Assembly (NCBI RefSeq): GCF_963921235.1
Contig: NC_086108.1
Coordinates: forward strand, 85,562,001-85,626,000
Length of the DNA stretch: 64,000 nt
Direction: 5' to 3'
Origin: Mobula hypostoma
Taxonomy: Eukaryota
Shown: positions 1-64,000 of the stretch, in pieces
Numbering within the stretch: the first letter of the stretch is position 1
How the letters are laid out: each line of letters opens with the position of its first letter
Program-made: the position numbers and the translations under genes
Notes under the pieces: model-generated
The model's input: only the letters and a program-made list of their open reading frames with translations
Told to the model about the DNA's origin: nothing
Databases searched by the model: none

Positions 1-264
1 CAAACATTGTGTTTCATCACAGCTAGCTGTAAAGCATTCTACATAATGTTTTCCCAACTCTTTTAAATAGACTGTATTCTGCAATGTGGAGTACCTGTGG
101 GATCCATAATCTTTTTGGTAATGCTGCTTAGTCAGGCAAGAACAGAAGTGGAGATTCTAACAAAATATTCTTTATTGAAAATTGTCAGTTGCCTGCAAAC
201 CACCTGCTTTAGTTCAACACTGTGTCAAAATTCATACCATATTTACACAGAGCACTTAAAGGAA

Positions 265-860
265 CAGTCACTCTCAGAGTTGTGTAAGACATTGCTAAGG
301 TCTAATTTGGAGTGTGTGTGCTGTTTTGGTCACCTACCTACAGGAAAGTGGTAGATAAGGTTGAAAGAGTACAGAGAAAATTTACAAGGATGTTGTAGGG
401 TCTGAAGGACCTGACTTATGTGGAAAGATTAGAAAGGTTAGGACTTTATTCCTTAGAATGTAGAAGATTGAGAGGAGATTTGATAAAGGTATGAAGGATA
501 TAGGTTTTATATAAACCCTGCGTAACTGCAAGCAGGCTTTTTCCACTGAGCTGTGGTGGAACTACAACTAGAGGTCATGGTTTAAGGGTGAAAGGTGAAA
601 GGTTTAAGGGAACAAAAGGGGGAACCTCTTCACTCAGAGGGTTGTGAGAGTGTGGAATGAGCTGCCAGTGCAAGTGGTGCATGTGAGCTCAATTTCAATG
701 CTTAATTGACATTTGGATAGGTACATGGATGATAAGGATATGGAGGGCTATGGTTCCAGTGCAGGTCAATGGCAGTAGGCAATTTAAAGGTTTTGGCGTG
801 GACTAGATGGGCTGAAGGGCCTGTTTCTGAGCTGTACTTTTCTATGACTCTATGGCTATA
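265..860 (+). mobile_element. CR1 LINE, 5'-truncated degenerate 3' fragment
   Basis: Degenerate CR1 ORF2 C-terminus (LCKTLLRSNLE, LERVQRKFTRML, LERLGLYSLE); 3' UTR GGGCTGAAGGGCCTGTTTC and TCTATGAC-type tail. Confidence 0.9.
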
Positions 861-1314
861 GTTATACTACACTACCTTTAAAGGCAACAAACTCCATGAA
901 ATTCGTCAGCTATCACATGAAAGTATATCAACAGTTTGTTGTTTACCAATTCATTGTTAAAATCATTGTTAAATTCATTGTTATATGTACTGTTGTGAAT
1001 GTAATTAAACACAATAGTACTCTTTTTATTTGTCCTTTTGACTACAAATTCTACACTATAAGATGAACTTAACATCTCTGCAGTAAACACATCAGCTACT
1101 AATAATGAATCATTTCTCTCAACAGGCTTCATATGTAACTAATCTCACAATCCACGCTTAATGATTAGCATATTAAAATTTCCCTTAGCTACGCATGCAT
1201 TGAATTGATTACTTTCTGAACATTAACAGTATGCCAGACACAACCCAGCTGATAACACTTAATTATGATGACTTTGTACACTGATACTTTGTTTCCCGTA
1301 TTGTGAACTCATAA

Positions 1315-1900
1315 ACTTTGTCAAGCGCCTCCACTCCATCCGCTAAAAACGGAATTTCCTGGATGCCAACCATTTTAATTCCTATCCCCATTCCCGCTCT
1401 GTTGTTAGTCCATGGCCTCCTTTTTGTTTTGCCACAATAAGGCCACTCTCAAGGTGGAAGAGCAACTCCTCATACTCCTTCTAGGTAGTCTCCAACCTAA
1501 TAGCATGAACATTGATTTCTCCTTCTGGTAATAATCCCCCCCCCCCCCCGTTTCCCTTGTCTTCTATTCCCTACTCTGGCCTTACCTGCTCACCTGCTTA
1601 TCACCTTCCCCTGGTGTGCCTCCATCTTCCCTTCTCCCATGGTCCACTCTCCTCTCTGATCAGATTCCTTCTTCTCTAGCCCTTTACCTTTCTCACCCAC
1701 CTGGCTTCACCTATCACCTTCTAGTTAGTCCTTCTTCCCCTTCCCTCCACCTTTTTTATTCCGGCAATTTTCCCCTTCCTTTACAGTCCTGAAGTGTTGA
1801 AAGCTTATTCATCTCCATAGATGCTGCCTGACCTGCTGAGTTCCCCCAGCGTTTTGTGTGCGTTGCTCTGGATTTCCAACATCTGCAGAATTCTTGTGTG
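1315..1900 (+). mobile_element. Penelope-like element (PLE) 3' fragment
   Basis: Degenerate GIY-YIG C-terminal region (ANHFNS), pyrimidine-rich tract, terminal module CCATAGATGCTGCCTGACCTGCTGAGTTCC shared with other PLE copies; hammerhead region deleted. Confidence 0.85.
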
Positions 1901-3568
1901 TACAATCTTCGGCTTGGATTCGTTTTTAAATCACCTCATCTTGGTACCTCCACATTCATTCTTTTGCATGTAGACGTCCTGTCGACACTGGACCTTTCTG
2001 TTTTCCCATCATCCTTTTGAGTTGCCAGTTTGGACCTTCCTTCTCTGGATTGACTCTGATGTACCCAATTCATTTATGAATAATTGCAAACATTATGCTT
2101 GATTTTGTTTTTCTGTTGGCTGTTGAAGTATCAGTTCAACCTTGGCAAATGCAGCCCACCAACAGCCATTGATAATGTACTCATTGAATCTTGGCTTTGT
2201 CTCTTTCATTACAGACTTACTAATCCATAGAAAATAAAGCTGAGCCTTGACATTGATGCTTGAAGATGTCCATTTTTGCAATTGTGATTTTCTATGGATA
2301 TGCAGTTATTGAAAGAACAGGAACTTCTCTTATTAGCCCGTTTAACTATTGTCTTAATGTTTAGGGGTTTATGTCTTTAATGCAGCTGTCATTATCAGGC
2401 AATGACTAAGATGTGCAGTGATGAAGTTGCCATTGGGTTAACCTGCCAACTTCAGCAAGAAGTAAAGCAGGCTTATTGGGCAACTGCCAAACGGTTGCGT
2501 GGTGACTGCAACGATGTGGTCTGGCCCGTAAACAGCACATTATAAATACCAGTTGTGGCAGCTGTTATACTTCAGTATTATCACAAGCTGATACATTCAA
2601 TTGGTTAACAATGCTTTGTCTTGCAAAATAGGATAATTAAAAGTTGAATGTTTTATTAATTGAAATTATTCATTTCCAAGTTGCTTTTGTGTCACTTCAA
2701 CCATCTTACTGTCACCTCTTGCCCTGAGACGGTTTTGTGACCTCAACAGTGTGGCACCTTTCCCCACGTGATGCACCTTTTGGAGTTTTGCAGGAGGCCT
2801 GGACCACCCAGGGGTTCCTTTGTTGGGCTCTTTTCAGACCGAAATATGTTAACCTCGCAGTCAATCTGATCTGCATTTTTCATGAACCCCAATGCAGCAC
2901 TAGAATTTCTAAGCAGTGTTCTTTCAAGTAGAATTTCTTCCTGAACTATCTTGTCAGCCAACATAGGTTCAATGGAAAGACAATGGAAACCTTACTGGAC
3001 TGAGTTTATTGGCGTGGGGGGTTCTTCCAAAGTTACAATGACTGATTTGCCATCCCTTCATCACTCCCACCATAACCAGCCTTGAGAAAATCCTAACATC
3101 TGTGTTTAACAAAATTCAATCAGAAGATTCTGCTAAGCCGTTATATTGATTATTATGAGAGCAATCACAGTGTCAGGTTGTAAAGTGGAAGCAGGATACA
3201 ATCTAACACTGTCCTAGTAAACTGCAGAATGTCATTTAATCCTGTGTTCAATTGCCAGCTCATCTACAGGAGGATGAGTAAAGGTGAGATCAGCTGGAGG
3301 TGAAAAAAGATGGTCAACAAAAATCAGTCAGAGATTCAGCCAAATATGTAGAATTAGCTGTGGGGAAAGAGGTGACATTTGCGGGCTGTGGAAGCGTAAG
3401 CATGAATCTAATAATCAAATTAGCCAATGATACACTTAAATGCCAATGATATCAAATTGAAAAATTTCATTGAAGATAATAACAATAGAAAATGAGGATG
3501 GAAAGCCAATAATTTACAAAAGAAGTATTTTTTTCTCTCTGTGGAGAGAACTTACTCATATTTTCTAA

Positions 3569-3810
3569 AGCAACACACATATATACACAAAATGCTAGAG
3601 GAACATGGCAGGCCAGGCAGCATCTATAGAAAAGAGTAAACAATCCACGTTTCAAACCGAGACCCTTCATCAAGACTGATGAAGGCCCAAAATGCCTATT
3701 GTGTACTCTTCTCCATAGATGTTGCCTGGCCTGCTGAATTCCTCCAGCATTTTGTGTGCATTACTTCGAATTTCCAGCATCTGCAGATTTTCTTGTGCTT
3801 TTGATAGTTG
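3569..3810. mobile_element. Fold-back (self-inverted) PLE terminal-module mini-element
   Basis: Two PLE terminal modules back to back around CCTTCATCA-agac-TGATGAAGG (3664-3685); flanked by direct repeat TATTTTCTAA at 3559-3568 and 3811-3820. Confidence 0.85.
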
Positions 3811-4330
3811 TATTTTCTAATTGTACTTTGGTTTAGTCATGTAGTCTGTGAACAAGTTTGAGGTCCTGCATATTTTATTGTGTATAGCACTCTGATCAAA
3901 ATGTGCTCACTAGGGCAGACCACTGGAATTAGCACTCAAAATGTTCTCTCTATACACTGACCTAGCTGTCAACCAGAGGATGTGCGGATGTCAGCACTTG
4001 TGATTTGACTTTTCTCATAGTGGCAGATTTTATTACTCATGGCTTGCTAACTGGTCAGGCTTTGTGGATATGGTTTAGTGGGTTGCTGATTTCTCAAGTA
4101 AACCAAGTCAAATCCACAACACTTGAGTTGCATCACTTTAAAAGAAAATTCACTTCAAAAAGGACTCAGTTTTTTTTCATAAAGGGTTCAATAAAAAAAC
4201 TGTGAAATGTTAAATAGAGAAAGAAATTCAAAAGGTGTTCTAATCCTGCTCCTTTCCTTATTTGACATGGAGAGCCTCTTGCATCTGTTCCAAAAGGCAT
4301 TACAGAAAAATCAAAACAAATCCCATTGAA

Positions 4331-5449
4331 CGCAAACGGGAGGAAATCTGCAGATGCTAGAATTTCAAGCAACACACATAAAAGTTGCTGGTGAACGCAG
4401 CATCTCTAGGAAGAGGTACAGTCAACGTTTTGGGCCGAGACCCTTCGTCAGGACTAACTGAAAGGAGAGCTAGTAAGAGATTTGAAAGTGGGAGGGGGAG
4501 GGGAAGATCCAAAATGATAGGAGAAGACAGGAGGGGGAGGGATGGAGCCAAGAGCTGGACAGGTGATTGGCAAAAGGGATATGAGAGGATCATGGGACAG
4601 GAGGCCCAGGGAGAAGGAAAAAGGGGAGGGGGGAACCCAGAGGATGGGCAAGGGGTATAGTGAGAGGGACAGAGGGAGAAAAAGGAGAGAGAGAAAAAGA
4701 ATACATATAAAAAAATGGATGGGGTATGAGGGGGAGGTGGGGCATTAACGGAAGTTAGAGAAGTCAATGTTCATGCCGTCAAGTTGGAGGCTACCCAGAC
4801 GGAATATAAGGTGTTGTTCCTCCAACCTGAGTGTGGCTTCCTCTTGACAGTAGAGGAGGCCGTGGATACGACATATCAGAATGGGAATGGGACGTGGAAT
4901 TAAAATGTGTGGTCACTGGGAGATCCTGCTTTCTCTGGCGGACAGAGCATAGGTATTCAGCGAAACGGTCTCCCAGTCTGCGTCGTGTCTCGCCAATATA
5001 TAGAAGGCCGCATCGGGAGCACCGGACGCAGTATATCACCCAGCCGACTCAGAAGTGAAGTGTCGCCTCACCTGGAAGGACTGTCTGGGGCCCTGAATGG
5101 TAGTGAAGAAGGACGTGTAAGGACATGTGTAGCACTTGTTCCGCTTACAAGGATAAGTGCCGGGAGGGAGATTGGTGGGGATGGATGGGCAGGGGGGACT
5201 AATGGACAAGGGAGTCGCATAGGGAGCGATCCCTGTGGAAAGCGGGGGAGGGAAAGCTGTGCTTAGTGGTGGGATCCCATTGGAGGTGGTGGAAGTTACG
5301 GAGAATTATATGTTGGACCCGGAGGTTGGTGGGGTGGTAGGTGAGGACAAGGGAGACCCTATCTCTAGTGGGGTGACAGGAGGATGGGGTGACAGCAGAA
5401 GTGCGTGAAATGGGGGAGATGCGTTTGAGAGCAGAGTTGATGGTGGAGG
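4331..5449 (-). mobile_element. Penelope-like element, 5'-truncated, with GIY-YIG endonuclease remnant
   Basis: ORF 4791-5039 IYCVRCSRCGLLYIGETRRRLGDRFAEYL; perfect 12-bp TSD AATCCCATTGAA at 4319-4330 and 5450-5461. Confidence 0.95.
4419..4456 (-). ncRNA. Minimal type-I hammerhead ribozyme motif (GAAA mutated to AAAA)
   Basis: Minus strand UAGUC CUGACGA A GGGUC UC GGCCC AAAA CG UU GACUG. Confidence 0.75.
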
Positions 5450-5580
5450 AATCCCATTGAATTACACTCAGTAATGAAAATGCAACAGTTTGCAAAAGTT
5501 CAGCAGGTCAAGTGTCATTGTCAGAGGGAAAAACGGAGTTAATGTCTCTGGTCTGTGTCCTATCATCAGAGTATATGTAT

Positions 5581-5657
5581 TATGCTCAGTATCCACTTCA
5601 TCAGATACAGGAAGTACCTATAACATGGCCTTGAGTGTATGTTCATGGTATTCTGCT
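5581..5657 (-). mobile_element. Degenerate terminal palindrome of a Tc1-like non-autonomous element
   Basis: Decayed inverted match to the TIR-TIR end at 42733-42789; a further lone TIR copy TACCTAATAAAGTGGCTACTGAGTGTA lies at 6243-6269. Confidence 0.6.
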
Positions 5658-5699
5658 TGACATGTTGTGCACCTTGATCATGCCGGCAGGCTTTTATGC

Positions 5700-6215
5700 A
5701 ATGAGTTGCAACGTGATTGGCTAATTAAGGCTGAATCGAGGAGGCAGGGTCCAGGCCCAGAGCATATCAAAGTGACAGAACCTGATGTTTGGATGACAAT
5801 TCAGATGCTGGGCCGAATCCAAATGGTCAGGTACTGGTCATACTGAGGCAGCAGGATCCAGGCCCCTGAGCATATCAACCACAACTGAACCCCATGTTTG
5901 GATGATGATTTAAGCACTGGGCCAGATTGAAAAGGTCAGGGTGTTGGGATCCGATCCGAGGGATGGGCCGGTTCGGCTCGCTGAACTAAGAGCTTGTGGA
6001 CAGACTCCCTTTGTGGACTTTAGTTCAGAACACTATTTGCTTGCATTTATTTTTGGCATGATTTGTTTTTTTTTCTCTGCACATTGTGTGTTTGATGGTC
6101 TTTTTTAAATGAGTTCTTTTGGGTTTCTCTGTTTTGTGGCTGCCTGTAAGGAGATGAATCTCATGTTTTGCATAATGTATACACGCTTTGATAATAAATG
6201 TACTTTGAACTTTGA
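5700..6215 (+). mobile_element. Non-autonomous retroposon with Rex1-type 3' tail and internal ~105-bp tandem duplication
   Basis: Tail TGATAATAAATGTACTTTGAACTTTGA matches the Rex1 end at 8641-8700; body matches 50340-50440 on the minus strand; repeat units approx. 5741-5844 and 5845-5950. Confidence 0.75.
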
Positions 6216-7721
6216 TTAGATATGCAAGGAGCTCTACTGGAATACCTAATAAAGTGGCTACTGAGTGTATACTAGAACATTTTTATTTGGCTTGAACTCT
6301 GTGTCCTTAGTAGATGACATGGGTGTAAGCATCAGCTTGTTCTGCCCTCAGCCAGCTGCAGAATTGAAGCTCGTTGAGTTCTGTGTGCACTGACTGCATT
6401 CCCTGTGCAATAATTAACTTGTGTTCTCATTATGGTTTCTCCCTTGGCACACTAACCTGTCGTGCTGTTTGTTTATAGCAGCGAAGTGCATCACTCTTAA
6501 TCTTATCGTGGAATGATTAAGAAATGATGTAAACCTGGGACTTAGGCGTGAAAGTGATATCACAGAAGGTCAACGTGGAACATCATAAAATTGCTGAACA
6601 TTGATTCTGGTTGCTGACTGTTAACTGGATGTTCTCCTTCAATAAATCCATGCACTGACCCTATCCTCTGTCTTCTCCTTATCTGCTCTAACTAACTCTG
6701 GGAAGCTGTGAAATATTGTAGTTTAGTGATACTCATCTTTTCATTCCAAAACACGACATGCACTGATAAATTCAAGGGCAATGCGCTTTCATTATTATTC
6801 CATTATGTTCTCGGAGCCTGACATGGATTGTCCATGTATTCTGCTCTTTCTGCTTCAAGAAACTATGATAAACAGATCGCCCTCTCTGGCTGACAGCCAT
6901 TGCCTCACACCTAAAACAAGAACAGATTACAGCACGCTTTCTCTGGTATGTTCTGCTGTTTATTCACTTACTTTAACTGTTCCTCAGGAGGCCTTGGAAT
7001 GCAGAGTAATGACCTAATCAGGGAGAAAGGGTCATTGTGTCCTCTCACCATGAAAACAAAGACAGAGAAGAATTGGAATAATGTTATCTGTTGTTATATT
7101 ACAGTCACTAAAAAGGAATTTGAATCACAGGTCATTTTCTAGTAATGTTCCACAGAGTGTGATATTTTAGTTTCAGTGCTAGATTCAATAAGGTGCCCCA
7201 AACTATACAAGATGTTCAACGCTCCTATATTTCAAACTCAAGAGTCTCTTTAGGGAGGGAGAGGAGCATTTATGATTAATTTTAAATGTTCATCATCTTG
7301 CACAATAGAAAAATTCAATAGCGATGGTGAATATGACTTTTGGAAGATTTGAGCTCCAACCCATGCACATTTGATTGGTTAACTATAATGGGCCCTTTTT
7401 GTCTTTTTCTCCCCCCTTTCTTTTGCTTACTAACCCTTTAGTTAAGTCAATACTCATAAATATAATTCATATGCAGTGTGCTATCTGTTATTTCCTGGCT
7501 TTAGCAGGGTACCAAATAACACAGCATACACACAAACTGGGCTTTAGGTGGAAGAGATGTCCCAATGTCATGGATTTGGTGGGACCAGAATGTGTATTCT
7601 CTAGATTTACGCGGCCCCAGAATCGTGAGTCGTTTTGGCGCAGAGTGGGAAGGCTGCCAGCCAGGGCTCACGAGCTGTTCCCAGAGAAGCCTGAGAAAAC
7701 GAGGGTTTCACATGCAATTAT

Positions 7722-7865
7722 AGTGTCATACAGCAAAGCAACCAGCCCTTCCAACATTACCCACCCATCAGATTCTACCAATCATCTATTTGAGACAATT
7801 TACAATGGTCAATTAACCTACCAATTCACACCTTTTTGGGATATGGAACGAAACTGGAGCACATT
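7722..7865 (-). mobile_element. V-SINE/HE1-like fragment
   Basis: CAATTTACAATGGTCAATTAACCTACC...GAAACTGGAGCAC matches the copies at 29885-30150 and 63255-63543. Confidence 0.6.
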
Positions 7866-8177
7866 GGATTTCCACATTAACAGACTGCGTCTGTCTCAAA
7901 ATCCGTCCCCTTACCTAGAAACTTAATTCAATCTTGCAATCAAATGCTGCAATGTGTATTGCGGTACTGTGATTGTTATTAGATACAGTAGCTATTCATA
8001 GGCCATTAGGCTGTTAACTAAATTTGGCTCATTACTCTGTTATTAATCTTTAGAGCCTAGTTGCCTATTCGTTTAAAATTGCACTATTTTTCAGTAATGC
8101 ACAGACTATGTGTTTCATATATACATTTGGCAACGTGGCAGGTTGGGTAAGAGGTACTTACGAAGGCATGTGAATAC

Positions 8178-8392
8178 AAGAAGATAAACAAATAGGAACA
8201 CGAATAGGCCACCTGGCCCTTAAGCACGCCCAGCTGTGCAATATGATAATGGCTAACGTATGTTAGCCTCAAATCCTCTTCTGCATCAGTTCCCAAAACA
8301 CTCATTCTTCAATCTTTCAAAAACGTTTCTATTTCCACCTTAAATATTTAGCCTCCACCACCCAGAAATCTCTGGGGCAGAGAATTCCAAGG
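8178..8392 (-). mobile_element. CR1 3' tail fragment
   Basis: ATAGGAACACGAATAGGCCACCTGGCCC 3' UTR and GGCAGAGAATTCCA (WNSLP) on the minus strand. Confidence 0.7.
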
Positions 8393-8640
8393 ATGCTTAG
8401 ATGTGTAAACAGAGGCACTAAAAAAAGGTCATGGTAAACATTTTCATATTAAATGATACAAAATGAGTATTATTAATAGTTTTAAGCCAGGCATTTTAAA
8501 AAGGAAGCCAATGGCTTGTGTGGGGTAGAGCAGATTTACTATGCTGAGACCAACAATGAAGAATTAATCTTAGATGAGAAAAGCTGCCCTTGTGGTCATT
8601 AAAGAAAAGGAGGTTGAAGGAATATGTAACAGAGGTATTT

Positions 8641-10565
8641 AAGGTTCAAAGGGCAAAGTTTAAAGTAAATTTATTATCAAGGTACATATATGTCACCATT
8701 AACAACCCTGAGATTCGTTTTCTTGTGGGCATACTCAATACATCCAATAACCATAATAGAATTAATAAAAGATTGCCCCGGCAGAAATTACACCCAATGT
8801 GCAAAAGACCACAAACTGTGAAAATGCAAAAAGAAAGACAAAAAAAGTAGTAGTAATACTAATAATAAATGTAGAGAACATGAGATGAGGAGGCTTTGAA
8901 AGTGAGCCCATAGGGGCAAGTGAAGCTGAGTGAAGTTCTCTCATCTGGTTCAGGAGCCTGATGGTTGAGGGGTAATAATGGTTCCTGAACCTGGTGTTGT
9001 GAGTCCTGCAATTCCTTTCTTCCTGATGGCAGCAGCGAGAAGAGAACATGCCCTGGGTGGCAGGGTCCCTGTTAATGGATGCTGCTTTCCTGTGACAATG
9101 CTCCGTGTAGGTGTGCTCATTTCTGGGAAGGGCTTTACCTGCGATGAACTGGGCCATGTCCACTGCAGTTTGCAAGATTTTTCATTCAAGGAATTTGGTG
9201 TTTCTATACCAGGCTGTGATGCAGCCAGTCAATATACTCTCCACCACACACCTATAGAATTAGTCGAAGTTACAGATGTCACGCTGAATCTTTGCAAACT
9301 CCTAAGGAAGTAGAGGCACTGTTGTGCTTTCTTCCTAATTGCACGTACGTATTGGGCCTAGGACAGATCCTTTGACATGATAACACTGATAAATTTAAAG
9401 TCACTGATGAGGACTGGCTCATGGACCTCCGGTTTCCCTCCCCTGAAGTCAATAATCAGCTCCTTGGTCTTGCTAACTTAGAGTAGGAGGTTGTTGTTGT
9501 GACACCACCCGGCCAGATTTTCATTTTCCCTTCTATATGCTGATTTGTCACCACTTTAGATTTGGCCTACGTCACGGGTGTTGTCAGCAAACTTAAACCT
9601 GACTTTGGAGTTGTGCCTAGACTCACAATTATAAGTGTAAAGCAAGTCGTGCATGAGGCTAAGCACACAGCCTTGTGGTGCAACTGTGCTGATGGGGATT
9701 GTGGAGGAGATGTTGTTGCCAATCTGAACTGACTAGTGAGTAAATTGAGAATCCAATTGCACAAGGGTGTATTGAGGCCAAGGTCTTATGGCTTATTGAT
9801 TAGTTTTGAGGGGATGATAGCATTGAATGCCAAGGTGTAGTCAATAAAGAGCATGCTGAGGTTCATGTCTTTGTTGCCCAGATGTTCCAGGGTTGATTGA
9901 AGAGCCAATGAAATGCCATCTGCTGTGGACCTGTTGTGCCAGTAGGCAAATTGGAGTGAATTCAAGTTGCTTCTTGGGGAGGAATTGATATGTTTCATCA
10001 CCAAACTCTGAAAACGGTTCCTCCCTGTGGATGTGAGTGCAAAAGGCCGATAGTTACTGAGGCAGGTTACCATGTCGTTCTTAGGCGCCAGTATAATTGC
10101 AGCCTGCTTAAAGCATGTGGGTACCTCAGACTGCCAAAGCGAGGGGTTAAAGATATCAGTGAACACTCCAGCTAGTTGATGAGCACAGGTCTTTATTACT
10201 GAGCGAGGTACCCAGACTAGGCCGAATGCTTTCCATGGGTTCACCCTCATGAAATATACTCTCACGTTGGCCTCAGAGATTGAAATCACAGGATCATCAG
10301 GGGCTGTGGGAGTTTGTGATGGTTCTTCCATGTTTTGACGGCCAACGTGAGCATAGAATGCATTGAGCTCATCTGGAAGTGAAGCCCCTTTGTCACCTTC
10401 AGTATGTCACTTGATCAGCTTTCCAGATACAGCCAGAGGGATGGTAGCTTCACCTTGTAAGAGGTGATGGCACTCAAGCGCTGCCACAGCTGTCGAGCAT
10501 CCTTCATTGATTCAAGTTTAGTCTGGAATTGCCACTTCACCCATGAGATGGCTTTCCGGAGATCA
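8641..10565 (-). mobile_element. Rex1/Babar-clade non-LTR retrotransposon, 5'-truncated, frameshifted RT
   Basis: ORF 9786-10331 KTCAHQLAGVFTDIFN...NYRPFALTS...QFAYWHNRSTAD...MLFIDYTLAFNAIIPSKL; C-terminus TRFRNHYYPSTIRLLN; TTTGAAC-type tail. Confidence 0.92.
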
Positions 10566-12484
10566 TCAACTAGTGTTTTCTATAGATAAAGGAAAAATTC
10601 AGAAAGAATAATGAGACAAAACTTACAATTGAGTGAGCAAGGAAATGAGGGGAATTACTTTCAAGCAGGGAGCTGTTAAAATTATAAACACCAACTAAAG
10701 CAGAATCTGTGAAAATTTTAAAAACGCAATTGGATCAGATGGGGACTAACTAACAGAGTTAAAGGGGAGAACATTGGGGCATGGGGGTCTTTCAAAGACT
10801 TGACGTAAGCTTGATGAAATCTCCTTCTCTGTTGTAAAGTTTCATAATTTCATAAATGCGCAGAAGTTTGAGTTGGAAGCATACACCAAAGATTGCGTTG
10901 AAGATGTTGTCTACAATGTTCCGAGAAATGGCAACAGTTCCCTTTGCCTTTATTGAGTAGATTAAATTTCCTGTGCAAACAACAGTGAATTTGGAAAATA
11001 TAATTTCCCATGTGATAACTTGTGATTTCCCAATGATGTTTTGGATCTATTAAACAGTTATCATACTAGAAGTTCCCAGTAGTTATTCTGGGATAGTTAC
11101 CACTTGGGCCCTGTGCGAGATATAAAAAGACTCCTTTTGTTTTAATGAACAAATTTCTGAAAGGATGGTAACTTCAATTTATTTTTGTTAATGGAATTAA
11201 CTTGAGCATATTCATTTATTTCTTGTGTTAATTAGTCGTGTAGTATTTTGAATATACATGAAATTCGGGGTGTGTGTTAACCAGCTGTCAAAGCATTACT
11301 GTGAGTGGAGCTTTCCACATACAGCACAGGACTCTGTGTTGCTGCCCAAAAGGAGCAGTGGTCCTCCAATGGAGGTTAGTGGTCCTTGTAGTAATGTCAG
11401 TAGATGCCCAATCTACAATTGGCATTGCTTGTGCAAAATGATACCACTGTTATGTAGTTCATGAATAGCAGAAGCAAGCTGTGACAGGTGTGTCAGGCCC
11501 TGCTCCAAGATGAGGTTTGTTTCACCTATGCCACTGAGTGGAAGTCTGAGAGGCCTGAAAGTAGATCTTCCTCTCTGACACCATCCACAAATAATTTCTT
11601 AATTATTTTCCTCCTCTGCTTCAGTAGATATCACTGCTGCTGTGATGACATTGGGTTTGCTGACCATGAAGTTCTAAACTCAAACAGAGAGCTTAAACAC
11701 TTTGGATATAAATAACCACGATTACTCTCAGTAAAGGGAGATTGTACTGTAACTACTTAATCTTCAAAGACTAATCCACTTCCCTGTTTATTCTCTATGG
11801 CGAGTTCAGCTGTCAATATCACTATTTGGGAGGTGGGTCTCCCCCTATCCCCCACCACCAAGGCAAAGATACTTCCAGGTAACAAAATAGTTTAAAACAC
11901 CATTCATTTATTTTCAGTGATATATATTTAAATCCAAATAACACTCTTAAAACACATTTAAAATACACAGAGGATTTCTATCTTAAACATTTCCAAATTA
12001 CAAGCCACTTCTAAAACAGAAAGCATTTCAAAAATACAGGTATACTTCCTATAAACTAAAAAAAACATACTAATGATGCAGGCGAATGAATCACCCATCA
12101 AAGAAAATGAAGCCGGGGAATAGATTCTAGTTCACCCAGTGTTTCTTTTATGTTTCTTGATGTTCCTTACCCCATTTCTAATAAGCCTGAACTTCTCTGC
12201 ACATTTATACACTTTCTTTGCTCCTTGGGTGACTTCATATGTACAGTATATGATATTTCTTCAGTTGTCCTTTTTACTCAAATGGTTTAATAGCTTTTTG
12301 GTTACACAGATTCCAGCTACCACAATTGATGCTGTGAATTCTAACTTCCTTAAGTACATAAGACTCCCAACTTATTAATAGATCAGTTATTGATATGCTA
12401 CGTGGTTTATCTCCATCGACTCTGCAAGCTTCTTTGAACTAAGCAACTTAACCAGTTTTGTCTATTCTGAAACAAGCCAAATTA

Positions 12485-15400
12485 AATTGGGATCTCTTGG
12501 GGGAAGTATGACCTGTTCAAAAAGGACAGGTTACACCTGAACCCGAAGGGGACCAATATCCTGGCGGGAAAGTTTAATAGAGCTGTTAGGGAGGGTTTAA
12601 ACTAATTTGGCAGCGGGATGGGAACCGGAATGACAGAGTGGAGGAAGGGGAAAACAGAAATAAATTTAAGATAGTGAGCAGTAAAGATGTCAGGAAAGAC
12701 AGGCAGGTGATGGGGCTAATTTGTAGCCATTGGGATGAGTTGCAGTGCAATAAAGTTGCAGTGAAATCAAAGCGAAAAGTAGCAAATACTGGTCTTAAGG
12801 TGTTATACTTAAATGCATGCAGCATAAGGAATAAGGTGGATGATCTTGTATTACAGCTACAGATTGGCAGGTATGATATTGTGGCCATCACTGAGACGTG
12901 ACTAAAGGATGCATGTCTCTGGGAACTGAACGTCCAAGGATACACGGTGTATCAGAAGGTTAGGAAGGTAGGCAGAGGGGGAGGCGTGGTTTTATTGGTA
13001 AGAAATGATATTAAATCATTAGAAAGAGGGGATATAGGATCAGAAGGTGCAGAATCTTTATGGGCTGAGCTAAGAAATCTCAGGGGTAAAAGGACCCTGA
13101 TGGCAGTTATTTATAGGCCTCCAAACAGCTGCAGTGATGTGGACTACAAATTACAACAGGAAATAGAAAAGACTTGTCAGAAGGGCAGTGTTATGATAAT
13201 TGTGGGGGATTTTAACATGTGAGTGGATTGGGAAAATCAGGTCGGCACTGAATCTCAAGTGAGAGAATATGTAGAATGTTTGCGAGATGGCTTTTTAGAA
13301 CAGCTTGTTGTTGAGCCCACTAGGGGATCAGCTGTACTGGATTGGGTATTGTGTAATGAACCGGAGGTGATTAGAGAGATTGAGGTGAAGGAACCCTTAG
13401 GAGACAGTGATCATAACATGATTGAGTTCACTGTGAAATTTGAAAAAGAGAAGCCGAAATCTGATGTGTCGGTGTTTCAGTGGAGTAAAGGGAATTACAG
13501 TGGCATGAGAGAGGAACTGGCCAAAGTTGACTGGAAAGGGACTCTGGCGGGAAAGATGGCAGAGCAGCAGTGGCTGGAGTTTATGCAAGAAATGAGGAAG
13601 GTGCAAGACAGGTATATTCCAAAAAAGAAGAAATTTTCAAATGGAAAAAGGATGCAACCATGGTTGACAGGAGAAGTCAAAGCCAAAATTAAAGCAAAGG
13701 AGAGGGCATGACTTCAGGATTGAAGGGCGCCCTTTCAGAACAGAAATGCGAAGAAATTTTTTTAGTCAGAGGGTGGTGAATCTATGGAATTTGTTGCCAC
13801 GGGCAGCAGTGGAGGCCAAGTCATTGGGCGTATTTAAGGCAGAGATTGATAGGTATCTGAGTAGCCAGGGCATCAAAGGTTATGGTGAGTAGGCGGGGCA
13901 GTGGGACTAAATAGGATAAAATGGATCAGCTCATGATAAAATGGCGGAACAGACTCGATGGGCCGAATGGCCTACTTCTGCTCCTTTGTCTTATGGTCTT
14001 ATACAAGGAAGCAAAAATTAGTGGGAATACAGAGGATTTGGAAGTTTTTAAAACCTTACAAAAAGAAATTGAGAAGGTCATTAAGGGGAAAAAGATTAAC
14101 TATGAAAGGAAGCTAGCAAATAATATCAAAGAGGATACTAAAAGCTTTTCCAAGTATATGAAGAGTAAAAGACAGGTGAGAGTAGATATAGGACCAATAG
14201 AAAATGATGCTGGAGAAATTGTAATGGGAGATAAGGAGATGGCAGAGAAACTGAACGAGTATTTTGCATCAGTTTTCACTGAGGAAGACATCAGCAGTAT
14301 ACCGGACACTTAAGGGTGGCAGGGAAGAGAAGTGTGCGCAGTCACAATTATGACAGAGAAAGTACTCAGGATGCTGAATAGTCTAAAGGTAGATAAATCT
14401 CCTGGACCAGATGGAATGCACCGCGTGTTCTGAAGGAAGTAGCTGAGGAGATTGCGGAGGCATTAGCGATGATCTTTCAAAAGTCGATAGATTCTGGCAT
14501 GGTTCCACAGGACTGGAAGATTGCAAATGTCACTCCGCTATTTAAGAAGGGGGCAAGGAAGCAAAAAGGAAATTATAGAACTGTTAGCTTGACATCGGTG
14601 GTTGGGAAGTTGTTGGAGTCGATTGTCAAAGATGAGGTTACAGAGTACCTGGAGGCATATGACAAGATAGGCAGAACTCAGCATGGATTCCTTAAAGGAA
14701 AATCCTGCCTGACAAACAATTTTTTGAAGAAATTACCAGTAGGCTAGACAAGGGAGTTGCAGTGGATGTTGTATATTTGGATTTTCAGAAGGCCTTTGAC
14801 AAGGTGCCACACATGAGGCTGCTTAACAAGATAAGAGCCCATGGAATTACAGGAAAGTTACATACGTGGATAGAGCGTTGGCTGATTGGCAGGAAACAGA
14901 GAGTGGAAATAAAGGGATCCTATTCTGGTTGGCTGCCGGTTACCAGTGGTGTTCCACAGGGGTCCGTGTTGGGGCCGCTTCCCTTTACATTGTACATCAA
15001 CGATTTGGATTATGGAATAAATGGCTTTGTTAAGTTTGCTGACAATACGAAGATAGGTGGAGGGGCCGGTAGTGCTGAGGAAATGCAGAGTCTGCAGAGA
15101 GACTTGGATGGATTGGAAGAATGGGCAAAGAAGTGGCAAATGAAATACAATGTTGGAAAGTGTATGGTTATGCACTTTGGCAGAAGAAATAAACGGGCAG
15201 ACTATTATTTAAATGGGGAAAGAATTCAAAGTTCTGAGATGCAATGGGACTTGGGAGTCCTCGTACAGGATACCCTTAAGGTTAACCTCCAGGTTGAGTC
15301 GGTGGTGAAGAAGGCAAATGCAATGTTGGTATTCATTTCTAGAGGAATAGAGTATAGGAGCAGGGTTGTGATGTTGAGGCTCTATAAGGCGCTGGTGAGA

Positions 15401-15961
15401 CCTCACCTGGAGTACTGTGGGCAGTTTTGGTCTCCTTATTTAAGAAAGGATGTGCTGACATTGGAGAGGGTACGGAGAAGATTCACTAGAATGATTCCAG
15501 GAATGAGAGGGTTAACATATGAGGAACGTTTGTCCGCTCTTGGACTGTGTTCCATGGAGTTTAGAAGAATGAGGGGAGACCTCATAGAAACATTTCGAAT
15601 GTTGAAAGGCATGGACAGAGTGGATGTGGCAAAGTTGTTTTCCATGATGGGGGAGTCTAGTACGAGAGGGCATGACTTAAGGATTGAAGGGCGCCCATTC
15701 AGAACAGAAATGCAAAGAAATTTTTTTAGTCAGAGGGTGGTGAATCTATGGAATTTATTGCCTCCGGCAGCAGTGGAGGCCAAGTCATTGGGTGTATTTA
15801 AGGGAGAGATTGATAGGTATCTGAGTAGCCAGGGCATCAAAGGTTATGGTGAGAAGGCGGGGGAGTGGGACTAAATGGGAGAATGGATCAGCTCATGATA
15901 AAATGGCAGAGCAGACTCGATGGGCCGAATGGCCGACTTCTGCTCCTTTGTCTTATGGTCT
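12485..15961 (+). mobile_element. CR1 LINE: ORF1 end plus nearly complete ORF2 (APE endonuclease + RT) with stops and frameshifts
   Basis: LYLNACSIRNK, AITET, IYRPPN, GDFN, SDHN (APE); NYRTVSLTS, YLDFQKAFDKVPH, GVPQGSVLGP, KFADNTK (RT); 3' UTR ending CTTTGTCTTATGGTC. Confidence 0.97.
13710..14002 (+). mobile_element. 293-bp CR1 3' fragment nested in ORF2 of a closely related CR1
   Basis: Highly similar to 15674-15961; removing it restores the frame AKERA-YKEAKISG. Confidence 0.93.
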
Positions 15962-16254
15962 AAATAATGCATTGTTTTACACTGCACCTCCCAAGAAGCA
16001 ATAAGCCTAGTGCTGTGACCAACTTCCTACTTTCTCCAGGCAATGCTTCTGCTATATATAGAGCTTGTCTGCAAAACTGTTTTCAAACTTCAAACCAATT
16101 ATAGCTTGCTATTTACATTTTAAGAACTGAAAACCAGCTCCCATTTGCAACTAGAAGCTAACCAAAGAATATAGTTGAAAGTTTACCTTGCACTGTGTTT
16201 AGAAATCTGAGCTTGGCAAAAACATGAGGCCCTGCGGCCCAGGAAGTGAAAGTC

Positions 16255-16535
16255 CATCACACTGCTACACAGCTTCAAGGACTTGTGTTTGGTCCTGACC
16301 TTAGGCATTGTCTGAGTGTTCTCCCTCTGATGTGGGTTTCCCCTGGGTGCGTTGGTTTCCTTCTAAGTATGTGCTGGAGGATAATTGTCAGCTCTAAGAT
16401 GCCCCCAGTGCGCAGGTGACTGTCCGGAGAATTGCAGGAATTGATGGGGGGGGGGGTGGGCGGGAGGGGTAATGGAACTAATGGGTGTTCAGAAAGTTAG
16501 CAAAGACTGAATGAGTGAATGGTATTTTCTGATTC
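16255..16535 (+). mobile_element. Degenerate V-SINE/HE1-like SINE
   Basis: GTGGGTTTCCCCTGGGTGCGTTGGTTTCCT central V-domain-like motif. Confidence 0.65.
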
Positions 16536-16559
16536 AATTTCGGGTAAGTTTATTGTCAT

Positions 16560-17632
16560 TAACACAAGAGAATATACAGTTGATGGAAATCCAGAGCAAC
16601 ACATGCAAAATATTGGAGGAATTCAGCAGGTCAGGCAGCACCCAATGAAATATATAAACAGTTGACTTTTCAGTATGATACCCTTCATCACATCTGGAAA
16701 GGAAGGGGGAAGAAGCCAGAATAAAAAGGTAGGAGGAAGAGGAGGAGTACAGGCTGGAAGGTGATTGGTGAAGCTGGGTGGGTGGGGGATTGGGGGACTG
16801 AAGTAAGAATATGGGAGGAGATAGGTGGAAGATGTGAAGTGCTGGAAAAGTAGGAATCTGATGGGAGAGGAGAGTGGACAATGGGACAAAAGGAAGGAGG
16901 ATGGGCACCAGATGGAGGTGATAGGCAGGTGGGGAGAAGAAAGGAGGTAAGAGGGACACCAGCAGGGAAATTGAAGGCGGAGGTGAAAATGACCGGAAGC
17001 TGGAGAAATTGATGTTCATGGCATGGGGTTGAAGGCTACCAAGATGGAATATGAGACATGTTCCTGCAACGAAAGAGTGACATCATGGTGGCAGTAGAGG
17101 AGGCCATGGACCGATATATTAGGACAGGAATGGGGATGGAAATTAAAATTCTGCAGATGGAATGAAGGAGCTTGACAAGGCAGTTCCCCCAATCTACATC
17201 AGGTCCCACTAGTGTAGAGGAGGCTGCGTCAGAAGAACAGGATACAGTAGATGGCCCCAACAGATTTGCAGGTGAAATGTTGCCTCACATTAACGGACTG
17301 ATTGGAGCTATGAATGGAGGTGAGGGAGGAGATGAATAGGCAGGTGTAGCATTTCTTCCGCTGCAGAGGTAAGTGCCATGAAGGAGATTAGTGGCAAGGG
17401 ATGAATGGACAAGGGAATCATGGAGGGAGTGATCACTGTGGAAGTTGGAGAGTTGGGGAGGGGAGGTAAAGATGTATTTGGTGGTAGGGGCCCATTGAAG
17501 ATGGCAGAAGCTGTGGAGAATGAATTGTTGGATCCAGAGGCTCATTGGGTGGTAAGTAAGGACAAGAGGAACTCTATCGCTGTTAGGGCAGTGGAAAGAT
17601 GGAGTGAGGTTGGATGTGTGGGAAATGGAGGA
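16560..17632 (-). mobile_element. Penelope-like element, degenerate GIY-YIG region plus terminal module
   Basis: DRVPLVLTYHP peptide in ORF 17285-17644; same layout as 4331-5449; decayed hammerhead at 16659-16696. Confidence 0.9.
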
Positions 17633-17635
17633 ACG

Positions 17636-17767
17636 TAAACACAAAATACTCTGCAGATGCTGGGGTCAAAGCAACATGCGCAACACGCTGGAGGAACTCA
17701 ACAGGTCGGGCAGCATCTGTGGAAATGAACAGTCAACATTTCGGGCCGAGACCCTTCGTCAGGACCA
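17636..17767 (-). mobile_element. Short PLE terminal-module copy ending at the hammerhead 5' edge
   Basis: CTGCAGATGCTGG...GCTGGAGGAACTCAACAGGTCGGGCAGCATCTGTGG module. Confidence 0.85.
17730..17767 (-). ncRNA. Minimal type-I hammerhead ribozyme motif, best-preserved copy in the window
   Basis: Minus strand UGGUC CUGACGA A GGGUC UC GGCCC GAAA UG UU GACUG: core CUGANGA, GAAA and UH all present. Confidence 0.8.
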
Positions 17768-17789
17768 TGAAGGCGATGTGAAAAAGGTG

Positions 17790-18168
17790 ACTTGTCCAGT
17801 TGTCATCAACTGATGATGACTCTAAGTCCAAGTCCGTGGATCCACTGGGGAAATTGAAGCCCAATGTCTACGAACCAGGGAGCCCACTGGAATTTGAAGG
17901 CAGGAGACTTGCTGTTGTGGCGTTTGATTTCTGTAATGTGCATGGGTAGTGGGGTGGAAGGCAGGAACAGGGCTGGAGTTGCTGTTGTTGTTTTGTTCTT
18001 TGTTGTGTTCTGTGTTGCTCTGCTGAGTATTTTGGGCAAGCTCTACTGATGTCAAACTGCGTGGGCTGTCGCCAACACATCCTCGGGTATGTTGATTGTA
18101 AATACAAACGACACATTTCACTGTATGTTTGAATGTACCTGTTATAAATATAAATGACTCTGAATCTA
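17790..18168 (+). mobile_element. Non-autonomous retroposon with tail shared by 36900-37022 and 39799-39950
   Basis: CAAACGACACATTTCACTGTATGTTT...GTAC tail and TGAATC-type terminus. Confidence 0.6.
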
Positions 18169-18262
18169 ACAGCTGTGGGGAATAAACTGATGTTGAGTCT
18201 GATTATCCAGGCTTTCAAACTTCTGTATCTCCATCCAGAAGACAAAAGGGAATGGTCAGTGT
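18168..18262 (-). mobile_element. Rex1-like ORF C-terminal fragment
   Basis: SSGWRYRSLKAWIIRLNISLFPTAVR resembles the Rex1 C-terminal PSGRRYRS...NSFFP.AVR motif. Confidence 0.65.
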
Positions 18263-18324
18263 GTCAGTATTTACCTTCCTCAATCAACACACAATGAAAA
18301 TGGACTGGATGGAAGGAAGTTTGA

Positions 18325-18403
18325 TAGGAGTAGGCAGTTTAAGTGGTTTTGGCATGGACTAGAAGGTCCTGTTTCTGTGCTGTACTTCTCTGTGACTATG
18401 ACT
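18325..18403 (+). mobile_element. CR1 extreme 3' tail
   Basis: Matches 775-855: GGCAGTTTAAGTGGTTTTGGCATGGACTAG...CTGTTTCTGTGCTGTACTTCTCTGTGACTATGACT. Confidence 0.75.
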
Positions 18404-20243
18404 CAGAGCAGCGGAGACAATTTAGTGGTGAGAATTACTTTAATAATAAATTGCAAAATAACAAGCCACGTGAGTCCGCAAAACAAGAGAGAATAGATAC
18501 TTAACATAAAGTAACCAGGTAACTGAAGGCTAGGAGAAACTGGTTTGAGGTTGGCTGGCTCCAGGGCTGGACTTTAGGCCGGGCTAGGCTGGGCTGCAGC
18601 CCAGGGGCCAGAGCTGCAGAGGGGCCCAAAATAGGTAGCTATCATCACAGCAGGCAAAAAAAATAGAAGAGTGGAGCACAGAAAAGAAAAAAGAAACAAG
18701 AAAAAGAGGACCGTGAGAAAGAAGCATTAAAAAAGACATTGAAGTTGACAGAGTTTTTTAAAACTGTTCTCGATGATGCAGCAGTACCATTGCTCTTGTC
18801 ACAGTCTGAGACCGGTGGACAAAGGGAGACTTGTTCAACAGCTAGCGCTAGCACCAGCGTTAGCACAGGACTTCCGTCCTTGCCACAGTCAGCAGCTAAC
18901 GTTGAAGAGGCAGGGAACATGACTTTGGGATTCCCGACCACAGAGGCTTCTGAACAATCAAGTCGGGCTGCCATTAATGTTAACGTTACCGTTACTGAGG
19001 ATTCTTACAGCACTGATCCTGCTCGCTGGAGAAAGGAAACGTTAAGATGATTCAGTCCGAGCGTACTGGGCAAAGAAAGGGCCGGAGTCCTGCCAGAATA
19101 AGGATGTGGATATCAAAGCTTTGGAACGAGTATACAAACAGCAGAGATGTTTTTTCTCCAAATTTCACTTCAAACACAAGCTCGAAAATGGTGAGTACAT
19201 ATCAAGGCAATGGCTCTTATATTCCCCTTCCACCGGCTGTGTGTTTTGTTTTGCATGCTGCATCTTCAGTGATGGTAACTATCAATCCATCTTCGAAACT
19301 GGCTTTAGCGACTGGAAACATGCCGCTGCATGCATAGGAGAGCATGAAACTGGGTTTTAGTGATCTGATCGAGGACTTTGTTGCAAAGAAATCCAGAAAA
19401 ACTAGGCTTTAATTTTGAAAAACAAGCATCTGACTTTGTAAATATCTAGGCTTATGCGTCAGTGCTGTTCATGTTTTTGTGGCAATAGGCTAATAGTTGA
19501 CTGTTTACAAACCTAGTAAGTAATAAGTGGTCTTTACTCTGCAAGCCACACAGCTCAGCAATAGGTTAATATGTGCTAGATATCACTTTTCAAAAAGATT
19601 GTTGGAGTATTGTCAAGTTTCCTAGTTTGCCATAGTGCCATCTCTCTTGGCCTTTTTGTCTCTCATTTCCATTTTACTTTCTCAGAACACACGGTTGAGA
19701 AAAATACCTAGATAAAAATGCTTTGGCATTGTTTGAGTAATTAGGCCTATGGTATGTGCAGCAATAGCTAAATAAAGTTTTAAGATTGGGTACATCATAC
19801 TTCGTCTCCCTCATAACTTTACTAAGCCAACTAAGCCTAAGTCAATTTTTGAGTGCTTTAGATGCTGTCCTTCAAACTAAAAATCTGCATTACTTTCTGT
19901 CCTCCCTCTTAAGACCTGTAAGTTCATAGCCTATGTATTGTACTAAACCAATGCCTTGGTCCACAGCTTTGATATTGAGACTGGTATGACCTTTGCTCTT
20001 GTTCTGACCTTTTCTTGCTTGGTACAGCAGCATTTTACAGTGTTGGCAGGGGCCCATCAGGGCCTCCAGCCCAGGGACCCCGGCCCCACTAAATCCGACC
20101 CTGGCTGGCTCATATGAGTGAACAAGGATTGTGGATGAAAGATGGGTTTAAATAGGCTGCAGGTGATGAATTGGAAGTGAGTGGCAGATGATTCCTGTTA
20201 GCCAGGTAGAGACTGGGAGAAGCCTGCCTGTACAAGCCTGATA
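18404..20243 (-). repeat. 3' LTR of a Gypsy element, split by a hAT insertion (LTR parts 18404-18561 and 20112-20243)
   Basis: Aligns by eye with 27948-28225; preceded on the minus strand by polypurine tract AGGAGGGAA. Confidence 0.85.
18562..20103 (+). mobile_element. hAT DNA transposon (Tip100/ZMYM-like), internally deleted non-autonomous copy
   Basis: Perfect 8-bp TSD GCTGGCTC (18554-18561, 20104-20111); imperfect TIRs CAGGGCTGGACTTTA / CAGGGTCGGATTTA; TTF zinc finger RQWLLYSPSTGCVFCFACCIF...GFSDWKHA...EHE; C-terminus DLIEDFVAKKSRK. Confidence 0.95.
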
Positions 20244-21270
20244 GGAATTCCCTCCTATAGCCAGTATCCAACGATCTGGATGAGGCCAGTGGAACTCCTC
20301 AATGAGCAATGTATCCAAGATGAAATTGGATGGCACCCAAGACCTCTCCTCTGGGTGGTACCCTTCCCATGGCAATGTGAATCCATTAACTGGTGAAACA
20401 TGTACACTGGACCACATTCCAACATCCTAAGTTCTGAAGGTGCAGGCTCAGGTGGGATGACTGGTCCACGGACAATGGGCTTGAAGCAGGACACATGAAA
20501 GGTAGGTGTGATCCTGAGAGGAGGTGGCAGCTGGAGACAGTAAGTGACTGGGTTGATGTGATGGGTAATCTTGGAGGAACCAATGAAGTAGAACAAGAGC
20601 TTGTGGGAGTTGATATGCAGGGGCATAATTCAGGTGGACACCCAGACATAATGGGTAGAGATGTCTGGCTGGGTACCATGGGCAGTTGGCCTGGCAACAA
20701 TAGGCATGATTAACAGTGAGGGTGGTCCTTTGTGCCCTCTTCCAAGCATTCCGGCAGCAGCAAACCAGGGCTCTGGCAGACAGGAGATCCACTGTTGGCT
20801 TATCTGTAGGGAACGATGGGGATTGGTAGCCAAGAAGCACCTCAAAGGATGGCAGACTGTAGCAGAGGAGGTGTGAGGTGGTGGGACAGTTTGGCCGGGA
20901 GCAGATAGTTCTGTATGGAAGGCTTAGAGGCAGCGAAGCATCGCAGAAACTTTTCCACTTGCTGATTGGCTCTTTCTCACTGTCCATTGGCCTGCGAATG
21001 ACAGCCAGAGGACAAGTGCACTGAGGTGTGAAGGAGGGAGCAGATGGCTTGCCAGGCACAGGAGAAAATTTGTGAGCCTGGTTCCACACAATCCCTGAGG
21101 GAAGCTGTGGAGGTGAACTGACATGCTGAAGAACCAGATCCACCATCTCAGCAGTTGGCGGAAGTGTGGGGAGGGCAAGAAAGTGGGCCACCCTTGGAGA
21201 ACAGGTCTTTTACTGTCATGATCACTGTGGCCCCATTGGGAAGATGCAGACCCAGGATGAAATCCATGGT

Positions 21271-21442
21271 AACACGCACACAGAATGCTGGAGGAACTCA
21301 GCAGCCAAGTAGCACCTATGGAAAAGGGTACAGTTGACATTTCGGGCCAAGATCCTTCAGCAGGACTGGAGAAAAAAGAGATAAGAAGGCAGAGTAAGAA
21401 AGTTGGGGGGAGAGGAGAGAGAAACACAAGGTGATTGGTGAA
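21271..21442 (-). mobile_element. PLE terminal fragment with hammerhead motif at 21331-21368 (core CUGCUGA)
   Basis: Minus strand CAGUC CUGCUGA A GGAUC UU GGCCC GAAA UG UC AACUG. Confidence 0.85.
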
Positions 21443-22235
21443 ATCAGGAGCGGAAGTAGGCCATTCGACCCATCAAGTCTGCTCCGCCATTTAATCATGG
21501 GCTGACCCAATTCATCGGGTCATCCCCACTCCCCAGCTTTCTCTCCATACCCCTTGATGCCCTGGCTAATCAAGAACCTATGCCTTAAATACACCCAATG
21601 ACCTGGTCTCCACAGCTGCTCGTGGTAACAAATTCCACAGATCTACCACCCTCTGACTAAAGTAATTTCTCCGCATCTCAGTTCTAAATGGACGTCCTTC
21701 AATCCTGAAGTCGTGCCCTCTTGTCCTAGAATCCCCTACCATGGGAAATAACTTTGCCATATCTAATCTGTTCAGGCCTTTTACCATTCTGAATGTTTCA
21801 ATGAGGTCCCCCCTCGTTCTCCTGAACTCCAAGGAATACAGCCCAAGAGCTGCCAGACATTCCTCATACGGTAACCCTTTCATTCCTGGAATCATTCTCA
21901 TGAATCTTCTCTGAACCTTCTCCAATGTCAGTATATTCTTTCTAAAATAAGGAGCCCAAAACTGTACACAATACTCCAAGCGTGGTCTCCCAAGTGCTTT
22001 GTAGAGCCTCAACATCACATCCCTGCTCTTATATTCTATACCTCTAAAAATGAATGCCAACATTGCATTCATCTTCTTCACAACGGACTCAACCTGGAGG
22101 TTAACCTTTGGGGTATCCTGCACAAAGACTTCCAAGTCCCTTTGCATCTCTGCATTTAGAATTCTCTCCTCATCTAAATAATAGTCTGCCCATTTATTCA
22201 TCCACCAAAGTGCATGACCATACACTTTCCAACTT
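21443..22235 (-). mobile_element. CR1 3' fragment
   Basis: ORF 21578-22324 LYKALGRPRLEYCVQFWAP...LEKVQRRF...RGDLIETF. Confidence 0.95.
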
Positions 22236-24581
22236 TTTTTGTAGGGCCTGGCAGATCTGGTTCTCAAGATCCCAGATGATTGGGGTAAGGATCTGCAAAG
22301 AAGGAATGATAGGCTGAGGGTCAATCTCCATTTCGGATGGGTTGCATTGTCTTAAGCTAGGTTGGTAGCAGATGGTGGGATTGTATTGTTTGAAGCAGAG
22401 GGCCTGTGAGCCTGACGTGGGTCGTGTTGGCGGGTCTTCTGAATGGATATGTTCTGGTGGTCAGTCCAGATCAGGAAGGGCTCAGTTCTCCCCATCTGTC
22501 AATGCCTCCTTTCATCCAATGCTCACTTAGTAGTGAGTAGCTCCCTGTTTCCTACTCTACAATGACACTGTGCAGAGTTGAACTTGTGCCTGAGCCTTCT
22601 GCTTTCACATATCTTCCCATCTGGTCCTCACTGGGAGAGAATGGCTCTGGTGCCCATGTCAGCTTTGTCCACAAAAGGTCCAGAGGTGTTTCAGATGGCA
22701 GAGAATGAAAGAAGAGGTGAAGCATCTTGAGCTCTTCAAAAGTATGAACCACGGCAGTAAATCATACCTTCAGTGTGGTAAGCAATTTGGTGAGGGAGGT
22801 GAAAGGAGTGGCGATTTGGCTGCACTGTATTTCCTGATGAAATGGTGATAGAACTTGGTGAAGCCCTAGAAGTACTGTAGCTGTTTAAGGGAGGACAGTT
22901 GGGACTATTCAATGACGGCAGTCATGTCCTCTGGATCCATGGCTATGCCTTGGGGTGAAAGGACGTCACCCTGGAAAGAAACGACTGGGGTGTTGGAACT
23001 GGCATTTTTCTAACTTGCAGTGAGGTTGGTTTTCATCGAGACACTGAAGGACTGAACAGACGTGACAGACGTGGTCTTGGGGGTCCTTGGAGAAGATGAG
23101 GATATCATCGAAGTAGATGAACACATGTGTAACCATGTCTTGGAAGATCTTGTGCATGAAGTCTTGGAAAATGGCTGGACTGCTGGAAAGTCAAAAGACA
23201 TCACCAAATACTTGTAGTAGCCAGTGGTGTTATGAACATTGTCTTCCACTTATCCCCCTGGCAGACATGGATCAGGTTGTATGCACTCTGTAGGGACAGC
23301 ATGGTGAAGATCTCGGCCTCGTGGACTGTTTTGAATGTGCTATCCATTAAGGGCAGAGAGTAATGGATCTTAATGGCAATTTTGTTGAGTGCCTGGTGTC
23401 AATGCAGGGATGGAGACCCCCAAAGAAGAATCCTGTATCAGCGGGTGACTGGGAGGGTCAAATGCAGCTGTTGCATTGGCACTTTGGTGATGTAGTCACT
23501 CATGGCTCGAGGCTTAGTGGAGGAAAGGGAAAACAGACGACCTCAGGGAGGGCGGGTACTGGGGGGAGGTTGATCGCACAGCTATATGTGCTGTGAGGTG
23601 GTAGGGTGCTGGCTTTCCTTTTACTGAAGGCGATGGCTGTCATAATATTCATGAGGGAATTTGGTGAGCTCGAGGGTGACTCACCTGAGATTGCAGGCAG
23701 GTGCGTCTCTAACTCAGCAGTGTTCTGGATGACCAGGTGAAGTCAGGACTGAGAGAAAAGATCCAGAGCTAACCCAAAATGAGAGCAATGAGTCGATAAG
23801 GAAGAATTAGATGGACTTGTGATGCTCTCTGCTGCTGTGTGTGCTCTGACAATCCCAGACCCCAAGGGATGTCTGTCAATGGCTGTGATGCAGAAAGGGT
23901 GAGAGTTGGCAGGCTTGTTAGGGAGTCCAAGCTGCACACACCGAATACGGCCCAGAAAGTTGCCTGCTGAGCTGGAATGCACCAGGGCCTCATATACGCA
24001 TAGAATCGCCACGAAGTAGAGGAGGAAAAGAGAGAGAGCGAGTCATGTTATGATGCTGGAACGAGGGGCTGAGGGGATCTCACCATATACCTTGTTTCTA
24101 CCTAGTCATGCAATCCTCCCGGAATCGGAGGCCATTTGATGTGCGGCTGATCGGCTGCTCTGTAGTAAGTGCCCAAATTGTTTCTCCACCGATGCTCAAG
24201 CTCTTTGGGGGGTGAGGGGTTACAGGAGCTCTCCCTAACTGCATGGACTCTGCAGGTGTTGCTGATGAAGGTCCTGCAGCCTGGAATTGTTCTGGGAATG
24301 GAACTGGGGTTCTGGCTGGTGGTATGGAGGGTCATTTCACAAGATACCTGGCAACATGGAAGGCAAGTGTGATGAGGTTTTTGAGGACAATGGGCATCTC
24401 GTAGGTAAACAGCTCATCTTTCAAGCACTTCAAGAGGTGTATTAGTAATGGGCCATCTGTGCCTCAGTATTCCAGATGCACACCGCCATGAGGTTCTTGA
24501 ATTCCCCGGAGTAATTTAGCACTGAGTATTAGCCTTGTTGCAGGCCTAGTCAGAGATCACCCAGTCAACGGAGAGATGACA

Positions 24582-27500
24582 GGACCATAGACCATAAGAT
24601 TTAGTAGCAGAATTAGGCCATTTGGTCCATTGAGTCTGCTCTGCCTTTTCATCATGGCTGAACCAATTTTCCTCTCAGCCCCAGTATTGTGCCTTCTCCC
24701 CGAATCCGTTCATGCCTTGACCAATTAAGAACCTATCAACCTCTGCCTTAAATATACATAAAGACTTCCTCAAAATGACCTGTCGCTCCACCTATCTTCA
24801 TGTTATCTGCAAACTTGGCAACAAAGCCATCAATTCCATCATCCAAATCATTGACATATGACATAAAAAAAATTGGTCCCAACACAGACCACTGTGGAAT
24901 ACTACTAATCACCGGCAGCCAGTCAGAAAAGGTTCCCTTTATTCCCACTCTTTGCTTCCTGCCAATCAGCCACTGCTTTATCCACGCTAAAATCTTTCCT
25001 GTAATACCATGGGATCATAGCTTGTTAAGCAGCCTCATGTGTGACAACTTGTCAAAGGCCTTCTGAAAACCCAAGTACATATCTTCAACCAATTCCCCTT
25101 GGTCTATCCTGCTTGTTATTTCTTCAAAGAATTTCAACAGATTTGTTAGACAAGATTTTCCCTCAAGGAAACCATGCTGACTACAGCCTATTTTATCATG
25201 CAACTCCAAAACCATATCATTAACAATTGACTCCAACATCTACGCAATCACTGAGGTCAGACTAACTGGCCTATAATTTCCTTTCTTCTGTTTCTCTCCC
25301 GTCTTGAAGAGTGGACAGACATTTGCAATTGCAATCTAGTGATTCTTGAAAGATCATTACTAATGCCTCCACAATTTCTTCAGCCACCTCTTTCAGAACC
25401 CTGCGACGTACACCATCTGGTCCAGGTGACTTATCCACCTTCAGACTTTGCAGTGTCCCAAGAATCTTCTCCCTAGTAATGGCAACTTCGTTCACCTCTG
25501 ACCCCTGACACTCAGGAGCTTCCACTATACTGTTGTGTCTTCCGCAGTGAAGACTGATACAAAATACTTATTCAGTTCATCTGCCATTTCCTTTTCACCG
25601 TTTACCAGCAATGTTTTCCAGTGATCCAATATCCAGTCTCACCTCTCTTTAACACTTTTTGTTTCTGAAGAATTTTTTGGTATTTTCTTTCATATTATTG
25701 ACTAGCTCACTTTCATATTCCATCTTTTCCTTCTTAATGGCTTTTCTAGTTGCCTTCTGTTGGTTTTTAAAGCTTCCCAATCCTCAAACTTCCCTCTAAT
25801 TTTTGCTCTATTATATGCCTTTAATGTTAGCTTTGACTTCCCTTATTAGCCACAGTTGTGTATACATTCCTCTTTGGGATGTATATATTCTGTGCCTTCC
25901 GAACTTCTTCCAGAAATTCCAGCCTTTACAGCTTTGCCATCATCCCTGCCAGTGTTCTTTTCCAATCAATTCTGGTCAACTACTCTTTCATGCCTCTAAT
26001 TCCTTTTACTCCACTGTAATACTGATGCATCTGATTTTAGCTTCTCCTTCTCTAATTGCAGAGTGAATCTGATTATATTATGTTCACTTGACCCAAAGGG
26101 TTCTTTTACCTTAAGGTCTCTAATTAATTCTGGTTCACCATGCAACATCTAATCCAGAATATCTGATCCTCTAGTGCGCTCAACCATGAGCTGCTCGAAA
26201 ATGCCATCTCACAGGCATTCCAGCAATTCCCCCTTCTGTAATCCAGGCACCAACCTGATTTTCCCAATCTACCTGCATATTGAAATCCCCATGACTATTG
26301 TAACATTGCCCTTTTGGCATGCATTTTCTATCTCCCGTTGTGACTTTTAGACCACATCCTTGCTATTGTTGGGGCTCTGTATATAATTCCCATCAGGGTC
26401 TTTTTGCCCTTGCAGTTCCTTAGCTGTATCCACAATGAGTCAACACTTCCAACCCTATGTCACCTCTTTCTAACGATATGATTTCATTTTTCTCCAACAG
26501 AGCAGTCTCCTTTACCTTCCTGCCTGTTCTTTCGATACAATGTGCATCCTTGGACTTTAAGTTCCCAGCTAAAGTCTTTCATCCATGATTCAGTAATGCC
26601 TACAACATCATACCTGCCAATCAGCAACTGTGCTGCAAATTCATATACAACACCTTCAGTCCTGTATTCACTCTTTTCAATTTTGTCCACCTTTTACATT
26701 GCAACTCATCCTGTTGGCTGCAATTTTGCCCTGTAACGGCCTCTCCTCACTACACATTGCCTCTGTGTGTAAACCAGCTACCATATCTTCAGCACTATTA
26801 TCCGCCTTTCCTACAATACTTCTTGCATTGAAATATAGGCAGTTCGGACACCAGTCACACCATACTCAACCTTTTGATTCCTAACTTTGTCTGAGGTCTT
26901 ACCAACACCTGCATCCACAACCTCTCCAGTAACTGTTCTGGCACTCTGGTTCCCATCCCCCTGCAACTCAGGCTTAAACCCCACCATGTAGCATTAACAA
27001 ACCTTCCCACTAGGATATTCGTCCCCCTCCAGTTCAGGTGTAAGCCGTCCCTTCTGTACAGGTCCCACCATCCCTGAAGAGAGTCCAATGATCCAAAAAT
27101 CTTATGCTCTCTCTGCTACACCAACTCCTTAGCCAAATAATAAACTATATAATCTTCCTAGTTCTATCCTCACTAGCACATGGCATGGGTAGAAATCCTG
27201 AGATCACAACCCTGGAAGTCCTGCCCTTTAACTTAGCACTTGAATCCCTGAATTCCCTATGCAGAGCCTTGTCACTTGTCCTACCAATGTCACTGGTACG
27301 TACATGGACCACGACTTCTGGCTGTTCACCCTCCCACTTAAGAATGCTGAGGATTTGACCCGCGATATCCCAGACCCTGGAACCTGGGAGGCAACATACC
27401 ATCCGGGAATCTTGTTCTCACCCACAGATCCTAACTAATGCCATTCCCCTAACTAACGAATCCCCTATCACCATAGTCTCCTCCCTTCCCTTCTGAGTCA

Positions 27501-27895
27501 CAGAAGTATACAGACCCAACCTCTGTGATTTCCTCTGCTAGGTCATTCCCCCATCTCCCCACCAACAGTATCCAAAGTGATGTACCTGTTGTTGAGGGGG
27601 ATGGCCACAGGGGTACTCTCCAGTGGCTCCTTAACCCCTTTCCCCTTCCTGACTGTCACCCAGTTTCCTGTGTCCTGCACCTTGGGCGTAACTACCTCTC
27701 TGTATGTCCTATCTATCACCCTCTTTGCCTCCTGAATGATCCAGAGTTCATCCAGTTCCAGCTCCAACTCCTTAAAATGGTTTGTTAGAAGCTGCAGCTA
27801 GTGCACTTGCAGTTGTAGTCGTCAGGTACACTGGAGGTCTCCCTGCCTTCCTGCATTCTGAAAGAGGAGCATTTCGCTATCCTGCCTTGCATTTC
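24582..27895 (-). mobile_element. CR1 LINE with ORF1 (Cys-rich N-terminus, coiled coil, SGNH-esterase-like) and ORF2, internally deleted in the RT C-terminus
   Basis: ELELDELWIIQE, VCCLPG, VVVHV, DGLHLN (ORF1); KSPGPDG, FQKAFDK, KFADNMK (ORF2); junction near 24770 joins RT directly to the 3' end. Confidence 0.93.
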
Positions 27896-27912
27896 TACTG
27901 GTTCACCCCTCC

Positions 27913-28225
27913 TGTCAGGATACGTAGAGGTTGCTTGACCCAAATGCAGAGTAGTGGGGAAGATTTAGTGGTAACGATCATTTTAATAATAAACTGCAAA
28001 AGGGGCCAGAGACTAAAAGAGAATGGATATTTAACATGACAGGGCAACAAGGTAACTGAAGATTAGGAGCATCTGGATGAGGCTGGTTGGTTTGTATGAG
28101 TAAACAGGGATTGTGGGTGAGAGCTGGGTTTAAATAGGCTGCAGGTGATGAATTGGAAACAAGTGACAGGTGATTCCAGAGAGATGGGTGGAGACTAGGA
28201 GGTGTCTGCCTGTGCAAGCTTGATA
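27913..28225 (-). repeat. Gypsy LTR, 313 bp (solo LTR or 5' LTR of the 18404-24575 element)
   Basis: TGTCA...TGATA termini; homologous to 18404-20243; flanks CCTCC/CCTAC. Confidence 0.85.
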
Positions 28226-28915
28226 CCTACACCATCTGCTATGTTCAGCAACTGTTAAAAATCTCCCAGTGAATGTCAGGAACCAAATTACAGTGTACTT
28301 TATCTGATATTCTTGCTTGTTTTGACTTAATTTTTGGTTTATAGTGTCTGAACTTTTCTTGAGCATTCAGTTATATTTAAAAAACCTACTAAAATTTTCT
28401 TCATTTGCAGAAGGAATTTATCAAAATGAAAATGAAGATTAGCTCAGTTGGTGTGGTTGGGTGGTGTCCTGGAAAATCTTAGCATACTTACCATGTTCTC
28501 ATGAGCATTGGCCTAAACTGATCAACCTTCCTTCATCCCATGAACTAACCTTGTGATCCTTCTCTGACATCTATTCGTATTCCCATTTGCCTAAATACTA
28601 GTGCAATAACAATTATTTATTTTACTGAGGATGCGTATAACCGTATTAATTCGTGCTATTATTAACTTACAAGGGAAATTTCTGCACTAATGTAGAATAG
28701 AACTGCATTGCTTGCAATAGACATTTATGTTATTGACTGGAAGGTTTCCTGTTGCTAATGCATTCTTAGGAAATGGAGTACTGTTTGTGCCACAGCTTTA
28801 ATTAATAGTACCCAAATCATTTTACAATGCAATATGGGGAATAGAAAGTTAAATTTGAAATGTAAAAAAAAGTTATTAGCAGTATTTTCATTTTTGTTCC
28901 TCTACAATTCTCTGT

Positions 28916-29100
28916 GGGGTGTCAGGGAGGGGTAGCACCTCTGTTGGGGGAACATGTTGCGTCCTCTTCAAGGCTGTTAGTCCACCTTTGGTCCCCACCT
29001 GGCACTCAGCTCTCTCCTGTGGCTCCTCGTAGCTGTTTGCATGCGACAGCGGCCACACTCCGGGCAACGGCCTCGACAAGCCGGCTAAACCAGGTGAGGG
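28916..29100 (+). ncRNA. HDV-like (delta-like) self-cleaving ribozyme fold
   Basis: P1 GGGGUGU 28916-28922 / ACACUCC 29055-29061; P2 29010-29020 / 29089-29100; P3 GGC 29021-29023 / GCC 29052-29054; L3 UCCUCGU 29024-29030; P1.1 GG 29062-29063; GCAA; P4 CGGC/GCCG; J4/2 GCUAA with catalytic-C equivalent at 29085. Confidence 0.85.
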
Positions 29101-29425
29101 TAGCCGATGGGTCTCAAAACTTCAGTGAGATAGAGAAGTGTCTATCCCAGTATGTGAAGACAGACTCTGGTGGATTGAGCGGACGAGACCAATGGAAGGT
29201 TCAATGGTCAAGAAGGTGGTCTCTGCAAGCATTGTGGAATGTGTAGAGTATGACAAGACACAAAAGATGTCCTGGTCGTCCACTGCGCCTAGTCCTATCT
29301 CCAGCCATCTGAACTCTGTCTTGCCACTGGATCCAGATGGGAATTGGGAAGAGAGAGTGAGGCTGATGCTGCACAACTTTCCTTCACTTAAATCCAAATC
29401 AAGCGCTAGTCTTGACACCATCATT

Positions 29426-29560
29426 AGCCGGCTGGTGGCATAGTGGCATCAGCGCTGGACTTTGGGGTGAGAGGTCCTGAGTTCAAATCTGGCCTGCTCC
29501 CTTGCACGCTTTCCATCCATGCTGGGTTGAGCATCGAGCTAGCAACTCGACCTCGTAAAG
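29426..29560 (+). mobile_element. Short tRNA-derived SINE inserted in the RTE-type element
   Basis: A-box TGGCATAGTGG, B-box GAGTTCAAATCT, short unique 3' part ending GTAAA. Confidence 0.75.
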
Positions 29561-29884
29561 AGTACTAATGGTGTCAAGGTCTTCATCGATGACGATGGAT
29601 GAACCTTATTTAAGAGCTAGAAGAAAACACGTAAAGAGTTACATTTTATGGATCTGATTGAATGTGCACAGCACAAAAGGTTCAGGATAAATAAAATCAC
29701 TCTTCTGGTTGATTTGACCTTTCTTCTGTGGGTGTCTGGTGCTGCACTGAGTGTTGCATGTTGCATGGCACTGTGAAGAGACTGCAAACCTCTCCCTTTA
29801 GGGATAAGTAAATATCCAGCTGCAGGTATGAGTGGAAGCTCAAACTTAATGTTATGCTGTGGTGCTCTGTCATTAGTATTTAGT

Positions 29885-30150
29885 GATTTATTGAGATTCA
29901 GAGCAGAGTATGCCTTTCCGGCCCTTTGAGCTGCATCTGCCGGCAACCCCTGATTTAACCATAGCCTAATCGTGGAACAAATTACAATGACTAAGTCACC
30001 TATAAACCAGTACGTCTTTGGATTGTGGGAGGAAACCAGAACACCTGGAGGAAACCAACATGGTTATCGGGAGAACGTACAAAATCTTTACAGACAACGG
30101 CGGGAACAGAACCTGCGTCGCTGATATTGTAAAGCATTATACCACCACAG
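29885..30150 (-). mobile_element. V-SINE/HE1-like SINE
   Basis: Minus strand GGTTTCCTCCAGGTGTTCTGGTTTCCTCCCAC...CCAAAGACGTAC core and CR1-like tail. Confidence 0.85.
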
Positions 30151-30249
30151 TATATTTTATTGCTCTTGAGAAATTACCAAAGTAGATTACCAAAACATAT
30201 TGTATATTTAGGTTAGTTTGGAATGACTAAAACAGCAATTGCCCTGTTT

Positions 30250-30745
30250 TAGAACACAGCACATAGAACACAAAACAGGATGTTGTGATGATCTTTTAAC
30301 CCTATTCCAAGGTCAGCTTAACCCTTCCCTCCAACATAGCTCTCCACTTTTCCTTTCATTCATTTACCTATCTAAGTGTCTCTTAAATCTTCATGTATTT
30401 GCCTCTAGCACCACCCCTGCCAGTGCGTTTCACACACTTACCATTCTCTGTGTAAATAAAACTTACCTCTGACATCCCCCATTTGCTTTTCTTCAATCAC
30501 CTGAAAATTATGTGCTCTCTTATTAACCTGGGAAAAAGTGCTGGCTGTTCACTCTATCTATTGCCTCTTCTCATTACGTACACCTCTATCAAGTCACATC
30601 TCATCCTCCTTTGCTCCAAAGAGAAGAGCCCCAGCTCACTCAACCTTCTCCTCATAAGACATGCTCTGTAGTCCAGGCAGCACCCTGGAAAATCTCCTCT
30701 GCACCCCCTGTAAGGCTTCCACATTTTTCCTATAATGAGGTGAAC
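30250..30745 (-). mobile_element. CR1 3' fragment
   Basis: RLSELGLFSLEQRRMRCDLIEVY in ORF 30554-30796. Confidence 0.88.
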
Positions 30746-31124
30746 GGAAGTTTCATTTGTTGGAAAAGAAACAGGGAGATATTCAAGACAATACAAAAAC
30801 CCAGACTCTCAATTTACCAGAATAATGGCTTTGGCAGGATTATGAAACACCACCTCATGCCAAGGGCCTTAACAAGTGAGCTGCTTGCAAAATTTAGCGG
30901 TGGCAGAAGTACCTTCTGAAAGTGGAAGAGTGACTTGTTTTTCTTTTCAGGAAATCAGAAGTGAAAGCAATGAGCTCCTGAGTTACTGGCAAAACTCTGA
31001 GGTAGTCTGGCAGGCTGAACTCCCTTATTAATCTGTAGCAATTTAGATGAAATAGAATATGATGATATCACTTAATAACTTTGGGTGGATTCCTTGTAGA
31101 GCTTCCCAGTAAGTTCTTCATATT

Positions 31125-31372
31125 CACCACAACATTGAACTCAACTTATGAACTTGCTTTCAAAGACTCTACAGCTCATGTTCTCAGCATTATATTTATC
31201 TTTTTAACAATGTGTTTCTTCTTTTGCACATTGGTTGCTTGTCAGTATTTGAATGTAGTATTTCACTGATTCTTCTCTGTTCTACTATGATTGCCAGCAT
31301 GAAAATGAATTTCAGGATTGTGTTTGCTGACAGATACCTACTTTGATAATAAATTTACTTTGAACTTTGAAC
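31125..31372 (+). mobile_element. Rex1-type 3' UTR fragment
   Basis: TTTCAAAGACTCTACAGCTCATGTTCTC and tail TTTGATAATAAATTTACTTTGAACTTTGAAC. Confidence 0.85.
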
Positions 31373-32379
31373 CTCATTGATGGCAGGCAGAATGGAACCC
31401 TTCACAGCTTTTCCACCCTTTGATTCTGGATTTTGCACGAATCATGTCACAATGGCGACAGTGGCATATCAGTGCACTGGCAGCACCTGTGATGTCATGA
31501 CTGGTTATTTGCATATCGCAGCTTCAATGACCTGATTCAGCTGTCTTCAGAATTCTTTTCTGAGTTGATTCGGGCTTGTAGCTTGATTAAAATATCATTA
31601 AGCAAAGAAAAAAAAGTACTTTTTTTTGCAAAATCCACAATTGTGCACTATGAACTACTATACAGTAAAGGTCAAAATAATCTGTTCTAATTTTAACATG
31701 GCTATAAGCAACTGGAGCCAAGGTTTCTTCCATTCCATGTCTTTTCCATCAGGAACAGTCAACGAGGAGTGCCTGTATTCCTCAATAAAACATCAAAAGC
31801 TATAAAATTACATCAAAGTAATGTGGTCTGGTTTAAATCTGAGGTTGTGGGCATAGGAGTTAACACTTTATTCTTTACCTGTTCCCAGATGTCACCAGAA
31901 AGGAGAAAATCAATAATGGTAGAAAAACACCCTCGAGAAAAAAAAACTGTCCATTCATCTGGTACATTGGCCTTGAATTGAATTGTAGTGTAACATTTTA
32001 CTAGCAAGTGCCAGCAATGATGGGTATTCTTTATATGGCTGGAGAGCCTTTGGTCTAGAACGAGACATTGTGGATTTCAATCCCTACGTGAGAACATGCT
32101 GGAAATGTGCAGCATACCAGAGAACTTCTGAAGAAGTAAATGGATTAATATCCTACATTAGTCTTTGAATTTCTGACAGATCATTTAGTCAAGTTAATCA
32201 ATTCAAAGATATATAATGAGATATTGACATTGAGAAGGTGTGTGTTAAATCAGGTAGAAAAAAAATTATAATTCAGTGAGATGGGCCGGAAGCAACATAA
32301 TACGGATACAGAATTTCAACAGGTATCAACAGATTAGGCAGTCTCTCCGCAGAGAGAGATGTTAAAATGCCTGGTGAAA

Positions 32380-34925
32380 TTTTGAGAAATAGGGAATGGG
32401 ATGAGGGAACAAAAGGGAAATTACAGAAAAGTGGAAAGCAGAATTAATAAATTGCAAAAAGAGATGACTACACAAGGCAAAAAAAGGCGTTAAAGGAACA
32501 ATTGAAGAACTTGGAAAATAAGTACAATTCCTTGAACTAACGCTAAGGTTCCCTTATAAAGGGAAGATGAAATACAGATAGGGTGAGTCTCTTACAGAAT
32601 TCCTCTTTTCAGTCTGCAAGCATGTCTCCAAGCTTCCATCCACATATTCCATAGTTTTTCAACTTAATTATCACTTTAATGATTCAAAAGGGAGGAAGGC
32701 AGAAAATTCAGACCAGCTAGTTACCTTAACATCTGTCATTGGAAAAATGTTAGAAATGGTTTCTGAAAAATTGTAGTAGAGCAGTAAGACATTTTTAAAG
32801 GAATCATACGAAGTCAAAGTGGCTTAATGAAAGGGAAATCATGTTTGATGAATTAACTGGGGTTCTTTGAAGAAGTTACATGTGTTGTGGGTAAGGGGGA
32901 GCTGGTGCATGTATTGTGCAGATTTTTGGATAGGGATCTGTATGCAAAGTTATTGTGGAAAAGAAAACTTCATGGTGCAAGAGGTAACATTGGCACGGGA
33001 TAGTAGACTGGCCGGCTTAAAAAAACACTGAAAAGGCATAACAAGACCTTTTAACTATATAACCATATAACAATTACAGTACGGAAACAGGCCATCTTGG
33101 CCCTTCTAGTCCATGCTGAACTCTTACTCTCACCTAGTCTCACCGACCTGCACTCAGCCCATAACCCTCCTTTCCTTTCCTGTCCATATATTTATCCAAT
33201 TTAACTTTAAATGACAACATCGAACCTGCCCCAACAACTTCTGCTGGAAGCTCGTTCCACACAGCTACCACTCTCTGAGTAAAGTAGTTCCCCCTCATGT
33301 TACCCCTAAACTTTTGCCCTTTAACTCTCAACTCGTGTCTTCTTGTTTGAATCTCCCTTACTCTCAATGGAAAAAGCCTATCCATGTCAACTCTATCTAT
33401 CCCCCTCATAATTTTAAATATCTCTATCAAGTCCCCCCTCAACCTTCTACGTTACAAAGAATAAAGACCCAACTTGTTCAACCTTTCTCTGTAACTTAGG
33501 AGATGAAACCCAGGTAACATTCTAGTAAATCTTCTCTGTACTCTCTCAATTTTTTTGACATCATTCCTATAATTCGGTGACCAGAACTGTACACAAATAC
33601 TCCAAATTTGGCCTTCCCAATGCCTTGTACAATTTCAACATTACATCCCAACTCCTATACTCAATGCTCTGATTTATAAAGGCCAGCATACCAAAAGCTT
33701 TCTTCACCACCCTATCCACATGAGATTCCACCTTCAGGGAACTATGCACCAATATTCCTAGATCCCTCTGTTCTACTGCATTCTTCAATGTCCTACCATT
33801 TACCATGTATGTCCTATTTTGATTAGCACCTCACATTTATCAGCATTAAACTCCATCTGCCATCTTTCAGCCCACTCTTCTAACTGGCCTAAATCTCTCT
33901 GCAAGCTTTGAAAACCTACTTCATTATCCACAACTCCACCTATCTTAGTATCATCTGCATACTTACTAATCCAATTTACCACCCCATCATCCCATTTTCT
34001 GGTCAGCAAGATTTAATGATTAGTGTGTTGGAGGAATCAGTGCTTGGCACTCAGCTTCTTACAACGTAATGACTTGAATGAAAGCATTGAAAGCATAGTT
34101 ACTGGCATTCCACACAGCATAGGTAAGAAAGTATTATAATGACAAATTAAGGAACCTACTAATAGGTATAGATAAGTTTATTGCATTACCAGTGATCTGG
34201 CAAATGAAATATAATGTGAAAAAAGGGGAAAATGTCCATTTTGGCAGGAAAAATATGGTGAGAGGTTACAGAGCCCAGAGAGGCAGAGGGATCTGAGTAC
34301 CCTAGTGAATAATTACAAATGCTAGTAGGAAGGTGCATCAAATTATCAGGAAAGATGTGCAGTTATCACTGAAGAATTAAACACAAAAGTAAGGAGGTTA
34401 TGATCTGGTTATACAGAATGTAGGTGAACCCAGATCTGGAGTACTGTGTACACTTTCTGTGCTCTCAATTGAGGAAAGATATTAATACATTTGAAGGATT
34501 TACTAAATTAATACCTGGATGAGCAGACTGTCTTATTGTGATAGAATGGATAGGCTAGGCTTGAATCCACTGGAATTTAGGAGAATAAGAGGTGGTTTGG
34601 TAGAAACATGCATAGGATACTGAGGTGGATGTAGAGAGAATGTTTTCTATTATGGAATCTAGAACAAGACTTCACTGATTTTAAAAATAAGGGTTTAATC
34701 ATGTAAGACAGAGTTGAGACATTTGATCTTTTTTAACTGGGTTGTGAGTCTTTGCAGCTTTCTTCAAAGTGTAGTGGAAGCAGAAATAAATTTAAAGTGG
34801 AGGTAGGTAAATTTCAGATAAGCAATGGGGTTAAAGGTTATTATGGGTAAATGGAATATGGAGTTGAGGTTGCAGTCAGATCATGAATGGTGGAGTCAGC
34901 TCACAGGGCTGAGTGGCCCACTCCT
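32380..34925 (+). mobile_element. Old, heavily degenerate CR1 ORF2 copy, interrupted at 33057-33992
   Basis: LTSVIGKMLE, GKSCL, SVLG, LEYCV, RLGL.PLEFRRIRG remnants; left boundary uncertain. Confidence 0.8.
33057..33992 (-). mobile_element. Younger CR1 3' fragment nested in the old CR1
   Basis: SKYADDTKIGG, LYKALGRPNLEY, RGDLIEIFKIMRG; TATATGGT-type tail. Confidence 0.95.
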
Positions 34926-34927
34926 TA

Positions 34928-35460
34928 TCGTCCTCTACTGCCATGAGGCCACCTCGGGCTGAAGGAGCAACACATCATATTCTGTCTGTATATGATGGCA
35001 TAAACATCAATTTCTCTAACTTGTAGTAATATCTCCCCCCACCCCTTCTCTCTTTTTCCATTCTCCCTTCTGGCTCCCTTCTTACCCCTTACCCTTTGTT
35101 TTCTCCTCACCTGCCCTCCTCCTTCCCTTTCTCCCATGGTTCACATTCCTCTCCTATCAGATTCCTTCTTCTTCAGCCCTTCACCTCTTCCACCAATCAC
35201 CTTCCAGCTTCTGACTTCATTCCCCCTCCTGCACCCACCCATTTTCCCACTCAACAGGTTTCACCTATCACCTGCCATCTTGTTCTCTATCATCTTTCAT
35301 TTTGGTTTCTTCCCCCTTCCTCTCAATTCCAGATGAAGGGTCTCGGCTGGAAACATAGAATGTGTATTCCTCTCCATAGGTGTTGCCTGATCTACTGAGT
35401 TCCTCCCGCATTTTGTGTGTGCTCCTCAAGATTTCCAGCATTTGCAGAGTTTCTTGTGTT
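34928..35460 (+). mobile_element. PLE 3' fragment with mutated hammerhead at 35325-35362
   Basis: AUUC CAGAUGA A GGGUCUCGGCUG GAAA CA UA GAAU; standard terminal module follows. Confidence 0.9.
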
Positions 35461-36332
35461 GCGATCCTAACATATACATTCCTTCATAATGGAATCCTAA
35501 TCTCACTTCCACATATTGTGTTCAAGGGATTGAGATGGCAGCGTATAAATGGTGGCAGTTTCAGTACCTTCTACTTTAAACTGATCTCTATTGCTCCTAA
35601 TGAGCTCAAAGAGAAAACAGAGACTAAGCAAGAACTGCTAATAGTAGAAAATACTTAAAAAGCAGATAGTATGAGACATTATTATTAAGAAGCAAGCTGA
35701 AATTTATTCAGGAGTTGTATTGTATTTGAAACAACCATTGAAATTGAATTCAAATGTGTGTTGAAAATTCTTCAGAAGTCAGATCCAGCGGAACCTGCAA
35801 TTTCAGCAGAGAAAGAACCTTTTCCATTTAGTTTATAATTTTATTTTTTGACAAATATGAGAAATGTGCATTAGCTTGAGGATTCTGATCTGATTCAGTT
35901 TAGTGAGATATGAACCATCTCCCAGTATTCTTCCGGTGATGAATAAATAAAATGAAGTAACATTATCCATAATATGAAAACTTTATCATTGTCCAATAGA
36001 AAATGTGATATACCTTGTGAGGAAGTTGTTCAGGGGAGCCTCTGTTTTGATCTGCTTGAGAAGCAACATCACTAGCTGGAAAACTCTTCAGTGATAAGGA
36101 AATGGAGCACAAGAGATTAGATGAATCCTAAATTTTCATAATGGCAGGCAGCTGTATGACATGATTAAAAAAAACTGTAAGTATTTCCAACATTCATATC
36201 AAAAGTCTCTGATGTTCCAAGGAAGAAAACTCAAAGTTGAACAAATGTTTTGGAGGAAAGCACTGAAAGCTGGTTCCTGTTGGGGTAATTATGATGTCGA
36301 TTGGATCACTATCTTAATGTAGTAAAATACAC

Positions 36333-37022
36333 TGGGGTGGTGCGGTAGCACAGTGGTTGGCACAATTATTTGACAGTGCCGCCAATCACTGATCGTGTTT
36401 TGTTTCCCATTGCTGTCTCTAGGGAGATGGGGGAGAGGGGTCACTCCCTCCAACAAGCAAACAAGTCCTTGTCAAATACAGCAGAAGAAAGCAGCAACTG
36501 GATTTGAATTTAAAGGAAAGACAACAACTGGGCTGCAAGATGAAGACAGGAGGGTATGGAACCGAGGGGGGGGGTGTATCTGGGATGCCAGGTAGCACCG
36601 TTGAGCCCCCTGAAGACGTTGTGGGCCTATCAACAAAACGTCAAAGAAGGAGGGCGCCCACCTGATGACCTCGATGACATACCTACCCTCCTTGTCACCA
36701 CTCCAAGCCCACTGTCAATATCGAGAGTGCCGATTTACCATAGGGATTGAAACATCAAGTCCTAGTAGCTCTACTCTCAGGAGCTTGTCCATTCTGTCAG
36801 TGATCATATGGGTTTTCTCTAGGTGGCTCTGGTTTCCCCCCCATTTCAAAGATGTCTGGTTCTGTTACTTAATTGCGGGCATTCTATTTTGGAGAAATAT
36901 GGCAACACTTGCAGGCTGCCCCCGGCACAATCCTCACACTGTGTTGGTCATTGATGCAAAACGATACATTCCATTGTATGTTTTGATGTACATGTGACAA
37001 ATAAAGCTTATCTTTATCTTAT
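36333..37022 (+). mobile_element. tRNA-headed V-SINE with non-CR1 tail, interrupted by a ~350-bp insert (36427-36773)
   Basis: Head GGTAGCACAGTGGTT; V core GGGTTTTCTCTAGGTGGCTCTGGTTTCCCCCC; tail GTACATGTGACAAATAAAG-(TATCTT)n. Confidence 0.75.
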
Positions 37023-37134
37023 CCAATCTTCTGGGTCTCTCATCTAAGCTCCTGATGCTATTGTAAATCCAATTGCTATGTCAACAACATCAACATATTT
37101 ATCAATAATTTTTTTCCCAAAGTATTAGACGAAA

Positions 37135-37580
37135 ACAAAGGCCTAGCATTTATTTAGCACTTTTAAAGATCTAAAAATGTCTTGGAGAAGTTTTCTGATA
37201 AAGAGGAACTTTTGAAGTACATTTGCGATAATGATGCAAAATATGTGGTTTGTGCACATTAAGTTCCCACAAAGACTAGTGTGGTGTTAAATATATAATT
37301 ATTCCTACACTTAATTCGGTTACTAGCAATACTGGTTGAGAGTGAAAGAACTCTGTGTGTCTTTGAAATAATCCCTTGAGATCTTTTCCACAGAACTGAG
37401 AAGACAGACAAGGCACTGGTTTAGTTCTCCTCTTAGAGATCACAGTTCTGACTGCTCAGCACACCCACAGTACAGTACCTGAATGTTTGGGGAGATTTTT
37501 TGATGAGGACTCTGGAGCCAGCATTGAACTCACAAATTTATAACTCTGAAGGGGTGTTGCTCCCAGATGAACCACTGCTG
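37135..37580 (-). mobile_element. Ancient DeuSINE (SacSINE1/AmnSINE1-like)
   Basis: GCATTTATTTAGCACTTTT, ACTTTTGAAGT, CCCACAAA, TTGAAATAATCCCTTGAGATCTTTT, CAGCACACCCACAGTAC and TTGAACTCACAA occur in the order of the remembered Deu-domain consensus. Confidence 0.7.
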
Positions 37581-39093
37581 CTTTAATACGTGCAGAATTT
37601 GTAGATCCTCAGGTTTGAATTAAACATGATTTAGAAACCCTTCTCCCTTTGACAGCAGAAATAAAATACTCCTGCGGGACCAGGAATTCAGTGGCTCAAT
37701 AGTTTTCAATTGCATTATGTAATGTTGTTTATGCATTGTGACAAGAAGGAAGGGCACTATTTCAAAGCATCAACAAGGATCATATTTAGGGTGGTAAATG
37801 TTGTGATTCATTGGAGAATTTGGGTGACTGGAATACATATTATCTATGAAGATCGATGTTCAATTCATGGCCTGTACCATTTCTTGTCCATTAATTTTAA
37901 TAGATGGAATATTGTGTGGCCCACAAAATGGGCCGAGTGTCCATGCCGACAATCCAATGTAACTTTATTACTTAAAAATTATTCAGACATAATGTAATGG
38001 AATAAGAGAATGGCACTGTTGGCTAATTTGGATGTACTTTATAGAAAGGTCAGCATATAACCAAATGAATTTAATGGCAATATTTCATTTAGCATGCAGT
38101 GGAGGGTTTATATGTCTATTGCATGGTAAGGATTCGTTATGGTTTGAAGAGAAGGTATAAGTAAATCGATTTTACCGGTGTGTCACACTAATGATAAAAT
38201 ACAGTGATAATGATTTAACCAAATGTGATAGAATTTCAAAAAGTATTAGTTTTATGCTATAAATGCTCAGGATATGAAAATTATGCACTGTGATTTGTAA
38301 CTTTATTCTGAATTCACAATAAATAATTAGCATAATGCCCTGCTGAATAACTTGCAACATATTTCCAATAATAATAACAGATTTTCTAAAATGTAAACAG
38401 ATTTAAGATTATATTATTTTAATTTGCTGAAGTTGGGAAAAAAAACAACCAAAGCCATAAATTAGGTTATATAAAATGCTGTTTGACTTTAAAATAGGGA
38501 CTATTAATAATCAGAATAAAACAGAAGCACGTATTCAATAGCACCCTTGGAGCTAACATGTCTAGAAAGAGAAATAATATTATGCTTTTATTTTCTATTT
38601 TTATTTACAACAATTCAAAGTATTTTCCTTCTTTAAATAAATATATCAAGTAGTTTAGCTGTAATGAATATTGATGTTTCCCTCTGTTTCTTAATGAATT
38701 CCCAGCATATTATCTTAAAGATTTTAACAATTGACTCCTCATAAATTTCTAACTATTTAGAAGCACATTAATTCTTCAAACAATCTGTCTGTTTTTTTAA
38801 AGAGTGTGGAGATGCAGTTAAACAGTTTTTTTTTGTTGTATGTGATCTGGTTGAATACGTAGCAATGTCATGACCTCCAGTAGTTTTGGTCCCCTTTGCC
38901 TTTGAAGCTCACGTGGTAGCTGGTGTGCAAAGGCCCACCCATGTTAAAACAATTCACACTACAGATACCTTCCGCTCCGGAATAAGAAGTCCAGCACCAG
39001 GAATGTTGAGACATTCATGGGCAATCCAAGTAGAGACAGCTCTTGAATACTGTTCTGCCATCATAGCTTAGGAACTCACAACCTTGATCCTGA

Positions 39094-39162
39094 TGGCACT
39101 ACACTGAGTGAGACACAATGGTAGGTCTTTGGCACGACACTAAGTGAGACACAATGGGTAGG
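39094..39162. repeat. 36-bp tandem duplication
   Basis: TGGCACTACACTGAGTGAGACACAATGGTAGG followed by TGGCACGACACTAAGTGAGACACAATGGGTAGG. Confidence 0.9.
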
Positions 39163-39237
39163 AGAAGACCATTTAAAAATCCTATCAGGCACCTCCTACC
39201 CCAAGTATAAAAGAGGCTACAGTTCTCATATTGTTAA

Positions 39238-39362
39238 CTACATAAGACCATAAAATATAGGAGCAGAATTAGGCCATTTGGCCCATTGAGTCTGTTCCGC
39301 CATTTCATCATGGCTAATCCAATTTTCCTCTCAGCCACAATCGCCTGCCTTCTCCCCATATA
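39238..39362 (-). mobile_element. CR1 3' tail
   Basis: Near match to 24585-24705 (CATAAGACCATAA...GCAGAATTAGGCCATTTGG). Confidence 0.85.
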
Positions 39363-39798
39363 TCAACATCACATTTAACTACAGCCACAAAACAATCGGA
39401 AGCAAATCATACTCAATCAAGTAGTTGGTCCAAGAAAGCTGAATATAAAGTACATGGATTTTAAATAACTTCAATGTGTTTAAGTTCATCTCAAGATTTT
39501 TAGGTATATGGATTGCTTATTCCTAATGAGTAATAAACTTTATTTGTTCTAATTGATTAAAATGGACCAACTACAATTGCAATGGTGTTTTTTAATCATT
39601 GAAATTGTTCCTGGCTGGATTAATGCAAACATAGACTAGAACAGTGCAGTTACCTTTTTAAGATCTACATTTAAGAAAGCAGGTTTAAATGATTATGTCA
39701 ACCAACCAATGTATTTCTGCATGTGAATCAAAACACAATAAACTCACTAAAATAGGTAGCTATGAAGAACAGATATCTCTGAAAATTTGTCCTGAAGC

Positions 39799-39950
39799 TC
39801 AAGATCAAGATTCAAGTTTATTTGCCATGTGTACATTGAAACATACAGTGAAGTGTGTCATTTGCGTTAACTGTCAATAAACCCAGGGTGTGCTGGGGGC
39901 AATTGCTAGTGTCACCGCACATCCAGAAGCAACAAAGCATGCCCACAATC
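39799..39950 (-). mobile_element. Retroposon 3' tail fragment (same tail as 18000-18168 and 36900-37022)
   Basis: TTTATTTGCCATGTGTACATTGAAACATACAGTGAAGTGTGTCATTTGC. Confidence 0.7.
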
Positions 39951-40224
39951 TTTTCCTCCAGTATAAAGTCCTGTTTAAAAAAACAATGCATTCACGGCAT
40001 TTACTATATCATGGTATTGGTAGTACTCATCTCAATTAAAGATATTCATGGAAAATTAATTAATGTGAATTTAGAAGTGATGACAAATAAATGATCAATA
40101 AATTGTGAACAAATGTAGAAGCTGTTGTAAACACCCATTGGTCAAGCTGAGTTAATATTTTGGTTCATTAACTTATTAGTCATTGCTGTTGATCGTTTGG
40201 TTAATAACAGTGTTAAACTGTGCA

Positions 40225-40385
40225 GTATGGTAGACAGTTGATGTTTCGGTTGTGATTTTATATCAGAACCAATCTGATGGGGTGTCATAACCTAGAATGC
40301 TCACCATCTCTTTGCCTCCACAGATATTGTTTAACCCAGCTCTTTGTTTGTGCTCTCCTTCAAGTATATGTTGTCCTTTGTGCCT
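40225..40385. mobile_element. Old fold-back PLE terminal-module remnant
   Basis: Centre ATCAGA-accaa-TCTGAT (40262-40278); arms GGTTGTGA 40248-40255 / TCATAACC 40285-40292; GTTTCG (CGAAAC on the minus strand). Confidence 0.55.
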
Positions 40386-40439
40386 CTATCTTGGTAGTGC
40401 AGGTCATGCAGTCTCCAGTGAATGTGAAAACTACCACTT

Positions 40440-41835
40440 AGAAACATAGCATAGAAACATAGAAAACCTACAGCACAATACAGGCCCTTCAGTCCACAAT
40501 GCTGCGCCGAACATGTACTTACTTTAGAAGTTACCTATAGCCCTCTATTTTTCTAAGCTCCATGTACCTATCCAGGAGCCTCTTAAAAGACCACTGTGGC
40601 CGGCAGCCATTCCACGCACTCACCACTCTCTGCGTTAAAAAACTTACCCTGTCATCTCCTCGGTACCTACTTCTAAGCACCTTAAAACTGTGTCCTCTCG
40701 TGTTAGCCACTTCAGCCCTGGGAAAAAGCCTCTGACTATCCACACGATCAATGCCTCTCATCATCTTATGCACCTTTGTCAGGTCACCTCTCATCCTATG
40801 TTGCACCAAGAAGAAAAGGCCAAGTTCACTCAACCTATTCTCATAAGGCATGCTCACCATTCCAGGCAACATCCTTGTAAGTCTCCTCTGGACCCTTTCT
40901 ATAGTTTCCACATCCTTCCTGTAGTGAGGTGACCAGAACTGAACACAGTACTCCAAGTGGGGTCTGACCAGAGTCCTACATAGCTGTAACATTACCTCTC
41001 GGCTCTTGAACTCAGTCCCACGGTTGATGAAGGCCAATACACCGTATGCCTTCTTAACCACACAGTCAACCTGTGCAGCAGCTTTGAGTGTCCTATGGAT
41101 TTAGACCCCAAAATCCCTCTGATCCTCCACACTGCTAAGAGTCTTACCATTAATACTATATTCTGCCATCATACTTGACCTACCAAAATGAACCACCTCA
41201 CATTTATCTGGGTTGAACTCAATCTGCCACTTCTCAGCCCAGTTTTGCATCCTATTGATGTCCCGCTGTAACCTCTGACAGCCCTCCACACTATCCATAA
41301 CACCCCCAACCTTCGTGTCACCAGCAAACTTACTAACCCACCCCATCACTTCTTCATCCAGGTCATTTATAAAAATCACGAAGAGACGGGGTCCTAGAAC
41401 AGATCCCTGAGGCACACCACTGGTTACCAACTTCCATGCAGAATATGACCCGTCTACAACCACTCTTTGCCTTCAGTGGGCAAGCAAGTTCTGGATCCAC
41501 AGAGCAATGTTCCCTTGGATCCCATGCGTCCTTATTTTCTCAATAAGTCTTGTATGGGGTACCTTATCAAATGCCTTGCTGAAATCCATATACACTACAC
41601 CTACTGCTCTTCCTTCATCAATATCTTTAGTCACATCCTCAAAAAATTCAGTCAGGCTCATAAGGCACAACCTTTGACAAAACCATGCTGACTATTCCTA
41701 ATCATATTATGCCTCTCCAAATGTTCATAAATCCTGCCTCTCAGGATCTTCTCCATCAACTTACCAACCACTGACGTAACATTCACTGGTCTATAATTTC
41801 CTGGGCTATCTCTACCCCCTTTCTTGAACAAAAGA
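40440..41835 (-). mobile_element. CR1 RT/3' fragment
   Basis: YMDFSKAFDKVPH, GVPQGSVLGP, KFAGDTK, RPHLEYCVQFWSP; TTCTATGT-type tail. Confidence 0.96.
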
Positions 41836-41911
41836 ACACTTCTTCCCTTGTTTGTAAATTTTCCAATGTGTTCAAACTTAAAAGAAATCTGGAACTTATA
41901 TAATGTTTGTG

Positions 41912-42789
41912 CACTTAGCAGTCACTTTATTAGGGACACCAATCAGGATACATGCAACCAGGCTTTTCCATTGAAATTGGGCAAGGCTACAACTAGAGTT
42001 CATGGGTTAAGGGTGAAAGGCGAAACGTTTAAGGGTAACAAGAGGGGAAACTTCCTCACCCAGAGCACGGTGAGAGTGTGAAATGATCTGCTAGCGTAAG
42101 TGGTAGATTTAATTTTGATTTCAACGCTTGAGGGAAGTATGGATAGGTACAAGGATGGTAGGGGTATGGAGGGCCATGATCTGTATCTGTCGATGGGACT
42201 AGGCAGTTTAAATAGTTTAGCACAGTCTAGATTGGCTGTAGTGTTCTATGTCTGTATGACTCTGACCTGCACCTGCTCGGTAATGCAAATATCTAATCAG
42301 CCAATCATGTGGCAGCAAGTCTAATACATAAAAGCATGCAAATGTAATCAGGAGGTTCATTTGTTATAAGAGCAAACATTAAAATGGGGAAGAAATGTGA
42401 CCTAAGTGAGTTCAACTGTAGAATAATTGTTGGTACCAGACGGAGTGGTTTGAGTATCTCAGAAATTGCTGATCTCCTGGGATGTTCTCATCCTACAGTC
42501 TCTAGAGTTTAAATAGAAAGGTGCAAAAAGCAAAGAAACATCCAGTAAGCAGGAAGTCTGTGGACATAAACATCTTGTTAATGAGAGAGGTCGGAGGAAT
42601 ATGACCAGACTGGTTCAAACTGACAGGAAGGTGACAGTATCTCAAATAACCACACATTACAGCAGTGATGTGCAAAGGAGCCTTTCTGAACTCACATCAG
42701 ATGGACTATAGCAGCAGACGTCCGTGAACGTGCACTTAGTGGCCACTTTATTAGGTACAGGAGGTAACTAGTAAAGTTGCCACTGAGTG
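41912..42789 (+). mobile_element. Tc1-like DNA transposon derivative (N-terminal HTH only) ending in a TIR-TIR palindrome
   Basis: TIR CACTTAGTGGCCACTTTATTAGGTAC; peptide from 42384 MGKKCDLSEFNCRIIVGTRRSGLSISEIADLLG.S..TVSRV. Confidence 0.88.
41950..42265 (+). mobile_element. CR1 3' fragment nested in the Tc1-like element
   Basis: TRVHGLRVKGETFKGNKRGNFLTQ; matches 530-860. Confidence 0.88.
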
Positions 42790-44189
42790 TGTATGCTAAT
42801 ATAATTGGCTCCCAACTGTAGTTCCACTATTATGTTTGAGGGCAGATTGCAGAGGAATTGCCTTCAGTAAAAAGCAGGCAGCCTGCCTGTTCAACGGACC
42901 TTCTGATACTTGTACCAATCTTTTCTTATAATGTGAGCCTTCAGACATCACATGACAAAGCTCTGCTGGTGGCTATCAATTGATAGCACTCTTGAATGTC
43001 TTTGCTACCAGGATGAGCATAATCGCATTTGGTGTTCCTTGCCAAAGAGGTCAGCCTTCCTGTGTACCAATACATTAAGTAGATGAGAAAAACATTGTTT
43101 ACCTTCCATCAGTTTTCCCTATGGAAAAACAGCAGTCTCAACATCACAGAAGCATTGTACTCTTATGCAGTGATAGTGACAGTTTTATGAACATGAAGGG
43201 CAGCATTGATATAAACATTTGGACTCCTATCACCAGCTCACTGCTGCTCACGGACAGAGAGACGGTTTCATTCAATTAATCTGTTGATTCATTGTGATAA
43301 TAGGCACCAAGTGATGTAAATCAAAGTCTAATTTCTTGGCAGCAGCCATTATTCCTTCACTTTATATCTATTTGCTGTTCTACCATTATTTGTGAGATGC
43401 AGGGCAGCTGCTGATCTGAGATCAGGGACATACAGCATGTCTGGTGGTCCTCTTAAAGTAGCCATGGGGTGAAATGATCGTAACAATATGCTTTACCAGA
43501 ATTCCTGTGGGATATCTGGCAGGAGTCTGAGCTAGAAGTTTAGATATTTGGATAAATAGGTGCATGTGTTTGCACCCAAGGCATCCAAAATAATATTTAG
43601 GTTGGCAGAGAACTACTTAGCATTGGCTAAGAGAATCTGATTTATAAAATTCATGCAGAGCCCAAGATCTAGTTCATTGTAATTTAATTTAAAATTAAAA
43701 AAAACAATTGCACAATGTTTTGCTACATTTAATTTTGGTGGTTTAATTTATTCTAAGATTTCCTCTATTTCTATTGAAGATTCTCAATGCCATTAATCTT
43801 ATGATAATAAACTCCTGGCATTTACAGTTGCTGATCTGAAGTCATTGAAGCAACTATATAATATCTACATCACTGGGCCTGATCAGTTTGATTTGATTGG
43901 TAGATTTATATTACATTTTCCAATTAACTGGGTTACATTTAAAACTGAATTCTCATCACTAGCAGCAACCAAAGACACAATACAATATACTGTAGAAGGC
44001 CATTCTGCCCACTGTTCCTGTACTAATTATGTAATCATTTTATTCTTGTCAATAAAAGTAACTTAATTATCAACTCAAGCTTTCAAACTACTATTTTGCA
44101 ATGATCTTTTTCATTCTACTTAGTTTAAACTCCTGTTTAACAAACCTTAAAACCATTTCAGAAGTAGTTTCAATATCATGGAAAGTTGC

Positions 44190-45968
44190 ATACTTGGGAG
44201 GCTGAGTGTAAATGGAAAGGTGAAATTTTTTTTTAAAATAGTGAAACATTAAGAGGTGTGGGTGTTAAGAGAGACCAGAGCATCCTTGTACAGAAATCAC
44301 CAAAATAATACCATAGAGTCTTTTAAGAGACTCCTGGATAGGTACATGGAGCTCAGAAAAATAGAGGGCTATGGGTAACCCGGGGTAATTTCTAAGGTAA
44401 GGACATGTTCGTCACAGCTTTGTGGGCCGAAGGGCCTGTATTGTGCTGTAGGTTTTCTATGTTTCTATAATGCAAGCAGAGAAAACAGTGAGGGAAGTAA
44501 ACTGAGAATTTTATGGGAGGCAGATTTGAGTACAAATGTAATGTGATTTCACTCCAATTGTTTAGGGACCTGATGAGACTGCATTTGGATTATTGTGTAG
44601 AGGCTGGGTTTCTCTGCTAAGGAAGGGTGTTTTAAGCTGAAACGAGTGCAAAGAAGATTTACAAGGATGCTGCCAGGACTTGAGGAGGGAAGTTGGGCAG
44701 GCTAGAAATGTATTCTTTGTAGTATAGGAGATTAAGCCATGAACTTATAGAGGTGTATAAAATCTTGAGAATCACAGCTAGGGTGAATGTACACAGTCAT
44801 TTTTCCAGGGAAAGGGAACAAAAAACTAAAAGGCTTGGGTTTAAGTGAGAAAGGAAGGTTTGAAAGGTATCTGAGGGGCAACTTCATGCAGAGTGGTGTG
44901 TATATGGAACAAGCTGTTAGAGAAAGTAATTGAGGCACATACAATAACAAAACTTAAAAGATATTTGGCCAGGTATATGGACAGGAAAGGTTTACAGAGA
45001 TATGAGCCAAACGCAGGCAAATGGGATCAGCTTAAATGGGCGTTTTGGCGTGTATCGATGAATTGAGCCGAAGGACCTGTTTCCATGCTTTAAATTCCAT
45101 GACTCTACATTCATGCAACAGAGGAAGTACAGTGAAAGGCTGCCTAAATATTTCCCAGGATAGTCAGCTTGTCATGTCAGGGGGAATGAAGTAGAGAAAA
45201 ATATACAAAATACTGGTGGACCTTAGCACGTCAGGCAGCATCTATTGAAATGAATAAAGAGTTGACGATTCAGGCTAAGACCCTTCAGCATCATGGGAAA
45301 AGAAAGGGGAATAAGCCAGAATAAGCCTTCCTCCCTCACCCAATTACCTTCTCCCTCACATGGCTTCATCTATGATCTCCCAGCTTGCATTTTTTCTCTT
45401 TCCATCACCTTCTTATTCTGACTTCTTCCCACTTCCTTTCCAGCCCTGATGAAAGGCCTTGGCCTGAAGTCTCAACTCTTTTTTTCTTTCCATAGATGCT
45501 GCCTAACATGCTGAGATCTTCCTGAATTCTGTGTGTGTGTGGTGCTTTGGATTTCTAGCATCTGCAGAATTTCTTGTGTTTATTAAGTAGAGAATTCTTG
45601 AAAGTTGAAAGACTGAAAGATGATTTCATTGAATTATTTCAGGGCTTGACAGAATGGATTCTCTAGTTGGTGTATCTATTACTGTGGGTCACAGTTTCAA
45701 TATAAGAGGCAAGCCATTCACCACTGAGATTAGAAGAAATTTCTTCAGCCAGAGATTTTTGAAATTTGGAATTTGTAAGTCTAAGGAAGATCATTTGATA
45801 AGTATATTCAATAAAGAAATCAATAGATTTTTTTGGTATAAGTAGAATAAAAAGGATGTGGTTAGTACGGAAAAGTTGTACAAGTATTACAGATCAGCTC
45901 TGAGGTTACTGAGTGCTGGATCAAGGGGCCAAATGACATATGACTGCTCCTAATTCTAATGTTCTTAT
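44190..45968 (+). mobile_element. Cluster of nested CR1 3' fragments (old host copy plus inserts 44315-44468 and 44630-45110)
   Basis: LMRLHLDYCV, RVQRRFTRMLPG, GHSFNIRGKPFTTEIRRNFFSQR and three separate CR1 tails. Confidence 0.85.
45199..45584. mobile_element. Fold-back PLE mini-element with two oppositely oriented hammerhead remnants
   Basis: 10-bp TSD AAGTAGAGAA at 45189-45198 and 45585-45594; minus-strand motif 45259-45295; plus-strand motif CUGAUGA A AGGCC UU GGCCU GAAG at 45446-45469. Confidence 0.88.
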
Positions 45969-48290
45969 TAAGTCCAAAAGGTATAAATTATAAGAACTTG
46001 TGAATAATTTGCAGTGTGAACCTATTAGATAAAATGTTGTCAACTTCACAACTGATTGAATTAGCCACATAATTTATACTCAATGACTTGTAGCTGATTG
46101 GGAATCATCTGAAGAGTTTTAAGAGTGTTATGGGAAGTGCACAGTGATTATCCAGTTATCATTCAGTTGTAAGTTCTGAGCCTCTTAAATCTGACTTCAG
46201 AGAAATTATTGCATCTGTGGTGAAACTAGATGATTTATTAACTCAGTTTCTCTTTAAATTTAAAAACATTTTTTTTTTATTTAATGTGGGGCACTTCCAT
46301 TCTTCTGCTTCCTTTTCTTCTGCATTCTATTGGCAAAACTTTTTTTAAAGGCTTAATTGGTTGAAAACCAATTAACCAATTCTTCCTAGCCAATTAGGAA
46401 ACTATATCATTAAGGAACAAATCGGTTAATTTATAAATTGTGTACTAATACTGTCTTCGATGAATTAGTTTCACAGTCTTGCCAGCAGCAAAATTTTCTC
46501 AGCAGTACTTAAGGGGTTAATTCGTGCCTTTATAATTATGGTTGTACAGATGTAGGAATCAATTAGATACTCAAAAGTCATCAAGAAACTTCAATAATTA
46601 AAGATCAGCTGGTAGGTACACCCAGTTACCTAGTTATCCTGGCACTTTAGGCAGTATGCTTATACTTAACTTCAATATCATATTTTCTGGTGTGGATTCA
46701 AGAACTGTAAGTGCCAATTTAGCCAATTACTGGGAGAACATTTTACCTTAATTTAGCTAGCTTACTTACCATTTTCTACTCTTTTAAAATCTGTGCCATT
46801 AGCTAAAGCTGTAATTTGGCCATATTTTATTTCATTGACAGACTAAAGGCAGTGGGTTTTCACCACTTTCTCAGTTTAATGGAATTTGCAATACAATATG
46901 ACTGTTCAAATATTTAGAATGCAGAATAAGTAATCACAGAGCAATACAAATTATATTTTCCATTATAGTGGTGAACAATTAACATGAGGTTATAGGTTTG
47001 CACTGTTCTCAACTGGCACTGTAAGAAGTTTGCAATTATGGCATTTTTAAGCAGATCAATTGGAGCACCTTGAAACAGATGATATTCTAGTCAAAAAGAA
47101 TCAATTTTGCAAGTAACTATGGACTTGTTTGGAGGCTGTGATTCTACTTCCAGGTCCTTTTCTCACAGGGAGAACATTTTGCAGCGGTGTTTTATACAAC
47201 ATATGGTGGAGAGCACTAAATATTGGGATAAAATACAGTACTTCCAATTGCATTTTACAGTTTAGTATGAATAGAATTCTGAATTTATAAACACTTGATG
47301 CTGGAATGGAAATGATTTAGGCTACCAAGACTCTTTCGTAACAATTTTATAAGCTTTATGAATATTCAGGGTTTAGAGTTCAATCTAATTAAGACTTCCT
47401 CTCATGCAGCCATCATGAGAAGAAGACTAGGGCAAATGTAAAGCTTGTTGTGGAAAAGTGGATCGCTTGTCATTTTAGACAGGGAAGTCATAAAAGAAAG
47501 CAGGATTGCAGACATCAGGCCATGAGTCAGGAAGTATCCTCTCAACATCAATTTTTATTGTACAACTTCTCAGCATGATTTACTGAGGCAGAGCAAAATT
47601 AAACAATTATGAAAATATCTCAGATTAAAAGCATTGTCTTGGATATGCTGGTATTTCCATTTCAAAGTTCAGAGTATATCAATTTTGTGTATGTTACTCT
47701 ATACTACCTTGAGATTTCTGCTGGCTATTTGGAAGTCTTACGTATAACCTTAGCAAAGTGTACCTTTCTTATTCCCACTTTTTTCTTTGTCCGACTTTAT
47801 TGAACAATCTCTCCAGAATATCCCCCCTGAGTACTGACTTTATGACCTCCTTATCAGTAGTGTGGCTTGCTGTCCTCTTTTACAACCCCTCTGCTGCATC
47901 TAACTCTTCAATAGCCTGGAATATTAAGCTGCCTCTCCTGCTATTCCTTTATCTGCACTTCCAAGGTTTCAGTAAATTGTAATTCCAAATCCTGATCCAT
48001 TTTCTAAGCTCATAGGACTTAACCTGTGAGACTCTTTGCATTAAAGTAAATTCATTTGAGCTTGTCAGCTCTCCTGTGCTTCTTAATTTGCCTCTGTCTG
48101 TTCTGCCCAATGGACTCGCTTGATTTGTCCTCCACATTTTTCTCCCTACCTGCCACACTGCTGCTACTCTTTAAGTTCCCCTGTCAGATTAGTTTAAACT
48201 CTCCTGATTAACGTAAGCAAGCTACTCTGCAGGGATATAGATCCTCCTTCAATTTGGGTGCATTCCATTATAAGTGTCTCCCCAGGTCCA

Positions 48291-48326
48291 CGGTGATCCC
48301 GGTGATCCCAGTAATCCCAGTAATCC
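48291..48326. repeat. 9-bp minisatellite, 4 copies
   Basis: CGGTGATCC CGGTGATCC CAGTAATCC CAGTAATCC. Confidence 0.9.
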
Positions 48327-48407
48327 ATGTAACTAAAGTCCTCCCTCTACAGACACATGTCACCAATTTCTACCCTCACTGACCCATGACACTAGCAATA
48401 ATCTTGA

Positions 48408-49020
48408 TGTACGGGGTCTTTCTTTTTCTTGTATGTTAAATTTAAAATGGCTTCTTTGTTATGTTATACTAGGGAATGCTTCTTTGTTATGTTAAATGCT
48501 GAGAAAGTCTCTAGCTAGAGAGTTGCTTAGGTTAATACAGATAGCAGGGTGCTATTAACCAATGGGTGGTCATGTATCATTTTGTTTTCGGATGGTAATG
48601 CTGTATCATATGACTGTGGACGGGGTTTTGGCGGGGAGTTGGAGGAGAGATGGGGAGGATGGCGGACATGCAGAAAGGCTCCGGTCAATCACATTGGGTG
48701 GTCCCGAGCCGTGAGTTGACAGGATTCGGGTGGTCGTCAGGAATCGATTGAGTTCCAACGGTTGCGCGCGAAGAACTTGGACTTTGATAAGTCTTGGCGC
48801 CTTTTTTTTCATTACTTCCTTTTCTGTATCGAATTTATATTAATGTCATAGACTTAGTAATATCTATAAAGTGTACTTGGTAAAATGTACTGTGTGTGCT
48901 GGCTGATGATTGATGTTTGGGATTGATTCGGGCGGCAACTGACTCCGTGGGAAGCGTTGAGGCAGGTGCTGGGTGGGATTTCCCCTAGACATATATGAGC
49001 CAATATAACTGAGCGTTACA
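48408..49020. repeat. Solo LTR, 613 bp
   Basis: TGTACG...CGTTACA termini; 4-bp TSD TTGA/CTGA; host CR1 sequence resumes after it; CpG retained. Confidence 0.85.
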
Positions 49021-49124
49021 CTGAGATTATAAACTCAGAGGGCCTGCTTGTTAATTTCTGCCTCACTTTCTAAACCCACTTTGCAGGACCTCATCTCCCT
49101 TACTATCTATGACAATAGTACAAA

Positions 49125-50975
49125 TGTATTGGAATTAGTTTAGTAAAAAGCCTGTGTTTGATACTGTTCATGCAGATCAAATCATTACGCCGTGCACTGA
49201 GGCAGTTCAAGTTAAAACAATAACAGAAGGCAGAACAAAGTGAACAAGAACAGTGGAAATGCAGTGCAAGTAGACAATCAGGTGCAAGATCATAACAAAA
49301 AGATTGTGAGGTCAAAATCAATTTTCTTGTACAAAGTTCAAAGTACATTTATTATCAAAGTATGTATATTAGATTAGATTAGATTAGATTATGAGGGCAC
49401 ACAGTCCTCTTTTATTGTCAGTTAGTAATGCATGCATTAAGAAGTGATACAATTTGTTCCTCCAGAATGATATCACAGAAACACAAGACAAACCAAGACA
49501 AAAAAACCTGACAAAAACCACATGATTATAACATATAGTTACAACAGTGCAAAGCAATACCGTAATTTGATAGAGAACAGACTATGGGCACAGTAAAAAA
49601 AAAGTCCCAAAGTCTCTTGAAAGTCTCATCATCTCACGCAGTCGGTTGAAGGGAGAAATTCTCCCTGCCATGAGCTTCCAGCGCTGCAAACTTGCTGATG
49701 CAGCATCCTGGAAGCACCCGACCACAGTCCGACTCTGAGTCCATCGGAAAACTTTGAGCCTCCGACCAGCCCAAAGACACCGAGCGCCGAGCACCATCTC
49801 TGCCGAGTGCTTCAACCCCAGCCCCGGCAACAGGCAATAGGCAAAGCTGAGGATTTGGGGCCTTCCTCTCTGGAGATTCTGGATCGCACAGTAGCAACGG
49901 CAGCGAAGCAGGCATTTCAGAAGTTTCTCCAGGTGTTCCTCCGTGCTTCTCACGTCCGTCTCCATCAAATCAGGATTGTGCACGGCCCCTATTTAACAAA
50001 TACGATATCAGTTCGGAGCAGCTGCGCGCGCTGCGTCGCACCGCCATCTTCTCCTCCCCTACACAACCTTGAGATTCATCTCCTTATAGGCAGCCACAGA
50101 ACAAAGAAACCCAATAGAACCCAATAAAAACGTTAGTGTGCAGAAAAAAAAGCAAATCAGGAAAAAAATAAAAGTAAGCAAATAACATTCATGAAAGTTA
50201 GCCCACAGCCACGAAGCCGGTCATCACTGTAGCCAGTCCTTGTGCCCATTAGTTGCAGGCCACAACCTCAGTTCATTGCAGAGACAAGTAAGCCTTGCGG
50301 AACAGTGAGCTGAAAACCGGTCCTTCCTTCACCTCTGATGACAACCTGACCTTTTCAATCAGACCTAGAGCTTAAATTGCTGAACTACGGGTAGTTCTTT
50401 GCACGCGGATCTGGGCCTTGCCACTTTGATATGCTCTTGGGCCAGGGCCCCGCAGCTTCGACTTGGTCTGTATCTGACCTTTCCATTCTGGCCTGGCGCT
50501 AAAAGCAGTTGAACCTCGGGTTGTTCCTTGCTCTCGGCCCGGGGCCTGCAGCCTCAAATCTGCCTTGCCTTGGCTCAGCTGCTTTGAATTGAACTCCAAG
50601 TCCGCTCCAGCAATGGGCAAACCGGCTTGTTTCCTGCTCTTAGGCCTGGATTCAGGACCTGCCGCCTCGATTTGGCCTGTATATGCCACTCTTCAACCGG
50701 CCTGCATTTTCGAGACTTTAGTCCCCACCACAAAAATAGTATGTTGTACAGGCGGTTCAAAAGCTCAACTCCAAAAGGGAAGTTACAGGCTATTGGTTGC
50801 AATGATCATTTCTGAGAAAAAGTCTGAGTAATAAAATAGTTAATAGTTGTGTTTGCCGTCAGCAAGTCTTCACTGTGCTTCACCAGCAATATTGTAAACC
50901 AGATCCATTCAAAGGTCTTACAACAGTAGTGTAGAAGCTGTTTTTGACCCTAGTGATATGTGCTTTTCGGCTTCT
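49125..50975 (-). mobile_element. Three-level nest: Rex1-like 3' end (49125-49332, 50900-50975) > non-autonomous element (49333-50900) > younger non-autonomous element (49369-50060)
   Basis: Tails AAAGTTCAAAGTACATTTATTATC and (TTAGA)n; the inner element begins near AAGATGGCGG on the minus strand; each host resumes after its insert. Confidence 0.72.
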
Positions 50976-51112
50976 GCAAACAATGACCTCTGGGTATTCT
51001 CTCTCCCACCTCAGAATTTTAGCTACCCATAAGTGACATCCCTCACCCTGGCATGAAAAAAAGCAATATATCCTCCCTGGTGATCACCCATTCCTCTCTT
51101 TCTGTAGCTACG

Positions 51113-51531
51113 TGTGACGAACTGTTGCTACGTTTGGATATGGCCCAAGCGAGGAGTGAGAGACACTGAAGTGGGTTGATAGTTCACAGACTTTAATGCA
51201 AACAGAGTTAGAGGGAATAGAAAACAAGAAAACACTGGGCTAAACAGGGCAGTTAACTAAAACTCTCAAATGGAAAATAAAGCCAACCCTGTGGCTGAAA
51301 GGAATAGCTAAATATAAAACAAATACTAGTAATCTTCAGAGACAGTTGACTCGACAGTCCAATTTCTCAGGCAAGGCCAAATGCAAGCAGGCAGCAAAAC
51401 ATTGCTGTGCTTTGCTGAAGTCTCTACAAGTGCTACAATGAAAAGAATAGAATTAAATACCATCACAATTAAATAATAATTAGCCGAATCCGTGGTGTGA
51501 CGCAAACTTTCTATGCATGTTACCAACGACA
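51113..51531. repeat. Possible LTR
   Basis: TGTGAC...GACA termini and LTR-like composition; no TSD found. Confidence 0.35.
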
Positions 51532-51708
51532 CTTTCCAATCCCGGGTGCATCATTGCAAGTCCAACCACAGTTCCAACTTTTCAATACCTAATTGCTCTC
51601 TGCTAATTTTATAGGTGTTACAGGTCCCGCTGTTCCCTCTCGGTCTCAACTTTCTGGAAATCTGCCCTATGGCTCCCTTCTTAGACACAGCACAATTACT
51701 TCTTCAAA

Positions 51709-51770
51709 GAGGCTCGAAATAGTGACCTTCAGATCACTAGACTGACGTCTTAACCACTTGGCCAAACGCC
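51709..51770 (-). mobile_element. tRNA(Thr)-like SINE head
   Basis: Minus strand GGCGTTTGGCCAAGTGGTTAAGACGTCAGTCTAGTGATCTGAAGGTCACTATTTCGAGCCTC: A box, loop CTAGTGA, B-box-like TTCGAGCC. Confidence 0.65.
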
Positions 51771-51789
51771 AACACTAGATCTGAGACAA

Positions 51790-53935
51790 TGTGGTTCTTT
51801 TCTGGTTTCCCTTTGGATCATCTCTGCCATAATAGGGAGACTTTTGATATGCAATAACGAGAAATATCAAGAGGTGTGTCCTCTTTTCTACATTTTTCAG
51901 GTATAGTATTTCCATTTCCAAGGGTAAATGCGATAGTCCACCAGCATTTACATGATTACTTGACCTCTTGAATTTGATCCTGTAGTTCTCTGTGTTCACG
52001 CTGCTGCTTTCAGTGGAACACCCTTCCGTGGATTGAAAATGGACACTAGTTGTTGATGGTCAGTAATGAGGGTAAACTCTCTCCTATACAAGTACTGGTT
52101 GAAATGTTTTACACCCCATACCAGAATCAAGGCCTCTCTGTCAATCTACGTAAATTTTCTCTGCAGCGGAAAGGGAACATGATGCAAAAGCATTGACTTC
52201 TGTCAGTCATAACATGTGACATACCATAAAGAAAAGTGTCACAGGCAAGCTTCAACGGACGATATGGATCAGCATGTATGAGTACAGTGTCTGACGTTAT
52301 CATTTCCTTTACCTTTCGGAAAACCACCTCACACTGTCTTGTCCATTGCCATTTCTTCCTGATCTGTAGTAATGAATTCAAGTGGTGAGCACAGTGGCCA
52401 GTTTCGGCAGGAACCTGTTATGGTAATTGATCTTAAAAAGGACTGCAACTGTAAAATGTCCTTTGCCATTGGGGCATCCTCCACTGCTTGAATGTTCTTG
52501 GCATGCTTGTGTAAACCTTATACATCAATGGTGTGACCACTAATAAGTGATGCTTGGTTTAACATTCACACTTGTTGCATCATGCTCTCAGCCCATAATC
52601 TTCTAATCTTTTCTGTCTTCAGTAAGGAAGATAGTCCTTGTCTTCCTTACAGGTAACAATGATGTCATCCAGGTAGAACTGAGTGCCTGAGCAACCTTGC
52701 AGCACCTGGTCTATAGATGTCTGCCAGGTGCAAATGATACAAAAATATTATAGTGATAAACCCTTTGTGAGTGTTTATGGTAAGAAACATTTTGGACTCC
52801 TCTTCCATCTCCACCTGTAGGAAGGCCTCAGCTAAGTCCACTTTGTTGATGTGTGTCCAGCAGAATGGTTTGCAAAAATACCCTCTGTCCTGGGAAGAAG
52901 GTATTGATCTACTTTCAGTACTGGGATGATAGTGGCCTTAAAATCACCACAGATCCTGACAAACCTATTCTTCATGGCTATTTGGACAACTGGAGGTTCC
53001 CATGTGCTCCACTCAAAAATAATTTGGAAATAATTCCTTCAGTCTGCATGGGATCTATCTCACTGGCCACTTTATCATAGATGGTTTAAGGAAGCGGACG
53101 AGCTTTATAAAACTTGGGTGTGATATTTTCATGTAACATTCTTGATATGTTTAAGTTTTCCAACTTCATCCTTGAACACTGCTGTGACATCATCCAACAC
53201 CTTTCTTAATTTGCTTTCTGTTGGCTCTTTTGCAGGGGGTGTGGCATGCAAAGGGTGGGTGGATCTCCAATCGTGTTGTAATTGTCTCAGCCAATCACAG
53301 CCCCACAATGCTGTCCCTCCAGTTTTTTTTACCACATACAATTCCAGTGTGGTTTGTCAGTTGTTGTATATCACTATATGTCCTGTATGACATTGCCACA
53401 GGAATGATCTTTTCTTCGGTATATCCAGTTATCTACTGTGCAATCAAACACATCTATTACTCTGTTACAACCAGTCATTTCTGTTTTATTTTAAACTTTG
53501 AATATTATCACCTGGTACTCACTATATATGTACATGTGAATTCATCTGTTTTCTGTTCCTCCAGAAGAAGCGCATGCTGTGCTATTTTTTCACTTATCAT
53601 TCCTTGCTGTGCCTTTCCACTCAAACATCTTACTGTGCTTCAATAGTTAGGTTGTTGTCTCAGGTTCATTTAAATCTTCCTCTTTGCCACTGTTATGTTT
53701 TACATCTCCAAAACATCAAACTAATGAAAGAAAATCAAAGGAGCCTGAGAGATGCGTGTAGACTTCAGTTTTACTTTAAGTGAGGTGCGCATGTATGATT
53801 TGGTGGTGTGATGACATATGTCATTCAGAAATTTTTACGTGCAATCTGTGAACAAGTATTTAAACAAAGAATACTTAATCAAACAATATATTTATTACAT
53901 TACTCAAATATTATTGAAATACTAAATAAACAACA
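51790..53935 (-). mobile_element. Second Gypsy LTR retrotransposon remnant (5' LTR 53691-53935, PBS, degenerate pol)
   Basis: LTR TGTT...AACA followed on the minus strand by PBS-like TGGCAAAGAGG; ALWGCDWL, FYLDDIIVT, PLKLACD, FTLITDH. Confidence 0.88.
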
Positions 53936-54139
53936 CTATCCTTCATGAACAATGGAACAACATCAGTCAGCCTTCAGATTCCTGGAATTTCACCAGTGGC
54001 TAAAGATGAAACAGACAAGGCTTTCCCCAACTTCTTCCCTATTCTCCCATAAGATGTCAGTTTTCAACTGAGAAGTAGAGGAACTAATGAAAATCTTGCA
54101 GAATTTACTTCCAGTTAAAAAATTATCTCTGTGGGAATT

Positions 54140-54480
54140 TTTATTTATGTATTTAGAGATGCGGTATGGCAAGAGGCCCTTCTGGCCCACAATTACACCC
54201 AAGTGACCAATTGACCTACTAACCGATATTTGGGAGGAATTTGGGAGGAAACCAGACCACATGGAGGAAACTTTCATGGTCAGTGGACGAACGTACAAAC
54301 TCCTTACCAATTGACCTACTAACTGATATTTGGGAAGAATTTGGGAGGAAACCGGACCACATGGAGGAAACTTTCATGGTCAGTGGAAGAACGTACAAAC
54401 TCCTTACAAGCAGTGTTGGGAATTGAACCCAGATCGTTGGCTCTGTGAAGTGTTATGCTAACTGCTATGCTACTGTGCAA
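54140..54480 (-). mobile_element. V-SINE with an internal 100-bp tandem duplication
   Basis: Units 54206-54305 and 54306-54405; tRNA-like head GAATTGAACCC...GCTAACTGCTATGCTAC. Confidence 0.9.
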
Positions 54481-54489
54481 CTTGCGGGA

Positions 54490-56550
54490 GTGAATACCAT
54501 CAAAGGCAACAAGTTCCTTGGATTTCAGGGCCTACATGCTTGGATTTTGAAAGAAACACCACAGACCTATTAGCCAGATGACTATGCTAGTGAAGAGGAA
54601 GAATCTTTTTCAGGGATGTAGGCAATAGAAAATCATATTATATTAACCAGAATTAACACACACGATTGAAACAGGAATGGTATTTGTTAATGTTTTTAGC
54701 AGTTGGATCTAGCTGACTAGTTATCAGCAAGTACAGTGTACTTGGAGTTTTAGAAATTATGAAATAAAGTGCCACATAAACTCATGAGACAAATTTAGTA
54801 CTCATTGGATTTGTGGGCAATAGGTTAGCATAGACTGAGGAGTAGATGAGGAAGCAGATTATTTTCAGGGTGGTAGGTTTTTAAGTAATGGGGCCACAAT
54901 GCTAAAGCCTCAGCAGTTTACAATTATATAAATGTCTGATGAAGGCACTGAGTGGCCTGGCGGGAGAGTTCACTGTGAGGAGGATGTAATAGGTCTCTAC
55001 AATTATTTAGATCTATTAAGCCGTGTCTGTGACTGTTCTAGATGGAACGGAATGCAGGTGAATCTCAGGTTATAGCTTTTGTACACAGAACTAGGAAAGG
55101 TGACAAATTGACTGGGTCCTGGATGTCTCTATATATCAATCATAGAACACAGAACTGTACAGGATTAGCCAGGCCATTCAGTCCATGGTGATGTGCAGAT
55201 CCTAATGCCAATTTATACAGTGTGTTCCTCCTGTGTAAAATTTATATCCCTCCATCCCATTCATGTGTCTATTTAAAAACCTCTCACTGTCTGCCTCCAC
55301 TACTACACATGGTAACATATTCCAGGCTTCTTCCACTCAGCATAAAACAAAAACTTGTCCTTCAAGTTGGCTCTAAACTTTTCCCCTCTAACCTCAAATG
55401 TATGTTCTCCGAAGAGGTTAATATGCAAGTACCGCAAATAATTAAGGAGGCAAAGAACATGTTAGCTTAAAAAAATAAATGACTTGGAGCATTAGAATAA
55501 ACTATCTCATAAAATAACACAAGACTTAGGGAGGGCATACCCAAAATTCAGGGTACAATTTTGGTTTCTTTGACTTAAAGGAACTGCAAGATTGGAGGAG
55601 GGGAGGCGGTGATTGATACTGGACAATATTTCCTGGTTTGGAAGGACAAGAAATAATCTTACAGAAATGTCTAAATTCCTGAACAAACTGACAAGGTATT
55701 GTGCAAAAATTACCTCTGGCAACAGAGTCTAGCACAGAATATGCAGGAAAAGCCCTCCCCACCACTGAGCCCATCTACAAGGAGCACTGCCACAAGAAAG
55801 CAGTATCCGTTATCTAGGAACCCATCATCCAGGCCATGCTCTCTTCTCGCTGCTGCAGTTGGGAAGGAGCTACAACAACCTCAGGTCCAACACCACCAGG
55901 TTCAGGAGCAACTATTATCCTTCAACCAACAGGCTCCTGAACCAGAGCGGAAAACTTCACTCACCAGAACACCCAAACTGATTTCCACAACCTGTAGACT
56001 CCATTTCAAGGACTCTACCAGTCATGTTCTCAGCTTTCTTCCTGTCTTTATCTATCTATCTATCTATTCATTCATTTATCTGGTTATTTATTTTTTCATT
56101 CAATCCATTTATTTATTTATTTATTCATTGTTATTATTATTATATTTGCACAGCTTATCTTCTTTTGTATGTTGTTTGTCAGTCTTTGCTTTTTTGTACT
56201 TCATTGATTCTTTTGTATTTCTTTGTTTTACTGTGAATGCTTGTAAGAAAATGAATCTCGGGGTAGTATGTGGTGACATATACATAATTGATAATGAATT
56301 TACTTTGAACTGAAGAATAGGAGTTGGTATTTTATGAATGCAATGAAGATAATTTTTTTGTTAATCTTTGGAATTCCCTTCCTCAGAGCTTTGAAATACA
56401 GTCATTGACTATATTCAAGATATATTTTTGGATGAAAGGATATCATGACTCAAGGTTGATACTATAAGGTGAGGTTGAGGTAAGAATTGTTTTATTTAAC
56501 AGAGAATTGAACTCAAAGGTCTGAATGGCTTATGTCCCCTTCTATTCCTT
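54490..56550 (+). mobile_element. Very old CR1 remnant with nested inserts (minus-strand CR1 tail 55140-55400; Rex1 tail 55715-56312)
   Basis: YLEF.KL.NKVPH, IFRVV, TRLRRAYPKFRVQFW and WNSLP remnants. Confidence 0.6.
55715..56312 (+). mobile_element. Rex1-like 3' fragment
   Basis: Matches 8641-9170 in reverse orientation; tail TGATAATGAATTTACTTTGAAC. Confidence 0.9.
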
Positions 56551-58129
56551 TTCTTTTTATTTTCTTGTGAGGTATCTGGTATGTAGTTTTATGAGACAGC
56601 TTTGACAGAGAGACGGTTTGAAAAGATCAAAGATTTACCACTGGCATGCTAGATACCCATATTGGAAATATTTCACGACTTCTATCTAACAGCTGTGTCA
56701 AGAGTACCTTATACTGAAAGAGAAGGAGGAGAGGTGTGGGATGCGTGGGATGGGAGAAAATGGGATTGATGATATTCATTCAAAGCAAGGAAGCAACTGA
56801 TTCTCCTCATCTACACGTGCTTCGGACTTTAATGCAAGGCATCTGCAACTCAATTCCAGAAGGAACTAATGAGGTAAAGCTCAAACTTGGCTTAATATTT
56901 TTCAGCTTTGTAGATGTGTGGGTCTATGTACACTCCTTTCTCTCCTGCCGCTGTTATTTACACTCTGTGATAACTACTAATGTCACAGCTCACTGCTGAC
57001 CCACCTTCCCATCACACCCCCAGCTACTTATATGCTCCTATAATTGGCACCTAGTTTAATGACCCAATTTTGCACCCTTTTAGGCAAAGCTATTACTCAT
57101 TTTCTGGTGTTTCTGTGAAGTGGAAGATATAAATATCTTCATTGTGTATGCATGACTAATATCCATTGTTTATCTTTAATGTTTCTTCCATTAGTGATGC
57201 TGTGTATTTGCAATTTATATGACTGAAAAAATAATGAAAGTTACATTTATATCAGGATTAACAGGTTGAGGCTAGTTTGAGACAGCTATCATTTCTTTCA
57301 GTAGGTACCTCACAGGAGATTATCACAAAGTATTAGAGATAGGAAATGCAGCAGGATGGATACTTTGATTGATGGGTAGAAAAGAAAATGCATGACATTC
57401 AGATTGGAGAGGGAGGGGATTTATAAACTCTAGTGGTCAGGGTTGGATTCACTTTTATGCTTTTTGTTCACACATGGATGATTTGAACTAGGGTTTAGGG
57501 AGGATGCTATTGAAATTACTGAACATTATTATAGTCCAGCATTTGGTAAACAATGAAGACATCTGTTAAAGGACACTGAGGGTTATCAGAGTAAGCAAAA
57601 ATGTTGAGGGCATGATGAGATGTAAACAAATGTGGTATAATTCACTTTATAAGGAAAAACAAGAAAAGACAAACAAAAGTGTAGTGGTAGAGAGATGCAT
57701 ATGGGATGATTGCCTAAAGAAGTCATGTGTGCGTTTAGACGTGAGAATCTGCTGGTAGCATTAGAATGTAATATGGAAACAAAGAAAACATTTCAGTGCC
57801 ATCCATTGCTCAGGCCAGGGTACTTGGTGTAGGTCTGGGCTCCTTGCATTAGAATGAAGTAATGAATTCAAATGAAGTACGAATTTCATTTATGTTACAA
57901 GGATAGCAAGCAAAAGAAAATAAAGAAATTGTGGTTAGTGTCTTCAAGGTCAAATTTATTTCCAATCCTTAATTGCCCTGAAGCTGATGGATTTCTTTTG
58001 AACTATTGCAGTCCTTGTGGTGAAGGTTTTCCAAATCTTCTGTTTAGCAAGGAATCCCAGGATGCAAATCCAGTGATGAGAAAAAAATACTTTTAGACCA
58101 GAATGGATTGTGATTCGAGGGGAACCTGC

Positions 58130-58522
58130 AGCCTTAGGTCCCACACTACTAGGTTCAGGAACAGTGGTTACACTTGAACCATCAGGCTCATGAACCAGTG
58201 TGGATAACTTCAGTCACCTCAACACTGAACTGATGCTACATCTTATTGTTTCAAGGAGGTGTTGGGAAGTGGACCCAAATGCAGGATACAGACATTGAAG
58301 TAGTATAAACAGGACTATTTATGTTGCAAGTCCGAAACGAGAATCAGGTGCCTCAATCAAGGTGCCCAATGGAACACAGGAAAACAGAAATAACTGGAAT
58401 ATGGAATCCACGGACTGGACCATGACACCTGTAGGCTCACTTGCAAGAAATCTGCAACTCATATTCTCAATATAATTAATTAATTTATTTGTTTATTGTT
58501 ATTGTATTTTTATTTTTCCTAC
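58130..58522 (+). mobile_element. Rex1-like 3' fragment interrupted by an LTR-like piece (approx. 58250-58425)
   Basis: CACTACTAGGTTCAGGAACAG...ACCATCAGGCTC; the insert shares GACCCAAATGCAG with the LTR at 27913. Confidence 0.65.
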
Positions 58523-58524
58523 AG

Positions 58525-60770
58525 CTCAGGCTGGTAAAACTATGGTATGGGATCGACAAGCACAATCATTTCCAAAATGCTAGGAACTTTCAGACTATTG
58601 TAGTGACGTTTAGTATTGTAGCTTTCTGAAGATTCACATAAATATTGCTGCATAGGATTAACTGTTTAATGCTATTGTGTAGAGACTTTGGGATGATGCC
58701 AGTTGTAGATATTACTACTGGGACAATGTATGCTCAGTTCATGTTCCATAGTCTTTCAATTTCCTCTTTTTTTTAACTGCCTGCTATGCTGCTGGTGTTT
58801 AGGGCAGCAATGAAGTTCCTCTATCTCTGTCTGTTCTTGGCCATCTTCTCTATTGTACCTCAGGTGGGGTTCAGGGTCTTCAGTCATACACAGATATAGA
58901 AAGATCCTTCATTGTTGTTTCCATAACAATTTTTTTGATCAGTCAGCATTCTTAACACTGAGCTGAACCCCAAAACTTGGAGGACCAGTGGACCACTCTT
59001 AGCCTGGCCTCTATTCTTTGACCTGTTTGGCATGGGTGATCCCACCAGGGGCCAAAGCACAAGGCTCTGACTCCATCCAACATAGCTCTCCAGGTGATTG
59101 AAGCACACAATCCTGCAAACCCTACAACAAGGTTGTGGTCCTCTTGGAGGAATTTCCTCCTTTAATTCAGCATATTTCTGGTGTCCGTTACTTACTGATT
59201 TCTGTATGTTACGTATGTTTTGAATGGCTATATTTATTAAGTAATTTGTTCTAGCCTGTTTATCCTGTAATATATCTGGATGGTTATTGTCAGTCGTAAT
59301 GTAATTTGTCGGGCTCTGACTCTAAAACTGGATCAGGCTTCTACTTATGGGAAGGTACTGTATCTTTTATGAGCTTGTATTTTAAACTAAGATTTTGATG
59401 AGTGATGTCTCCCACTTGATTGTGCCAGTGTAAGTAAGATTGAGTAAAGTTGCTGCAGGATCCTGTAATGTGTTGGACTGTTTCTGGTTTCTCTTGGCAT
59501 TTTCTGCATTTATCATCTTGAATTTGTTGGTATTTTACTGTGTATTTTTGATAATTCTTTTGTGTTAACCATCTGGTCCTGTATTGCCACAAGGAATCCC
59601 TCTGTTTCTGGGAAGAGCTCTCTAAATCTGAACCAGATTTGATGATTCCTTGTCGACATCTAGTTTGCTGAGATCATAGGGATATCTTCCATGGAAGGCC
59701 ATGCTCTTTCACTGGTTAACTTTTTCTTCTCTAGTGATAATTTCTTCTTTTTTCTGGGTTGTGCTTTCATATAAATTTATTGGTGTCTACTTCTTATCAG
59801 AATTGCATATGCTCACATGGAGTGCTGAATTCTGTTTTTGCTGATGAAAAAATATCCTTAGAAGTTTTAGCTGACTGTTGTGTAAAGTTTTCATATCTGT
59901 TATTCCTCTTCCTCCTATCCTAGATAGTGTTAATCTGAGTGCATTTGAGTATACATAATGTTTTCTGAAGTTTGTCATTTCAGTACTTATTTTTCTTTGT
60001 AAATTTTCCAGATCAGTTTCAGAGCAAGATATAATGCCAAAAGAATACATTAATATGAAAGTGTTTATTGCCTTTGTTATATTTTTACTGTTGAACTCTG
60101 GCAGATTTTCTTAAACCTTGAAGTAAATTCTGTTGAAAGTTTTCCATTTATCACACTATGATCTATTTTCTTTGCTTATTGATATCCCTGATACTTAGGT
60201 TTCATATTCATCTGTTGGTTGTATCGTATCCTTCTGCTTTGTTTTATTTTCTACTAGCTCTATTGCACTGTTTATTATGTTTAATGTTCTGCACTTCTCC
60301 AGTCCAAAATTCATGTTTATAACTTAAGAAATTTTCTACTATTTGAATAATTGCTTTAGCTTTACTGATGAAGAAGCATATAATTTTAAATCGTCCATGT
60401 ATAGAAGGTGTGTAAAGGTATAATTTGTTTGGTTGTCTCTGGCTTGATACTCTATTTTGTAAATTAGAGAGCAGTTTTAAAGCTAGACAAAACCTGAGTG
60501 AGTTGCTGTGAAAAATGCCTCTGTTTATTTTGATAATTGTAGTTGTTCTTTTTTGGTTGTTAATAGTTATGTTAATTATAGTACGCCAATGTTTCAACAG
60601 ATGCAGGAATTTCAAAAGTATTGGGTGTAGTTTATATATATTAAGAACTTCTATCAACTATGAACGTGGGACAGAATCAAATGCTTTTTGCTAGTCAACA
60701 TAAAAACATGAAAGAGATCTGCTTTCCCTCTGGCCTTGATTTAAAATGACGGAATCTATTATCAGTTGTG
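58525..60770 (-). mobile_element. R4/Dong-like non-LTR retrotransposon with restriction-like endonuclease (RLE), degenerate
   Basis: KINRGIFH, HLLYMDDLK, GGRGITD (RT); CRKCQEKPETVQHITGSC zinc knuckle; HNQV, NHPDI, KYAELKEEIERLW, IVPVVISTTG (RLE). Confidence 0.9.
58771..59150 (-). mobile_element. Bipartite non-autonomous RTE (Expander/Rex3-like 5' UTR fused to an RTE 3' end)
   Basis: 13-bp TSD AATTTCCTC(T/C)TTT at 58758-58770 and 59151-59163; 5' GGACCACAACCTTG...GAGCTATG...CCCATGCCAAACAGGTC; 3' EKMAKNRQR.RNFIAAL. Confidence 0.85.
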
Positions 60771-61680
60771 CTTTACATGCTTTCTTTCCTGTATGGCATT
60801 CTTTCTGAGTGTGAGGATCAGCACGGCTACAATGCCATATTCAAACTGGCTGACAACATGGCTGTTGTATGCCAAATAATGAATCAGCATGTAGGAGGGA
60901 GATTGATAATATGTCTGAATGGTGACATAACAACCTCTTGCTCAGTGTCAGCAAGACCAAGGAGCTGATTATTGTTATCAGGATGAGGAAACTGGAGGTC
61001 TATGAGCCAGTCCTCATCAAAGAGTCAGGGGTGGAGAGGGCCAGCAACTTTAAATTCCTCGCTGTTATCATTTCAGAGGACCTGTTCTGGGCCCAGCACG
61101 TAGGTGCAATTACAAAGAAAGCAGGGCAGCACCTCTACTTCCTTATGAGTTTGCAAAGATTCGGCATTTCATCAAAAACTTTGCCAAACTACTATAGTTG
61201 TGTAATGGCTGGTTGCATCACAGTCTGGTGTGGAAACACCAATGGCCTTGAACGGACATTCTACAAAGAGTAGTGGATACGGCTCAGTCCTTCACAGGTA
61301 AAACCCTTCCCACCATTGAGCACATCTACATGAAGCGTTGTTGCAGGAAATCAGCATCTATCATCAGGGACCCTGCCTCTTTTCACTGCTGCCATCAGGA
61401 AGAAGGTACAGGAGCCTCAGGACTCTCACCACCCGGTTCTGGAACAGTTAGTACCCCTGAACCACCAGGCTCCAACCAAAGGGGATAACTTCACTCAACT
61501 TCACTTGCTCCTTTATTAAAATGTTTCCTCAACCTATAGACTCACTTTCAAGGACTCTTAGTCTCATGTTCTCAATATTTATTGCTTATTTATTTATTAT
61601 TATTATTTCTTTCTTTTTCTATTTGCACAGTTTTTTGTCTTTTGCACACTGGTTGAATGCCCAAGTTGATACTGTTTTTC
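60770..61680 (+). mobile_element. Rex1/Babar 3' fragment
   Basis: IFKLADN, LSVSKTKELII, SNFKFLAVIISEDLFW, KKAGQHLYFL. Confidence 0.92.
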
Positions 61681-62139
61681 AGAGGAACATGTTAAAGAAC
61701 TCTATCTGTACTCATGATTTACTTTATTACAAGAGTTAATTTGTAAAATCAGGGTAAATGCTTAATATGAGGGAAAGAGGGAAAGAGGGATTGAGAGACA
61801 AGGTTTGATTTTCTCCCTTTCGCCACACATTCTTTCATTCATCGTTATATTCAATTTTTAGGTCATCAAAAGTTCTGGAAAGGTCAACATTATTGACAAT
61901 CCTTTGCGCCATCTTCTTGAATCGCTGAAGTCATTCTGGTGAAGACATTGGCATAATGCTGTTAGGGAGAGAGTTCCAGCATTTAGATTCAGAAACTTAG
62001 TACCTAGTTCATGATTGATACGTCAGAATAGAAGATGACATTGAGTGTTCCTACTGCAGTTGTCCCTGGTGGTTGAAGTTGTAGGTTTGGAAAGTGTTCT
62101 TGGAGTAAACTTGGCGAATAATTGCAGTATATTGTATAA

Positions 62140-62412
62140 AGCTTCCTCCCACAGGTAGTCAGACTGCTAAATAGCTGCTCTACCTGACTCTGCTTTGGAC
62201 ACTTTTAACTTGCACTGGACACTTATAACTTGATTTTAACTGACATGTGGCTGTTGTGTTTTACTATTTATTGTTGTGTTTATTATTTAGTGTTGCGTTT
62301 GTTATGTTATGATTGCACTGCTCCTGAGAAACGCTGTCTCATTCTGCCCTGCAGAGCTGATGTACGGTTAGAATGACAATAAAGTTTTTTGAATCTTTGA
62401 ATCTTGAATCTA
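62140..62412 (+). mobile_element. Rex1-type 3' tail of another subfamily
   Basis: SFLPQVVRLLN C-terminus, AATGACAATAAAG, (TTGAATC)n end. Confidence 0.75.
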
Positions 62413-62631
62413 GATTGCGTGCAACAAGCTACACTTGTGCCAAATACCTATGAAGGGCAGTCAAAATGAAGAGATTATTTTGTACTGGAAACTTCACTGT
62501 ATTTATCAGTATGGATTTTCACACAGAGAGCCTTGCAGACAGTATTAATGTTAAGGTTAGTAGAGATTCTCACCTGGCTCAGAAAAAAATCTTTGAGAAT
62601 TTATATATATGTTAATGAGATTCCACAAGTC

Positions 62632-62855
62632 CTAAGACATAGGAGCAGTATTTGGCCATTTGACCCAACCAATCTACTGTGCCATTCGATCATGGCTGGT
62701 TTATTTACTCTCTCAACCCCATTCTGCTGCCTTATCCCCATAACATTTGACGTCCTTACTAATTAAGTACATATCAACCTCCACATTAAAAATACCCAAT
62801 GACTTGGCCTCCACAGTTGTCTGAGACAATGAATTCCACAGATTCATCACCATCT
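62632..62855 (-). mobile_element. CR1 3' fragment
   Basis: ATAGGAGCAGTATTTGGCCATT...CCCAATGACTTGGCCTCCAC...GAATTCCACAGATTCA. Confidence 0.88.
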
Positions 62856-63254
62856 TCTGTCAGTATGAGCTAATTGTTAGGTTATACTTATGAAAGGGGA
62901 GGAAATGGAAATATGTAGAATGTGAATGAGTTCTTTGATGGGAACACATTTGCTCTGCATCACTCTGCCATAAAACTATATATCTGCCTGTCTTAAATCC
63001 ACCCTGGTTTAAAATCAAAATTCCATGGAAATTGAAAACATGGTTTACTGAAGGGGCATGTTGAAAGGTACTACATATTTATGTAGAAGGGTAGGGAGAG
63101 ATTGTACATTGTAGTTTCCCATTATCTAATCAAAACCAACTCCAATATCATGATTCTTGTGTCCAACATCAGGAGTACAGACAGTACTTTTTACTGAATT
63201 GTCTTTCAAGACTTGCTCATTTTCCTTATCTACCTGTACCACCATGCACGGCAT

Positions 63255-63543
63255 TTTATTTATTTATTATTTAGTGATACAGTGCAGAGTAGGCCCTTCT
63301 GGCCTTTTGAGCCTCACCGCCCAGCAATCCCCAACAAACCTGATTAACCCTAACCTAATCATGGAACAACCTAAAATGACCAATTAACCCACCTGAAATG
63401 CCTTTGGACTGAGGAAGGAAACAAGAGGACACGGAGAAAATGTAAAGAGACTACTTACTGAATTGTGCCAGAACTGAACTGCAAACTCCAGAACACCTCG
63501 AGCTGTAATAGCATCACACTAACCACTACGCTACCATACACCC
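63255..63543 (-). mobile_element. V-SINE/HE1-like SINE
   Basis: Tail GAGTAGGCCCTTCTGGCC; head CTAACCACTACGCTACC; homologous to 29885-30150. Confidence 0.8.
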
Positions 63544-64000
63544 TAGTAAGATTCTTTCTACATAGGTGTGTTTCCTGCAAGCCAGTTCCCATTTGAGATG
63601 TGGTAATTGCAATATCTCTTAATTGGCAGCAGTCTTCACAGATAAGCTTATTCTTCTTAGTACACCATTAACAAATTTTTAAATATTTCACTCAAAATTG
63701 ATAGTTCAAATGAAGATTATCAGCTCAGCCCCATGGCAAATGACGTAGGCAAAGAACTTCCTTTTCTACTAGGTTAAGGTTGGTGAACTTACGGAATAGA
63801 ATCTTTCCCCTGAAGAGACGTCGTTTTGTACTTTGCAACTCTACCATCAATTACTTTTACCTCCACTTTGTATGCACTTTGAGACTTGGTGTAACATCTC
63901 ACTTCAGCTACAAATCAAATTCAGGTCATATTTGCCTTACAAAGAATCCTAGAATTTCTATTCCTGATGGTCTCATATAGTATTAACTTTTTATTTCCCT

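What the first reader, a model, noticed from the sequence alone, without database searches (positions are those of the whole stretch)
28916..29100. Complete HDV-like self-cleaving ribozyme fold at the apparent first base of a non-coding retroposon
Seen: every element of the nested double pseudoknot can be assigned. P1 is GGGGUGU (28916-22)/ACACUCC (29055-61), 7 pairs with one G-U. P2 is 29010-20/29089-100, with one bulge and one U-U. P3 is GGC/GCC, L3 is UCCUCGU, and P1.1 is CC/GG. These are followed by GCAA, P4 CGGC-cucgacaa-GCCG and J4/2 GCUAA. The string GGGCAAC...GGCUAA mirrors the genomic HDV ribozyme (GGGCAAC...GGCGAA), placing the C75 equivalent at 29085. The predicted cut is 5' of G28916, where GC-rich sequence begins after AT-rich flank. 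Known: HDV-like ribozymes process the 5' ends of R2, R4 and RTE retrotransposons. Inference: this ~690-bp element is a ribozyme-headed non-autonomous retroposon (no tRNA head) released from host read-through transcripts and mobilised by an RTE partner.
Basis: partly seen in the sequence, partly recalled or inferred. Interest (0 to 1): 0.88.

Follow-up and report, generated by a model that had tools for sequence, protein, structure and literature searches.

The report
Ribozyme-led RTE leader carrying a SINE
This is a slightly clipped copy of a jumping element made of a self-cutting RNA and leader from a LINE, a tRNA-type SINE and the same LINE's tail, and the leader and tail can pair with each other exactly where the pieces are joined, which may explain why this class of LINE needs both of its ends to jump.

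Summary
The HDV-like fold is real at family level: at least 960 copies, compensatory changes in diverged relatives, and the same fold heading autonomous LINEs. Three corrections. (2) The family's 5' end and best P1 strand lie 9 nt upstream of G28916; this copy lacks them, and 28917-26 prefers to close J1/2, so it is probably a poor cutter. (3) It has a tRNA-type head, inside the element (29426 on). The element is RTE 5' UTR + SINE + RTE tail; the cognate full-length LINE was found. New here: a 10-14-bp helix between the 5' UTR and the first bases after the ORF stop, with unrelated sequence in two families, weakly in a third, and in a published hagfish RTE. Joins fall at its edge. The leader/SINE junction differs from copy to copy (35 strings in 54) and no free SINE with this tail was seen (0 of 40 tails), which points to repeated template switching. 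Cleavage, pairing and switching are inferred, not shown.

The parts
28907..28915 (+). Place where most family copies carry the first of two near-tandem P1 5' strands (the predicted true cut site); here replaced by flank
   Evidence: 23-28 of 29 copies share each of these 9 columns; 81 of 96 keep at least 7 of 9, this copy 3; loose ends before 28915 in runs X8 and X9 show the repeat
28916..28926 (+).
28927..29009 (+). Structured J1/2 domain
   Evidence: folds; divergent in family 2 and L139, L142, L149
29010..29100 (+). HDV-like core: P2, P3, L3, P1 3' strand, P1.1, P4, J4/2 with C29085
   Evidence: both-side changes in P2 (2 pairs) and P4 (2 pairs); P3 and P1.1 nearly invariant
29031..29051 (+). 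Extra hairpin inserted at the 3' end of L3
   Evidence: kept in all 14 aligned sequences, 97.6% of cells paired but no both-side change
29101..29424 (+). Rest of the first 510 nt of the RTE 5' UTR
   Evidence: 89% to L287; the form-A copy L034 is 78.5% identical to L139 over this part and the ribozyme
29411..29421 (+). 5' UTR arm of the leader-tail helix
   Evidence: inverted repeat 29411-26/29563-78; pair probability 0.57-0.90; present in the full-length LINE
29426..29560 (+). tRNA-type SINE head (A box 29436-46, B box 29481-89) and core ending in a short A run
   Evidence: the same head and core stand free with another tail in the 30 loci read of 864 matches; ARAGORN calls no tRNA
29564..29610 (+). 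RTE 3' tail: helix arm 29568-78, terminal hairpin and short repeat
   Evidence: 90% to the bases right after the ORF stop of the cognate LINE, L286

Best explanation
The stretch is the 5' end of an RTE-type LINE leader. In intact copies an HDV-like ribozyme with an extra L3 hairpin cuts the element out of a longer host transcript at the upstream repeat; this copy has lost those 9 nt and is probably a weak or dead cutter. The whole 28916-29610 element is leader + tRNA-SINE + tail. In the LINE RNA a short arm about 505 nt into the 5' UTR pairs with the first bases after the ORF stop, bringing the two ends together; derivatives keep both arms and drop or replace what lies between (form A: nothing; form B: a SINE). 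Form B most likely arose many times: the LINE reverse transcriptase starts on a SINE-plus-tail RNA, which lacks the 5' arm, copies it, and jumps to an RTE leader RNA next to the arm that is paired with the SINE's tail. Shown: structure of the pieces, family ends, complementarity, junction statistics. Inferred: cleavage, the RNA helix, the jump.
For: Ribozyme: 8 pairs with both-side changes, 0 of 500 shuffles; in L139 and L287 only the upstream repeat can pair with the P1 3' strand, and in L139, L142, L149 it gives 7 of 7 pairs; ends at -9; 3 of 16 metagenome pattern hits are this ribozyme about 750-850 nt ahead of an endonuclease ORF. Helix: cognate -17.8 against -5.0 and -5.1 kcal/mol non-cognate (family 1) and -16.7 against -5.8 to -7.0 (family 2) at the homologous place, ranking 2nd and 1st of 39 bins; a 10-bp perfect helix is reached in 16 and 28 of 1000 shuffles; a 9-bp inverted repeat joins the 5' UTR and 3' parts of hagfish RTE-2_EBu in SINE1-1_EBu (PMC7245038 supplement, read by eye). 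Repeated assembly: 35 junction strings in 54 copies, P(identical) 0.026, against 0.43 for the A-run linker of the same copies and 0.19 for form A; 11 of 29 family-2 loci are the same kind of chimera with another SINE subtype, one joined into the middle of the SINE head; two SINE subtypes go with mixed leader variants (left x SINE mean r2 0.059 against SINE x SINE 0.48); 0 free SINEs among 40 of 44 tails and 29 of 29 other SINE-query hits carry leader.
Against: No cleavage or RNA-end data. One of the two both-side changes in P1 rests on a row misaligned by 2 columns (the anchor check, gives the same A-U pair). Family 3 gives only -12.1 kcal/mol, no better than a non-cognate tail (-11.2, -12.2), and 677 of 1000 shuffles reach its perfect-helix length. 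Within families the arms show no covariation (p 0.33-1.0). Family-2 internal deletions break about 20-40 nt after the arm, not at it. Leader sites are weakly linked even to each other (r2 0.048), so low leader x SINE linkage is weak evidence, and one leader site is linked to SINE subtype (r2 0.21, p 0.004). Most B copies were chosen by likeness to this copy. The family-1 junction lies in a short triplet repeat that could slip.
Confidence: 0.6

Rival explanations
1. Same ribozyme and helix, but form B is a handful of old master elements (a SINE that landed once or a few times in the loop), moved whole by read-through transcription and ribozyme release; junction variety comes from slippage and several masters.
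For: No free SINE with this tail is also what whole-unit movement predicts; target-site duplications flank the whole of many B copies; one leader site is linked to SINE subtype; the 3' linker is uniform; a few junction strings recur 3-6 times.
Against: Ten length classes at the junction against 43 of 55 in one class for the A-run linker of the same copies; the same arrangement arose in family 2, which has no triplet repeat at that place; one junction enters mid-SINE.
Confidence: 0.27
2. One reading: a canonical HDV fold that cuts 5' of G28916 and defines the family's 5' end, in an element without a tRNA part.
For: The only 7-pair partner for the P1 3' strand in this copy is 28916-22; 7 of 96 copies lack the upstream repeat and L181 has its duplication ending at offset 0; R2 elements with a doubled P1 are thought able to cut at either (PMC3774820, passages).
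Against: Family ends at -9; L139 and L287 cannot use the second repeat; the J1/2 stem sequesters it; A and B boxes are present.
Confidence: 0.05
3. The leader-tail complementarity has no role in retrotransposition: it is chance, or only favours deletions at the DNA level between inverted repeats.
For: Single-family significance is modest (16 and 28 of 1000 shuffles); family 3 is weak; hagfish RTE-4_EBu shows only 6-7 pairs.
Against: Same position, unrelated sequence and cognate-only pairing in families 1 and 2; the arms are kept, not deleted, in nearly all form A copies; an independent hagfish case.
Confidence: 0.08

Closest known systems
HDV-like ribozymes at the 5' ends of RTE, R2, R4, baggins and L1Tc/Ingi elements (Webb 2009; Ruminski 2011; both not held, known here through passages of PMC6765202 and PMC5786205)
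   Same: Double pseudoknot at the element's 5' end, long J1/2, catalytic C in J4/2, RTE host.
   Different: Hairpin inside L3 and a doubled P1 strand whose second copy closes J1/2; no Rfam model hits it. I could not read the primary papers, so an earlier description of an L3 insert is not excluded.
Bipartite ORF-less RTE derivatives and SINEs with bipartite RTE parts (Bov-A, Bov-tA, AfroSINE, WALLSI3, SINE1-1_EBu; PMC5786205 part 1, section 23 and passages; PMC7245038 passages and supplement passages)
   Same: 5' UTR part joined to 3' end; moved by the partner RTE; form A fits exactly.
   Different: In those SINEs the RNA-derived head is 5' of the RTE parts, and the paper notes that a ribozyme would cut such a head off. 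Form B has the reverse order: ribozyme and leader first, tRNA head inside. The passages read name no 5'-3' pairing and call the reason for bipartite derivatives unknown.
R2 SIDEs and R2/R1 hybrid SIDEs (PMC3414825, passages)
   Same: Ribozyme-headed non-autonomous elements; hybrids of two elements.
   Different: Site-specific in rDNA, few old lineages, no SINE cargo.
U6/LINE and Alu/LINE template-switch chimeras (PMC13174262, PMC4476161, passages)
   Same: Two RNAs in one insertion under one target-site duplication; RTE-type enzymes can switch templates.
   Different: There the small RNA is 5' and whole and the LINE part is 3' and cut at varying places; here the LINE leader is 5', ends at a fixed place, and the arrangement is the only form in which this SINE-tail unit was seen.

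Membership tests
HDV-like ribozyme | Nested double pseudoknot P1, P1.1, P2, P3, P4 | tested here: met
   93.6% of cells paired, 8 pairs with both-side changes in 14 sequences; relatedness of rows inflates this
HDV-like ribozyme | L3 of 7-8 nt directly closed by a 3-bp P3 | tested here: not met
   21-nt hairpin insert
HDV-like ribozyme | Catalytic C in J4/2 and U, C, C, G of L3 | tested here: met
   L3 positions invariant and the C in 13 of 14 rows
HDV-like ribozyme | Element 5' end at the first base of P1 | tested here: met
   Met for the upstream repeat (mode -9), not for 28916
HDV-like ribozyme | Match to an Rfam HDV-type model | tested here: not met
HDV-like ribozyme | Mg2+-dependent self-cleavage lost in the C-to-U mutant | not testable with these tools
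   only contigs were available
Bipartite non-autonomous RTE derivative | 5' part from the LINE's 5' end and 3' part from the same LINE's 3' end, no ORF | tested here: met
   89% and 90% to L287 and L286
Bipartite non-autonomous RTE derivative | Partner is an RTE-clade LINE | tested here: inconclusive
   Single long frame (1109 aa open, 63% to the L139 endonuclease protein), Pfam endonuclease and RVT_1 in relatives, short 3' UTR with a repeat tail; no tree was built, the clade label is from recall of these traits
Bipartite non-autonomous RTE derivative | Target-site duplications | tested here: met
   69 copies with 7-17 bp matches, the shortest possibly chance; none found for this copy
tRNA-derived SINE (SINE2) | A and B boxes | tested here: met
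   29436-46 and 29481-89
tRNA-derived SINE (SINE2) | Head at the element's 5' end; moves as a free unit | tested here: not met
   head starts at base 511 of the element; 0 free copies with this tail in 40 of 44 tails
tRNA-derived SINE (SINE2) | Pol III transcription | not testable with these tools
   no raw RNA reads

The most novel reading that the evidence does not exclude
RTE LINEs recognise their RNA through a helix between a 5' UTR arm and the start of the 3' UTR, which is why their non-autonomous offspring are bipartite; and this SINE, which has only the 3' arm, supplies the missing arm in trans from an RTE leader RNA and picks up that ribozyme-headed leader by a template switch at most or all insertions: a SINE that must borrow a leader each time it moves.
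Probability: 0.35. Interest if true: 0.82.

Novelty: new variant of a known kind. Interest (0 to 1): 0.6.

Why it matters
A ribozyme at an RTE 5' end is known. What may matter is the helix: PMC5786205 states that only a few LINE groups give internally deleted, two-ended derivatives, for unknown reasons. A short 5'-3' helix with unrelated sequence in different families gives a rule that can be tested by break-and-rescue mutations, and RTE-based gene-insertion systems use both UTRs on their template RNA (PMC13708176, passages). The L3 hairpin shows that HDV-type searches with a fixed L3 length miss whole families. Form B is a natural way for a Pol III SINE and a 5' ribozyme to sit in one element.

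Tried and rejected
Rfam at gathering and E-value thresholds: nothing relevant. ARAGORN: no tRNA gene. DUF6451-type LINEs as partner: 0 of 46 loci share DNA with the element. The most abundant RTE (family 3) as partner: shares only UTR 232-505 at about 75%, has another tail and no descriptor hit in 7 loci. Viral contigs pattern scan: 0; 13 of 16 metagenome hits unrelated by BLAST. First descriptor run missed its own positive control because P2 was too strict and was redone. Pair probabilities for the J1/2 stem were indexed one base off; one search is right. The double change at pair 3 of the helix in this copy looked compensatory but fits independent CpG decay (p 0.67). The SINE-core sample fell on a different SINE subfamily and does not count free SINEs with this tail. 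Sequencing runs: no RNA holder listed, contigs only, so nothing on expression or RNA ends. A likeness between 28906-28923 and 29722-29739 was considered as a duplication with 3' transduction and left open. Not done: a formal form-A control for the linkage test, junctions split by SINE subtype, a copy-number estimate beyond the 960 lower bound, and a tally of the catalytic C over all copies. Papers not held: Webb 2009, Ruminski 2011, Webb and Luptak 2011. Paper searches showed no listing on an L3 insert, a 5'-3' helix in RTE RNA or a leader-SINE-tail chimera; one search was weak because the UTR phrases do not match printed primes; Repbase, Dfam, patents and the supplement of PMC5786205 (listed, not opened) were not seen.

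Full report
What is there. The window is G000:C50:85562001-85626000 of a 3.48-Gb animal genome; earlier scan notes call it a cartilaginous fish, which I did not test. Rfam finds nothing. A descriptor fitted to this build hits once in the window, only if the insert is allowed, and in 1 of 60 resampled sequences of the same length. The nested fold is no more stable than shuffles (z 0.13), so the case rests on comparison.

The family. 28916-29610 is a dispersed repeat: 9099, 1292 and 5071 first-look candidates for the whole, the ribozyme and the SINE part, 40 scored each; a 26-nt piece of the core has 960 exact matches, control 0 (this count includes family 2). The 30 copies first aligned are 92-96% identical to their majority sequence.

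The cut site. Most copies carry a near-duplicate of the P1 5' strand 9 nt upstream of the 28916 position: 81 of 96 keep at least 7 of 9 letters, 7 keep 4 or fewer, this copy 3; duplications place the end at -11 to -7 in 43 of 69 copies, mode -9, and at 0 or +1 in 2. Loose ends in two other runs show the same repeat. The second repeat pairs with 28998-29007 to close J1/2 (probability 0.95-0.97; -15.3 against -8.8 kcal/mol). A pattern scan of metagenome contigs gave 16 hits, 3 of them true relatives (L139, L142, L149), each about 750-850 nt ahead of an endonuclease frame. In L139 P1 pair 2 is U-A and only the upstream strand pairs; in L142 pair 1 is A-U; in the cognate LINE L287 only the upstream strand pairs. 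Against this: both registers have the same share of paired cells, one P1 change rests on a misaligned row, the rows are related, and the second repeat keeps 6-7 possible pairs in most lineages, so a minor second site is possible, as proposed for doubled P1 strands in R2 (PMC3774820, passages). One contig of run X8 that covers this flank is 9 letters longer over 28804-28931, while one of X9 is not; the letters were not shown, so a later loss of the repeat at this locus is only a hint.

Anatomy. Of 29 other ribozyme-query hits 27 are a 565-nt form A (leader joined straight to tail), 1 is like this copy and 1 is other. This copy is form B: leader (28916-29424), a tRNA-type SINE with A and B boxes (29426 to about 29560), then the tail. 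The same head and core stand free with a different tail (30 loci read of 864 matches). The partner LINE lies on C58 near 18.20 Mb: L287 holds the same ribozyme and leader (89%), L286 the tail right after the stop (90%), with a 1109-aa open frame between. Among 40 of 44 tails sampled through a rare variant, 29 are form A, 8 form B, 3 LINE ends and 0 free SINEs.

The helix. In the full-length LINE, 10 bases about 505 nt into the 5' UTR are the exact complement of bases 4-13 after the stop; here they are 29411-21 and 29568-78. Family 2 (about 75% alike, L254-L283) has a 10-11-bp helix of unrelated sequence at the same two places. Cognate pairing is -17.8 and -16.7 kcal/mol against -5 to -7 for non-cognate tails; single-family shuffles give 16 and 28 of 1000. 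Family 3 is weak and not specific (-12.1; 677 of 1000), though by eye 13 of 14 positions can pair, and 4 copies join leader to tail 6-10 nt after the arm, control 0 (the pattern could only find near joins). In the published hagfish sequences a 9-bp inverted repeat spans the join between the 5' UTR and 3' parts of RTE-2_EBu, and both arms are in the LINE itself; RTE-4_EBu shows 6-7 pairs (PMC7245038 supplement passages, read by eye). Copies within a family show no covariation, as expected of dead copies, and family-2 deletions break 20-40 nt past the arm.

How form B arises. The leader/SINE junction has 35 strings in 54 of 56 copies and ten lengths (P identical 0.026), against 0.43 for the A-run linker of the same copies and 0.19 for form A; the extra letters are mostly A (124 of 161, counting the SINE's presumed first base). 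The SINE part has two clear subtypes (mean r2 0.48) that go with mixed leader variants (0.059), but leader sites are also weakly linked to one another (0.048) and one is linked to subtype (p 0.004). At one leader site 45 of 55 B copies share the letter of L287 and 44 of 45 A copies the other, so B leaders come from the LINE pool, not from form A. In family 2, 11 of 29 loci are the same kind of chimera with their own SINE subtype and tail (9 by script, 2 by eye), all joined at or inside the arm, one into the middle of the SINE head. I read this as repeated template switching from a SINE-tail RNA to a leader RNA held by the helix (about 0.55 given the helix); a few old masters moving whole is the main rival. 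How the leader RNA gets a free end at the arm is unexplained.

Against what is known. Ribozymes at RTE 5' ends and bipartite RTE derivatives are in print (PMC6765202 passages; PMC5786205 part 1, section 23, passages; the primary ribozyme papers were not held). Ribozyme-headed non-autonomous elements are known for R2 (PMC3414825, passages). RTE enzymes can switch templates (PMC4476161, passages). A terminal hairpin in RTE tails is described (PMC6007223, passages) but lies within the 3' end. PMC13635239, PMC13174262, PMC5499810, PMC13708176 and bioRxiv 2022.11.04.512097 were seen as passages only. Nine searches showed no listing for the L3 insert, the 5'-3' helix or this order of parts; repeat databases and patents were not seen.

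Verdict. New variant of a known kind. Interest 0.6, carried by the helix and the leader-borrowing hypothesis, not by this copy.

Noticed in passing
L254-L283 (family 2): A second RTE family with an almost identical ribozyme core but a different J1/2 and leader, and two identical P1 strands; includes full-length copies and SINE chimeras.
   Followed up: partly
L224-L253 (family 3): The most abundant RTE (7956 candidates, frames up to 1129 aa) has GC-rich, varying 5' ends in place of this ribozyme; L236 300-700 looks like a captured host coding stretch.
   Followed up: no
L194-L223: An abundant free tRNA-SINE with the same head and core as 29426-29553 and an unrelated tail (864 exact matches to one variant motif).
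   Followed up: partly
L139, L142, L149: Metagenome records hold autonomous RTE 5' ends; L139 is 78.5% identical over 510 nt of UTR to this family, a possible sign of wide spread or horizontal transfer; hosts unknown.
   Followed up: no
window 28906-28923 and 29722-29739; 29554-63 and 29630-39: No target-site duplication found for this copy; the 5' junction resembles a stretch 110 nt past the tail, and a 10-nt piece of the linker recurs just past the tail.
   Followed up: partly
L121 (minus strand 2189-5242): A DUF6451-type LINE with a 1018-aa open frame, unrelated in DNA to this family.
   Followed up: no
window 12840-17000, 21446-22350, 24590-27090, 40450-41950: Several CR1-type LINE fragments in both orientations; a further repeat family at 29877-30113, 54206-54429 and 63261-63440.
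   Followed up: no
L150 and L146: Two metagenome pattern hits look like a structured RNA unrelated to this family (RNase P-like by recall).
   Followed up: no

Follow-up and report, generated by a model that had tools for sequence, protein, structure and literature searches.

The window analysed in this study is a stretch of 64,000 nt from Mobula hypostoma (NC_086108.1, positions 85,562,001 to 85,626,000), and a non-autonomous RTE retroposon lies on its forward strand at 28916-29606. At its 5' end the element carries an HDV-like motif, of which 29024-29054 form the L3/P3 part; the features of the motif and of the element body are listed in Table 1. Reverse-transcriptase fragments (PF00078) of other retroelements were seen elsewhere in the window at 14696-15871 (+) and 9789-10406 (-).

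Table 1. Features of the HDV-like motif and of the RTE element body (window coordinates).
Feature	Position	Strand	Remark
Place of the family's 9-nt leader (assigned P1 5' strand)	28907..28915	+	Window copy has flanking DNA here, leader absent
Structured J1/2 (P1.2-like) domain	28916..29008	+	MFE; similar arm fold in six lineages
J1/2 basal stem	28917-28926 with 28998-29007	+	Long arm beyond
J1/2-arm bulge, 5 nt, predicted L4 partner	28955..28959	+	C>T at 28958 in window copy gives a wobble
P2 5' strand	29012..29020	+	A>T mismatch at 29015 in window copy
P3 5' strand	29021-29023	+	Invariant in 12/12 distinct rows, partly by search design
L3 heptamer (29024-29030) and A 29031, eight L3 positions	29024..29031	+	Equivalents of HDV U20-U27
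L3 insert, predicted hairpin	29032..29050	+	4-bp conserved base, 1-2 further pairs, 7-nt loop
Invariant G between insert and P3	29051	+	Possible misfold by pairing with the U20 equivalent
P3 3' strand	29052-29054	+	
P3 3' (29052-54), P1 3' (29055-61), P1.1 GG (29062-63)	29052..29063	+	C>T at 29059 (P1 3') in window copy
J1.1/4, P4 (29068-71 with 29080-83), 8-nt L4	29064..29083	+	Double-sided changes in all 4 P4 pairs
L4, 8 nt; predicted bulge partner 29074-29078	within 29064..29083	+	
J4/2 with predicted catalytic C 29085, then P2 3' strand	29084..29098	+	C constant in six lineages
Rest of RTE 5' UTR-derived body	29105..29424	+	Common to copies and L157
Internal segment of ~140 nt, head presumed tRNA-SINE-like	29426..29565	+	Marks composite subfamily
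RTE 3' tail	29566..29606	+	Likeness by eye to RTE-1_PSi 3' end

A DNA search of the own genome returned 1,377 candidates. The best 39 other copies among these candidates were 95-96% identical, and 38/39 began at 28915-28916. The element was 559-562 nt long in 37/50 family-A loci, and the family-A copies carried ACA-repeat tails followed by a TSD; no TSD was found for the window copy. Where ordinary family-A copies pass from the 5' part to the 3' tail, the adjoining ends form an inverted repeat of ~8-11 bp, and in the window the arms of this repeat (29414-29424 and 29566-29577) have the internal segment between them. The fetched best hits of the internal segment (region set L028, L114, L130 and L301-L319) were joined to RTE 5' sequence upstream in 19/19 cases, while segment plus tail gave 5,063 first-look candidates, and the window copy belongs to that subfamily. 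The subfamily was amplified as a unit, so the head that we take to be SINE-like, in which ARAGORN found no tRNA, lies inside the element and not in front of it. Body and tail resemble by eye the UTR pieces of RTE-1_PSi and RTE-3_AMi in the accessible part of the Kojima 2018 supplement (PMC5786205), and therefore the element was read as a bipartite non-autonomous RTE; it consists of a 5' UTR and a 3' end only, with no ORF of at least 150 aa at the locus. The RTE clade was putatively assigned from the same likeness to RTE-1_PSi and RTE-3_AMi.

Clustering of 123 copies separated families A with 50, B with 21 and D with 15 members from an old family C, in which 10 clustered copies were joined by 8 singletons added by eye; a small family E (two pairs or singletons) was dropped from the analysis. 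A metagenome scan gave 44 matches, of which two were true homologues, L157 (74% over 503 nt) and L177 (71% over 305 nt), and the remaining 42 were not homologues. The six lineages compared below are thus A, B, C, D, L157 and L177, a set that may miss more distant own-genome families. In both outside homologues, the leader and the insert are present and an APE reading frame follows downstream. An APE domain (Pfam) was found behind the motif in L157, L177 and L034, and RT pieces were detected in L034 by tblastn. Short and autonomous RTEs alike start exactly with the motif, and a single ORF for APE followed by RT in the autonomous relatives, a short-repeat tail and TSDs were all found, as in an RTE.

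An APE protein search that used no ribozyme sequence was also performed, in which 150 of 2,140 candidates were scored and 50 loci, including 3 duplicates, were examined. Our own covariance model scored at least 76 bits in 25/34 APE-anchored loci of two RTE clusters, a set with 3 duplicate rows and with one hit (L209) that is a separate copy on the other strand. In a third, young RTE cluster, 0/16 loci scored above 30 bits with this model. The elements of the young cluster (L226-L241) have frames up to ~1,100 aa and share with the ribozyme-bearing elements the 5' UTR downstream of the ribozyme; their head consists of GC-rich tandem repeats in place of the ribozyme, an apparent swap for a promoter-like head. 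Another RTE lineage (L082 and L132-L148), found through PF20049, was rejected as a further long-L3 case since it had no similarity to the present element and no covariance-model hit. Its member L082 (G000:C36:131598500-131604500, minus) has a 1,018-aa frame with APE, RT and DUF6451 and a GAA tail. The 5' start of that lineage is a motif of ~115 nt, which by eye follows the domain order of a twister T-variant, as given in the accessible text of PMC8501958, without P1; no Rfam hit was obtained on 5 loci. With a pattern for further L4 versions, 9 sporadic copies and no additional lineage turned up in the own genome, the viral contigs gave 1 chance match and no APE relatives, and the prokaryote genomes gave 3 matches in bacterial or archaeal contigs that were judged from their titles to be chance.

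The P1, P1.1, P2, P3 and P4 helices could be formed as a nested double pseudoknot in the HDV order in all six lineages; in the window copy, P1 was formable only with the second repeat described below. Double-sided changes were found in 4/4 pairs of P4 and in 1/7 pairs of P1. The equivalents of U20, C21, C22 and G25, the catalytic C and the two A's after it (A77/A78 equivalents) were constant across the six lineages, and 3/8 L3 columns (positions 23, 24 and 26) varied. The motif has the U20 and G25 equivalents and a 3-bp P3, with the C21/C22 equivalents predicted to form P1.1, and in J4/2 the catalytic C is followed by N-A-A in every lineage. By analogy with HDV C75, C29085 would be the catalytic base. 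The search patterns fixed the P2/P3 bases and U20-C22 for A, B, C, L157 and L177, and not for the APE-anchored family D, and the invariance of P2/P3 is partly built in because of these patterns. A purine-initiated P1 of 6-7 bp at the RNA 5' end was found for the family, but not for the window copy; deviations within P1 are a C.A mismatch at position 7 in family D and an A at position 1 in the majority sequence of family C. The L3 does not close directly on P3 after 7-8 nt, and is 26-28 nt long in all six lineages. We therefore filed the motif as a variant and not as a plain HDV-like member. In the window, Rfam 15 gave 0 relevant models at the gathering score, and no Rfam ribozyme model was hit when E-values were allowed to reach 10 for 28800-29600 and 1 for 9 loci. 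By every sequence criterion except the L3 length, the motif would be an HDV-like RTE ribozyme.

The 5' strand of P1 was located with the family. The leader was matched at 7/9 bases or more in 37/46 family-A copies having a 5' end, and the first element base, mapped by TSDs of at least 9 bp, fell at -1..+3 of the leader in 18/23 copies. In L157, the leader forms 7/7 P1 pairs including a compensatory change from G-C to U-A, while a second repeat forms only 3/7. This second repeat is the first heptamer of the J1/2 domain (28916-28922), which repeats the P1 strand of the leader and pairs instead within the J1/2 basal stem in the MFE structure. On account of the TSD ends, the P1 pairing in L157 and the basal-stem pairing of the repeat, the leader was taken as the P1 5' strand, and cleavage is predicted just before its first G. 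The window copy does not contain the bases where the predicted cut would fall, a loss that the earlier note overlooked. Because the leader is lost and P2, P1 and the bulge carry the three changes given in Table 1, the window copy is probably dead as a ribozyme.

The window copy could instead be complete and cut at an alternative site, with the repeat at 28916-28922 as P1 and the RNA start 9 nt later. With the repeat, P1 can form completely (7 pairs) in A, B, C and L177, and 4/46 family-A copies match the leader at 4/9 bases or fewer, which would suit such a start. However, the J1/2 basal stem would have to open, 0/23 TSD-mapped ends lie at +10, and ordinary 5' truncation accounts for the same copies, so that we regard an alternative cut site as unlikely, although it is the strongest of the competing readings.

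The earlier note had described a hairpin inserted in L3 with P3 closing behind it at 29024..29054, and its coordinates proved exact and the insert real. It had also named absence of the hairpin from other copies as a result that would speak against it. The insert was present in 30/30 aligned copies, and an own-genome search in which only the flanks were fixed gave 3,342 exact matches with a long L3 (18-36 nt between the flanks) and 7 copies with a short L3 (3-9 nt between the same flanks), the spacings covered being 3-9 nt and 18-36 nt. The reversed-pattern controls for the L3-flank searches gave 0 matches. A private insertion in one copy was rejected in view of the 30/30 aligned copies and the 3,342 long-L3 matches. 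The 7 short-L3 copies are mutually unlike and resemble old family C, and they look like sporadic deletions. The insert is fixed in all sampled lineages, namely four own-genome families and two outside homologues, which bears out the suggestion of a distinct variant, here one of an RTE 5'-end lineage. Sequencing-run contigs from 8 coded organisms span the insert, and at thresholds of 10% and 5% no deletion inside it was listed; partial insert deletions occur in a few loose ends of these contigs.

The insert is 19 nt long in families A, C and D and 17 nt in B, L157 and L177, where one base fewer stands on each side of the loop (a symmetric indel). In 12 distinct real copies, every cell of its 4-bp base is paired (100%); 3 pairs never vary, 1 pair changes on one side, and no double-sided change was found. 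The fifth pair is U-A or U.G across the lineages. Folded alone, the insert gave a stem of 6 bp, the last pair being U.G, and a 7-nt loop at -5.2 kcal/mol, an energy at chance level (z -0.91; 36/200 shuffles fold as well), and the isolated family-A segment 29021-29054 preferred another fold in which L3 is paired with the insert. The hairpin is credited above chance because the insert is conserved across copies, and not because of its energy. We consider the L3 hairpin likely, on moderate support that does not include covariation. The insert does not replace position 27, as had been proposed: eight L3 bases, as in genomic HDV U20-U27, precede it and one extra G comes after, and therefore it stands behind position 27 and not in its place. 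As for its role, a structural strut, packed against the arm or supporting P3, would be the foremost candidate, at somewhat less than an even chance; a folding guide or brake would be clearly less probable, a handle for the RTE protein slightly less again, and neutral baggage least of all. The insert loop (29038-29044) contains a 6-nt palindrome in A, D and L177, a different one in L157 and none in B, which could close a 4-nt loop or permit dimer contacts. P3 can be extended to 6 bp in all six lineages by pairing 29018-29023 with 29052-29057, using bases of P2 5' and P1 3', and this longer helix is a possible folding intermediate or trap.

The extra G behind the insert may bear on activity. A U20.G29051 pair was predicted to be 2.4 kcal/mol more stable and is a possible misfold; in HDV, according to the available text of PMC1874588, the P3 stack is continued by a U20.G25 wobble, and this wobble would be lost to the U20.G29051 pair. 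The same text reports for HDV a loss of ~3,000-fold when G25A strengthens U20 pairing (PMC1874588). The motif could be a crippled or slow ribozyme, in which the hairpin stacks under P3 or G29051 takes U20, the fold being kept for another job (protein binding, 5' protection or translation) and a promoter setting the 5' end. Besides the predicted stability of U20.G29051, it is in keeping with such a reading that P2 and the base of the insert are more constant than pairing as such demands. Against it, the division between constant positions (20, 21, 22, 25, the catalytic C and A77/A78) and free ones (23 and 24) fits a selected active site, the element ends coincide with the predicted cut, and the motif-free young cluster (0/16 loci) fits ribozyme and promoter-like heads as alternatives to each other. 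We judge a crippled ribozyme marginally less probable than the alternative cut site.

The J1/2 arm carries a bulge of 5-6 nt placed before its terminal hairpin, and the bulge (28955-28959) was complementary to L4 (29074-29078) at 5/5 Watson-Crick pairs in 6/6 lineages. Relative to A/C/D, three compensatory double-sided changes were found at three positions, U-A to C-G at pair 3 in B, U-A to A-U at pair 1 in L157, and C-G to A-U at pair 4 in L177. Equally good label permutations amounted to 6/720, all of them swaps among the identical A, C and D, or to 1/24 for the four distinct versions. When 19,900 column pairs were scanned, the bulge:L4 helix ranked first of the 9 helices of at least 4 bp kept in all lineages, with 3 covarying columns versus 2 for P4; the insert stem is missing from this Watson-Crick-only list because of the U.G in L177. 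In the MFE structure of the arm itself, the bulge is fully open in A, C, D and L157 (4/6); its opening costs 0.6 kcal/mol in L177 and 1.3 kcal/mol in B. These statistics come from four distinct versions, two of which (L157 and L177) are single sequences, and the motif that anchors the bulge was picked after the data had been viewed; in a plain MAFFT alignment the bulges of L157 and L177 are out of register and 81.7% of cells pair. The majority sequences of families C and D were built with CpG-decay correction because the single copies have decayed, and an intact bulge pentamer was present in 1/18 family C copies. The complementarity predicts a third pseudoknot of 5-6 bp. This pairing, which the earlier note passed over, is a better supported novelty than the L3 hairpin.

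The ribozyme and the hairpin might both be real and the bulge:L4 match a product of chance, or the bulge might pair with the L3 insert. The independent lineages are few, and the pentamer of L4 recurs within the insert of A, C and D, so that in these families the bulge pairs about equally well with the 3' half of the insert. Such pairing was rejected as a general feature, since it fails in L157 and is not lineage-specific (54/720 and 5/24 permutations are as good), whereas L4 tracks every bulge change; we hold this reading to be a shade less probable than a crippled ribozyme. Least credible, and in our view improbable, is a register in which 29032-29034 close P3, so that L3 would have the ordinary length of 8 nt without an insert and the extra 20 nt would fall between P3 and the 3' strand of P1: the bases 29032-29034 can pair with P3 5' in 5/6 lineages (with one G.U) and would match the HDV loop length exactly, but for the nested part of the structure this register is 5.6-7.2 kcal/mol worse than the hairpin in L3 in all six lineages, it needs two G.U pairs in L177, it leaves the insert's invariant 3' base, G29051 and 29052-54 unexplained, and P1' normally comes straight after L3/P3 in the material available from PMC3774820.

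The tested ribozyme Agam-2-1 is linked to RTE elements. In the accessible text of Webb 2016 (PMC4908430), it resembles the present family in its double-pseudoknot core, long base-paired J1/2 and extended P2, while its L3, by our own reading of the supplement row, is 7 nt without an insert; a P1-P2 pinch was offered for Agam-2-1, in contrast to the J1/2:L4 pairing predicted here. The paired J1/2 domain gave Agam-2-1 a gain of almost 1,000-fold, and the same text states that, for HDV-like ribozymes, tertiary stabilisation through peripheral domains had yet to be proposed (PMC4908430). With genomic HDV, as far as described in the available parts of PMC1874588 and bioRxiv 2022.09.22.508989, the family shares the 8-base L3 (U20-U27), two G-C pairs in P1.1, J1.1/4 and the C second after P4; unlike the family, HDV is viral and has no L3 hairpin, a short J1/2 and a long P4. 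The HDV-like ribozymes of R2 also stand at a non-LTR 5' end, with a long J1/2 and the conserved L3 G (Eickbush 2013, PMC3774820, accessible part). However, the R2 P1 is often borrowed from 28S rRNA, the R2 P4 is variable or absent, and within that part the R2 L3 deviates only by altered spacing in jewel wasp, with no hairpin or L4 contact described. The bipartite non-autonomous RTEs RTESINE2, WALLSI3 and RTE-N2_Lch were given without a ribozyme structure in the portion of Kojima 2018 available (PMC5786205), and the window subfamily differs from them by its added internal segment, which we take to be tRNA-SINE-like. Neither the L3 hairpin nor a J1/2:L4 pairing was described in the available parts of bioRxiv 2022.09.22.508989, PMC11331408, PMC10879173, PMC8501958 and PMC9901934, nor in a wider literature search covering mostly titles and abstract openings; Ruminski 2011, Webb 2009, and Webb and Luptak 2011 may already show them.

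Taken together, the reading that we consider probable is an RTE 5' end whose RNA would fold as an HDV-like self-cleaving ribozyme with an L3 hairpin and a J1/2:L4 pairing. The element would be transcribed by read-through, the RNA would fold, and the ribozyme would then cut before the first G of the leader. The cut would define the RNA end, which would be copied by the RTE protein via target-primed reverse transcription. RTE ribozymes release elements from co-transcripts, according to the accessible parts of PMC6765202 and PMC5786205. The J1/2 arm would pinch P1 and P2 together, as measured for Agam-2-1, and may also clamp onto L4, giving a triple pseudoknot. With somewhat less assurance, and leaning only slightly in its favour, we propose a subclass of RTE ribozymes with a triple pseudoknot, in which the J1/2 arm would lie along the core and pair with L4 and the whole would be braced by the L3 hairpin.

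In HDV, the L3 forms part of the active site, and the additions known from the accessible literature are in J1/2 and P4, not in L3. A selected natural L3 hairpin, if true, would mean that the core tolerates a three-way junction at P3, and a base-paired J1/2:L4 contact would be a peripheral tertiary clamp of the kind that Webb 2016 called unproposed. We regard the motif as a likely variant of a known self-cutting RNA with heavier bracing. A triple pseudoknot, if true, would make it a natural HDV-like ribozyme with peripheral loop-type tertiary activation, as in hammerheads, and the subclass would be invisible to current Rfam models. Both features would alter the search descriptors and may uncover many more animal ribozymes, and the ribozyme reading would account for the sharp 5' ends of thousands of genomic copies.
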